The position numbers were made by a program, and so were the translations under genes. Shown here in pieces: positions 1 through 64,000 of a DNA stretch of 64,000 nucleotides (the stretch's first letter is position 1; each line of letters opens with the position of its first letter). The notes beneath the pieces were generated by a model that worked only from the letters and a program-made list of their open reading frames with translations, did no database searches and was not told the origin of the DNA. Source of the DNA: Oikopleura dioica (taxonomy: Eukaryota > Animalia > Chordata); assembly GCA_907165135.1 (NCBI GenBank), contig OU015569.1, forward strand, positions 11,470,001 to 11,534,000, in the 5' to 3' direction.

Positions 1-225
1 TCTTATAGAAAATTTTGGCAGAAATTGACTTCAAAAATTGAAAATTAACATTTTACATTTCATAAAAATCTTTAGTTCGCTATTTTTTAATGGTAATTAA
101 GGGTATACCAACCATAAAAACTATTTTTATCATAAACTGGAGTATAAAAACGTAATTCATGGCAATTTACGCAATAATTACAGAAAATTTAAATCTGGAA
201 ATTCGACTTATAAAATTTTAAAGGG

Positions 226-880
226 GCTGTCCTCCTTAAGTTCGTAGACAAAAAACTCTCAAAAAGCAAACGGTCGTAGCTTAGGGCCTTAACTTTACCA
301 TGAAGAAAAATTAAGGGTATAACCCAACGAAAACCCCAAAAAAAACGTTCACTAAGCAACTTGACCTTTAACGGCCTGTATAACCTTAAATTTGGCATCG
401 AGAGATCATCTTAAAGGGAACGGTGGCAGTAGAGGGTTCGATCTAAAGGATGCAATGAAAATTAAGGGTCTAGCTAAGATAGTTTTGGAGAAAAACTTTC
501 ACTAAGATGCCCTATTTTCGCGATTCTTGATGGGGGGGTCCTTAAAGACCATTATTAATGGACCTGTCCTTAAATTTGTTGACCTAAAACTCTTAAAAGA
601 GGAACGGTTGTAGCTTAGGGCCTTACCTTGACCCTGTAAAAAATTAAGGGTATACCTACGACTAAAAAACGAAAAAATACTTTCTCTTAGCAGCCTTACC
701 TTTAATGGCCTGTATTTCCTTAAGTTTGTTATCAAGGGGTCATCATATGGAGAACGGTTGTAGCCGAGGGTTGGATCTAATTGTATCAAATAAAATTAAG
801 GGTCTTGCTGAGATAGTTTCTGAGGAAAACTTGCTCCTAATTTCGCTCATTTTCGCGATTCTTGATGGGGGGGGGGTTCC
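226..880. repeat. Degenerate tandem duplication, period ~337 bp, non-coding
   Basis: ctgtcc..aacggtcgtagcttagggcctta..ttaagggtata at ~226 recurs at ~563. ttcgcgattcttgatgggggg occurs at ~517 and ~854. The two short minus ORFs (189-398, 502-789) are similar only because of this repeat. Confidence 0.7.
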
Positions 881-916
881 TTAGGTAAAGGTTTCACTTT
901 ATTCATGTTGCCTATT

Positions 917-1721
917 TTTAGCGCTTATATGTTTCGGATTTCAAGCTGGAAAAAGTTGCGATATTTTTGACACTGAGAACGTCGTTTCAACTTTTTCAAC
1001 CGAGTTTGACCATTTATATGGGAAACTCGGTCACTACAATGGCAAACCAACTTCGGTTGGCCATCAAACTCCTACAAACAACGCTTGGGGAAAAGTTGAA
1101 GTTCTGAACGAAGACGGCTGGACACTTCTAAATGAGCATCCAAGGTAAATTAAATCTAAAAAATATTTGACCATAAAAAGACCAGATTAAAATTATGTAT
1201 TTCAGATTTATCTCTCAGCACACCCTTATCGGACTCGAAAGTGGTGGATTAATCCTCGCAGGAGGGGAATACTATGAAGATCTCATTAATTATAACATCG
1301 TTACTTCAAAAGAAGTCTGGCTGTTGAGTGAAGACGAATGGAGTTTAGTTGGAGAACTTCGTGAAGTAAGTATTTTATCAACCCAAAATTGGGGCAATCG
1401 GTGGGCAAATATTCAAACCCAAAATTTTCTTTATTGACGAGCCCCCACTTAACATTTTTTAAGCCAAATGTTGTTGGATCTGCAATCAAGGTTGGAAAGT
1501 TTATTTACCTTGCGCCCGGAGATGAGCCATGGAGAGACTACGAAGGCGACTATCAATTTCCGGTTGAGCGTTTAGAAATCGAAGACGACCTGGTACTTGA
1601 AACAGAAATAATGCTGGAATTCGGCAATTCTAGCTCTTTTTCTAACGTTATTCCTGTCATGTTTGCGACAACTCTTGACTTTTGTGATAATGTTTGCAGC
1701 AACAGGCTTTCTTATTTGTGA
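917..1721 (+). CDS. 3' exons of a Kelch-like beta-propeller family gene (partial, copy A)
   Basis: Spliced frame LICFGFQAGKSCDIFDTENVVSTFSTEFDHLYGKLGHYNGKPTSVG..GKVEVLNEDGW..ESGGLILAGG..EVWLLSEDEWSLVGEL..IPVMFATTLDFC. It aligns with copy D at 17.7-18.4 kb (LICFDDFRDKKCEIFNG..GRLGFYGGKPTTVG). Short GT-AG introns. Confidence 0.7.
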
Positions 1722-1781
1722 TTCACACATTTTGAAACCTTCTAGCGAAAAATAAAAAGTTTCAGTAACAACTAATCTCTC

Positions 1782-1962
1782 TGTTTGAATATCATTGTAC
1801 ATCTTTTTATTTACAAATTGAATATTTTAACAGTGAAAAGAACGAATTATTAAATAAGCTTATTCGCTTTGAATTTTCGTAAACTAAGGTCTTCAGGGTC
1901 TTCGAGGTCTCTTCGGTCGTTTGTAACGAATTATTGGTTAGCTGTTGAGCAGGATCTACAAT
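1782..1962. repeat. ~180-bp near-identical direct duplication of 3798-3977
   Basis: Read directly: tgtttgaatatcattgtac...gagcaggatctacaat at both sites, with only a few differences. Confidence 0.9.
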
Positions 1963-2179
1963 ATTTTCTATCAATCTTAAGTTCGGATGAGACGGGTTCG
2001 AATTAATGAAGCTCTAATAATTTTTTTCTTGCAAATTACGTTAATTATAGTATCGTCTTCCTTTCATCTGTCAAATATTCGCATTATCTTGAATGTGTCC
2101 TTCAAGACCATCAAGATGTCTTTCTATAAACTGATAAACCAGACCATTTTAATTTGTCGGCGGCCATATTATCCAGAAA

Positions 2180-3634
2180 ATGAAAGACAGGAAAGCAAAA
2201 TTATGGGCCGTTTTTTTGATTGTGGCAACTGGGCTATTGATCTCTATTCCGATTTTATATGGGAAAAAGACGAAAGGAGAGACTCAATTATGGACAGACG
2301 ATGAAGTCTCAACTAAAGAAACAGCTTTTCAAACAACGAGAAAGGAAGATTCGACTATTTTTTACACCAGAGGTGGTAGATAAGTGCCCTTAAAAATAGT
2401 GTTGTTAAAAGAGTTTCTTGTTCCTTTTGAGGTCTCGATCAGTGATCTGATATAAATTTAATTAGAAGTGCCCAAAACTATTAGGGATAGTTTAACCCAG
2501 GAATCTACCACCTCTGCGTTCGAGAACAACTATGAGAGCTCCATTCCCATCGCAATCGACAGAAGGAACAACACATTCAATCTCATCGTCCACGAATAAA
2601 GAATCCTCGACTTTTCCGACTTCAACTACAACATCGATTCTATCAACAATTTCCACAACAAGGACATCTTGCAATGGCTGTGACCCTTCGTGCTCAGCGA
2701 TTGATTGTCTTGAGCAGGATTATGGAGCAGAAAATGAACGCAAATGTCTTGAAAAAGGCTGTACTTTCTGCCAAATGCCTGATGGTAAACCATGGTGTTA
2801 TTATACAGAAGGAATGGATATTCCTGGACAAAATTGTCATGATTGCAATTGTCTCGAAAGAGTTAGCTGCAACAGATACGACGAGAATAGTTGCAAGTCA
2901 TCTGGATGTCACTGGTGTCCACGTGAGGGAGAGCACCCATGTATCTATGGAAACTTTCAAGGCACTACAACTACAACTACAACTACAACAATAGACCCTA
3001 CATTCAACCAATGCTTCGGTTACGATTGCGGTGGAGGCGTCTGTTTCGAAATCGATGATATTCCCACGTGCATCGACGCTACAATTGGGTTTCTAAGTCA
3101 CGATAAGAAAGTAAGCTTCTACTAATACCTCAGCTTCAAGCATTATTTTTAGATGACAGTGAAGTGTGGTGACGGAACAAAAAACCAAAAATGGATGAAA
3201 ACGAAGATGTTGAATGATAATGGTATTCATCATGTCGATTTTGAAGCAACGCCAAGAAAACACGAATATATTATCCATACTCACTTATTATACGCTGATA
3301 AGAAGCCAACACAAGCAATGTACTGCAGAAATAACACTGATGACAATTATACTTATGTCAATCATATACGAACGGACGGCGCCGATTTGTCAAAGTATGG
3401 AAACACATGGTTGATAGAACGAATCACCTGTGATGATGCAGAGTGTCCTTACACAGTCAGAGCAGCAGAGGATCAAACGAGAGGTACCCAGAGAATATTT
3501 CTTTTAGGTAGATTGCAAATATTTTTGAAGGTTGGAAAAATAATATTGATGGTGGATACAATTGGCTTCGAGTAATGGAAATCGACCTGAATAATGAAGA
3601 CTTTCTTTGGTGGATAGAAATTCAAGAGTTTTAA
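2180..3634 (+). CDS. Secreted or type II membrane mosaic protein: N-terminal hydrophobic anchor, Thr/Ser-rich stalks, two trefoil(P-type)-like Cys modules, EGF-like module, C-terminal domain with a CxxxxxNQKW motif
   Basis: MKDRKAKLWAVFLIVATGLLISIPILY; CLEKGCTFCQMPDGKPWCYY and CKSSGCHWCPREGEHPCIYG; TTTTTTTTT; CFGYDCGGGVCF; CGDGTKNQKW. Exons 2180-, 2500s-3110, 3153-3483 and ~3553-3634. Confidence 0.7.
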
Positions 3635-3821
3635 GAATCGGGATCCCAGAAAATCTTTCTGGGACGTTTTCGACCTCTCTACTTTAAAATATACTGTTAT
3701 TCATCAATAAAATATATAGATTCATTGGTTTCTCCAAAATTTTTCTTTTAAGTAAAAAACTCATTAATTGCAGGCCTGTTTTTGAAAGCTGCCTGTTTGT
3801 TTGAATATCATTGTACATTTT

Positions 3822-5066
3822 TTATTTACAAATAGAATATTTTAACAGTGAAAAGAACGAATTATTAAATAGGCTTATTCGCTTTGAATTTTCGTAAACT
3901 AAGGTCTTCAGGGTCTTCGAGGTCTCTTCGGTCGTTTGTAACGAATTATTGGTTAGCTGTTGAGCAGGATCTACAATTTTTAATCAGTCCTTAGTTCGGG
4001 AAGAATGAGCTTACCTCTTCGGAATGGGAGCTGAGTGCATGGCGCGAGTGATAAACGCTGGAACGGTATTCTACTTTCGGCTGAAAATAGCAATTAGAAT
4101 CGCGTTTCAATTGAAAAAAGGAACTTACGTTTTGCTGGGAGTGGTTTCTGCTGCGGACGCTGACAGTGTTGTTGTGTTGGAGGATGTAGCCATCGGGAGA
4201 CACCAGATTACGCTTTTTTGCTTCTGCTTTCTATGATCAAGAAAGTTATCTTACTGTAAAAGCTAGATTCGTTACCTGATATTCTGCCATCTTCTGTACC
4301 AGTTTCCAAAGACAGACAATAGTTCCAATGAGCATAACCAACACTCCAACGACAGAAATAATCGCCGCAACCATCAGAGTCTTTTCGCCAGCTTCGACGA
4401 ATTCTAGAGCGGAGGGTTTCAGAAACTTCTCCATCATTTTCTGCACATCCATCGAGACGAATTGAGGGTCAGTCAGAACCAGCAGTGAATTTACGAGCTC
4501 AAGTCCTTCTTCTGTCAGAATTATGCTGAATTTAATTTTAAATTAATCAAATAAAATAATTGTTTGTTTACCTGAGCATTGAGAGAATCTCCTCTTTTTG
4601 TTGCGAAAAAGAAGTTTCAGTATCTTCAATCGGGTTGGCTTCTGGAGCTGAAATGGACTTGACCCCGCCGATGATGCCTCCGATCAGCATGGAAACAAGG
4701 ACGACAACGAGGAGGAAAAGGAAAGGATAGATCTTGGCGATCTTTTCTTTGTAGACTCCGTAGAGCGCCAACATGCCGAAAATAGACAAAGTGGCGAAGA
4801 AGAGGAAAAGCACGAACATGAGCATCGCCGCGTTGGCTGGAAGAATTGTGATGTGATGGAACATGTCGGAGCAAAAACATGATGGGAAGAGATAAGCCAA
4901 AACGAGCGTGAACACTTAAAACGCTATTCAGAAGAAAAAATATAATCAGAAACATACCTATTTGGAATAAAAAGAGGCAGAGGGCAGTGCCAGCAAAGCT
5001 GAAGTACAAATAGAACTGATTTGAAAAGGTGATACATCCTTTCTTCGCCGGCTGCGGAGATGTCAT
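3822..5066 (-). CDS. Four-transmembrane, tetraspanin-like protein (divergent)
   Basis: Spliced minus ORFs 4626-5066, 4568-4915 and 4246-4452 give about four hydrophobic helices (YLYFSFAGTALCLFLF..; LFLFFATLSIFGMLALYGVYKEK; IYPFLFLLVVVLVSMLIGG; AAIISVVGVLVMLIGTIVCLW). The 3' exon boundaries are approximate. Confidence 0.55.
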
Positions 5067-6945
5067 CGTATAATATTCTACAAAAATTGATTGATTGGTG
5101 GACCACCAGGGTTTAAAAAATTATTTTCGCTTTCAGAAGTGCTCGGTTTTTATGCTTTATAATGATTTTATTCCTGATAAAATTTGATCAAGATGCTTCT
5201 TTATTGAAAAAGCTGCGATTTTATAGCGACTTTTTAGTGCGAAAATTGACACTTTTCGACTAGTAAAGACGCTGCTGATCATCTGCTTTCCTCGAATTTC
5301 GTGTAAAATTAGCGTGTTACTTGCCTTTCTCTTTTTGATCATTGTAGTAGTCCATGTTGAGCGTGTTAACTTCACTTTTGTTCTTTGGAACGTTCTCTGA
5401 AAAGAATTTTTAATTTTCGCGTCTCAAATTTGAGAAACTTAAAAAAATTTAAACGCGAAATTTTCGAAATCGAGAGAGAAAACTTGTTGAGTATGTGTGA
5501 TAAGGGCCAATATTTTTTGTTTTGCCATTTCGGTGCGAAAAAATGGCGAAAATGGCGTTTATTACTGATTGCTACTGTAGCTACAGTAATTTACAGCAGA
5601 GCTCGGCAACCTGTTTAAAAAACCTGAGTTCAGGGTTCTGAAAAAGCTTTAATCAAAAGCCGCTACGCTATTCAGAACCCTGACTCAGGATTTGAACAGG
5701 TCGCCAAACCAAGACTGTAGCTACAGTAATCAACAGACACTTGATTTTGAAAATCATGGTTTTTGAATAGACACATACCTACGAGTTACTGTATGTCTCT
5801 AACTGTATTGGCGAACTTGTATAGTTTCAAAAAAGTGGTTAATTTTACGTGAGAAACGAACACTCCTCCGTGTGTGGTATAAGTTCTATTTGATCACCGA
5901 AATCGATCTCAGCCAAACACTTGAATTTGGAAATACGATTTTTACAATACGGCTTTGTATGCTTAGCGCGTAATTTTGGCGGACCACACTCCCAAATCTT
6001 CAAATCTCCCTCACTTCTATTTACTATCGCTAAATACAAAAAACGAGTTTTGAATCACGCACCTTCCAATGTTCCATTTTCTAGCGCTAGTCATTTTTTG
6101 CGCTATAATTTTTGGTGAATCACCCCTAAAATGAGCGAGACCTAATAATGCTCAAAAAAAGCAATAAAAATATAAAAAATTAGTGTTCAACAAATTCGTG
6201 GTTAAAATTAATCAAGCTCAAGAATTTCCAAAAAACCGGAATCAAGGAAGCAAATAAAATTTCCACCGGGAATAATTTCATGAAAAAAAAAAGGCTGAGC
6301 GGCGCGATCAAAGCATGACTCTTGTTGCTAGAAAATCGCTGAGCCACTCTTTCCGGGCCCTCTTTTTTTGAATGGAGCTAATCCCGGACATAAACTTTTT
6401 TGGAATGCCAAATGAGCCACTTAACACGCGCTTTGAAGCTTTTTTTTTTTCGACAAACACTTTTGTTGACTTTTTTCATTCCCTGAGAGCTCTCTTTCTC
6501 TTAAAATCTTCGCCACACATACAAACAAAATTAAACAAACGAAACTAGTAAAAATAAAAACTTACAAACTTGTCTTCTTTTTTTCAAAAAATTTTTTTCG
6601 TAAAATTTCTTTTTTGAATTTTCTGTTTCCGGTTTTTTTTTTCTCTTTTGAAAAAGTCTGGAAATTCAATTTGTGGTGCTCTTTGTTGTACCTAATCATA
6701 AAAAAACTGTGATAGAGATTTTATGATCTGAATGGGTTTATTGCTCGCTTCTTAGATTGTATCTGATTTCATCTCAGAATATAAATCCGTCCTTGGAAAT
6801 CATCAAAAGCGTCTTTTTTGATTTGTGGCTACGAGACCGGTCAATCTCCGTCCCAGACTTCCCACGAGCACACTAATCAACAAATCTGCATTTTAAACAA
6901 GGCCACTTCATTTGCTTATCTTCATCATTGATCATCAATTTACAA

Positions 6946-7142
6946 GCCTCAGCAACCTGAGTAGAAACCCTGAGTTAGTTTCTGGAAAGGCTAAAATTAA
7001 AAACCGCGTAGCGGCTTTTTAAAAAACAAAGCCGCGAAGCGGCTTCGAAAATACATTTATCTCAATCTTGTTGAAATTTTTGCGAAGCCGCTTTGAGCCT
7101 TTCCAGAGCCTTACTCAGGCTTTCTACTCAGGTTGCCGAGGC
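6946..7142. mobile_element. Abundant MITE family (TIR ~ (ct)gggctcggcaacctg..aaacctgagtcagggt; internal aagccgcNNNgcggctt palindromes)
   Basis: Inverted ends gcctcagcaacctgagtagaaaccctgag / ctcaggctttctactcaggttgccgaggc. Further copies lie at about 5601, 12060, 19493, 24330, 27170, 27905, 28360, 35337, 38250, 39040, 52440, 52970, 55603, 56426, 59775 and 60719. Confidence 0.85.
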
Positions 7143-9580
7143 TAGTCAATTTATGAACTTGTTTATTGATAACTGGAAATGTTAACCTGTCTATCAGACA
7201 AAAACAGACCAAAATATTGATCAAATTCGAGTCTGCGCCAGGTTTTCTCATGATGAGAATTTTCCGCTTGAGGAGAATCTTTGCAAATAGCAAAACATGA
7301 AAATCACATCTTGCAGGTGATCTTCTAAAGTCAGCTGTTTTCGTGGAAGCATTATCAATCAACAAACAAAATTTTCTTGGTTTGAGTTTCAAAAGCTAGT
7401 CTCAATTTTTCTTTGAATTCAAAACTAACCCTAACCTCAATCATTGCGTTAACCCTAACCCTTACCCTAACCCAAGCCTACTTCTTACGATTGATAGATA
7501 TTTTAGGGACAACTAGGTACAATTTTTTTGACATTTTAGGGAATCAAAAATGAAAAATTTTGCGATGAAAAATTTATACATTCACTTGGAAATCGATCGG
7601 TTAGTTCTTTTAATGATAAAATAATAAAATTGGCCATAAAAATATTTTTTGAGAAAAAGTATTAATTTCGAATTTCAAAGCTTCTTTATTTTTTAGCTTA
7701 CCGGGTCAGTACATTCTGGAAGTCGCTCTCTCTCTGTCTTTTTTCTTGTTTCTGTTCAGATTTGGCGCGTGTCCGATTGTTTTCCGCTTGTCGCTTTGGT
7801 TAATCAATTTCTCTCTTGAAAGTTGGAAGTTGCGAATTTTCGAAAAATTGTAAAATTGAACAAACCGCAGCGTAGTGCAGTCACCGCGGCCGCGCCCCGG
7901 GCACCTCCGCCAACAAATACACCAAGTGCATTCAGCTACTCCTTGAGCACCTACTAACCTATGCCCTTTTGGTGCCTTTTTTGAAATTTCTCGGAGGCAC
8001 GAAATTTAAATTTGAAATTTCTTGCGGGCGTTCTCTTCCTTGATTTCTTTCTTTTCAAACAAAGAAAAAAGAATAAATGCACTTTCTTAGAAAAGCAATC
8101 AAAATAGTAAGGGCTTAAAAGAACCCTTTAGTGACCCTTTGATTGATGACTTGAGCATAAAGCAGCAACTGATACTAGTTACTGCTTCTAATTACAGTGC
8201 CCTTGAATCGATTCAACAAGAAGCTGGCTTGTTCGACCTTCAGCAATGTATCCGTCTCGGATCGCCGAAGAAAAGATAAAAAAAAAAGTGCAAGGGCTTA
8301 AGTTTACTCAACCGAAACTGATTCCAAGAGGCAAGCTTCGATAAGGTCAACTCAACATGCAAAACCTGTTATCTTTGATCTTCTTCTGGAAGTGGCACTA
8401 AAAGAAAGTTTATTCATAGGAACCACGTTGAATCGAAATTGAGAACATTAAATTTGGATGATCAAATATTATTTTGAAGGAGTTCGCCTTCTCATTAATT
8501 CTGGCAGCAGTCAAAAGCAAGTGCATGATGGCATATTATGCATAAGTCTCAGGCGAGCCAATTTCGCTATATTTTGTATAACTACGCTTTGTATAAATAT
8601 CAAATTCGTCGAAAAAAATAATATTTAAGCAAATGTAAATATCCTTGATTGGGGTCGTCCCGGGCCGCAGCATCATTGATAGGTTCTTATGATTTATGCA
8701 AAAAAAATTACTTATAAGAGTCAGAAGTTCGAGAAGAACCTTAGTTCATCGGTAGACATTCAAAGGCAATGAATTTTTTCTTATTTCTTTTTGCTTCAAG
8801 CGAGGCTCTGTCTATGTTTGATTTGAACTCAATCTATGTAGAATGCGCTGATTGTAAGTTACTTATGTAAATGTTCCTATATAAAGATTTCTATCTAATT
8901 ATATCTAGATATCTACTCAAAAAGTACTGACTTTACTCCTTGGAATGGGTATAACATGGCTGAACGAAAATGTGATGCACTTATTCACTTGCTTATCAAA
9001 TTCAAACCAGTAAGAGTATAACTTATTCTGTATAAGATCAACAACGTATTAAAATGACTGTAAACCTGAATCTTTGTCAAAATAAAATGAAAAGGTACGA
9101 TTATGCTTGAGTTGGTTTGTGCTGCCTAGGATCCTGTAACATATGATGGTCCATAAAATATGGTGCGCAGGCTCGGTGGGGAAGGCGCCAAGCCGAGGCA
9201 GAGTGATACAGCCTAGATTTGAAGTACTGTTGAGGATTTCTGTAAATAAGACAGCAAACATTAATCGAACCAGGTTGTTTCTTAGCAAACATTCGCGCCC
9301 TCTTTTAGTATAATTTTTCGTATAAAAGCTGGTCAAAATATCGGCAGGCCATTTTCGAAATCAGAAGATAAAATGATCTGACAGAAAACCACTGAAGTTG
9401 TTCATAGGGTATCCGTCGAAATAAATTATGAAAACGAATACAAAAACCTCATATCTACTTTGTTAGAGAAAAACTTGCATTCCATTGAGTAAAACAAGGC
9501 CTGTCAAATCTTTCCGATTGCATGTCTGCATCTTATTAGCTTTGTTGGCCACTCTAGCTATCAAACTCATCTGTCAGTCG

Positions 9581-10488
9581 CAGGGCTGGCAAATTAGGGT
9601 CCCGCCAGCCGCACTAATTTGAGTTAGAACCAGGGCTGGCAAATTAGGGTCCTAACAGCCGCACTACCGAAAAATTGTTAGGGTTCTAACTCAAAATTAG
9701 TGCAAATTAGTGCGGCATCCCCGTCCTACCCGTCCTATTTTTTCCTTGATATTTTTCGTCCATTAGGACCGAATCGCCGCCCTAACCGCACTAATTTGGA
9801 GGCTCTTTTTCATCATCCAATCGGCGCGCGCTTCCCACCAGGCGCGGAGGACAAATTGGTGGAAGATTGAAAAAGAATGCAGCTGAATGGATGAGAAAAC
9901 GAATGACCCGCCATGATTGGCGGACCAATAAGCGCGCCTATTTTAGGACGATTTTAGTGCGGCTTTTCCAACTCTCGTACTACTCGCACTAAAAAGTTAT
10001 AAAATGAGAGTTAGGGCCCTAACAATAGGGTTCTAACCAGGGCTGGCAAATTAGGGTCCCGCCAGCCGCACTAATTTGAGTTAGAACCCTATTGTTAGGG
10101 CCCTAACTCTCATTTTATAACTTTTAGTGCGAGTAGTACGAGAGTTGGAAAAGCCGCACTAAAATCGTCCTAAAATAGGCGCGCGCTTATTGGTCCGCCA
10201 ATCATGGCGGGTCATTCGTTTTTCTCATCCATTCAGCTGCATTCTTTTTCAATCTTCCACCAATTTGTCCTCCGCGCCTGGTGGGAAGCGCGCGCCGATT
10301 GGATGATGAAAAAGAGCCTCCAAATTAGTGCGGTTAGGGCGGCGATTCGGTCCTAATGGACGAAAAATATCAAGGAAAAAATAGGACGGGTAGGACGGGG
10401 ATGCCGCACTAATTTGCACTAATTTTGAGTTAGAACCCTAACAATTTTTCGGTAGTGCGGCTGTTAGGACCCTAATTTGCCAGCCCTG
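9581..10488. mobile_element. Non-autonomous hAT-type element with fold-back (palindromic) structure
   Basis: 8-bp TSD gtcagtcg (9573-9580, 10489-10496); termini CAGGGCTGGC..GCCAGCCCTG; arms 9631-10037 and 10080-10488 are near-perfect inverted repeats; the 50-bp terminal unit 9581-9630 is repeated at 10038-10087. Confidence 0.92.
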
Positions 10489-11502
10489 GTCAGTCGCCAA
10501 TTACAGGAATCGCCGCATGTTGAGCATCTCCAAAAGGTGTTTATTCTTTGAGTGTATAAAGAACGCACTCGACAGCGCATGTTCCCCCCAGTGATAAATT
10601 TTCTTCTGACGGGCAAATTGAAAAATTCTACCGCAGAGTCAATTTTTCTAAAGTAAGACGGCAGCTGCTCTTGTCAATTTTCGTCATAAGTTATTACTCG
10701 ACAAACAAACTTTCAAGTACCAATTTAATAAAAAAAGAAACAATTTCGCAAAGCGTTGTAGGAAAAATTCTACAGTAAAAAAAAAAAGAGAAATAAGAAA
10801 TTGCAAAAGAAAGAAAAAATGTCTTCGCAGCATCGCCGATCACTTCCATTTATAAGGTAAGGGTCAGAAAGAAGGCTATTTGCATTGTTTTCGAGATAGG
10901 ACTGAGGAATATCGAGATTCCTTCGAAATCTGCATTTGCTCTCGGAAGCTCTTCTTGACAATCAGCTTTACTTTCTTCCCCCTAGTTCGCGAAAAATTAG
11001 CTTCAGAATTTTAACGTTACCATCGATCTTTTTTTTTTGTAAGAGAAAGCCTTAATTTTTGGAGTAACCCTCAACCAATTTATCAGCGATTTTTCCAGCG
11101 AATTAGTGTTCTGATACCCTTAATCAATTACCAAACGAATTTCCGATCCATATTTTAAAGCCACTTTATCACTCATTTAACTGATAAAAATCGAAAAGCC
11201 ACTTTCGGCTTCGAGAATAAATATAGCCGCTGTCAGAGCGGCTTTTTATGCTTCATGCCTCGCACGCGGCTTTTCAAGTTTTATCAGCAAAATAAGTAAT
11301 AAACCGGTTTCAAAATACGGATAAGAAATTATTTTGCTAAAGAATTAAGGGTATCAGAACATTAATTCGCTAGCCGCGGCGATATTTGTTTCTCAAAGCC
11401 GCAAGCGGCTTCTCGACTTTTATCAGTAAAATTTTTAAGAAAATGGCTTAGAAATATAATTTTGCTGATAACTCAGACTTCACTAATTCTAGCGCTTATC
11501 CC

Positions 11503-12701
11503 ATGTTCAAAAACAACACTGAGTTTTCCTCGAAAGAACTACAGAACAAACTTTCTTCTGTTGATCGATCGAGACAAAAGATCTTCCCAAGTGAATTTCT
11601 GAAGGCCTTATAAAAATATATTCCCCACTGTGAATGCACTTGAGCAAATTTACACAAGGAACTTTTTTGATTTAGGACAGAAGCGCGATCGCGGCGATCT
11701 TCAAGCAACAAATCTGGAAATCCGGGAATGGGAATTAATAGGCAACACGAGTTTCAATACTAGAATCGACTCTCTTCAAGTTTCCTTTGTTTTTGTAAAA
11801 AGAGATAAACTTATTCAAACTTGGACAGAGCGAAAATTGCGTTGAAGGAACATGTTCGCCGGAGAAGGTTTGATCATAAATCGGCAACCTGTGTATAAAA
11901 TCTGAGTTCTGAAGAGCGTGAATGAAAAGCCGCGGAGCGGTTTTTTTTAAAAATGACTTGCGGCTTCGCAATATAACCATCTTGATCTTTTTTGATTATT
12001 AGCGAAGCCGCAAAGCCAACAAAAAAGCCGCTACGCGGCTTTAATTGAAGCTCTTGAGAACCTGACTCAGGTTTTCTACACTGGTCGCCGAGCCAAGTTG
12101 TGAGCACTATCATTGATAGTCTATCAAATATCTGGTAGCCATATTATTACTGATAAGGGTTTTCAACATCAATTTTTCATCCTCATTTTCAGGTCCTTTT
12201 TCCGCTCCCGAACAGGCGCCACAGTCTACGAGCCAACGTACAAACTGCTTCCAGATGAAAAACCCAATCTCGAAGTAATCCGCTTCGTCCTGACAAGCGT
12301 CTTGAAGAAGTAAGCCCTTCTCAAATAGAATCGCAAATTTCAATTTTTGATCTAAGCGTGCCTACTGTGATCGACACGAGCTTTGTTACCAAGATAACGT
12401 CAGAAATACACGATAGAGTAAAGCTCATGATGCCCAAACGATACAGATTCATTATTCAGGACCTTAGATTCAAAAAACCATCCATCATCAATACAGCCAT
12501 CTCGATCTAAGAGCAGACTTTTCACATCGGAAATCCGTCAGATTCAAAACTCGCATCAAGCTCTCTCTGGGACAAGGAGACAGACATGAGCGTTTCTGGT
12601 ACTCTATTTATTACTGTATCCCCTTATTGTTATTTCTAGTGACTCAGAAAGCGAATGGTGGAAATTTTATCGCCGTTGTTCATTTTATTTACCTCGACTA
12701 A
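11503..12701 (+). CDS. Tctex-1 family dynein light chain (TCTEX1D-like); 5' exons uncertain, possibly from ATG 10818
   Basis: YEPTYKLLPDEKP..VIRFVLTSVL..EIHDRVKLMMPKRYRFIIQTFHIG..SSLWDKETDMSVSVTQKANGGNFIAVVHFIYLD* matches the Tctex-1 pattern (YENTY.., RYK, LWD..D, V..IY). Confidence 0.75.
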
Positions 12702-12763
12702 GATTAATTCAAATAAATCCTTCATTTCATAATTTTTCTATGATAACTTTAATGATTTTATTA

Positions 12764-13081
12764 TTATACGCAATAATGAGCAGGAACTTCAACGAGAACA
12801 GGATGCCAGAATTTACTTCTCCCAAAAATTTTCTGGTCGACCAATGTAACTCCCTCAAAACTAAGTCGGACGATTGCATGTGGTTCAATGCTTGGAGTTC
12901 TCAGAATTTCTTCCGGAAATAGATAAACTTTCTTCCCCTTTCTTCTCAAAACCCCGACAAAGTCGCAATCAAGACACTTTTAAGTTTAGCGCTATCTTTA
13001 TAATTATACCGTTATAATTACCCGTATTCTTGCTTGTAAAATTGGCCTTTCAATTCTTTCGCTTTCCTCTTCGATTACCAT
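12764..13081 (-). CDS. ~90-aa mini-paralogue of the Cys-rich/Kelch-like family (N-terminus joined directly to the C-terminus)
   Basis: ATG 13081, exon 1 MVIEEESERIERPILQARIR, phase-0 GT-AG intron, then CLDCDFVGVLRRKGKKVYLFPEE..SFEGVTLVDQKIFGRSKFWHPVLVEVPAHYCV*. The frame is intact. Confidence 0.65.
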
Positions 13082-13281
13082 AGCGAGTGATCAAATCAAC
13101 GTGATCTCGTACTCGCCACTTCAGATGGAGTGATATTCAAAAAGGAACGGGAACGGAGACCAAACTGTCGAGCTGTCAGACCAGGGTTTGAAAAGTGCTG
13201 AGCATAAGCATGCTCAGAGCACGCAGCATGCTCTCGTTAACGTCTTCCTTTTTTCCCGCTTTTTTTCAGTAATTACTTGCT

Positions 13282-15047
13282 ATGGTAATCGAAGAGGAAA
13301 ACGAAAAAATTGAAAATAAAATTTTCCAGGCGAGAATACAGGTATTATAGACTCGCTTGCTCCTAGAATGAACTAAACTTACCAAAAGTGTCTTGATTGC
13401 GACTGTATTGGGGTTCTGAGACAAAAAGAGAAGAAAGTTTATTTACTGCCGGAAGAAGTTCTTACAATCCGGAGCATTCTAACTCAAGAACATGATATTA
13501 AAAGCTCGAAGAATGAAAAGAAGTGGAAAGTCAAGGTCACCGAAAAGCTGAGCCTGGCGAAGCACGGAAATGCAACAAATACTCAGCAATACACTTATCT
13601 TGTACTTGGCTCGATTTTCTGGATCAGTGTCATGCTTATAGGTACCTCGTTTATAATTTTAAAAAAAGGAGTATTTTATGTTCATAGCAAATTTCGCGTC
13701 CTTAGAGCGATCCCGTGCCGTAACCACTTTTTTGACTTCGACTTGCCACCTAAATTACAAAAAATGCGTCAAAATTGCAACAATGGACTTATGCGGGCAT
13801 CTGATGAAGAAGTGTTATGAAACTAAAGAATTTATTCTTCCTGAACCAGTTTTCAATATGGAACCGCCAGAAAATGCAGCCCTAGAATTCTCCGAAGAAG
13901 AAAACGAAGTGAATCTTTTACGCTGCAAAAAGAAACAGTTTTACGATCAAAAGATTTGCCGCCATCTTTGCTCAGAATCGCTCGTTTTGGAATCAACGAG
14001 GACTAATCCCATCTCTCTCTGTGAATCAATGTGTTTTCAAATAACAAGAACTGCCGATTCCGCTGGAGACGTTTGCCCCTATCAGAAATACTGCTCAACT
14101 GGTTGTCCTTGTCCCTTTTACGAGTGTGAAAAATTACAATCGCGGCAGAAAATGATTCCTGTTTTTGATATGGATGCGAACTCAACAGATTTGACCTCGG
14201 AAGCTTTAAAAACAGCGTCAAATAATGAGGTTGAACTTATAACTGCTCGTTGGACTGGTCGACAAAATGAAAAGCGAGAATTTCGGAAGCCTATTCTTTC
14301 AAATCTGAGTGGAAATCATGTAAAAATGAATCTTTCAGACTCTTTTTTCCTTTATGAACGGTTTTTTTTTCTTCTAAAATGATATCATACGCAACCAATT
14401 AATAAAAACGAGAAAGTCAACAGGTGCTACTTTTCTTGATGGGGAACATTATTTGGTCGATGCTCTTGGAAACTTGATGAAAGTGAAGGAAAATGGCGAA
14501 ACCTCGAATATAATTCCGAATCGACGCGGGAAAATGTACGTCATCTTTTCTGATTGATTCTTTCGATCCAAATTTTAAGAGGTTTCTTCGTTTTCCACTA
14601 CGGATCTTCAATCGGAACTCATCAAATCGAGATTCGCCGAGAAGAAAAGAACAGAAAAGTGTTTCCAGTCGTCGTTATCTGAAAACGGTCGAAAACATCA
14701 GGGGATTCTTAAAAAAATCATTGTTGACCGTCTGAAGCCGCCCGACTGGAAAGGATGATAAGTGCTTCTATTACGCCCCAGATTACAACCTCAACCGTTT
14801 CGAAGAAGCACAGGGCTTCATCGCAAGCAACCATTTTAACGCGAAAGTGTCCTCTGTAAGCTTTAGAGGAGTTTTGTACTTGATGAGTGCCAGGCTCGGA
14901 GATCATTATGTAAAACTGTCGACGACAGTTGCTTTGAACAGAATAAGTAAAGACGAGGAACTGGAGAAGGGATGGCGAAAAGGGGATTTTGGAGTTCCAG
15001 CGGAATTAAGAGACCTGAATCCTGTCCATGTTGTCCCTTTGGAATGA
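13282..15047 (+). CDS. Type II membrane Cys-rich / Kelch-like family protein (copy C)
   Basis: MVIEEENEKIENKIFQARIQ|CLDCDCIGVLRQKEKKVYLLPEE..TM YLVLGSIFWISVMLI|A..CESMCFQ..CPYQKYCSTGCPCPFYECEK..NPVHVVPLE*. The first two introns splice in frame; later boundaries are approximate. Confidence 0.7.
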
Positions 15048-15064
15048 GTTGAAATTGTGGACTT

Positions 15065-16363
15065 TGTGATTGTTAAAACTACTACCCAACAAGCCCTGAC
15101 TGGGCTACAATAAATACGCAAGTGAGTTGCCTGAAGATCAGGACTTCTATACTGATTTGTGTTATCAAGAAGTGCCTTAACTCTGGCGGTGCAGGGGGAA
15201 GTAAAGAGTTGACAGATGGTAATGTCACAGTATTGACGTCAAGTGCAGATTCTCATAGATTGTAGTTGTCTGGTTTCACCATCGCATCTCCTCCCCCTTT
15301 TTAGATTCGAGGGAGCGTTACATCCAGTCGCCATCTTCGACTCTCTCTTTGAAGTCTGCGCAGCTCATGAGTTCTCAGGCGCAGGTAGAGGAAAGCAGAA
15401 TGACACATGGGGGCAACTAACGTAAGTGATGTGCAGATTGAGGCTATGGAGAGTACCGGCGATTCCCGTCAGCTGACGTATTCTCGCTTCATTGAGCGCC
15501 CGGATCAGGTTGTCAACTAGGGCCTGCGGGGCGTCCTGCATGTCTTGTTGTCGGTTAAACATCAATCGTGACCCTGCTTCAGTGGCCATCTGCTTCTAGC
15601 TGTTGAGAATTCTCGAGCCTTCGTACGCGAATTCCCGAGCAAATTTTTCTCGAACCGCCAGAGCCCGATCCCGGTAGCCGCGCGCTTGTACTGGGACTCG
15701 CTCGATGCCCAGTTCCCGGTAATTTACCACGTCCTTGATTGATCGTTCGTCGTTGTCGTAGGGGCCGGCGGCTAGGAGCTCGTTTCTAATTGCGTCTATT
15801 GCAATTTCCATATCGTTTGGCCTTTCGACTTGCAGTTGCGCTTGAGGTTGATCATTAGCCTGAGCAGGAACTTGCTCTTGCTGTACTTCTTGAAGAATGA
15901 CTTCGTCGTTTGGATCGCCGAATTCCCCTCTCTCCCCCTGTCTGAGGGTTGACGAGTAACTCTTCGTCAAGTGTATCCATTTGAAGGGTGAAAAGCACCC
16001 TTTTTTTTGAGTTTTCAGAAAAAAAACTAATCTGAATGGCGATTTCTCTTGCTTTTATCGTGGTCTCCACAGCTTTTATTTTTCGCATTGTCTATCCCAC
16101 TTCAGTCACCAGATGTGGGTGTTAAAACTACTACCCAACAAGCCCTGACTGGACTACAATAAATACGCAAGTGAGATGCCTGAAGATCAGGACTTCTATA
16201 CTGATTCGTGTTATCAAGAAGTGCCTTAACTCTGGCGGTGCAGGGGGAAATAAAGAGTTGACAGATGGTAATGTCACAGTATTGACGTCAATTGCGTGGC
16301 GAAGGTGGGGGTGAAGGTCATGCAGATTCTCATAGATTGTAGTTGTCTGACTTCACCACCGCA
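15065..16363 (-). mobile_element. 1.3-kb non-autonomous LTR retroelement (two LTRs, PBS, PPT, decayed gag-like ORF, no pol)
   Basis: LTRs 16114-16363 and 15065-15286 (TG..CA, 28-bp indel plus a few substitutions); PBS TGGTGACTGAAGTGGGA 2 nt inside the 5' LTR; PPT AAAAAGGGGGAGGAGA abutting the 3' LTR; 5-bp TSD gactt/gacct with one mismatch. Confidence 0.9.
15365..15990 (-). pseudogene. Gag-like ORF remnant inside the mini-LTR element
   Basis: ORFs 15596-15970 and 15365-15589 are in one frame, separated by an in-frame TAG, with a frameshift near the MDTLDEELL start. The gag call rests on its position after the PBS, not on a motif. Confidence 0.5.
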
Positions 16364-16375
16364 GACCTTTGAATA

Positions 16376-18467
16376 TTGTTAAAATTCACGTTTCAACTCG
16401 AGGAAGATCGATTTAGGGAGACTGCTTTTAATTTTAGTAACGAGAAGCATTGTCCTTTCAAATACCCTGTATTCTGTGTTACTAGAAGCGGAAGGAAAAT
16501 TTCTGACTCTTGGCGGCGAGTGGATAGGATCACTTGTAAAATACAAAGAATATTCTATCTGCTATTCGAAATTGTTTGCGCAAGATGATACAAATTATAC
16601 TGATCAAGAGGGAAAGAATATTGACGAATGCGACTACTTCGGGAATGGATTCACCAACGACGAAAAGATCTTTGTTCAAAACTACGTCTTCGACTCTTTA
16701 TTTGAAATTAGCTTCAATTTCGGGAAGGATTTGCAATATTTCTAATGAAACGTGATTTACTTCGACTTAAAAAATCTTCATAAAGAGATGATCGAGCTTG
16801 AATTCACCCAACTAGAATCCGAAACAAAAATTCACGTGACCAGTAATCCCTATTTCGCCTTTCACGACGATGTTTTTCCTGCTTTCGCGAAGAATGCTGT
16901 CTCTCAGCAACAATTTCCTAAATCGAGTTCTTATTACAAAACAATCATTCCGGATAATCCCTTTACTTCCCTCGAAGAATTGAAACATATTTCAACTGTC
17001 GAGATGAAATTAAATGGAACTGACGCTTTCAGATTTGAAGTTGATTTCCCGGAGAAATTTACCGTTCTTAAAGAATTCAAAATTCTTGAGTTGATATTTT
17101 TCGATGGATTTTCTTTCATTAGCTTGGGAATTTTTCAAAATGGCTCTCTTTGGATTGATTCTCACTATTTTAATGGACGCTATATTTTATTAAATAATGG
17201 AGAATTAAGACAACTGGGACTTGATTTTTATACATCGAATTCTTATGAGTCAAATTACCTTGAAGTTGTTCAGTGAGGGTTCAAATTAAACAGTTAAAAT
17301 ATTTTTTGCTCCTCGCAGATTTCTAGTAAAATTGAACTTAAGGAAGTTCAAGGAAGAAGAAACGAAAAACAGTTCAAAAATAATGACAACTGGCCTTGAA
17401 ACTATCAGAAACAAAAAGATCCGGATTTTTAAGCTTGACAATCTCGCAAACCTGAAAAATTTTCTCTTTACTTCCGTAACAAATATCTTAGTTATGGGAT
17501 ATCAGTTGGACGAGGCATTTTCGATTTCATTAGATGGAAGCACAGTGAGGGATGCAACAATCAACGAACCGACAATTGAATATCTTCTTTACGTTTCTTA
17601 TGCTCTTGTAAAGGGCGAGATTTACATTTTCGGTGGTTTGATGGACAGACAAAAAGTAAGATATAATAAGGGTTAACATAATTTTTATCCAATAAAGATT
17701 GCTCGATTGGAAGACTGTGTTTGGAAAGAACATGCATCAAGATTGATCAACGAGTACTCTAGGTTTTCCGACGCACTTTCAATTTATGATGGCGATAATG
17801 CACTTATTTGTTTCGATGATTTTCGTGATAAAAAATGCGAGATTTTCAATGGCACATCGTCGATCCCGACATATGAAGCCAGCTTTCCGCATGCCGGTGG
17901 CAGACTAGGCTTCTATGGAGGGAAACCTACAACTGTGGGAAGCGCTTATGGTGAAGGGAAGAATAAAGTCGAGACTCTTTCTTTTTCTGGATGGTCAAAT
18001 CTAACTGATTTCCCGAAGAGGTAATTATCCTTATTAATTAAAAAAGACACGCACATATTCAAATCTTATAAGTGTTATTACTGAACATGTCTTGGTTGGG
18101 CTACCAAGTGGCAGTCTTTTACTTGCTGGAGGAAAAAACAATCAGTTAATTAATTGGGAATACACTGTCTACAAATCATTATGGCTTCTCGAGAAAAATA
18201 TTTGGAGGCAGATTGGCAATCTTCAAAATGTAAAATTTAATTTAATTAGTAAACATTTCTCACATAAATTAAGGCAGACTACTTAGGATCCGCAATCCGA
18301 ATCCATGATTCAATCTTCATCTTCGGAAGCTCTCTCAAATCAGATGAAATCGAAAGACTTAGTTTTGACGGTGATAGATTGATCAGTCAGAAACTCATTG
18401 GGAGAAGTATGACTTTAAAATTCTGGCGTCCTGTTCTTGTTGAAGTTCCTGCTCATTATTGCGTTTA
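16376..18467 (+). CDS. Cys-rich / Kelch-like beta-propeller family gene (copy D; 5' end unclear)
   Basis: Exons give KGEIYIFGG, LICFDDFRDKKCEIFNG, GRLGFYGGKPTTVGS, GSLLLAGG, LWLLEKNIWRQIGNL and end FWRPVLVEVPAHYCV* at 18467. The Kelch-like GG/W periodicity is paralogous to copy A. Confidence 0.75.
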
Positions 18468-19492
18468 AAATCAATCATAGAATAAATATGAATGCCTATA
18501 CCCTTAATAGAAATGCTTATTTCCAGAAAAAAAGTTAACTGTTTAACTATTTCAAGCAGCAGTTAATCCTCAAATAAAAAATCAGCCGAGAAATGTGTAA
18601 GCAGGAGATCAGAGAGAAAAAACCAAGTCCCGAATTTTCATTCGCTGCTGAGCGAAATTCGTCAATTGTTTAACTTTCAGTGCTAATTTTTCACGTTCAA
18701 CCGATTCTGCAGGGCGATTGCCGGATTCTAGATAAGAGACTTAATTCAAAGTTTTTTGACACCTCTTTTTCATTTCAGAGAAAGAGAAATTTTCGCCGAC
18801 TGGTTTCGTCAACTCAGGTAAAGAGAGAATTTTTCATTTTTTTAACAATTTTTTTTATTTTTTGTGAACAATTTTCTCGCTTTTGCAAAACCAGTTCCCA
18901 ATGCTCTTACTAGCGTTAAAATAGTTAGCTCATCATTTATATTTTTAAAAAGGCTAAGAGGCACCTTCGACCTGTCTCTGAAAACAAAGAGGAGTATCAG
19001 AGTTCTGATAGCAGTTAAATTACTTCGCTGGTTTGATGCCCTTTTTTCTGTTAATAAGCCAGCAAACTGTAATTGCGGTTTATCAGTAGTCCAAACCAAG
19101 AGATCCAAGATAATTGTGAAAATTCTCGATGAAAAAGCGGTCATTTGAACTTGATGCTTTTCGGACTTAAAAACGATTCATTTGCGATTAAGGGTGGGTC
19201 TTGCTTTTGATCGAATTTCAACCCCGTTGTCAATAAAGTAGCCCTCTGTTCGGGGTACAATAGTCACTCTTTACTTTCTTTGTTGCTCCTGCCTTTCTCT
19301 ATGTTTGCGCTTTTCCGGGCTAAATTTATTGAATTTCAAATTTACAAAAAACCGCCGCTGCGCCGCTTCATTTTTGCAATTTATCCGATTTTTCAAAAAG
19401 CAAAAGGGCTTTTTACTACTAAGGCTAAAATAAAGAGAAATCTTTGAATAAGAAAATCGTTTCATATCGTAAGTAAATTTCTTCCCAAAAAA

Positions 19493-19655
19493 GGGCTCGG
19501 CAACCTGTGTCCAAAACCTGAGTCAGGGCCAAAAACAGCATAAATGAAAAGCCGCCTAGCGGCTTTTTTGAAAATGAAGCCGCAGAGCGGCTTTGCCGAA
19601 ATAACCCTTTCAATCTATTTTTCAAACCCTGACTCAGTTTTAGGTTGCCGAGCCC
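19493..19655. mobile_element. MITE, same abundant family as 6946-7142
   Basis: gggctcggcaacctgtgtccaaaacctgagtcaggg ... ccctgactcagttttaggttgccgagccc. Confidence 0.85.
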
Positions 19656-20149
19656 AGATTTCATTATTTTCTCGATTTTCCTTTTTTCAAAAATAACAAA
19701 AAAGAAGCTTTGATTTCATTGTGAAACTCGCACGCTTAGATATGACAAGTCGGGATCTAATGTTTGGATTGCTCTTATCATCTGAGCAACTCAAATTGAC
19801 TCATTTTCATTTTTTTGAATTGTCGCATCCAACTCGTAAAAACGGCGTTTTTGGAAGCAGCGCCAGCTTTTTTTCTCAAGCAGTGAACTTTTGAAAATTA
19901 ATTTTTCAAAAACTCAAAATCCAAAACGACGCCTTTTTTATTGTCTCGCCCGGGTCCCTAAAAAGAAATAAACAAACAGAGAAAAAAATAAAATGACAAT
20001 GGTTGCTACTCGCAAATTTTAACGACAAAGGAAGAAACGAAAAGTTTTAAAAACCGCATTTTTATGATAGTAATTGTGTTTTCTTGTAATTCGGCTTTGC
20101 ATTTAACGATTTTGACGATACTAAAACGTATTTTCAGCGCAAAAGAAAG

Positions 20150-21776
20150 ATGAGGAGCAATTTTTCAAGGAAGTTTTTGCTCCTGGCTGGAATTTTATTG
20201 CTAATTTACGCGACTGTACTGAGCAATAAGTACTACCTTGATAAGGTAAGCTCACTATTAAACATTTTTACTGTTGATGCGAAAACACTAACCCTAACTC
20301 GAACGCTAACCCTAACCCTGAATAGCTATTATTAATTTTTTATTAGCGAATTATGATTCGAAGCGAGCGGATGTCCTCGACAAAGATCGAGGAGCTAGAA
20401 GAAGTGCTGAGAATTATTCAAGAATCAGAAAAAGAAACGGCCTTGGAGTTGGAAGAAAAACTGCGCTCTTTGGAAGAACGACAGTCTGAGGCAATCGTGA
20501 AGTTCTACGAAGACCTTCAGCGATTAGAAAATGAAGAGATAGCGTCGAAGACGGCGATTGAGAAGATAAGACGCGAATTTGCTTCGCGCTTCGACCTGCT
20601 TTTGGTTGAGAAGGGGAGCGATCAAGGGGCGGAGATCAAGGAGATAGCTACGGAACTACCGCCAGGGAAGATTAGTGCGATACCAGTCAGAAAATGGGAT
20701 GGAGAGGAGAAAATAGTTTTCCTTCATATTGGAAAGGTACGTTCAACAGCACGCCCGTCGATTTAGGTATCTTCTGGTCGCGTTTTTTTGTAGTTCAAAT
20801 TTTCTATCTTGCTTTTTTACAATAACAGTCATATTTCAGGCGGGAGGCACTTCTTTCGATGGAATGATGGGCAAAGCACTCAAAGGCCGAAGCAAATACG
20901 TTGGAGGATTGCACTTTGACTGGACCTATGTCGAGGAACGATACCCTTCCGGAGAAGTGGTAACAATGCTCCGAGAGCCGGTTTCTAGAGCAATCTCGCA
21001 CTTTCACTTCATGAAAAAACTCAGTTGGACGAAAGGAATGGCTATTAGACAACAATCCATCGACCAGGTAAAACGAATTAGATAATATTTATCTATAAAG
21101 GTGTTCAGTTCTTAGATGATCCAGTTTCAATGATGCACAATCGCGGATGCTGGCAGGATGGACAAGCTGCCGTCTCGTGGTTTACAGGCACTCACGTGGG
21201 AAACTGGGTGAAAAAGGGAAGATCGGCTGAAACTAACGGAGAGATTCTCGAGCGAAAAGCGTTCAACTATCAACAGGTACAGTCGATTCATTTTCATACC
21301 AGGTTACTCAGCTAATAATTCTAGGAACTGCTCGAAACTGCTGATAAAATCGACGGAATGTTTTGGTTCGGGATTCTCGAGGACCTTGATCGCTCTTTGG
21401 AACTGCTCGCTTTTCAACTAAAACTGCCCTTCGGATCGCTAAGCCTGCCAAAGTCAAACTCAAACAAAGCGCCAGCTGCCAAACCTTCCGAAGAATCGAT
21501 GGAGAAGCTGCAATCTCTGATGCCACAAGATCTGTGGGTTTACAAATACGCCAAACGCGTCTTTCAAGCGCGCTGGGAATACTACAAAACCGGCTCTTTC
21601 AAGCCACCAAACAGACCTCCCTTCCCAAAAGTCAACTGCCTATCAACTCGATTCATTTTGAAGTGCACAGGAGGACCTTATCAAGGTAAGCTTGGGTTCT
21701 TGCTTCATGGGTTCCTGCAAAAGATTGTCGACTATACATAGGACTTATAGGCCCAAGACAATCTTGGACCCAGTAA
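20150..21776 (+). CDS. Golgi type II membrane sulfotransferase (Sulfotransfer_2 type, HS6ST/GAL3ST-like)
   Basis: N-terminal TM, coiled-coil stem, 5'-PSB motif VFLHIGK|AGGTS, 3'-PB motif TMLREPVSRAISHF, FGILEDLDRSLELL, and D..VY.YAK..F..R near the C-terminus. Confidence 0.85.
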
Positions 21777-21874
21777 TGAGGAAGATTGATGAACTCATGT
21801 TTGATATATTTTCAAAGTAGTAAAAAATAGATAATTGAATGCTGTATAAAACTTTTTTGTTTCGTCTTTTCTTT

Positions 21875-23759
21875 TCAAACGATGTTGAAAATGTCGTCTT
21901 TCCATTTGAGCTGACGGAGACTTTGGGGCTTTGAAGAAAGGAAATCCTTGACATTTTCGTCCGAAGAGCTTGAGAAAGAGTTAGTTGACTTTCTTGTAAC
22001 TGGTTTACTTTTCAAGAGATCTTCCGGGGACATAGTTGCTCAATGATTTGGTCGGTTTATCAGTAAAATACTCGACCTCGTATTCTCTAATCGTCCGTTT
22101 TTGCATTAGCTCGTGAAGGACTTTGTGAATTTCGTACTGGTGCACGGGTAGTAGGATTCCTTCGATGTTGATTTGCTCGGCACCAGACTTCACATCGAGT
22201 TTTTGACCGTGGAATTGGCGAAAGGGGCGGAAGAGATGATGGTTGGGGGAACTCCATTCCGGGCGACTTTTTAAATCGACGAGGAAATTAACTAATCGCT
22301 GGCAAGCGGTGCGCCCCTCGATTACTTCCGTTACATCGGCGTAATCTAAAGGACATTCGGTTATTCAAAATATCAGAAAGAGAGGTCTTGCCTTTTCCGT
22401 CGTGGTATTTGGTATCATAAGCGGTCGTGGACTTCATTTTGATAACGTTCATCGCCCGCAGTGCGTCCCAGCTTTCATCGTCGTCCGGATTGAAGTCAAA
22501 GTCGGGATCAGGCAGTGCCCTCGATCGATAGCTACTACCGGAGCAACTATTGCTCCGATGGAATTTCGGTTTTGGGGAGCAAGCATCTGCGTCTTCCTCG
22601 TTGTCTCCTTCTTTTTTGGGGCTTTCTTTGACTCCCTCTAGAAAAAGAATGTTCTCTTCTATGTCTTCAAAAGTCAAAACAAACCTTTTATGAGCTTGTT
22701 TTTGAGCCCTTGCGTCGCCGGCGCAATTACAGCTCGAATGCAGAAAGAGGGAACCGCTTTGGAATGAAAGGACGATTGAGAAAGCGCAGATTGAGACTGG
22801 CTGTCTTCGTTGTTCGGGTTCGAGCTGCCATCGTGAGTGTAGAAGACAATTGAGTAGCTGCGAGTGAAGACGTAGAAAAGCGGCAGGAACTTGGTCTTGA
22901 GCGCGTCAAAGGCAGCGTCGATAGTTTCTTCGAATTGAGTCCAGTACTCTGCGCGTTGGCCGTGGCTCGATGGTTCAAAATCAGTAGCGTACCTTGACGA
23001 GTTATGAATACAATTCCTACTAGATCAATTTAATAGTACCTCGGGTAGAATTTCTTTCCAATGGTCGCCGGCCAGGCGTAGTACAGACAAGCTGCGGCAA
23101 GCTTTTGTGAGAGCTTGGTCGGATCAGCAGGTGTCACCGAAATCGCAGTGTTCCAGTCTTCCTTTTTAATTCGTCGGAGTGCGCTTGTGTCGGAAAATTT
23201 GATCTTCATCTTCGACTTGATGCTGAAGTCGAGCGGGATGCTGCAAGTTTGATTGAGGTTGTTTTGGGCAGTGAATCCGTCGCGAGCGCTGTCATCGTCA
23301 AGATCTCTAGTAAGTGATTAGAATTTCGCCTTACTGTATTCTGTACCTCATGTTGGCAATGGTTCTTCTTCGATTTCGGAGGCTTCTGCCATTGCTTCCG
23401 TTTAGAATATTCTCAAATTTGAAGCGGTCCTCGATATTTGGCAGGTCGGTGACATTACCGTGGTTTTCCAGCGCCGATAGAAACTCATTATCTCTAGCAT
23501 TTGCTTTCTCGTCCTTCTGTGAATCATCCGTTTGGGAATCGACTGTAAGGGAGCTCAATCCCAAGGACGTATTAGCTGGATCATTTGTCTGTTCCTTGAG
23601 CTTAGCGAAAGGGTTGAATGTTTTTAGCGGTTTCTTTGGGAGGTTTTCTTTTTCCTCCGTTGAAGTCTTCGAAGCGATTGATGCCCTAGTTGTCTTCTTG
23701 CGCTTTCGCTTGATGACCGCGGCTGGATTGACCCAACTACCCGTCCCGTCATCTCCCAT
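21875..23759 (-). CDS. DONSON: DONSON / humpty dumpty replication factor
   Basis: IPLDFSIKSKMK (DWSIKTR), LPLFYVFTRSYSIVF (CPYFYVCTYQFTVLF), RAVIAPATQGLK (TALISPTTRGLR), FPPTIISSAPFANST (PPTLLSPVAFRGAT), C-terminal SLRQLKWKDDIFNIV*. Confidence 0.85.
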
Positions 23760-25118
23760 TTACACACTGAAATCTACAGTTATTGTGCGAGTGAAAACAA
23801 TGAAGATTTTCATGAACAAGAAAGATTTACGGTCTCTTGCTAACCCCCAAATATTAATGCTTAGTTGGTCTTGATAAAATTTGAAAAGCTGAGTCCAAGA
23901 TTGTCGATTGAGCCCCCATTTCGAAGCCAAGTATAGACCAGCTTTGGCCTCAAGTACGAGAAACGGATCAGAATAATCAATTAGCTATTGGCTCCCTAAC
24001 TAAACGACTATTCAGACCTGCTGTATCGCTGGGACGACCTTATGACTGAAGAGCACGCAAAAGAGTTTTCCGATTTACTGTCCAAAAACGACCCTTAGCC
24101 CAAAATCTAGACTTCCACTAAAAAAGCCAAACTGTAAATAACCGTCTCGTGTCTGTAAATAACAAGAGCGTTATGACTTCAACCTACAGTTCAGCCTGTT
24201 TTCTTCTACGAAATTAGACCTTCCTGCGCACTACGAAATTATTGTACAATTACTACTACTTTAGCTGTTTCAAAACGAAAAAGAAAGATACAGAAATAAA
24301 GACAAAACAAGAATTTGACAGCCACTGGCTGGGCTCGGGAACCTGCGTGGAAAATTGAGACAGGGTCTTGAAAGAGCTTTAACGATAATTTAAAATTTGC
24401 GGCTTTTTATTGAAGCTATTTCAGGACCCAGACTCAGTTCTCCTCACAGGTTTCTGAGAGCAAACCAACGGGGCGCCAAAAAGCGTTTAAAATTATTATT
24501 GAAATTATTTTTTGTGAAAAAGAAAACTTGTCATCAGCAATTGTGAATAACAAAAAAAGATTTACAGTTAATTACTATGCAAGGAAAAAAGTGAACTGGC
24601 GAAGACAACGGTGACCAAAGAAGTAGGGAAATCCAGTTGCTTCTGGTTAATACCAAAGAAAGTGAAATATTCTAGACAAGAAAAAGGCAAGATAGAGAAA
24701 CAGGTTAAAACTTGAAAAAAGCGGTGATTTATTAACTTTGAGAAAAATTGTTAGAAAGTATCAATGAAAGAGTTGAAAGAGCGCGAAAAAAGCGGGAGGC
24801 GGAAAAAGCGACTTTAGGGACTTCTTATACAAAGGAGAATTGGATGAATTCTAGAAGGGATTACGACGTCCAGTCAAAAAAGTGGCGCTGGGGGTTTTAA
24901 CCAATGCGCGATTCAGTTCTAGTTTGACTAGAAGCACCTCACAGAGCAGTCCGTAACTGTGGTTAACCTGTTTGTGAGCGATCTCCAATTTTTTGGCAGG
25001 ACTATTCCAGAAGTAAAATGCCAAGAAACTGGTCATCGCTCACGAGCAGGTTAACCCCGTTACGAACCACTAAATTTCAGCTAGACAAATTTGACTGGGG
25101 TTTCCCGGAACGAGTTAA

Positions 25119-25553
25119 CTTCTCAAAACACGGGCGCGCTACTATACCCTCAAAACACGGGGTCCAATAATTGGACCACAATGCATTATCCAGCCCCGCG
25201 CGGCGCGCCCAATTCATAGTGTGAAAAATAGCGCTCAGAACTTTTGGCTCTAATTGACGTTTCCATTGAGTAAAAAAGATTATAAATATATTGTTAGAGA
25301 GCTTGAACCCTCTTCTATAATAATTTACAATTGTAAGTCGAAAAATCCGTTTCGATATTCCACCAGAGAGCGAAAGAGAAATATGGCGCAAAACGCCACC
25401 ACTTTTGAGTTTTCATTCGAAACTTCACAAAGTGGTTCGTTTTCGTCCTATCAGCTCACATTACAAAATTCAGGTCAAACAGATTACTAGAACGGGAAAT
25501 ACAGGAGGTAAAAGTCGCCGTGGTCCAATGATTGGACCACGTGCCTTGAGAAG
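25119..25553 (+). mobile_element. 435-bp non-autonomous TIR element with TTAA TSD and subterminal hairpins
   Basis: TTAA|CTTCTCAA..TTGAGAAG|TTAA; collinear homologue of identical length at 57447-57881 in the opposite orientation. Confidence 0.85.
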
Positions 25554-25990
25554 TTAAAAAATAAAGAAGCCAGAAAGAGTAAAATTATACATTTTAGATT
25601 TTGATTCAGAGGTAAAGTATAAACACGGATGAGCTCTTTCTTGTTATTCTTGAGGGCCTAGGATCTTTTTGGTGCGAAAGAGAGTTTCTGTCTGACCGAC
25701 AAAAGGATCGATTATGAAATTAAAAAAGGCTTGCGAAAGTGGTGAAAAATTGAATTTGTTAAAAAATTTACAAAAAGAAAGAGACAAAAGGATGAATATA
25801 CACTTGAAAAGATGACGACACAATGGCGGCACAAATTGTGAGTAAAGAAAAAACGAACAAATTCTAGCTTCAGGAAATGTAGCTCGACGAAGCTGAGGAC
25901 TTGTGATTCCGGAGCTGATCTTGAGTGTAGCGACAGAAGACTTCGTATTGTTCTGAAAGAATCGTTTAGTTACAACCGGAAATGGGGGTT

Positions 25991-26850
25991 TTACCGGAAA
26001 GTTTCTCCGCTAGAATTTTGTCGTATTCTTCTCTGATCTGGTCTTCTCGCTGGCGCAGGAGTGTTTCGCACATGGTCGCCACCTAAAAAGTCATAAGGGT
26101 CACTAGTCAATTGGTGTTCGAAAAATGTATTTCTTGACGGAAAGAGCCTTACGTTGCTTATGGTGAGACGAATGGTCGTGTCTGGTTGATACTTTCTAGC
26201 TTCTTTCTTGAGTGGTTCGGCAAGTTTGGCGACTTTTGAGGTTGTAGGCGCGAATTCGTCGGAGTCTGAGGACGAAGCTGGGCTTGGACATTTGGGCGGC
26301 GTAGTCGAAACTGCCACTTGCTGAAAACGAAAGTAGAGTATGAATTTGAAACACGCAGAGGCTGGCACTGTGCCCAGACAGTCAGAGTTCGCCCGCGGCG
26401 CTTTCTCCTTGGCCAATCGAGTTTTCAGTTACCTGAGGACTGCGAGGCACCATCCGACGTCGCTTCAGAAGTTTGTAGCTCTGGGTCACCTTAATTTTAA
26501 TCGTTATTCTTTGTCTTGTAGATACATGAAGGAGGACTTTTCATTGGCCCTAAGGGCCAAAAGTAAAGTTCCTCAAAGTATCCAAGACTATTTTAGTCCT
26601 TACCTCGTCAAGAATTCTAGAGGGCTCGAGCGGAGGGAGCCGGCGAAACTGCGATTCGGACAGACTTTCAGACAAACTAAAAACAAAAGCGGTTAGTCAT
26701 CACTTTCAGGGTCTTTCCGCTTTACCTTTGAAGATCTACATTTGGCGCGTTATTCTTCTTGGAAGGAGTGACCTGGAGCGGGCGTTTTCCGGTGAGGCAG
26801 CGGCGCTTCGGACTAAGAATTCGTTTAGTTCCTTTTTTCTTTTTCATAAA
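25991..26850 (-). CDS. Multi-exon Ser/Pro/basic low-complexity protein, unidentified
   Basis: ORF 25991-26416 plus short GT-AG-bounded upstream exons; no family motif recognised. Confidence 0.35.
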
Positions 26851-28055
26851 GAAAGTAAAGTTAAAGTGAAAAGCGATTGGGAATTGTTGTTCTAGAAAAA
26901 GGACAGACGTGTGTTGATGCCGACTTAATTAATCCAGCAGTACATGTCTTTTCGAGTCAAAAGTGCTTTCGGCCAAATAGAAAATAGAATAGATCCAGTC
27001 GACTTTCAGGTCTACAGAGGGTTTGTTAGATAACGGATGATTCTATCGAACTGATTATTGGTTAGTCTCTAAAATGGCGAAATTTGACAAGTCAGGAGCT
27101 GTATGGAATCATCCGCGATCGTAGAAAGCCAGTGTAGCCTCAGTCCGGGCTCAGGAGCATGAGAAGAAAACCTGAGTCAGGATTTGAAAGAACCTTACTA
27201 AATCCCGCGAAGCTCTTTCAAATCCTGACTCAGTTTTTTTCCAAAAAGTATTACATTAATCGTTAACATATTAATTTAATTATGACGAGAGTCATTTATA
27301 GTTATTTTCCTAATCGTCTTTCAAATTCTTTTATTTGAAAAGAGCGCAAACTCAATTGAATTTCAAATCGCTTACATAAGAACTCTAATCTCAAAATAGA
27401 TATGCATCTTAGATCGCGTAATTACGACGATAACAGCGCATAAAATTGACAAAAAGCTTCTCTAACGAAGAGAGTATTCAGTTTACGATCGAGTGATTTT
27501 AATGTAAAAATTACGAAATATAAAATTACGAAAATCGAATTATATTTTCAAACCTGAGATCGAACTTGTGACCATAAGGACTGTCCAAAGCAGATCGCTT
27601 CAAAGTAACGCAAGACGCCATTTTCCGACTTTTCTCTTTTTACGATTTTCGTTTTTAAAAAATTTCGCGATTTCTATTTTCTTCGTTTTTTTTTCTTCGA
27701 ATTTTTTGAACTGAGACGGAAAAAAGAGAGAGCGAGGGAGCTTGGCTCAGGGCGCGCGCGCTCATTGGTCGAGCGCCTCCGCCCACGCCTAATTTCGAAA
27801 AACTCGAAAAGACAAAAAAGGGGCTGACGACTGTCTTCATCCCTTTTTTGTTGAAATCAGCCGATTCGATCGAGCAGCTGACCCCATCCTTTGTCCGAAT
27901 CTCGGCTTGGCAACCTGTGTAGAAAAGCCTGAGTCAGGGCAATGGAAAGCCGCGTACCAAAGACGAAATTTTAAGGGGCTTCGTCAAATTGACCATATTC
28001 TACTGTCAGTCTGTCACTATATTATTTCTAAAATGTAATTCTTGAAAACCATTTT

Positions 28056-31000
28056 ATGAGTAACCGTTTCGAACCAGCAAAAATGATTCCGCCGCGGAGC
28101 CGTCTCGTTTCTAGACCAACCCGTCCGCTCGATCTGTTGACGCGAGAGTGCAGTTTCAATAAGAATAAAATTGAAAGTTGCCTTTTTTATCATTTATTTT
28201 CGATTTCGGATTCTGAAAAGAGAAATAACTCTAAAAATCAATGGAAAGCGAGAACAGGGATCCTGGAGGAGAAGGATCGTCCAAGGAGCTCAATATTATT
28301 CAGCTCATAAGGAACTGGCTCAAATTAAAATTTTTTTACGCAAATTTTAGAACTGACCTCGACAACTTGTGTAGGAAACCCGAGTCAGGATCCAGAAATA
28401 GCTTTAATTTAAAGCCGCGGAGCGGCTTTTTCATTAATGAAGCCGCAAATCTACGAACAGATCGGGATGGCAAGTTTCAATCGCTCTTTCAGGACCCTGA
28501 GTCAGGTTCTGGAGCTCAGTTTAAGAATCACATGTTGAGCTATTGGAAAGAAAAGAGTTGGCAAACGACTCTCCTGAGATCAGAAACCTGAGTGCTACGC
28601 AGCTTCATCAAGTTCTGAATAACCAGTCGGCGATCAATGAAATCAACAACGACCAAAACTTGATTTTGGAGGAAAATGACGAAGAAATGCATACGCTTTC
28701 GCAGGAATAATTGCTCAAATTTTCGCTCAATTTGGATAATCTTTTCTTGAAAAGGCCCATTTTGCAATTCGATTTTAGGAATTCGGATCAACTCAAATCT
28801 CCAGTCCTGAGAAAAGCCAGACTCAGTCAACAACATACAGTCCTCTTCCAAGTAAGAAAAGAGATTCGGAATCTCAGATTCCTCCCTTTTCATCCCTAAT
28901 CGCTTAATTCAGTCGGCATTCTTTCTGATTCTCCTCTTCCAGACTCTGAATTCGAGCTGCCACCGAGTCAGAATTTCAACTTTCCAAATTTCTCGCAACT
29001 GCCGGTTTTCGACGATCCAAATTTAATCGAAACAAGGGATATTCTCAGTCCGACTCAAGCACGCCAGCTAAATAGCATTCCAGAAGAAGAAGACGGAAAT
29101 CAATTCAGTCAAATATATTCAGGTCTTGGTCAAGAAAATTAGTTCCCGTCTGGGCTGGGCTACATGAGTCAGTATCTTTAAAGAGCAATGGGACGGAAAA
29201 ATATATATTTTCGGTTTTGACAAAATGTCGTAAACGTGACATTTTCAAAAATCTATAAATGCAGTTATGTCGAGCTGGATCTGCCATTTATAAATCTGCA
29301 AAAAAATTTTGGGATTTCATTATTATGAAGTGTCATTTTCTATGATCCAAGGACGCTTCATCTTATTTCAGATTTAAAATTACTCACCGCAATCCAAAAA
29401 TATTGCGTAATTCATGATTTTCTTGTATAATCAATTAATTTATAACACCTACACTATTAATATTAAATATATCGCCGTCCTCCGCCAGGATATGGCCACT
29501 TAAGGTCGAATTCGGTCGGGTTAGGCCGGAGGATCTCCCGGAGGACCACCTTGGTGGAAGACTAATAGCTGGAAGACCAATATTTACAAAAATTAATAAA
29601 TAGCCATGTAGGGCCAGTAATTGCCATTTTATGGCCATTTTATGGATCCATGTTATGGATCCATGGGAAAAGAATTTCCCTCCGACCTCTAAGTTCTCTG
29701 GTAATACTGGAATACCACTCTGCCCGCGAACAAAAATTCCCCTTCCGGGGAATCTAAAATCGTGACGCCTTAGCCAGCTTAGACCGCAAGTCCTTCAGCC
29801 GCTTGAATCTCGCCGGAGGCCAATTGACCGGTCGGTCCACCCAGGGAAAACTCATTGTGCGCCTTCCCAAAATTTCACATTTGATACTCTGGAACAACTT
29901 ATCCTTGGCCACAAAGACGTCCTTTCGTGGACATAAATAAGTCGGAGCAGCATCAATCTTCGCCACGGTCCGTTTAGTGAAAGTGCCGCGCTCCAAAAAT
30001 TCCGAATACGGCATTAGGTGCATTCCTATACAAATTTCAACAAGAAGAAAAAACTCAAAAATACCATGTTGAGGAACTCCGTCCTCAGTATACAGAGTGT
30101 CTGAGAGGATCAATTGAGAGACGGAAATGAAGCCCAAGGGAGAGTCAAGAATTGGATCTCCCAGTTTGGAAACCCAGCTGAGCCCAAAAGCAGTAGATGG
30201 AGTTTCTAAATACAAGGCGTCTACCTCCTCGGCGGGTATAACTGTAATGGAAAAGCCATTTCGGAAGGTATCTTCGTAGGAATAGCTTGTCAACGACCCC
30301 AAAAGGTTCTCCACCAAAACAGGCGAGGCACCGTCAGCTCCTCTCAACTCCTCTCCGTCAGCATTCCTTTTCCCCTTTTTCTTCTTTTTATGCCTTTGCA
30401 GCTAAAGAAAGAATTTTATGTATTAAGAAAATATAAGGAAACACGAAGTCTATTCATATATCACAATTAAAATTTCTCGTTTCATTTTATCTTCTATTTT
30501 AATCGGCTGTCGAGGGAAAAAATAATTATTTCAAGTCGGGACCGGGGCCAACCGGTGACGGCTGGGCGGCCCAGGGCTCGAGTGAACACCCTGGGCAACA
30601 CCCAGCTGATCCCTTCTCTAATTAACGGATTTTTTTTCTTTTGCGCCTTCTCTGCTTTTTATTTTCCAGACTGATTATGCGCGCGGTGCTTGCTTGCGAG
30701 TTAAGGGGGCGCTGCTGAGTTGCCGGGTGGGTCGGCGCTTGCTCTATCCCCGTGGCTATAATCTGCCTATCCTAGTCAGCATTTTTTTGCTGATTGAGTA
30801 AAGAGATATTTTAAGAAAAAAAAGAGAGAGATGGCGATTAATTTCAATGCTTATTTGTCTATCATGGAAGAATGCTTTGAAAGGCCTACCCTAAGGGAAA
30901 GAACTGCGGCTTTGCTGGCGGTAGAGAGGCAATTCCACAAATTTCTAGCTCTAGTGAGTAAATATTGGTGTGAGTTTAATATAGTTGTTAATTATATAAA

Positions 31001-34000
31001 TAAATTATTAAAATTATAATAATAATATATATAAAATAATTATTTTTAATGATTTCCTATTGCTAATTAATGGCTTAAGGTTCACGCGAAGAGGGATCTT
31101 CGTCGTGGATCTCCTGCCGGGGGCGCTGCTGGACGCGGAGATCAAGTCGTAGGTGATCCAGCCGTCGACGCTGGTGCTGAGGACGTTCCAGATGAGCTAG
31201 TCGCTCTCCTACGCGAAGGAGTGGCGGAAGCCGTGGCGGCCTGGGTAGCCAGATCTGTTGATGCTGGCGCTCGGGCCAGCAAGACGTTGACAACGCTGAT
31301 GAAGGCGACATTGCCGGTGGAATCGATGTCGTAGAAGGGGTCGATGGCGTTGCTCCAGTCGACGGTGATGTTGGAGCCATCGGCGAAGGTCAAGTCGACA
31401 ACGTCACTGGAGCCGTCGTTGATGGTCAGGTCGACAACGTCGCTAGAGTCGATGCTGATGTTCAAGTCGACAACGTCGCTGGGGCCGACGCTGATGTTCA
31501 AGTCGACAACGTCGCTGGGGCCGACGCTGATGTTCAAGTCGACAACGTCGCTGGGGCCGACGCTGATGTTCAAGTCGACAACGTCGCTGGGGCCGACGCT
31601 GATGTTCAAGTCGACAACGTCGCTGGGGCCGTAGACGACTTGGCCGCTGTCCGGACTGGACGCTCGCCGGAGGTGGCCTCGATTTACGTCTGTTGCGCGG
31701 CTCTGTCAGCTCGGTTTCGCTGGCAGGGCCGTATGTAGCGGGTATATCTCGTTTCCAGCGGATCAGACCGTCTCGAATCCGTCGGCGCACTTGCCGGGGG
31801 CCAAGTCAACCTTACAATCTATCTTGGTCGGTCGCCTGCGGAGAGTTAGAGATTGAGAACCTTTTTGGGGTTCTCCAGATTTCCTCGTTCCTGGCGAGTG
31901 ACGTTGTCGAGGAGACGGATGATGGTCTCTTTCAGGGTATTGTTGAATTTTTCTCCCAATTTTAGCCCTTTTAGGTGTATATTGTATGACGACCGAAGAA
32001 TTTATCCGGAGGTCAGACCTCTGGCCGGAAGTTGTCGAGGAAATCAATGATCGGGAGCCGTTGTTATTGGTTTCCGAATCGATGACTCCCGATGAGGTTG
32101 TTAACAATTGTCGACGCGAGAATAGGGCGCTGCTGTCGAACCTGGCTCCATTCATGAAGGCGCGTGATTTTGACGATAAAACTCAATTTTTGCGATACAT
32201 TAGGTTTCGCCAAAATTACAGGCGGCTCTACTGTGAGAATCTGGAGCTGTCTTTGGCGAAAGTTGCTCGTGCCAAAATTTTCAGTCCACAGACATTTTGG
32301 GCTGAGAAGGTGGAAATTGACTTGTGAAACGAGGTTGTTCGCCCGTATGGTTTCGACGCAAATTTCATCAGGTGATTTGTCTTGTGACGTTTTTCTCATT
32401 TTTTGTAGGAGAACGTGGAAGGATGCCCCTGATCATCTGTACGGCTTTATGCGGCAAGCCTTGATCCTGTTTCGACGAAGACTTGCTATGATGAAACTTT
32501 CTTCCACGGGTCGCATTCTTGTTACTCCTCTGCCGAATCGTCAAGAATAAACTCCCACTTCAGTCACCAGTGTGGATAACTGATGGTGGGCCTTGCATAG
32601 ACTGAGTATCTACGGTGGCGCGGAGCCTTATATGGTGGCGGAGCGGCCACCCGCGGCGCGGTGGGGCGGCGCTGCCACCTAAGACTACCACCGCCACGGA
32701 GTGGTGCCGCTCCTCCACCGGGCTCGGCTCCACCGTCTACACAGCCCGAAGCAAATGTTCCGCTAATTACCTCTCAAATCCCAATTTTTTCACTGTATTA
32801 GATTACGTAAAATGAAACGTATTGTACTTTCAGACATATATATTTAGAACTTCCACTTCACTATAATGAAACTTATTCCATAATTGTTATCCAATCTAAA
32901 CAATCACTATAAATTATAGTTATATAATTTATATAAGAAAATCATGAATTACGCAATATTTCTGGATTGCGATGAGTAATTTTAAATCTGAAATAAGATG
33001 AAGCGTCCTTGGATCATAGAAAATTATATAGCAGAAAAAAAACCGAAAAAATAAGTACGCCTGGTCCCTAGGCGAGTCCGTAACTTTTTCTTAGATCGCC
33101 CCGCCCACGCTTCATAATAATGAAATCCCAAAATTTTTTTGCAGATTTATAAATGGCAGATCCAGCTCGACATAACTGCATTTTTAGATTTTTGAAAATA
33201 TCACGTTTACGACATTTTGTCAAAACCGAAAATATATATTTTTCCGTCCCAATGTCTTTTGACCATCAAATAGGCGCGAGCCAAAGAAGTGCACTCCTTT
33301 TTTCTGAACGAGAAACTTCGCCAGTGACGATGATGCCTCCTCCAATACCTGCAGCTCCAAGCTCTTACCGCGCCACTCCGAACCCGAGTCACATTCGCAG
33401 CCCGTCGCAAGAGTCCTCCGGCTGCCTCTCCGCAGTTTCCGTCAAGTTGGCAAGACCGACCCCGAAAAAACGGCGCAGTTACAATCGCAGCACCTATCAG
33501 AGCATGAGTTACGGAACGAACAGAATTACTCAACAAGAGAGCAGTGCTTTTCCACAATCAGCAATCAAGAAAATTCATCAAACGAACGAGTCCTTTGGGC
33601 TGTCGGAAAGGCTCAATTTGACCTTCTATTTACTTAGATATTGATAACGCACGCTGTCATTGACTCTTTGAAAATGAGCCCAAAAATCAGAAATTCACTA
33701 CTGAAAATCAAGCCAGCATATTTTCAAAAGGCCAGAACATCAATCCGAAGACTAATTCCCGAAGAACCGTTTCCCAGATTTCCACGACAACAAACAGGAC
33801 AACCGAAAAGACAGCAACGGAGCAGTTCAACTTGAATGCCTCTTCCAACATGATGTTTCCGCCCCCAGAAATCCCGAAATCCAGGAGCGGCGAAAAAACG
33901 CGCTCAAGTTCGAAACACAATTCTCTGCCACTGCCAACGATGACTTCTCCAGGCTTCGATGCCGACTTTCCAAGTTTGAATCTTCCAACCATTCCCGATT

Positions 34001-34568
34001 TTGACTTTGCGATGCCGAGCCCAATTCCAGACTTTGATTTGATTGATGCTAGGGAGAAGAAAAGAGAATCAAGATTCAAGAAAACGATAAAAATAAATAA
34101 TGATATTTAAAAACTAAATAAATTTTCTATCGAAAACAGCCATACAAATCTCCAGCAGAAAAGAGAGAGCGGTCCTACGAAACGAAAGTGAAAGACTGGC
34201 TTCGCCGAAATCCCCAAGTCGGAAGAGCCGAAGAAATGGCTGATTCTTTCCTAGAAAATGTAAATTTTCGATTTATCGAGTCGTTTACTTCTGTTTCTAG
34301 GACATGCCGTTGATGGACTCAACGAATTTCGAACGAGACTTGACTGTCTTCGACCGAATCAGATCCACCGAGAGTCAGCTTCAGTCTCAAAGGGTACATT
34401 CAGAGCAACATAATCAAGGAAAATAAAATCTTAATTCAGCCAAATCGCGCCTTGAATATTCTGGACGAGTTGGACGAGCAATACCGCGAAAACAGAAGAG
34501 ATCTTCCAAAGAAAAACTTCCGCTACCAGTCTTCGCTCCAGATGCTCGATCCGGATAATTTTAACTGA
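28056..34568 (+). CDS. Unidentified Ser/Pro-rich host gene, interrupted by the 4-kb TIR element
   Basis: Exon GILSDSPLPDSEFELPPSQ..NQFSQIYS G| (ends ~29120) joins in frame to |CA ATG TCT TTT GAC CAT when the element is removed. Downstream exons end ..MLDPDNFN* at 34568. The start codon is uncertain. Confidence 0.55.
29754..30401 (-). CDS. Element-borne gene 1 (unknown family); exon after a phase-0 acceptor, with a 39-bp phase-1 intron at 30026-30064
   Basis: tttctttag|LQRHKKKKKGKRNADGEELRG..PLGFISVSQLILSDTLYTEDGVPQHG|MHLMPYSEFLERGTFTKRTVAKIDAAPTYL..; the first exon was not identified. Confidence 0.65.
   Translation of the reverse strand: MQRHKKKKKGKRNADGEELRGADGASPVLVENLLGSLTSYSYEDTFRNGFSITVIPAEEVDALYLETPSTAFGLSWVSKLGDPILDSPLGFISVSQLILSDTLYTEDGVPQHGIFEFFLLVEICIGMHLMPYSEFLERGTFTKRTVAKIDAAPTYLCPRKDVFVAKDKLFQSIKCEILGRRTMSFPWVDRPVNWPPARFKRLKDLRSKLAKASRF
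30831..32550 (+). pseudogene. Element-borne gene 2 (paralogue of gene 1), four exons, with acidic 12-aa repeats; two 1-nt frameshifts and two in-frame stops
   Basis: Exons 30831-30953, 31080-31936, 31975-32371 and 32409-32550; all three introns are GT-AG and splice in frame. Lesions at ~31275, ~31737 (TAG), ~31845 and 32325 (TGA). Confidence 0.7.
31395..31630 (+). repeat. 36-bp tandem repeat (gtcgacaacgtcgctggggccgacgctgatgttcaa), about 4 perfect plus 2-3 degenerate units
   Basis: Read directly; encodes VDNVAGADADVQ in the spliced plus frame. Confidence 0.95.
32551..32753 (-). mobile_element. PBS plus a short LTR-like segment containing a GC-rich palindrome (retroelement remnant)
   Basis: cccacttcagtcaccag(a)tgtgg is shared with the PBS/LTR junction at 16096-16118; the segment 32571-32753 reads tgtgg..gca; no partner LTR was found. 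Confidence 0.55.
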
Positions 34569-34905
34569 CACTGTTTTGCTTCTAGCACTGTTATTTTGAA
34601 AACATTTATTGAAAACAACGAGAAGAATAAAATTTTCAAAGGAAGATTTTATCATTATTTTCAATTCTTTTGGTTTCTTTTCTGACAAATTGAAATCAAG
34701 GAAGAGTTCAATAAACAAATCTAGAAGCCGCTTGCGGCTTTGATTATGGAATAGAGAAAGCCGCACAAATCGCGGCTTTAGTGTTGATTTCTCGAAGACG
34801 CGGGGTGGAAACTTTCCTAAGAAATTCGTGTTAAAAAATGTTGGGATGAATTTTTATTTGATTGTCGGAAGATGAAATGAAAAGTATGAAAAAGAAACTA
34901 TTGAA

Positions 34906-36066
34906 CTATTGAGCAGTGTCGTTTATACTCGAATCTGGAAGGCTGAGAATCGCATTTGGGAAAAAATTAATTTCCGTTTTTTGACTTTTTTCGCTTTGAA
35001 ATCGCAACCAGTCGAATATCAGCGGCGAAAGAACTACGCCGACAACGAGGACCGAGAGAATCCAGATTACTGTACTTCTCCGCGGCGCGTGTCTTCTCAA
35101 TCCATTTTCCGCTGACTGATTGAGCCGCTTATCTTCATTATTGCCTCAATCGAATATTAAACTTAAAATAAGCCGCCCAGAATAAAATAAACGATCAAAA
35201 AAAAACTCCTTCTTCCAGGAACGATTTCTCCCCTCTGCGGCTAATTTCATTTATAAATCAAAGAGTAAATTCTAGCGCTTATTTTTTTGCCAAGAGAAGA
35301 TTCAGATCTGCTCTAACTCGACAAAAATCCTATAAACTGGGCTTGGCAAACTGTGAAAAAACCTGAGTCAGGGTCTGAAAGATCTTTAATGAAAAGCCGC
35401 GTAGCGGCTTTTTTAAAAATGAAGCCGCAAAGCGGCTTCCCCAGAAAAAGAAAATAACACGGCTATTCATTGAGGATCATTCAGACCAGAGTTGCAAATT
35501 TGGCTATATTTTCGTTGAGCTGAGCTGAGCTGCCCTGTGTGAGAAATTCCCTGAGCTGAGCTGAGCTGAGCTGACCTTTTTCGGAGCTCACTGAGCTGAG
35601 CTGGCCATTTTCAGAGGTCATTGAGCTGAGCAGACCTTTTTTTTTAATGTAGTTGAGCTGAGCAGACCATAATTTGAGCTGAGCTGAGCTGAGTGAGCTG
35701 GGTTGAGCTGTTTTTTTTTTCTGCTCAGCTCACTCAGCCAGCTCAGCTCACTCAGCTCACCAAATTTCCAACTCTGATTCAGACCCTGACTCAGGTTCCT
35801 ACACAGGTTGCCGAGGCTCATTCAATTTTAGTAATCTTACCGTTTTCTTCTTCGTAAATAAAGTGCGGAAGCGGCAGCGGATGAAAGTAGTAAGTTCTCT
35901 CGGAAGCGAAGGCCTCGTCGATGTCGATACTGGAGTGGTATATGGTCTGCGACATCTTCTTCTGTCTTTTCTGTTTAAAAGTGCGTTCGAATTTGGACGA
36001 TCGAGTTTGCCTGTCCGGCTCCTGTTCGAGCTGATCCCCCGAGCACGGACGCCGCGGCGCAATTAA
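34906..36066 (-). CDS. Small single-pass membrane protein, unidentified
   Basis: Exon DQLEQEPDRQ..HFIYEEEN G|gtaag and last exon RRSTVIWILSVLVVGVVLSPLIFDW..NDTAQ*. Confidence 0.4.
35337..35817. mobile_element. MITE of the abundant family, carrying a nested hAT MITE
   Basis: ctgggcttggcaaactg..cctgagtcagggtctga / tcagaccctgactcagg..caggttgccgaggc. Confidence 0.85.
35487..35776. mobile_element. 290-bp hAT-type MITE filled with (GAGCT)n repeats
   Basis: 8-bp TSD attcagac (35479-35486, 35777-35784); TIR CAGAGTTGCAAATTTGG / CCAAATTTCCAACTCTG. Confidence 0.88.
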
Positions 36067-36994
36067 AAGTAAAAGAGATTTTCCTTAACCAGCTTACAAT
36101 CGATAGCACAGTGATCGAGCTTGCGCTTCTTTAGGCACACTTGCCAGATAACAAACTCAAGTCAAACAAAAGCTCTTATCGAGAGTCCATTTTTTGTTTT
36201 GAAGACATAGAAGACTAACTCCTTAGCGAAATAAACAATCAAAATTGAGGTCAAAAATCGACTTTTCCTGGAGAATTTTCTGAAAAATCGAGAAGCCGCT
36301 TGCGGCTTCGAGCTCTAAACAATAAATAGCCGCAGGAGGAGCGGCTCCATTTCGATTTTTCGAAGCCGCAAGCGGCTTTCCAATTTTGATAATTCGATTT
36401 CGAGAGATAATATTTTATAGTAGTAACACCCTTAGTTTATTTCTTATAGACTGAAAATTTCAAACAAAAAATTAAGGGTATCACTATTATAAATTTTGCT
36501 TCACTATCTGTTAAAAACATAAATTTAACACAGAATAAATGCCTGAACAATCGATTTCGTGAAACTATTTGGGACTCTTATCTCTATTGAAAATGTAGGT
36601 CTTTGAAAAGCGCTGCGAAAATGGGAGGAAAAGAGAGGCTTCATAATAGATGGTGCTCTAAGGGTGCCCTGTCAAAATGTTATTCAGCCTGGCACTTTTT
36701 TCAGCATTCTTTGCTCAATTATGAATGAGTTTATTTACCCATAGCGGACTACATTCGATTCTACAGGACAATGTCTGTATTCCGAACATGCCTCTTTTGC
36801 ATTGTTTATTCACGGATTTAAATATTTTATAAAACATAATTTTTGCCAAGAAAAGTAATAAAAACAGGATTTCCTGTTTTTACTGTTTATACTTTAGTAT
36901 ATTTCACTCAATTTTATTGGGACTTGGCTTCTCAAGAAATCATCGTCCTGAGGTTTAACCATCAAAGGACGATAATTTATCGTCGATAAAGTTT

Positions 36995-37090
36995 CATGCT
37001 TGTAAGAGGCGACAGGGATGGGAGGAAGTGGGCTTGAAGACGATTCCTACCTGTTAGACAATCGAAATCGGACTCAAAAATGGGATGAGT
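36995..37090 (-). ncRNA. Spliced-leader (SL) RNA gene; 40-nt SL exon 37090-37051, followed by a GT donor
   Basis: Minus strand ACTCATCCCATTTTTGAGTCCGATTTCGATTGTCTAACAG|GTAGGAATC.. matches the O. dioica SL as I recall it. The 3' end of the RNA is approximate. Confidence 0.93.
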
Positions 37091-37342
37091 GAAAGACAGC
37101 CGTGCTCGATTTCGAGGTCGTTTTGTCGCTGCACGCTCCATTTTTCGACTTCTTTTCAGAAGAGCGCTCACAGGAGGGCGCTAAATCCTCTTGCTCCAGC
37201 AGGAATTGATCTTGAGCACGTCTTTGCTTCAGCTTTTCTCTACGGGAAAATGAATTCATCAGTTCCTTTCTTATTTCAAATGATAGCTAGAAAATCTTCT
37301 CAGCCGTCAAAAAGGATGATCAATTTTCGGGAAAAGTCAAAA

Positions 37343-37461
37343 TGCTTAGCGCACGGGGTATTCCCAACCGGTCACCCATGTAAGTACTAACCCCGCCCGT
37401 CGTAGTTTGACTTCAGTGATCGGACGAGAACTGGTTTATTCTACGCGGTATGTCGCTAAGC
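37343..37461 (-). rRNA. 5S rRNA gene (119 nt) followed by a T4 Pol III terminator
   Basis: GCTTAGCGACATACCGCGTAGAATAAACCAGTTCTCGTCCGATCACTGAAGTCAAAC..GTTAGTACTTACATGGGTGACCGGTTGGGAATACCCCGTGCGCTAAGCA-TTTT: canonical length, internal control region and terminal stem. Confidence 0.97.
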
Positions 37462-37735
37462 GATGGCTGCTCAAGAAAGCAAGGTTTTATAGCAAAATTT
37501 TACTAGAACTATACATGAAATTATGACGAGTAACATTTATTTATCGAAATAGAAAGGGTTTTTTAATGAATTCAAAATTTCTAATTTGAAATAAACTTGT
37601 TTATTTGTTAAAACTAATTTCATTACTTTATTTTCCCTTTTGCAATGAAAAAAGATTATCTTCCAGCAATTCTCAATTGCAGAGTTCCTCCACGGTGAGA
37701 ATCTTCCACTTGCCATTCTTCGCCTTTTCCCATGG

Positions 37736-37792
37736 CCGAGTCATCACGTGCGTTTGCCCCTCGCGCGCGCGCCGCCCACGCATGACTCAGCC
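37736..37792. promoter_or_regulatory. GC-rich promoter upstream of NOP16 with an E-box (CACGTG) flanked by inverted TGACTC motifs
   Basis: gagtcatCACGTG..(gc)n..gcccacgcATGACTCAg, ~130 bp upstream of the NOP16 ATG. Function is inferred. Confidence 0.45.
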
Positions 37793-37915
37793 GCTGCGCC
37801 CAAAATTCGTTTCGCCAAGATTGAACGAAAAATCCACGAAATCCAGGAAATCCGCCGATTCCACCAATTCAGCTGTAGCAAGAAAAGACTCTAGAAAGAG
37901 AAATCGAGCTCAGAG

Positions 37916-39532
37916 ATGGGGCTTTCAAAGCTCTCAAGAAACAAGCGATTTAATTACGCGAAAAATTGCAAAAACGTACGAAGAAGAGCGATTGCTAAGA
38001 AACGCCGTCAGCGAAATTTAGGTAAATTTTAGTGGTATTTTAATACAGTCATTAATCTATGAAGTGTCCAATCAAAATAGCTTGATCGAAGTAAAATGAA
38101 AAATCTTACTTTCTTATCAAATTTTGTTTCTTTGAAAATCACTACTTTTCGATTTTAAAATCAGTTTTTTTGATTCAAAAAAATTACTATATTTTCATTT
38201 ATTTATTGATAGAAAGATATTTCTTTGGACTAAAAGAATAATTTATCTTGGCTCGAAAACCTGAGTCAGGGTCCTGTGAAGTAGCGTAGCGGCTACGCTA
38301 GAATTTACAAAATGAGATATGCTATTAGTAATGGCGAAGGCGCTACGCAGCTTTTGCTAAAGATCTTTCAGAATCCTGACTCAGGATTTCGACACAGGCT
38401 GACTAATTAAGATTTACCATTCTTATTTTCTAAAGAAATATCTTATTCTAATTTTAAATTTGCGGCTTTTCGAAAAATCTCTTTTGGTACCCGACTCGGA
38501 GTTCGATTAAACATTCATTTACAGTTAAACTGACTGAAGAAGCAAAAGCACTGGCCCAGCACTGGAACTCTTCGAAAGGGTTGAAGGAAAACATGGAAAC
38601 TCTCGGACTCGTCGCCGATTGCAGCAAAGCTATTCCGATTCAAAAAACAACGTAAGATTTTTAGTGAAAGTTTCTTTTGATTTTAACTTGACCTTCAGCC
38701 TGAAAAATGTAGACGAGAGAAGAATGAACGAAAAGAAGCCAACTTCTCAGCAGAAGGAAGTTCACAAGATTCTTGAGGACATCGCTGCCAACGAGTTTCA
38801 CAAAGAATGGAGCGTCTCACAAGAAGACATTCACTTCGCAGTTCATATGTTCGACAGGCACGAGCTGGTAAGTCCATTTCTTATTCAAATAACAAAACGA
38901 AACGGGTTTTTTTGGCTTGACAAATCGACTGTTGATTATAAAATTTTCTTTCTTAATTCAAGGCCGAATCCGAACGTGGCTTCTCGATCTGCTTATAAAT
39001 TTCTATGATCTCTTCATCTGTTTTGTTAGATTTCTGGGCTTGTGGGCCTGTGTAGAAAAACTGAGTCAGGGTTCGAAAAGAGATTATGTAAAAGCCTTGT
39101 TCAACTTCAGTCTATTTTTCAATGAGTTTAAAAAAGCCGACACCAGGCTTTTACTAAAGCTGTATTGGGACCCTAACTCAGTTTTCACCCAGGTTTACGG
39201 GCCGAGCTTTACTGAAGGGGTTTATATAGGGATGAGTAATATAGTTTGCCAATTTATTTAATTTAACTAAAACTGCTTCTAAAATCGCGTCTTTTTTATC
39301 GACTGTCAGTAAAAGACAAGCGAAAGAATGAAAAATTGTTGTTTACTTGAATTTCTAATCCTTTGTTCAGGACTTCGCGGCGATGGTTCGCGACCGGAAG
39401 AACGTCTACCAGCTGACTTCAGGTCAAATCCGCCAGAAGCTGCGAATGTTCCGAATGTCGAAGGTGCCCTGGGAATGGTACTGCAAGGACCGCCAGGAGC
39501 GTCACCTTCCGCCGCTCGACTTCAAGCTCTAG
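37916..39532 (+). CDS. NOP16: Nucleolar protein 16
   Basis: MGLSKLSRNKRFNYAKNCKNVRRR..QHWNSSKGLKENMETLGLVADC..HFAVHMFDRHEL|DFAAMVRDRKNVYQLTSGQIRQKL corresponds to NOP16 motifs (W..KSV..NL..MGL..D; H..DYKAMARD.KNYYQ.T..QIR). Confidence 0.88.
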
Positions 39533-39988
39533 AAATTTTTGAGAAGAACTGCCTGTATTGTCCTCAAAATAGCGCTTTTAAACATGACGAGTCTAGAATC
39601 AATCTAGATTCGTCGTGCTTAGCCTGTGCCTTTTTTCCAGCGCTATGTCCCACGAAACGTAAGCCAAAAGTGCCTACGTTTCGCGGTTTTACAGATAATT
39701 TACTGTCCCTTTTTGCTGCTGCTGTGTCTCATTTTCTGTGGGAAGAACTCTCGATTTCTTCCTACGAGTTTAAACTTCGCCCTTTTCAGGGCGGACTGTA
39801 TGCTCCGACAATTGCTCGATAAGCAACTGTATAATGCCGCATCAACTTACAGTCGCTGTGTCGCTGTATGTTGATCCGAGCAATAGCCTACCGAGCAAAT
39901 TCACTCCGATACAATCATCACCACATTTTTAAAATGAAAAGGTTTAAAGAACGACTATTTTTCAGATCAATCTCGGATTTCAAGAGTC

Positions 39989-40255
39989 ATGCCTAAGCAG
40001 ATCAAAGAGATCAAGGAGTTCCTCAACACTGCTCGAAGGAAGGACGCTTCCGCTGTCAAGATCAAGCGAAACGTCAACAACACCAAGTTCAAGGTCCGAT
40101 GCTCGCGATATCTGTACACTCTTGTCGTTGACGGTAAGCATAACCTCTTCCCTCCCTTCCCTAACTCTTCCTTTGTAGACCAAGAGAAGGCTGACAAACT
40201 GAAGCTCTCCCTTCCCCCAGGACTCCAGGTCAAGGACATCGGCCGACGAAAGTAA
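39989..40255 (+). CDS. RPL38: 60S ribosomal protein L38 (eL38), one 45-bp intron at 40134-40178
   Basis: [48 protein letters not shown]|[21 protein letters not shown]; tttttcag acceptor 22 nt upstream of the ATG. Confidence 0.97.
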
Positions 40256-40688
40256 ATCGCCCCGCCGCTGGATTTCAGAGCTACTGAAAAACCATAGTCT
40301 CGACTGAAAATAAACTACTAGTCTGAGCAATCATTCGTCTCTTTCCTTGTTGTCTCCAATTTGCATTTATTTCATTTAATTTGGCAGGTTATTCTAAGAA
40401 AATTTAATGTTAATCCTTTTCAAAAATTAATAGAAAAACCAGAGTCTCGGATACATGTATGGAAAACCTGAATCAACGTTCGAAAGATATTGAAGCCGCA
40501 ACGCAGCTTTTTCAAGAAATGGGCCGCAAAGCTCACCATTTTGTGAACACTTCTAAAACTGGCGTAGCCGCTTCGCGGCTATCTACTTGAGAAAGCAGCT
40601 ATCCAGTTTTTGAAAAAGTCTTGGTAGCCTCATTTGTGTCATCTTGATAGTACTTTTTTATCATCTGAATCAACTGTTAGGATTAAGA

Positions 40689-43385
<2,697 letters not shown>

Positions 43386-43890
43386 GTCTCAATTATTGAG
43401 ATTAAAAGAAGTTCAACGTCCGTCCTGCTCTATTTTACTGAAAACAAACCGCTTATAATACTGTATTATATCACCTAAAAAGTTCAAAACAACTACTTTT
43501 TCGACAATGGTCAGTTGAAAAAGTTCTCTCTTCCTTTTTTATCACTTTAGTTTATTCTTATTCTATTGCTTCTATTACATGTTTTATTTAATTTTAAGGC
43601 TATCCCCAGCGATAGCCACAAGCTCATTTTCTTCACTACATGCTCCCATAGCAGCTTCTTCAAAAAAGACTGCTCTTCACTTAAGTTAAACGCCTTTATT
43701 ATCAAGCCCATTTATCTTTCAATTTTTTAACTCCCAATTTTGAGCTGCGTCTCAGGAGGTTAAGTACTCTCTTCTTTGCCGGGCCTTAGTTTTTAGTTTC
43801 ACCATTTTCTTCCAATTATTTAAACGCTCCTTATTCAATTTATGATCAATTCGTTGTCTGTTCAGATCGCTAGAATCGTTATCAGCAAGA

Positions 43891-46800
43891 ATGTACAACG
43901 GGGTGGGTCTCACCACCGCCCGTGGTTCGGGCACCAACGGCTATGTCCAGACCAACATGGCATTTATCCGCAAGTCGAGGCTCGAGACAAAAGTCAAGAC
44001 CGACGATGATATCCGAAAAATGGAAGCGATGCTCAATCGAAAGCCCAATCAAGGTACAGTTTCTCTCGTCGTCGAAGAAAGAAGCTCCTCTAGTTTAAAA
44101 AAGATAGTATCAATTTATTGCGTTTTTAGAAATTTTGTCACATCAGGCGAAGAGAAAAGTCGAAGTAAAAGTGCTCGAGCTTCGTGAAGCGATGGAAGAT
44201 GACGGCAAATATGACGAAGAAGAGATTGAGGTACTCTTCCTTGTTTTTTCTTAATAAATCATATTGGTAATCAGGCTAAATGCGTGACGTTCCGAGAGAT
44301 GTTGCTGAATAAGGAAGGCTTTTTGGACACAGTGGAGGCAAAGTCGTCCCGCTCGAACGAAACGCACCAGTTGGCGGCGCAAAACGAAATGAAGAACAAA
44401 AAAGCGTGTAGCGCGTTTGGCATTCGAGAAGACTACAAGCCTGGTGCAGCTTTTACTGAAGGTAAAAAAGAAAGACTTACTAGTGTAGTTGGGGAATAAT
44501 TTCAAGGCAGCGCGAGTTTGTTTGATCGACAAGTTCGAGCATCGTGCTGGTTGAATTGTAGTTGAGCATGATTTTCGATGAAGTGATGCTTTCACCAGAG
44601 CAGGAGTGTTCTTTGAGCCGCCATTGAATTTTGAAATGGTGGATTTTGAGATGAGTTGTGTTGTTTTGAAAGGGAGCGATTTCAAACGTTTTCATCGTGT
44701 ATTCTTTACCATCCGTTTTTGTACGTTTTTCAGTCTCGCGCACCAAACTATCATCTACCTTAAGGGGGGGGTCGACGAGAATTTTTCAGGGGTGATCGTA
44801 ATTTCTCTTGTACACATGGTCTGGCTATGAAACTTATATTTTTGGAATTGTCAGATCCTCCCGAATCCGTTAAGCCTAAAAACATTTGAGAAAAATGAGA
44901 TTTAGGGGGTGAAATTATGAAAAATGTAAAAAGAATGGCCATTTTTGGTGCATTTTCGCGAAAATGCCCCTACTTAGAGGGGATTTTCGACCGATTTTTT
45001 CTGGCGAAAATTTTTTCTAGTTTTCGCCGCCTGATTATTTCAACCCTTTTCTATCCACCAGTATACTCAGATTTTCCCTATCTAATCCGGTTTTCCCGCA
45101 TTTTTGGTCACGGAAATCCCGATTCTCGTCGACCCCCCCCTTAAGGGACCCCGCCGACCGAGCCGCGCGCGCGTGTCACGCTCTTTTTCCTTTCAACTTT
45201 TCGTTAGGATATTTTCATTAGATTTTAATGAAATTTTACATGCCAACTAAACTTTTTATTCTCTTTCTCGTACATTTTTTAAAATCTTTCTATCTTTTGG
45301 CTACGCCGAGTTATTGCTGAATCTTGGGCGCCCGCTTTCAAGTGTACATAAGTACTCGAAATCTTCGGATTGACACTTCGAGACTACCACCATTGAAAAG
45401 CCCAGGCTTTCTTTGACAAGGCCTACTTATTGAGATTTCCTGGAAGCGTTTACTTATCTGATTAGCGAGGGATTAATGAGGGTCACCTGGAGCGCTCAGC
45501 GTGAACTTCTCGCCCGTTTCAATTATGCTCGCGCGACTTCAGCCATGGAAATTGGCAAAAAATTTTGAAGACAAGAATAACAATTTTTTTATTAAAACAA
45601 AATCAATATTTTCAGAGAATAAATAAGATAAATAAAGAATGATTATTTAACCTTCGACTTCCTCCTCATCATCTATGAAATCCGAAGCTGAATTTTCTTC
45701 CTCAAATTGAAGTAGCTCTTCGAAAGTTGGTATTTCATCAGCATCATCAAGATCTTTCGCCTCCAAAGATTGAATATGGGCCTGGCGAGCATTGTCGATG
45801 TCACGCTGAACCTGAGAAGCATAGGTACCAAGGTCAGCAAATTGTTTCTGTGTTTGTCGCCTTTTGTTTTGAATTTCCGCTTTTTTCTTCATTTTTACAT
45901 CACATTTCTTTTTGCTTTCTTCATCAAGTCGCTGAAGACGATCGAGTCCAACATTTGAAACTTTGTACTGTAGTTTCTTATGAATTTGACGAATCGCATT
46001 CACTTCACCTTCATTGTAGATCAGGATTGCCGTCGCTCCCGCGACTTCATATCGATAATTTAGAGGAGAAGCATAGGTTCCCTTGACCCATAATCGTCGA
46101 CGGATCATTTCAGCATGTAGATATTCAACTGGGCTTGTTGTTCCAGTTTGACCACACTCTCTGATGTAATTTTCGCCAAAATGTGTGCTGATAAATTTTC
46201 GTAAGCGCTCTTCGATGATTTCTTGTGTCAAATTTCCAAAAGGTTGAAAGATGCCAGGTCCTCGTGGGCAGTTTTCATCGCACATCGTGTGGTCGCTGTA
46301 GGCGTGTCGCAGGGTTTTCTCCATTTTATTCATGGCATCCTCATGTGACCACTCACCAGATGCTCGGTTCGTGATGATTTCCATGATAGCAAATTTGACT
46401 CGCATGTGAAACTGGAGAAACTGCTTCTTTGTAAATTTGTCGGCACCGGAACCTGTCTTGAAGTTTCGCAAAAATGTTCCATATATATTCTTTATGATGT
46501 GAGCAACATCCGAGTGAAATGCAAGATTGATCAATGGAATCATCAATTGACGGCATTTCTCAGCATCGATGTAGACATTTGTATTTGATGGGTCTCGGAT
46601 TTTGGCGTCGGCGTCGCATGCGACTTGGATGACATGATCTGGGAGAGCTTTGTGGATCGGGAGGAGTGTTTCTTCAAAAACATGTCTTGTGCCGATTTTT
46701 TCAAGTGCAGAAGAAGCTGTGCCAGTCGGTGCGACAGTTCCTCGCTGGTACTTTTTCAGGTGTTCGTCTGAGATTTCTTGTCGCTTCTTGACAACTTTTG

Positions 46801-49800
46801 ATCCAATGATCTTGTATTTTCCATCGACTTTTGCTGCGCAGCTTACCAGACATCCTTGAGCACTGTTTTTCTTGATGCCTGAAATAAAAGTGTTAATTTT
46901 TTCTTAGAAAGGGTAAAAATTTACTTTGAAACGGTGAAAATTTACTTAGAAAGGGTGAAAATTTACTTAGAAAGGGTGAAAATTTACTTGGGCAGGGTGA
47001 AAATTTACTTAGAAAGGGTGAAAATTTACTTGGGCAGGGTGAAAATTTTCTTGGAAAGGGTGAAAATTTACTTAGAAAAGGTGAATTTTTACATAGAAAA
47101 ATTATTTTTTTGTGTAATCAGTTACCTGAATCATTGTATGTGCCATCTACAGCGACAGATACTGTCTTCTCACTGGCATTTTTTCTTTCCGAAATGAGCA
47201 AATTACGCGCGTTGAGCATTGACTGATTTGCAAGATCCATGATGATTTTGTCGACTTTGTCTTGATACTTGTCGGCAGTAGAGGCTCCCTTGACAAAATC
47301 AGGCAACCGTTTGTGTCCACCAATCGTTTCTCCACTCATCCCTATGCCTGCAAGTTGTCTTTGTGTCTGGGTATCTGTAATTCCAGCCATGGTTTTTGCT
47401 GCTTGAAAGAGAAGATTGAAGGTTTCATCGACGAGCCAGCATCCAAGAGAATGTTTGCAGAAAGAGCAGGACACAGTCGCGTAGAAATTGAGAAGAACAT
47501 TGGTTGACAAGCCGAACCTCAATGTATGAGTCTTCTTACATTTCGGACAAGCCGTTTGGTTGAAGAGAAAGTCGAGGTTGAGGTTATCAGCGAAAAAACA
47601 GTTCTTGGTCTTTCAACCTTGATTTTCTTCGATTCATTTTTTGCCATTACTTTGGCGCTTTGTTGCACCCATGGTGCAATTTTCCAAAAATAAGGCTTAT
47701 ATGCAATTTGTGTTTGCATTCTAGCGTCAGAGAGCTCCTATCAGATGAAGAAAACCTAACAAGCATTGGTCTCTTTCATTAGTTCGGCTGATTTTTGTCT
47801 CCTCTGGTATCACCCGCGGAGCGCACGCGCCAATCCCGCTGAGCGCTACAGGTGACCCACATTAATCCCTCGTTAATCAGATAAGTAAACGCTTCCAGGA
47901 AATCTCAATAAGTAGGCCTTGTCAAAGAAAGCCTGGGCTTTTCAATGGTGGTAGTCTCGAAGTGTCAATCCGAAGATTTCGAGTACTTATGTACACTTGA
48001 AAGCGGGCGCCCAAGATTCAGCAATAACTCGGGGTGGAAAAAAGATAAGAGAATTTTAAAAAGTCTATGAGAAAGAGAATGAAAAGTTTAGTTGGTGTGT
48101 AAAATTTCATTAAAATCGAATGAAAAAATCCCGACGAAAAGTAGCAGGGAAAAAGAGCGAGGAACGCGCGCGAGGCTCGGTCGGCGGGGTCCCTTAAACC
48201 GAGTAAGATCAATCCAATTACTGATAACCCCACCATTACACCGTACATCCCTGTACAGCTCTTGTCGTTGCATCTGTACGCAAACAAGCCGAGTTTTTTC
48301 CTGTAGCTCGACACGTACACCAGATAGATCTTGCCGTCATCCACGAGATGCAAAAAGTGTCGCTTGTTTTTACCCGCTGATAAAAGAACAGCTCGAACTA
48401 TGGGTTCGGTTTCAGTAGAAGTAGCGGGCTGAGGGTAATGTAAATAAGGGTAATAGTGACGAAACGGTGATGGTATTTGAAGGGGCGTTTCTTCGAAAAG
48501 TTGCTGTAAAAAACTTGATGGTTCGCTTTGAAAATTGAGGTTGTAGTCAATATATTCAGCAGTACACGACAGCAGTGTACTACACGTTTCATTAGGATCA
48601 GCTTGTTCGTTTAGTAGCGATTGTAGCCATTGAATAGTTTCATACGACTCAGGCGACAGTATTTGATCCAGAGCGTTGAGTGCTGCAATGTTCCTGCTAC
48701 CTAAAAAGCTCATTCAAAGCGGATTCAGATCAGTTTTCGGTAGAACTTTGTGACTTTTGTTAAATAGTACCTTGAAAATCATCCCCTTGCTCCATTTTCT
48801 CTTTTATTTCACAGCCTTTAGTAAATGAAGTTCCTAAGACAGAAATCTAGAGCATTATTTTTGTATGTAATCAACTCTAGAAAGACAAAACTAATCACCT
48901 GTTTCAGAATACCAACTTGCACGAGCAGAAGATGCAAGGAAGAGAGCAGAAGCTCGCGAGCAAGAAAAGGTCGAGCGACAAAAGCGCCTTGAAAAAGTGA
49001 TCATCGAGCGAAAGCAAAAAGAACTGGCGGACAAGGCGAAATACAACTGGATTGATTCGGACGAAGAAGACTACGAAAAGAAGAAAGCGGAGAGAAGGCA
49101 AAAGAAAAAGTCGAGAAAAGACCAGGATAAGGCGGCGCCTGAGACGGAGGTGAAACAAGAACGACCGGATTCGGACATGGAAATAGACGATGTTGTCAAG
49201 CAGGAGCGAGAAGAAGCCTCGCCCAGAAGACGATCACCCAGTCCAAAGGGTCGAAGATCGAAGAGTCCGAGAAGAGGACGCCCCTCGCCAAGCCCAAAGA
49301 GACGAAGAGAGTCTCGCAGTCCAAGAAGACGAAGATCTCGAAGTCCCCCTCGCAAAAGGCGATCGCCCTCTGCAAGTCCAAGGAGAAGACGATCTCGTTC
49401 AAAGGTAAATACTCTCCTTTTTTTAACGAAAATAACGTAGTTCTTCTTACAGACTCCTAAGAAAAGCCGTGACGACGAGCTGGTGGCTCCCGAAATTGCC
49501 GAAAACATCAAGAAATCCGTACTAAAGCTGATTCCCAAAAGTGAGAAACGATCATCGCCCGACCGTCGCCGTCGAGAACGAAGCCGCTCGAAGTCGCGAA
49601 GCCGCAGCAGAAGCAGCGATCGACGAAGACGGAGGAGAAGCCGCTCCCGCTCGCGTAGCCGCTCTGGAGATCGACGCCGACGACGAAATCGACGAAGCCG
49701 ATCTTCTTCGTCGAGCTCGTCTTCTCGGTCGAGATCCAGATCTAAATCAAGAGATAGACGCAGAAACAGACGCTCAAGAACTCGCTCTCGATCAAAGGTA

Positions 49801-49970
49801 CTTTTTACAAGCACTTCTCACCAAATAACCTCGATTTTTAGAGACGCGGTAGACGATCCTACTCTCGATCTTCAAGCTCCTCATCGTCAGCGTCGTCGAG
49901 AAGTTCTCGATCTCGATCACGTGGCCGAGACAACCGGGGTCGCTTCAAACGCGAACGGCGCTCTTCGTAA
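43891..49970 (+). CDS. SRRM2: SRRM2/SRm300 (cwf21 domain plus RS-rich C-terminus); large intron 44462-48908; last exon probably beyond 49970
   Basis: [27 protein letters not shown]..cwf21 region ([22 protein letters not shown])..[14 protein letters not shown]; long RS repeats at 49.2-50.0 kb. Confidence 0.92.
44764..45140. mobile_element. 377-bp Kolobok-type MITE
   Basis: TTAA|GGGGGGGGTCGACGAGAAT..ATTCTCGTCGACCCCCCCC|TTAA; shares its right TTAA with the adjacent autonomous element; related to 56534-57194. Confidence 0.88.
45647..47719 (-). CDS. Kolobok-type DDE transposase, two exons (intron 46879-47125), one 1-nt frameshift in an A6 run at 47593-47598
   Basis: CPKC..CSFC Zn motif; [13 protein letters not shown]; SSALEKIG; VACDADAK; SDVAHIIKN; [14 protein letters not shown]; TTSPVEYLH; A..A..IYNEG. 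The phase-1 splice restores the frame. Confidence 0.88.
46912..47090. repeat. 21-bp minisatellite (ggtgaaaatttacttagaaag) x ~8 inside the transposase intron
   Basis: Read directly; it explains the spurious repetitive ORF 46934-47197. Confidence 0.95.
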
Positions 49971-50429
49971 GTCCTTAATGCATATTTACCCAGGGTCAAT
50001 GATTGGGATCTTTTTCGGTCATCAAAATTATATATCAAATTGCAATTCAACCGCGCCCTCTTGTGGCTATTTGTTTAGGCGTATCTCTGCAGGTGATTTT
50101 TGTCTTATAAACAAGATAATTTGCAAGGGACAAAAATATATTCTAAAATGTAACCCAACCTAGAGTTTAACTCCTAATAGCATTCTCCCGATTCCAACGC
50201 TCTATGCTGCATAGACACCAAAAATGTTGATTTTTTATAAAATGAATTCTAAATACATAGAATCACTTAACCAGCACAGTGGATCCTTATGTCATAAATA
50301 ACGGTTTTGCAATCACAGAGAAGCGTATGCAGTTCCTCTTTTTGTAACCTCTTCCTTTATAAAACCTATTTTAGATCCTGATCTGCAATCCAGAACTGCC
50401 ATCAAATGGAAAAGAAACCATCAACTTAA

Positions 50430-51183
50430 GGATATAAGCTATGAATTTGAACTTTCGTAGCGCCTAAATGCGACGTAGGATCATTTTCATTTCAAAAGCA
50501 GTCCTACGTTAAATTGCACGTAGAACTCAAATCTGGAGTTTTTGAAAAAAATTTTATGGAAAATTTTCTCTCTAGAGCGATTTCAAATCTTACGCTCTCG
50601 ATTGCTCGAATTTTTTCCATTGAATTGCTAAAACTAAACCGTGTCTTTTATTTTGATGATGTTAAGCTAGAAAATTGACGGGCTTTTATTTCAAAACTCC
50701 CTCAAATTTTCATTCTAGCGTTTTCCTCTTTCTTGCTCGAGTTTTTCTTCTTTTTGTGCTTTTTCGCGTGCAACCAATCAAAGCGCTCGGGGCACCCGCG
50801 CCACTCTCACGGAAAAGAAGAGTTGAGAGAGCGAGCGCCCATCGCGCCGCTTTTTACACTATTCACGCGCTGGGTAAGCCTCATGGAAATGGCTCTAAAA
50901 TCGTTTTCGGTCGGAATTAGGAAAAACTGATCCGTCAATTTTGTAGATAAGGGCTAAGACAAGTTATTCATCGAAAAAACTCGACCGATTTAGTGGAAAA
51001 ATTTCGAGAAATCGAGAGCGTAAGATTTCAAAACGCTCTAAAAGGAAAATTTTCTATAAAATTTTTTTAAAAAATACCAGATTTGAGTTTTACGTCCATT
51101 TTTAGGTAGGATTACTTTTGAAGTGAAAATGATCCTACTTCGCATTTAGGCGCTACGAAAGTTCAAATTCATAGCTTATATCC
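50430..51183. mobile_element. 754-bp Kolobok-type MITE with ~190-bp TIRs
   Basis: TTAA|GGATATAAGCTATGAATTTGAAC..GTTCAAATTCATAGCTTATATCC|TTAA. Confidence 0.88.
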
Positions 51184-53497
51184 TTAAATAAGAAAAAATA
51201 TCGACATAAACTTGTTTTTGTAAACATTCACAACCCTCTTTACTTGCTTTTTTCCAAATAAAAAATACCCCTCTGTGCAAAAAACAGCGACCGTCTTTTT
51301 TTATTTCCTATCTATAAAAAAATGCGTTCTTTCTTCGCGGGTTAGGATTTGCGGCATTCTTCTTTTGGGTTGTAATGGACAGAACAAATATTGTTTGGCG
51401 AAACTCATACTGAGAACAAAACAAAAAAAACGGCGCCCTTGTTAGTTGTTAGGCGAATTCTGAAATTGGACTTTTTTCATTCTTGAAGGAGAGAGGTTTT
51501 TTCTGGTAAAGGAGAAAGAAAACCTTTTGATCAAATCACCCAGAGCGCGAAAAGAAAAAGAGCGGGAGACCAAGTTGGCCCCACTCCAGCTTTCCTCGTA
51601 TACCTAAGGGTATATCCGCCAGAGAACTCGGTGAAAGGAGCATTTTTTACACGCGCAAGTTTTTTATCACCTTGTCATTCAGAGAGAGGACTTGAATTTT
51701 CTGACACTTTTTTGTTCTTGATATTCCTCGCGAGAAATCGTAAGGGAGTAGACAGGGAGAATTAAGTTTTTCTTCTATCTTTGTTTATTTAGTTAAGGGT
51801 GTTGCTGTGTTAAATTTAAGAGAAAAGTCCCTATTCTTGTGCTCTACCCAAACGGGCTGCAGCTGTTTATTTTCTGCCAAATTAGTCTCTCATCTGTTTA
51901 TATTCGCTCTTAAAATTATGGTGGAAATATTCAAATTAAGGGAACAGCTATGGCCTTCAATTTTCACGCTCCAAGTCCAGTAGAAAATTTCAACTTCAGA
52001 TAATTGAGAAAATCTCAGTTTTCGTCAAATTTTGAAAGAGTCTGTCTGAGATCTGTCAAATTAAACTGTGGGATTATCACTTTTATTTTATTTTTGTTCG
52101 AAAAAAGAGAATTTTTTTGGATTTCTATTTCTTCCTTGATTTCCAAAATCTTAGAAGAGTAAATTTAGTAAGTAGCGGCTTTTGAGTTTGAGGTGTATCT
52201 TACGAGCGTGATGACAAGGGCAGAATCGTAATTGCTCGCGTTTCCGCGTTTCTGAGATTGCCAATCATAAAGATTCATTAAATCTAAACCTGAGCATTTT
52301 TTTAACGATCAAAGACATTCATCGTGCATTATTATGGAAGAATACACCTAGAGCAAACACTAGAAAGAAACAATCATGTCTCGCACTTTCATTCTTCCGA
52401 TCAAAAACAAGGTACAAATTTTCAATAAGTTCTTTTCATGGGTTCAGCAACCTGTGTTCAAAACCTGAGTCAGGGTCTGAAAGATGTTAAACTAAAAGCC
52501 GCAAAGCGGCTTCGCCAAAATAAAATCTATTTCTTTTTTAACTCTGCTGAAGATCTTTCAGGCCTGACTCAGGTTTTGGACAAAGGTTGCAGAACCCAGT
52601 TCTTTCCTCAATTAATTCTCTCGAAACAGTATTTTCATCGCCCAAAATCACATGTTCAAATCACTGGCAAAAGAAGACTGCGAGTCTTGAATACATTCAA
52701 TCATTTTCTGTCTAAAATTATTGTGTCCCTCCTTATCTATCAAATGCGTTTACGACAGGATGATCCGATTCAAAAATTTATTTATTTTTTGACGAGCTCC
52801 AGTCTCAAGAGCAAAAGGCATCAAGAGGATATTAAGTTCAAGACTATTTCTTTTTCAATTCTTCTGTTTACTTTGCTGAACTTGGTTTTTGAGCGACTGA
52901 GAGCTACAGTAGTTCAAAATTGACACTTCAATCTCAAAAGAAAAAAGAGACGAGAAAAGGGTTCTGAAACTGGGCTCGGGAACCTGTGTACGAAACCTGA
53001 GTAAGGCTCTGAAAAGCGAAGAATACGCGGCTCTTCATTTTTACTCATGAAAGTCAGCCCTGACTCAGGTTCTGTACACAGGTTGCCTAGCCCAATTTTT
53101 CAGAATACTAAATTTGATTGATTGGAAAATTAGTTCTGACAGCTCTAAGGCTCTAGAATGAATGCAAGTCTAGCCAACCGGAACACTTGAGTCTTTTCGA
53201 ATTTTCAGAAAATTTCTTGTCTTTTTTCGGCAAAAAGAGAAAGGTCTGGAAAACAGAAGTCACAGGTGTTTTTCACTTGTTTTCAAAGAGAGAACTGTTT
53301 TCGTCTTTTTTATTTTGGTGATCCGCAGCTTTGCGGTGAATCTGGATTAACTGTGTATTGATACGTCTGTAAAACTCCAATCTGAGTAACTTCACAAACA
53401 GACAAAAAGAAACGCGCTTTTTTCCACACTTACCTTTTTCGTGAGCAAGAAAGTCAAGTTTTTGTTTTTTCAGAAATCGCGCTCGTCAAATGAGAAA

Positions 53498-54974
53498 ATG
53501 ACGGATCCACTGAAGTATTTGAATCGGGGACCGGAGTACCTCAGAAACGCCATCGCCCCGCCCAAGACTTCCAGAGTGAAGCGACAACTTTCAGCGGCCG
53601 AGAGGCTCAACATTCAAAAACCGACGAAAAGAGAACAAGCAGAAACTAATCAAGTAAGATTTTTCTTAGAGCGATGATACCTATATTCTCGATTTTTCAT
53701 CTTTTCCTTTATCAGTTCCGATAGAGCGAGAATAAAGAATAAATTTAAGGGGACTCGGCAACGTGAGCGACCCGCAACTGCTCCTGTGAAGAAAAAAGCT
53801 TCAGACCTCGACGTAAGACTGTTAAACTCTATCTTATTTTAACCCCTAAACGACCAAATGGCGAAAATTGAGCGTTATCTTCTGTAGAGGGGCCATCAAT
53901 ACTTCCTATTTACATTCAAAGAAGGCCAGAAAAAGAGACCTTTTATAAATGTTTTTTTTAGTTATGCACTGCCGAAAGCTTGTTCCAAAAGCCGAAGGGA
54001 GTATGCCCGGCTGGTTACGCGGCGCGTCTGCTCAGCCAAAACGCATCTTCTGGGGCTGACTCCTCCCTCAAGCCCTCGCCTAGACGTCCTACAACTGCCC
54101 AGCCTTATTGCATCTCTTCAAAACACAACAGACGTCTACAAGGTAAACCAATTACTTCTATCTCGATCTCCTAAAATGCGTCTTTTTCAAAGAAGGCTCT
54201 CCCGAAAACCGAAAACTGCGGACGCGATCAAACTCCCTCGACAAGTTCTTCGACAGTTTAGGTAAGCGAACCCCCTTTATATTCCCAAATTAACAGGAAA
54301 ATCAAGGAGGAACGCTGATGCCTCAGTCAAATCCACCCTCGATCGTCCCGTCCGGCTCGGTTTCGGATTTGTCTGGACTTTCAATGGCGGCCAGCCAGCT
54401 CATTCGTTCTGCCTCTTCGTCTACTTTAGACGATGACTCTCCCCTCCCCATCAAATCGCCCAAAGAAGGTATTTTTCAGGATATTTATTTCAGAATAAAT
54501 GTGATAAATCGACTCATTAGCGAAAAGAAAAGCATTATAGAAGTCATTTCATTTTTTCAGTTTTCTCTTTTTCACTCAATATGCATCTCGTTCCATAGAA
54601 ATGAGCTGTTGAAGTTACCCCATATTTGAATAGCAAATTTTATCCGACAATAAAATGAGTCTCTCAAAAGATCGAGCAACTAAACAAACCCTCATTTTTT
54701 AGCGCTTAGTGTACCTTTCGTTGAGAATATCTTCGGTCCCTAGGGCCTTCTTTAGAAGTTCCTACTCCAAACTCGGCCAATCAAAAACTGGATAGAAAAT
54801 TTCGTTATCGTAAGGGGCCATTGTAAGCCCCGTTTTTCAGCTATTAATTTTATAGATTTTCAACATACTAATACATTCAATTCAGTGTCTGTAGTGGACA
54901 AACGAATCCGAGTGATGATGTGGCTTTCCAAGTGCAAACCGGCGCCGGTGTTTTCAACCCCCGTCAAAGGCTGA
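53498..54974 (+). CDS. FAM110: FAM110-like protein
   Basis: N-terminal PLKYLNRGPEYLR..LSAAERL (P.RILNKGPDYFR..LSAVERL); SLDKFFDSLG (LERFF..CG); C-terminal VSVVDKRIRVMMWLSKCK (SVVERNARIIKWLY.C). Confidence 0.8.
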
Positions 54975-56533
54975 TTTCTGAAAAGCGTCTCCCTTTTAAT
55001 TCTCTTTTTCCTATTCAACATTCATCTGTTTTTATCATCTCGACCAAAAGACAATTCAGACAATTCTTCTCTTTTTTCCTTTATACACACATTTCGTTTT
55101 CAGTCTACTTTTTACTCTTCGCTGCATTGAAATTTGAAATTTTCGCATTTTAAAACTCATTCATCAATTAAACAAAACAAAAACTATCGACTTGGAAAAT
55201 AAACTATTTTTGCAACTCAGACCCCTTTTTCATGCCTTTATCAATATTATTATAACCATCAGAATTTTCAATTCTTTTCGAAAAACATGATTCTGCGACG
55301 TTTTTAATAGGACAAAGAACTTGTTTCTTTAAAAATCATCCTTCTCGCATGCAGTAAGGATCAGTTGATCCTTTATTGGCAAGTCCTTTTCAATTTCTAC
55401 CTCAACAGACGAGAGATTCAACGAGAGATTCTATTTTCCACAGAAGATTTGATCGATCACAGCGCCATTTTCTATCTTGCCGATTACATTAATTTTTGAT
55501 GAGCTCGAATGCCCTCCTTTCAATTCAACTACAGTCGCGCGTCAGTTTCTATTTTCGTAAATTTTCAACACCCAAATTTTTAGCGAAAAAAGGGGCACCA
55601 TTCTGGGCTCGGCAACCTGTGTAGAGACCTGACTCAGGGTCCTGAAATATCTCTAATAGAAGTGCTTACGCGCTTTTTCACGACCCTGACTCAGGTCTTC
55701 TTGTCAGGTTGCTGGGTCAGCCTGCACGCCAGGTACTGTAATTCTTTTTGTTTCCGACCTATCAATGTTCTATTTTGATTGATTTCCAAAACTGTATTTA
55801 ACGATTATTCCGATCTGTTTCCGAATTTCGATTCTAGCGTTTCCTTTTTCTCCGAATCCATGACCTTTTCAAAAAAGACCTGTGTTTTAATCTCAAAAAA
55901 CATAAATAAATTATTTTTTCTTTCTGTAACTCGATCTTCCTCATTTTCACTCATAAGTTTAAATTACATTATGTGCAGTACAAAAAATAAAAAGCTATTC
56001 AAAAGTTTAAAAATTCGCGAAAAAGAAAGTTTCTTCAAAAACAAACGTTCAAACTAATTTTTAAAGATTCTCTTCCATGATTTCATTCTCTTCCAACAAA
56101 AAAACACTTTCAGAAAAAATGATTCAAGCAAAAGGAAATGAACTTTTATATTTTAGAAAAAGCTATTTATAATGTCACTTTTGTGGAAAAGATTGCCTAT
56201 CGCAGTAAAAAGTATGACTATTGGTTGTACAGTTATGGGCGGTTTTGTTGCTATAGGAAGGGTTTTAAATATATATATATAAGAAAAAATAAGTCTGCTA
56301 AAAAATATGCTTCAACAAATTGATTCCGCACGCATACTATTTTTTGGCCAATCAGGTCGCAAGGAAACGTACGTTATAATGAACCGCTTCTGTAGAAAAT
56401 CATAAATTTCCAATTTGTGCATTATTTGGGCCTGGCAACCTGCGTGTCAGGGTTCTAAAAGAGAGGTTGTTTATTGAACCTATTTCAGAACCCTGACTCA
56501 GGTTTACTGCACAGGTCAAGCTCAGATACTTAA

Positions 56534-57194
56534 GGGGGAGGTCGACGAGAATCGGGATTTCCGTGACCAAAAATGCGGAGAAACCCGATTAGATAGGAAA
56601 ATTCTGACTTTTCGGATTGAAAGAAAAGGGTTTGAAAAATTAACCGGCGAAAAGCAGAAAAAAAATTTTTTGAAAAATTTTTCAAAAATTAGGGTTGAAG
56701 TGGGGGTGTCTCGTGACCAAAAAATCTCGAAAACCGAGTTTTTTTTTCTTCATCAAATAAAATTTATAAATAGTTTAGACCCTTTAAAATTAACCGGCGA
56801 TCAAAAAATTAAGAGTTACTTTCATAAAAATTTTTTTTTATTGATTACAAATATTCGATTCTCGTCAAAATCGACATTTTTGCCCATTTTTTCATGGAAA
56901 TTTCTGCAAAAATCACAAAGACTCGGATTTTTTTTTCAAAATAATTAGTCAGAAATCATTTTAAAACAATGCCTAGTGCATGATATTCAGTTTCAGATAG
57001 TTTTTGGACGAAATCACCAACGAATTATTTTCAAGAAATTTCAAGTTCGAGACTTAAAATCGAAAATTTTACATTAAGAAGTTCACAAATTGAGAAAAAG
57101 CTAGAGACCAAAAATACTCCTCTTTTATCGAGGAATCCAAAAATATAATCAAAATTTTGAAAAGGCGAAAAAAAAATTCTCGACGACCTCCCCC
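56534..57194. mobile_element. 661-bp Kolobok-type MITE (family of 44764-45140)
   Basis: TTAA|GGGGGAGGTCGACGAGAA..TTCTCGACGACCTCCCCC|TTAA; shares the cgggatttccgtgaccaaaaatgcgg subterminal sequence. Confidence 0.88.
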
Positions 57195-57446
57195 TTAATT
57201 TAGAAAATTAAAATTAATGATTTTCTACAATTTTTCCCACAGTAACAGTACGTTTTCTTACTCCCTGATTGGCCAAAAAGTAGTATGTTTGCGGGGTCAA
57301 TTTGATAGAGCATATTTCCCTCCTGGAAAATGATCTATCTCATAATTTTTCGTAATCTGGCTACATGCCAAAAGTATAAAAAAAGAAGCACCGATCAGTG
57401 GAGTAACTGTACTCTTTCTTTCTCTCCCTGCCATGTGGGAAATTAA

Positions 57447-57881
57447 CTTCTCAATACACGTGGTCGGTAAAACCGACCACGGCGACTTTGGCCCTCAATT
57501 TCTTCGAAGGTGGTAATCCGTTTGACCAAATTTTTGCAATGTGCACTTATATGAACAAACCGAACCACTTTGCGAAGTTTCGTGAAATTTTTCAAGAGGG
57601 ATGGCGCTTTGCACCAGACCTCTTTCGAGCTAATTTTCGAAAAATTGGAGGGTTTTTTCTCCTTGATAATAACATGAGTAAATAGCTGAGTGTTCAGGCT
57701 TTCTAACACTATAGTTTTGAACATATGACCTCGACGGAAATATGAATAAGAGATCAAAATAGTCGGCGCTGTTTTTCACACTCCGAATTTGGCGCGCCGC
57801 GCGGGGCTGAATAATGCTTGGTGGTCGGTTTTCCCGACCCCGTGTTTTGAGCGCTTAGTCGCCCGCCCGTGTATTGAGAAG
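57447..57881 (-). mobile_element. 435-bp TTAA TIR element, homologue of 25119-25553
   Basis: TTAA|CTTCTCAATACACG..CGTGTATTGAGAAG|TTAA. Confidence 0.85.
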
Positions 57882-58148
57882 TTAACACATTTCGACTGAT
57901 CGAAATACATCGAAATTTATGTTTTCCGAAAATGAAAAGCAGGGAAAGTGAAAGATTAAAACCTCTTTGAGAGAAATATCAAAATTACAAAGATGACATT
58001 GCCGAGGCGGAAAATAGACTGGAAAATCATCAACGAGATCGGGTGAAAATCGGAGAGGCAAAATTAAGAAATGCTCTTGCAGGAACGGATTTTTAGAATT
58101 TTCAAGACCATTTTTACTCTTGTTTTTTCATCCATATCATTCGGGATA

Positions 58149-58352
58149 GGCCTTCCCCAATATTGTCGATGAAAAATCGACATTATAGGTCCAAGATAGT
58201 CGATAAAACTTTCGAGGTTGAGCCGAAGATTGACAATTTTTAGTAGAAAAGCTTGTACAAAAATTTGGCAATCTTAGGCTTAACTACAAAAGTTTTATTA
58301 GCTATCTTCGACTCATAATGTCGACTTTTTATCGACAATTTTGGGGAAGGCC
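58149..58352. mobile_element. ~204-bp MITE with GGCC termini
   Basis: ggccttccccaatattgtcgat..atcgacaattttggggaaggcc; no clean TSD. Confidence 0.65.
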
Positions 58353-59448
58353 CAAGGCGAAAAAACTAAGATGTGGATAAGGTTATTCTGGTTATAAGAT
58401 TGAGGATAATCGTAAATCGAAATCGTGAAATAAAGCTGCTCTTTTTTTCCGGAAATAAAATAAATGACATTTACGATCGCGTAAATATGCATCTTTTGGG
58501 CGAGCTAGAAAGAAAAATACTTTCCTTACCGCGCTGGAAAATCGAAATAGGAAAACCGAAATTTTATCAATTCCCGATCGATAAAAAATTTCCAGAGCGC
58601 GCGTGGGAACCACTCGCATGCAGAAAAAAAGCGGCGCGGGATTTGAAACGCGCGGCGCAGCGCCGCAACCGAAATACCAAATCAAAACCGCGAATTTTGC
58701 GCGAAGAAATAGAACTCGTTTAGAAAATGATTAAAATTGGGTTGACTATTTTAGGATTGAAATTTTGTATATACTATAGTTATTCTTTCGTCTTTTTTTG
58801 AGCCCGAAATCATTAAATAAAGCTCTTGACTTGAGCAACAAAGATTATTGGCGAAAGGTCATTAATAAGGGGGTAAATCCTTAATCTGATTAAAGTTTAA
58901 GGTCTTATCTATTTGCCCGAATAGCACAATAAGGGTGTCACCATGTTAAATTTGGCAAAAAAAGGCCAGCAAACCCCTCTTAGAAATTCTAGTCTACGTA
59001 AACCAAATTACTTTTTAATATTCACAAGGGAGAATTAACGATTGTCTTTGCGCTATTAGTTTTCTATGATTTCCAATTTGAGAGTAATTATTGCTTCAAT
59101 CGATGAGAAAATTGAATCGTAACATTCAACATTCATTCATTTTGTAAATTAAAACATTTCAAATTGAAACTGTTCAATACTGGTAGTGGCATCCCTGGCG
59201 CTGGGCTGAGCTGCTAATTTGGGCTCAACTAGACTGGCTGATCCGCTGGCGCTGGTCTAGTGGCAGCTACTAGACTGCTTGAAGCGAGCTAGTACTGCTT
59301 GAGCTGTGACGGGGGCGCCCGTTCCATCGCCGCTTTTTCGGCTTCGCTCTTTTTCATTCACTCATTCAGTTTCCCTCAAACTCGCCCAAAACGCTTCTTT
59401 TTCTTTTTTTCGAATTGAAGAGAAAAATCTAAAAATCTAAAATGATCA

Positions 59449-61234
59449 GACTCACAAAGCAAGGCGTTCCTAGAGCTAGAAATGGACGGCCAACCGATAG
59501 GGCGACTGACGGTAGCTCTTTACGACAGTATCGTGCCAGAGACTGTTCAAAACTTCGCCGCGCTCTGTAATAACCAGTGCTCGCCGATTTACGCCGAGGG
59601 GAAGGGAAAACAGGACATGAAGCTCAAATTTGGTTACGCTAAAAATAAGGTCCGAATTGAAGTTTTTTCAAATGCGCGTTAGTTTGAATCACCGGACACG
59701 CCTCCAATCAGCGGACAGTCGAAATACCGACTTTTCCCTTTTTCGGACATTTTTCAAAAAGAAAACATCAAACAGGCTCGGCAACCTGTGTAAAAAACCT
59801 GAGTCAGGACCTAGGTAAAAATTTGAATTCCAATCTTTTTAAAATTCCAGCAAAACTTCGCGGCTTCGTTCAAAAAAAGCCGCTACGCGTCTTTTTATAA
59901 ATGATCTTACTGACCTAGACTCAGGTTTTTTACACAGGCTTCGAATTAGAGGCGGGGAGGATGATTCACAATTAACGCGCGTTGGTTGATGCATCTTTCG
60001 AAAATTAAAAATCTGCCCTGCTCAATAATTTCCTTTGATTTCGCGGAATATTTTGGGTAGACCCTTAATTTTTTCAGAAAACTTTGAATAGCTCCTTTTT
60101 CACACTGTTTTCAGGCTCGTTTCTTCCGAGTTGTGCCTGGTTTCACTGCCCAGTGCGGAATGCTGCCTCTAGAAGGGAATAAGGGACACATATCGGGCAG
60201 GGGTTGTTACAGCTGAGTGCGTTACTTGTTAGATAGCTATTAAATTATACCTAAATAGGCTTTATCTAGGTGTTTCACTACACATTTAGCCGGGCTAAAT
60301 CGAAATCGCCGTGCGCCGCCGATTTACCCTATTTCGGCGTATTTTTCTTCCTTTTCGTGATTAAGGCGTTCTCCCTGGCTGTTCTGTCCCCGGGGAGAGT
60401 AGTAGTGGCAACGAGCGCGAGGGAATAGACAGATAGAGAGCAATGAGAATCGAGTAGTTTTCCGTTCTCGTCACTACTAGCGCGCGCGTTTCCGCTCTTC
60501 CGCCTTCGTTTTTTTCTTTCGCTATTTTCTCACGTGATCAACCCCTGTAACAGCAAAATTTGTACGGGCGACTTTGGCCTGATGAAAACTTTGCCGTTTC
60601 GCATGATAAGCGTGGTATTCTTTCAATGGCTAATAAGGGACCCAACACCAATGGCAGTCAGTTCTTCATTACTTTAGACAAACGGCAAGATTTAGTTATG
60701 GGTTACAGATCAGATTTTGGCAACCTGTGTCGAAAGCTGAGACAGGGTTCCGAAAGATCTTTATCAGAAAGCCTCGCCGCAGCTTTTTTAAAATGGCTAA
60801 CTGAGTGGCTTTAAATTAAAGATCTTTTGGAGCCCTGACTCAGGTTTTTACACAGGTAGCCAAGCCGAGTTGCGGATATTTTTTTTCTTATATTCTCTTC
60901 AAATCAAAAATGAAAAGAAAAAAATTTTGTCGACGCGAGGCCCTTAAGATTCCAAGAAAAATTTCTAAGATCAAAGGAGCTTGGGCCGATATTTTATAGA
61001 TTTTTGGGTCTAAGTCTAATTATTGATCTATTTTCGAGAAATGGTTTTAATATTAACTGCGCTTGAGACTAAGCTTGGTCGAGTAACCCGCTCTCAGATG
61101 GTGCGCATGTCGCTTTCGGCGAAGTGATAGACGGCCACGACGTGCTCGATATTATTGAGGCAACAGGAGTGCCCGGCAGAGAGACCGGTCGCCCCAGTAT
61201 GCTCGTCACTGTTTCTAACTCTGGTCTGCTTTGA
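59449..61234 (+). CDS. Divergent cyclophilin-type peptidyl-prolyl isomerase (first exon/start not identified)
   Basis: [35 protein letters not shown]; [13 protein letters not shown]; [35 protein letters not shown]; [21 protein letters not shown]. Confidence 0.9.
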
Positions 61235-61329
61235 TTGGAACTCTCGTTATTTTTAAACTTTCCTTATTCTTATTTTAACAATTTGGCGTTTTCAGACTGA
61301 GTAATTCTCCCAACACACTTCTCGTAAAA

Positions 61330-61906
61330 ATGTCCGCCGTCGAGGAAGCCAAGACCGTCCCCACCACCGAAACCGTTGAAGAGTTGAAAGAACAACAAAA
61401 ACAAGGTAGAATTCATATCCAACCTCAGCATACTGATTAGTAAACCTGGCTCAAGGCCTTTTATTACAGACCATTCATTTGAAAACCACTCTTCCTTGAT
61501 TTCAATTGATAGAAAATTTTTGTAGAAAATGGCAAAGCCGTGGAAGCATCAGGCGCAGCTGTGGAAGCAGTGAAAGAAGCGGCGACAGAAGAGGAGAAGC
61601 CCGCTGAACCCGCCGCCGAGGCAGAAGCGAAAGAAGAAGAAAAAGCGGAAGAAAAGGTCGAGGGCGCTCCCAAAGAAGAAGAAAAGACGGAAGAAGCCGC
61701 CAAAGAGGAAGAAAAGTCCGAAGAAAAGGCTGAAAATGGCGACAAAGCCGGTAAGAGTTACTTTCAAGAGTAAAATCGGGGAGTTTTCGCCATTCAAAAT
61801 TGATAACACTGAAGCCAGGGAATGTTCGTATTGACGGTTTTTAGGCGAGAAACGCAAGGCAGACAGCAAGGACGAGGACGAGCCAGCCGAGAAGAAGGCC
61901 GAGTAG
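61330..61906 (+). CDS. Small, highly acidic prothymosin/parathymosin-like protein with a C-terminal bipartite NLS-like motif
   Basis: MSAVEEAKTVPTTETVEELKEQQKQ E|NGKAVE..(E/A/K-rich)..ENGDKA G|EKRKADSKDEDEPAEKKAE*; no aromatic or Cys residues; ttttcag acceptor ~60 bp after the cyclophilin stop. Confidence 0.7.
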
Positions 61907-63299
61907 ACTAGCGAGCATCAACGCCAGTGCCAGTAATTCCAGGCCCCTCAATTATAAAACAACACCTCCCCTCCCCTCTTTCTAAACCCACCCTGATCGT
62001 ACTCTGTGTCTGATTCGTTTTATTATTTTTATTTTTTCCTCCGCGTCAAATTCATTTTATTAAAAAAAGCGTCGCTTTCGGGGCACCATCTAAAATGACC
62101 CTAAGAGCTGTTCTAAGGGACTCCTCTCACTCCTTTTCAAATCTACCCGGTCTTGTTTACTTCTATACGCCCTGTTCATAAACCTGCCGTAAAAATCTCT
62201 CTCTGGTTCAATTCAATGAGCTGAAGTTACAATCACATTAAACCTCTCCTAACAAATTCGAAGCAAACTTACAGTCGACTTACAGCTGTTAAAAAAACCA
62301 CCCATCCACCCTGCCAGCAAACTTTTTTTTCGTTCTTTCGTTCTCGTTTTTTCCAAAACATTTTTAAATTTGAATTGTATACCCTTAATTCCGCGTAATC
62401 AGCGTAATCGGCTCCACGCTCGAAATTGAGGTAGAAATCAACGAAGAGTATCTCCATCGTGAGAGATCCTTCAGGTCTATTTTCCACCCTAGATCTAATT
62501 AGGGTCCCTTGATTCGCTACTTACTGACTTGATACTGTTCCTGGCGAAATAAGGGCCCTAGAAAGTTGCCCTCTTCTCTCACAAAAAGCGTGTCCGAGTT
62601 GCTCTGTAAATTAAATCAGCGCTCAACTCCAAAAGTTTCCGATTTTTGTGACTTTTAGCTCAAAAGATAGATTCTTAAATTCGATGTCAATACTGCCGCA
62701 TATTATTTTCCGAAAAATATTGACCCCCTTCGTTCTTATTTTTTATCGATGATTTGGTTAAATGATGGTTAATTCTATTTCTAGTTTTGCACTTAAAGTT
62801 AGCGACTTATTTTAATTAGGCTGATCAATTTGAATTAATTTTGAAACAAAAAAGATCATTGAAAATAAATCATGAAAAAAATCAAAAAACAAGAAATGTT
62901 GAAATGACTTGGTAAAGAAGTCTTGTTCTTTCAAAATTTCATTCATTTTATTCAAATGCAGGAATTTATTCAGTTATAAGGAGCAGATGATCCTGTCTTC
63001 GTTATCGGAACCAGAGTTCGAAATCTTTGGGAGCACGGAGGGAGCAGGAGCAGAGACTCTTTTTTTGACGCGATATATTGTCTCTTTCAGGGCTCTAAAT
63101 CTGAGGCAAAAATCAAAATCCGGTCTGGTCTCTTTCTATAAAACCGCTCGGCCTAAAAATGAAAATGAATAATTCAATAAAATTAAGATCGTTCTCACTT
63201 ACCTTTGCATCTTCTCTTTCCCTGGTGAGCCTTTAGTCTATAACGCTCGTAGAACGCATAGCCACAGATTTCACAGGTAAATCGTTTTTCCTTCGTATG

Positions 63300-63930
63300 G
63301 AATTCCTTCGTATTTTCTATAAAAAACAAAGAGCAGTAGACTGCCTTTACAAGCAGTTAACTGCTCCTTTTTCTTTATTTTTGGTTCATTTTATAAATAT
63401 GAACTTATACGAATCCGATTTCTTTATATCCTCCTTCGCAGCTGGATCCAACCAGCTGTGGCGAATACATCCTAATTACTCGTCTTTGGTCGGGCAAATC
63501 TTTTAGATTTAATATTGATTGATCTTGAAGCTTTGAAATTGACTTTCTTGAGAAATAATAAAAATGATGAATATTCCCACTCTGATCCCTTGAAGTAAAA
63601 GGAAGTGTTAACTACGTCCTTGATCATGAAACTTGTGGCTTCCCTTGAGTCTGGCACGCCTCTTTTTCGTAGCTTGGGAGTGTTCTAGGATGCATTTCGC
63701 AATCTGGCAGCAGCATCGTTTTTCAATGTTGATAAAAAGGCATTTGTAAAGCCAGGACAGCCCATTATGGCTTTGGCTGGTGCTATTATCTCTTCCACTC
63801 TGGATCTAAACGCCCCTCGATATTTCTTTGTTGCATCACTCTATCAAAAAACAGATTAATTCTATTCATCAAACTCAAAAAAGAAAGACAGAGCAAATCG
63901 CCTCAGAGCAGAATCATGACTGAAGAGCCC
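63300..63930 (-). CDS. Exons of an unidentified gene or pseudogene (partial, one in-frame TAG)
   Basis: SDATKKYRGAFRSRVEEIIAPAK..NAS*NTPKLRKRG..WEYSSF; weak support only. Confidence 0.3.
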
Positions 63931-64000
63931 AGAAAAGGTTTGATCGAGCGCGAGGGAATGGACAGATAGAGAGCAATGAGAATCGAGTAGTTTTCCGTTC

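Follow-up and report, generated by a model that had tools for sequence, protein, structure and literature searches.

Oikopleura dioica is among the animals with the smallest genomes; its introns are tiny, few DNA transposons have been described in it, and much of its repeat content is unclassified. Transposase-less elements bounded by terminal inverted repeats (TIRs) that enclose genes or gene fragments are described as Pack-MULEs or Pack-TIRs, and these usually hold recent fragments of identifiable host genes. In foldback elements, the arms consist of tandem subrepeats and occupy most of the element's length. Members of the PIF/Harbinger superfamily make a 3-bp TWA duplication at their target (PMC4482050). 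Among PHIS elements, arms approaching the 241 nt seen here (up to 259 bp) are reported only for ISL2EU, which makes a 2-bp AT duplication, and the second ORF of Pangu, one of the PHIS groups, is without a known motif (PMC4482050). For O. dioica itself, a median intron length of 48–51 nt, a fraction of 44% unclassified repeats in one assembly, and inverted-repeat gene arrangements such as the 5S/SL units have been reported (PMC8008620).

The locus described here lies in a 64-kb stretch of O. dioica DNA, the whole of which is referred to as the window, and spans 4,061 bp between the outer ends of its TIRs, with AAT on either side (Table 1). The sharp-ended inverted repeats of a class II TIR DNA transposon are present. 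The arm segments 29190–29333 and 33107–33250 are 97.9% complementary, and the segments 29335–29430 and 32929–33024 are 96.9% complementary. The right arm is longer than the left because of an extra block of 82 nt (33025–33106), absent from the left arm, in which a second copy of a terminal motif is found (33039–33053 vs 33222–33236). Arm similarity stops sharply at the GGG/CCC ends. Exactly two matches to the terminal 32-mer are present in the window, compared with 0 in 100 shuffles. The flanks match as one copy of AAT each, with no match at other lengths from 2 to 9 nt; a 3-nt match has a chance probability of 1 in 64. The preliminary description had proposed long TIRs of ~235 bp with GGG..CCC ends and an AAT duplication, and the alignment bears out the arms, which measure 241 and 322 nt and are 97–98% alike, and their ends; the AAT flanks are a putative duplication. 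No terminal repeats of its own were detected in the left arm, so that an arm does not constitute a complete MITE or other small element. A second copy of any part of the element was not found within the 64-kb window, and two scans of JGI metagenome contigs with words from the TIRs returned 0 matches. Given one copy and no empty site, the mobility of the element and its superfamily can only be inferred.

Table 1. Coordinates of the element, its genes and the surrounding intron (window positions)
Feature	Position	Strand	Description	Basis
Left TIR	29190–29430	+	241 nt, starts GGGACGG	Inverted-arm alignment
Right TIR	32929–33250	-	322 nt, ends CCGTCCC	Inverted-arm alignment
Left AAT	29187–29189		Putative 3-bp target-site duplication	Read from sequence
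Right AAT	33251–33253		Putative target-site duplication	Read from sequence
Minus gene model	29754–30485	-	3 exons: 30485–30465, 30401–30065, 30025–29754	First exon from ATG, GT..AG, phase
Degenerate second copy of minus-gene C-terminal unit	29658–29783	-		tblastn within window
Central region between the two ATGs	30486–30830		345 nt, partly GC-rich; presumed shared divergent promoter	
Plus gene, treated as single part	30831–32550	+	ATG exon, 126-nt phase-0 intron, GC-rich block, shared domain, 38-nt phase-1 intron, helical part, possible last exon	
GC-rich block	31080–31692	+	~60% G+C vs 30–45% around; largely 36-bp units	
Shared domain, minus copy upstream of phase-1 intron	30069–30305	-	Homology goes on in 29934–30023	
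Shared domain, plus copy upstream of phase-1 intron	31693–31935	+	Homology goes on in 31977–32066	
Host-gene intron (predicted)	29123–33273	+	GT..AG, phase 1; exon stretches 28907–29122, 33274–33641	Frames and splice sites

Several features of the element resemble those of PIF/Harbinger (PHIS) elements, namely an AT-rich target with a flank repeat of 3 nt, TIRs that start with GG (GGGACGG here), and a size of ~4 kb with a two-gene interior (PMC4482050). Unlike these elements, it is flanked by AAT, which is neither TWA nor TNA, it encodes neither a DDE transposase nor a Myb/SANT or MADF protein, and its two genes are paralogues of each other. A missing DDE transposase would also be expected of a non-autonomous PIF/Harbinger member. 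Based on the AAT flank and the absence of both Harbinger proteins, membership in this superfamily is not established. The element also differs from MITEs, which are short (under ~0.8 kb), non-coding and of high copy number, in its length of 4,061 bp, its two genes and the one copy seen. As in Pack-MULEs and Pack-TIRs, a transposase-less TIR unit encloses genes other than mobility genes, but the cargo has no known parent gene and contains introns and an old internal duplication. Long arms with subterminal motif repeats and a mirror layout are shared with foldback elements, long-TIR elements and inverted dimers; in contrast to foldback elements, the arms account for 6–8% of the element's length and the mirror image is left only at the protein level.

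Other TIR-bounded elements are found in the same window, in which short repeats are abundant. One of these neighbours (45141–48197) likewise has long arms (364 nt, 92%) that start with GGGAC, but it carries TTAA at both ends and its arms are unrelated to those described above beyond the first 5 nt. Its interior holds the only transposase-like ORF nearby, which resembles a Mutator-like transposase weakly and below the cut-off (PF20700, E = 0.0012). No relative of the two genes of the 4-kb unit was detected within this neighbour by tblastn in the window.

The unit appears to lie in an intron of a host gene. This intron is predicted from frames and splice sites because no host-gene relatives were found (word-indexed search with the host-exon ORF). 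Its length is 4,151 nt as it stands and would be ~87 nt once the element and one AAT are taken away, and the split codon reads Gly across the junction. Elsewhere in the window, a spliced-leader exon (exact, 40/40) adjoins a 5S gene, and a perfect palindrome is present at 9629–10490.

Inside the unit, the minus gene can be read as an intact ORF across three exons and is predicted to be a working ORF of ~209 codons. Its introns measure 63 nt (phase 0) and 39 nt (GT..AG at 30026–30064, in frame, phase 1), and the reading frame is open from 29757 to 30401 with the 39-nt intron carried in frame. The 7-codon first exon is predicted from the ATG, GT..AG and phase only. The protein has a Lys/Arg patch near its N-terminus, which suggests a nuclear protein. 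A degenerate copy of its C-terminal unit (15/42 identical, E = 3e-5, tblastn within the window) starts in the last codons of the minus ORF and extends past the ORF end.

The plus gene is less regular. A 0.6-kb GC-rich block separates its first intron from the conserved domain, and in this block a clean 36-bp tandem array (minisatellite) spans 31390–31631 with 6.7 copies and 93% matches. No single frame is open through the block; a continuous reading would have to change frame twice, or to pass two stops and change frame once. Of the gene proposed at 30831–32550 in the preliminary description, the introns and the conserved domain stand, but the intact spliced ORF does not. With its front half interrupted by an expanded minisatellite, the gene may be decaying, may have unrecognised introns, or may be affected by assembly indels; its conserved half is probably intact. 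The second intron (31937–31974; 38 nt, GT..AG, phase 1) precedes the helical part, and the stop of the possible last exon overlaps an AATAAA. A minus-strand ORF in the GC-rich block was considered as a third family member and rejected, as it is not significantly like the family; no bacterial relative of this ORF was found either.

By sequence comparison, the two divergently oriented genes are true, very distant paralogues. BLASTP of the minus ORF against pieces of the plus gene gave no match, so a full Smith-Waterman comparison against shuffled sequences was needed; this was run exon by exon, and all protein tests took one exon at a time or the unspliced ORF. For the part that precedes the shared intron, the score was 67, compared with 24.7 ± 4.1 for shuffled sequences (z = 10.3), with 22 of 79 aligned residues identical (28% protein identity). 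Across reading frames, the claimed frame pair reached z = 11.6, and the other eight pairs gave z ≤ 0.9. The homology extends ~30 residues beyond the phase-1 intron, where it is significant only if the alignment is anchored at the intron (best-prefix score 27 vs 1.5 ± 2.7, p ~1e-4). The common domain comprises ~110 residues and is split by the phase-1 intron in both genes. This intron interrupts a Gly codon in both (39 nt in the minus gene, 38 nt in the plus gene), its two positions differing by one residue when set against the aligned block, and each gene has an upstream phase-0 intron (63 nt minus, 126 nt plus) followed by a basic stretch. The paralogy and the intron sharing had been proposed from an alignment by eye; the former is confirmed at z = 10–11 for the claimed frame pair only, and the latter agrees in phase, Gly codon, length (39/38 bp) and the basic stretch after the phase-0 intron. 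Similarity of the two genes at the DNA level is weak (z = 3.2), and DNA comparison of the mirrored spacers and of the centre showed no significant similarity. Nucleotide identities at the three codon positions are 0.37, 0.48, and 0.19, respectively, with third positions saturated, at or below random. Similarity confined to the protein level, together with these codon-position identities, indicates that the duplication is old and that both copies were long kept coding.

No family was recognised in the element's products. A Pfam search at E ≤ 1 with all stop-to-stop ORFs of at least 70 aa returned no transposase, integrase, RT, Myb/SANT, MADF, THAP or other family, which upholds the earlier remark that neither a DDE transposase nor a Myb/SANT protein is visible. 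Queries of Pfam, PHROGs and the PDB with sequences and with a two-sequence profile yielded no match and no nuclease or recombinase signature. A library-wide phmmer search with the minus ORF against 1.84 billion representative proteins yielded no credible relative; its two matches were to translated tandem repeats or low-complexity sequence, in 16 and 6 stretches, and were discarded as spurious. Word-indexed protein searches, which cover only proteins of 0.55–1.75 times the query length, were blank for the minus ORF, the plus helical exon and the host-exon ORF, and the exact products of four window ORFs are not on record. The minus ORF and the plus helical exon were modelled with AlphaFold2 without an alignment, at mean pLDDT values of 30.8 and 51.6, respectively; the model of the exon is all-helical. 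Against the PDB, Foldseek found nothing for this helical model at E ≤ 0.001 (best E = 1.3, TM ≤ 0.33), and the assorted helical hairpins that were returned, including human-virus capsid entries, were taken as noise. A bacterial promoter/terminator scan was uninformative, since the sequence is eukaryotic. As judged from these searches, the gene family is an orphan without recognisable relatives, and the suggestion that it is virus-derived finds no support in the protein, profile or fold searches (1.84 billion proteins, PHROGs, Foldseek against the PDB).

We favour, at about an even chance of being correct, the reading of the unit as a non-autonomous cut-and-paste (class II, TIR) element present as one copy in a short intron of an O. 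dioica gene. The unit would have entered as one piece, producing a 3-bp duplication, and any movement would need an enzyme that acts on the GGGACGG ends and is supplied from another locus. Both genes would be transcribed outward from the 345-nt central region, which is presumed to act as their shared promoter, and the proteins may be cargo or accessory nuclear proteins and not the mobility enzyme, which is our guess. From the mirror layout (arm, 320–380-nt spacer, gene, centre, gene, spacer, arm), the unit may have originated when a half-element formed an inverted dimer, after which the arms would have been kept alike and the genes drifted. In favour of the transposon reading are the arms, their ends, the flank repeat, the absence of terminal repeats within an arm, the lack of a transposase inside, the paralogy and shared intron of the two genes, a host intron of compatible phase that would measure ~87 nt without the unit, and the other TIR-bounded elements of the window in a genome with many unclassified repeats; against it stand the single copy seen (64-kb window, JGI metagenome contigs), the 1 in 64 chance of an accidental 3-nt flank match, the flank AAT instead of TWA, the 82-nt arm difference, and the fact that the only transposase-like ORF nearby belongs to the TTAA-flanked neighbour. 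Near-identical arms around synonymously saturated genes also count against it, since they require a further process such as concerted evolution in the arms or a recent assembly of the unit.

The same arms might belong to a local, non-mobile palindrome, in which a one-gene host segment was duplicated in inverted orientation, the two gene copies diverged, gene conversion held the outer 240 nt alike, and the AAT match is coincidental. We regard this as unlikely. The whole unit is mirror-symmetric, a single copy was seen (64-kb window, JGI metagenome contigs), inverted-repeat gene arrangements such as 5S/SL are known in O. dioica (PMC8008620), and the window holds the perfect palindrome at 9629–10490; but conversion limited to the non-coding outer arms would be odd with an interior that drifted to 28% protein identity, the mirrored spacers have no remaining DNA similarity, the arms have sharp GGG/CCC ends next to matching 3-nt flanks, and the unit sits in an otherwise short intron. 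Two separate, opposite insertions of a 240–320-nt repeat around two ordinary host genes lying within a long intron would account for the 82-nt arm difference, such as independent copies might show, in a window rich in short repeats and with AT-rich inner junctions that permit several readings of the flank repeat. This origin is quite improbable, as an arm lacks inverted termini and hence is not a complete MITE, the window has no solo arm copy, AAT is common to both outer flanks, and the mirror paralogy of the bracketed genes would be a second coincidence.

The long retention of coding capacity by both genes inside the arms raises the question of whether the paired paralogues are the mobility or maintenance machinery of an autonomous element of an undescribed kind. 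Each protein has a basic patch near its N-terminus, the family has no relatives in the searches, and the second ORF of Pangu (PHIS) likewise lacks a known motif (PMC4482050). Proteins of ~200 codons without a nuclease or recombinase signature, the interruption of one of the two genes, and the single copy seen (64-kb window, JGI metagenome contigs) make an autonomous element very improbable, and it is just as doubtful that the mirror-image orphan proteins bind the arms and carry out or direct movement or maintenance without a known transposase fold, which would make the locus a self-contained mobile unit of a new kind in a chordate. That the ORFs were never genes, with their similarity arising from DNA repeats or composition, is scarcely credible: the absence of homologues in any search and the low-confidence AlphaFold2 models would fit, but the similarity is confined to one frame pair (z = 11.6 vs ≤ 0.9 elsewhere), codon positions 1 and 2 are conserved with the third at or below random, the DNA-level score is weak (z = 3.2), and GT..AG introns of 38 and 39 nt occur at the same point in both genes.

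If the unit is immobile, the locus would represent a small palindromic gene duplication. If the transposon reading is true, a 4-kb insertion would have been tolerated in a host intron of ~87 nt, where base pairing between the two arms of the pre-mRNA would return the splice sites to proximity, and the old, intron-bearing pair of orphan genes would be an example of cargo that moves with a DNA element, or arose within one, in the O. dioica lineage.

The minus gene (29754-30485) and the plus gene (30831-32550) of the 4,061-bp unit at 29190-33250 had been proposed to be paralogues, and this relationship was confirmed at the protein level. All paralogy tests and searches were carried out with single exons or with the unspliced minus ORF. 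BLASTP of the minus ORF against pieces of the plus gene returned no match. In Smith-Waterman alignments (BLOSUM62, gap penalties 11 and 1, 2,000 shuffles), the exons upstream of the shared intron scored 67 versus 24.7 ± 4.1 for shuffled sequences (z = 10.3), with 22 identical and 37 positive columns among the 79 that span 30305-30069 and 31693-31935. Among the nine frame combinations, the claimed pair alone scored (z = 11.6; the remaining eight, z ≤ 0.9). For DNA, identity at codon positions 1, 2 and 3 was 0.37, 0.48 and 0.19 and the alignment score was weak (z = 3.2); hence, the likeness resides in the protein, with synonymous sites saturated. For the region 3' of the shared intron, an unanchored comparison was not significant (z = 0.6). 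With the comparison anchored to the start of the exon, a point that the intron position had set beforehand, the best-prefix score was 27 versus 1.5 ± 2.7 (p ~1e-4). Taken with the upstream alignment, this continuation gives a shared domain of ~110 residues, which the phase-1 intron divides in both genes.

The phase-1 intron reported in the same Gly codon of both genes (39 and 38 nt) was recovered, its positions being offset by one residue, as was the phase-0 intron followed by a basic stretch. In the minus gene, the ORF spans 29757-30401 and contains the 39-nt GT..AG intron (30026-30064, minus strand), which is by chance in frame. An ATG at 30485 (minus strand) opens a 7-codon exon, followed by a 63-nt phase-0 GT..AG intron and a Lys/Arg-rich stretch. 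The gene model would thus have three exons and ~209 codons, with the first exon predicted from signals alone. The C-terminal part contains a tandem unit whose second copy is degenerate and extends beyond the ORF end. The first nucleotides of the two phase-1 introns agree at 14 of 16 positions, against 19% likeness at third codon positions of the flanking exons; this could stem from a T-rich composition combined with constraint on splicing, or the introns may contain a conserved signal.

Of the two genes, the minus one held as an open ORF, and the plus one is not intact as first drawn: no single frame is open across a GC-rich block (~60% G+C) that separates the basic stretch from the conserved part. 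A 36-bp unit makes up most of the block: 6.7 copies form a clean array (31390-31631), and older ones lie upstream of that array. Crossing the block needs two frame changes, or two stops and one frame change, which may reflect decay, unrecognised (possibly non-canonical) introns or assembly indels in the GC-rich repeat. The minus-strand ORF of the block showed no significant protein-level likeness to the orphan family. Each 36-bp minisatellite unit (31395-31624) carries a 14-nt reverse complement (93-100%) of the conserved-domain coding segment 31897-31910. The plus gene may also have a last exon beyond an 85-nt intron; the stop of this candidate exon overlaps AATAAA.

The description of the family as unrecognised still applies. 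The ORFs of the unit had no match in Pfam at E ≤ 1, its proteins none in PHROGs or, by sequence and by two-sequence profile, in the PDB, and two length-limited protein searches with the family exons or ORF were blank. Two matches of the minus ORF among 1.84 billion representative proteins were spurious (translated tandem repeats or low complexity). None of four window ORFs was found as an exact product in records. AlphaFold2 without alignment gave pLDDT values of 30.8 and 51.6, and Foldseek with the predicted model returned nothing at E ≤ 0.001. As first reported, transposase and Myb/SANT proteins were absent; MADF was absent too. The genes fill ~2.4 kb of the 4-kb unit, too much for a DDE enzyme to fit as well. 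None of these protein, profile and fold searches supported the suggested virus origin.

The window is repeat-rich and unusually poor in recognisable genes, with no Pfam domain in any of its 14 ORFs of at least 150 aa. It holds numerous families of short inverted repeats, along with several elements bounded by TIRs. An exact copy (40/40) of the O. dioica spliced-leader exon (PMC6883708) lies at 37053-37092 (minus strand), followed by GT, and a 5S rRNA gene (37343-37461, minus strand, 93 bits) ~250 nt away completes one SL/5S unit, a known arrangement in O. dioica (PMC8008620). This unit identifies the source of the window as O. dioica or a lineage very near to it. The element at 45141-48197 may be an autonomous DNA transposon in decay. 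Its ORF at 47118-47522 (minus strand) resembled Mutator-like transposase PF20700 weakly, below the cut-off (E = 0.0012), and its 299-aa ORF (45647-46546, minus strand) had no match. The near-perfect palindrome could be real or an assembly artefact, and the direct repeat pairs are local duplications or additional repeat families. A family of short repeats, with CCTGAGTCAGG as its core and with GCCGC..GCGGC hairpins, occupies at least 13 window sites in both orientations (for example 28351-28449, 19489-19616 and 52436-52512), one copy lying ~740 nt upstream of the unit.

Parts of the plus gene and repeat features of the window
Feature	Position	Strand	Details
Plus gene, ATG exon	30831-30953	+	
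Plus gene, phase-0 intron	directly 3' of 30831-30953	+	126 nt, AT-rich; basic stretch after
Plus gene, conserved part	31693-31935	+	far downstream of basic stretch
Plus gene, GT..AG intron	31937-31974	+	38 nt
Plus gene, helical part	31977-32324	+	
TIR-bounded element	45141-48197		arms 364 nt, 92% alike, start GGGAC; TTAA at each end
21-bp tandem array	46868-47134		inside element 45141-48197
MITE-like unit, 762 bp	50426-51187		arms 200 nt, 89% alike; TTAA at each end
Almost perfect palindrome	9629-10490		several nested arm pairs 100% complementary, longest 271 nt
Direct repeat pairs	15065-15246/16114-16295, 1804-1966/3819-3981, 60412-60467/63945-64000		96-98% alike, 1-3.5 kb apart

The unit sits between open plus-strand stretches at 28907-29122 and 33274-33641, which can be joined in compatible phase, through a split Gly codon, by splicing from GT (29123) to AG (33273). 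The resulting intron is now 4,151 nt long and would measure ~87 nt minus the unit and one AAT; the O. dioica median is 48-51 nt (PMC8008620). Since the host-gene ORF found no relatives in a protein search, we infer rather than assert that the unit lies in a host intron.

Both arms of the unit agreed with the preliminary description of TIRs with GGG..CCC ends. In inverted comparison, 29190-29333 and 33107-33250 were 97.9% alike, and 29335-29430 and 32929-33024 were 96.9% alike. An 82-nt block of the right arm (33025-33106) is missing from the left one; within it, 15 nt repeat the terminal motif at 93% identity and may be a repeated binding site. The likeness breaks off abruptly at the left GGG and the right CCC, and the AAT noted earlier stands directly outside each end; of the duplication lengths between 2 and 9 nt, only 3 nt agrees with the flanks. 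Two copies of the terminal 32-mer are present in the window, compared with none in 100 shuffles. No other part of the unit is repeated within the 64-kb window, and TIR words had no match in two metagenome scans. With such ends, a non-mobile palindromic duplication appears unlikely to us. Somewhat less probable is a nested host gene pair bracketed by two solo repeats; neither arm was found to have inverted termini of its own, and a single arm is therefore not a complete small element. We regard as highly improbable an autonomous element with machinery of an unrecognised kind. That the ORFs, alike at the protein level, never were genes is marginally less likely still.

The nearest described kind is PIF/Harbinger (PMC4482050 for its TWA duplication, GG ends and arm lengths), which the unit resembles in the length of its putative duplication and in its GG ends. 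However, its AAT does not match TWA, both Harbinger proteins are missing and its arms are far longer than the norm, and membership is therefore not claimed. We give an even chance to the unit being one copy of a TIR DNA element that is non-autonomous and bears a head-to-head pair of old paralogues. Such an element may have originated when a half-element formed an inverted dimer, because the order of arm, spacer (320-380 nt), gene and centre is mirrored.
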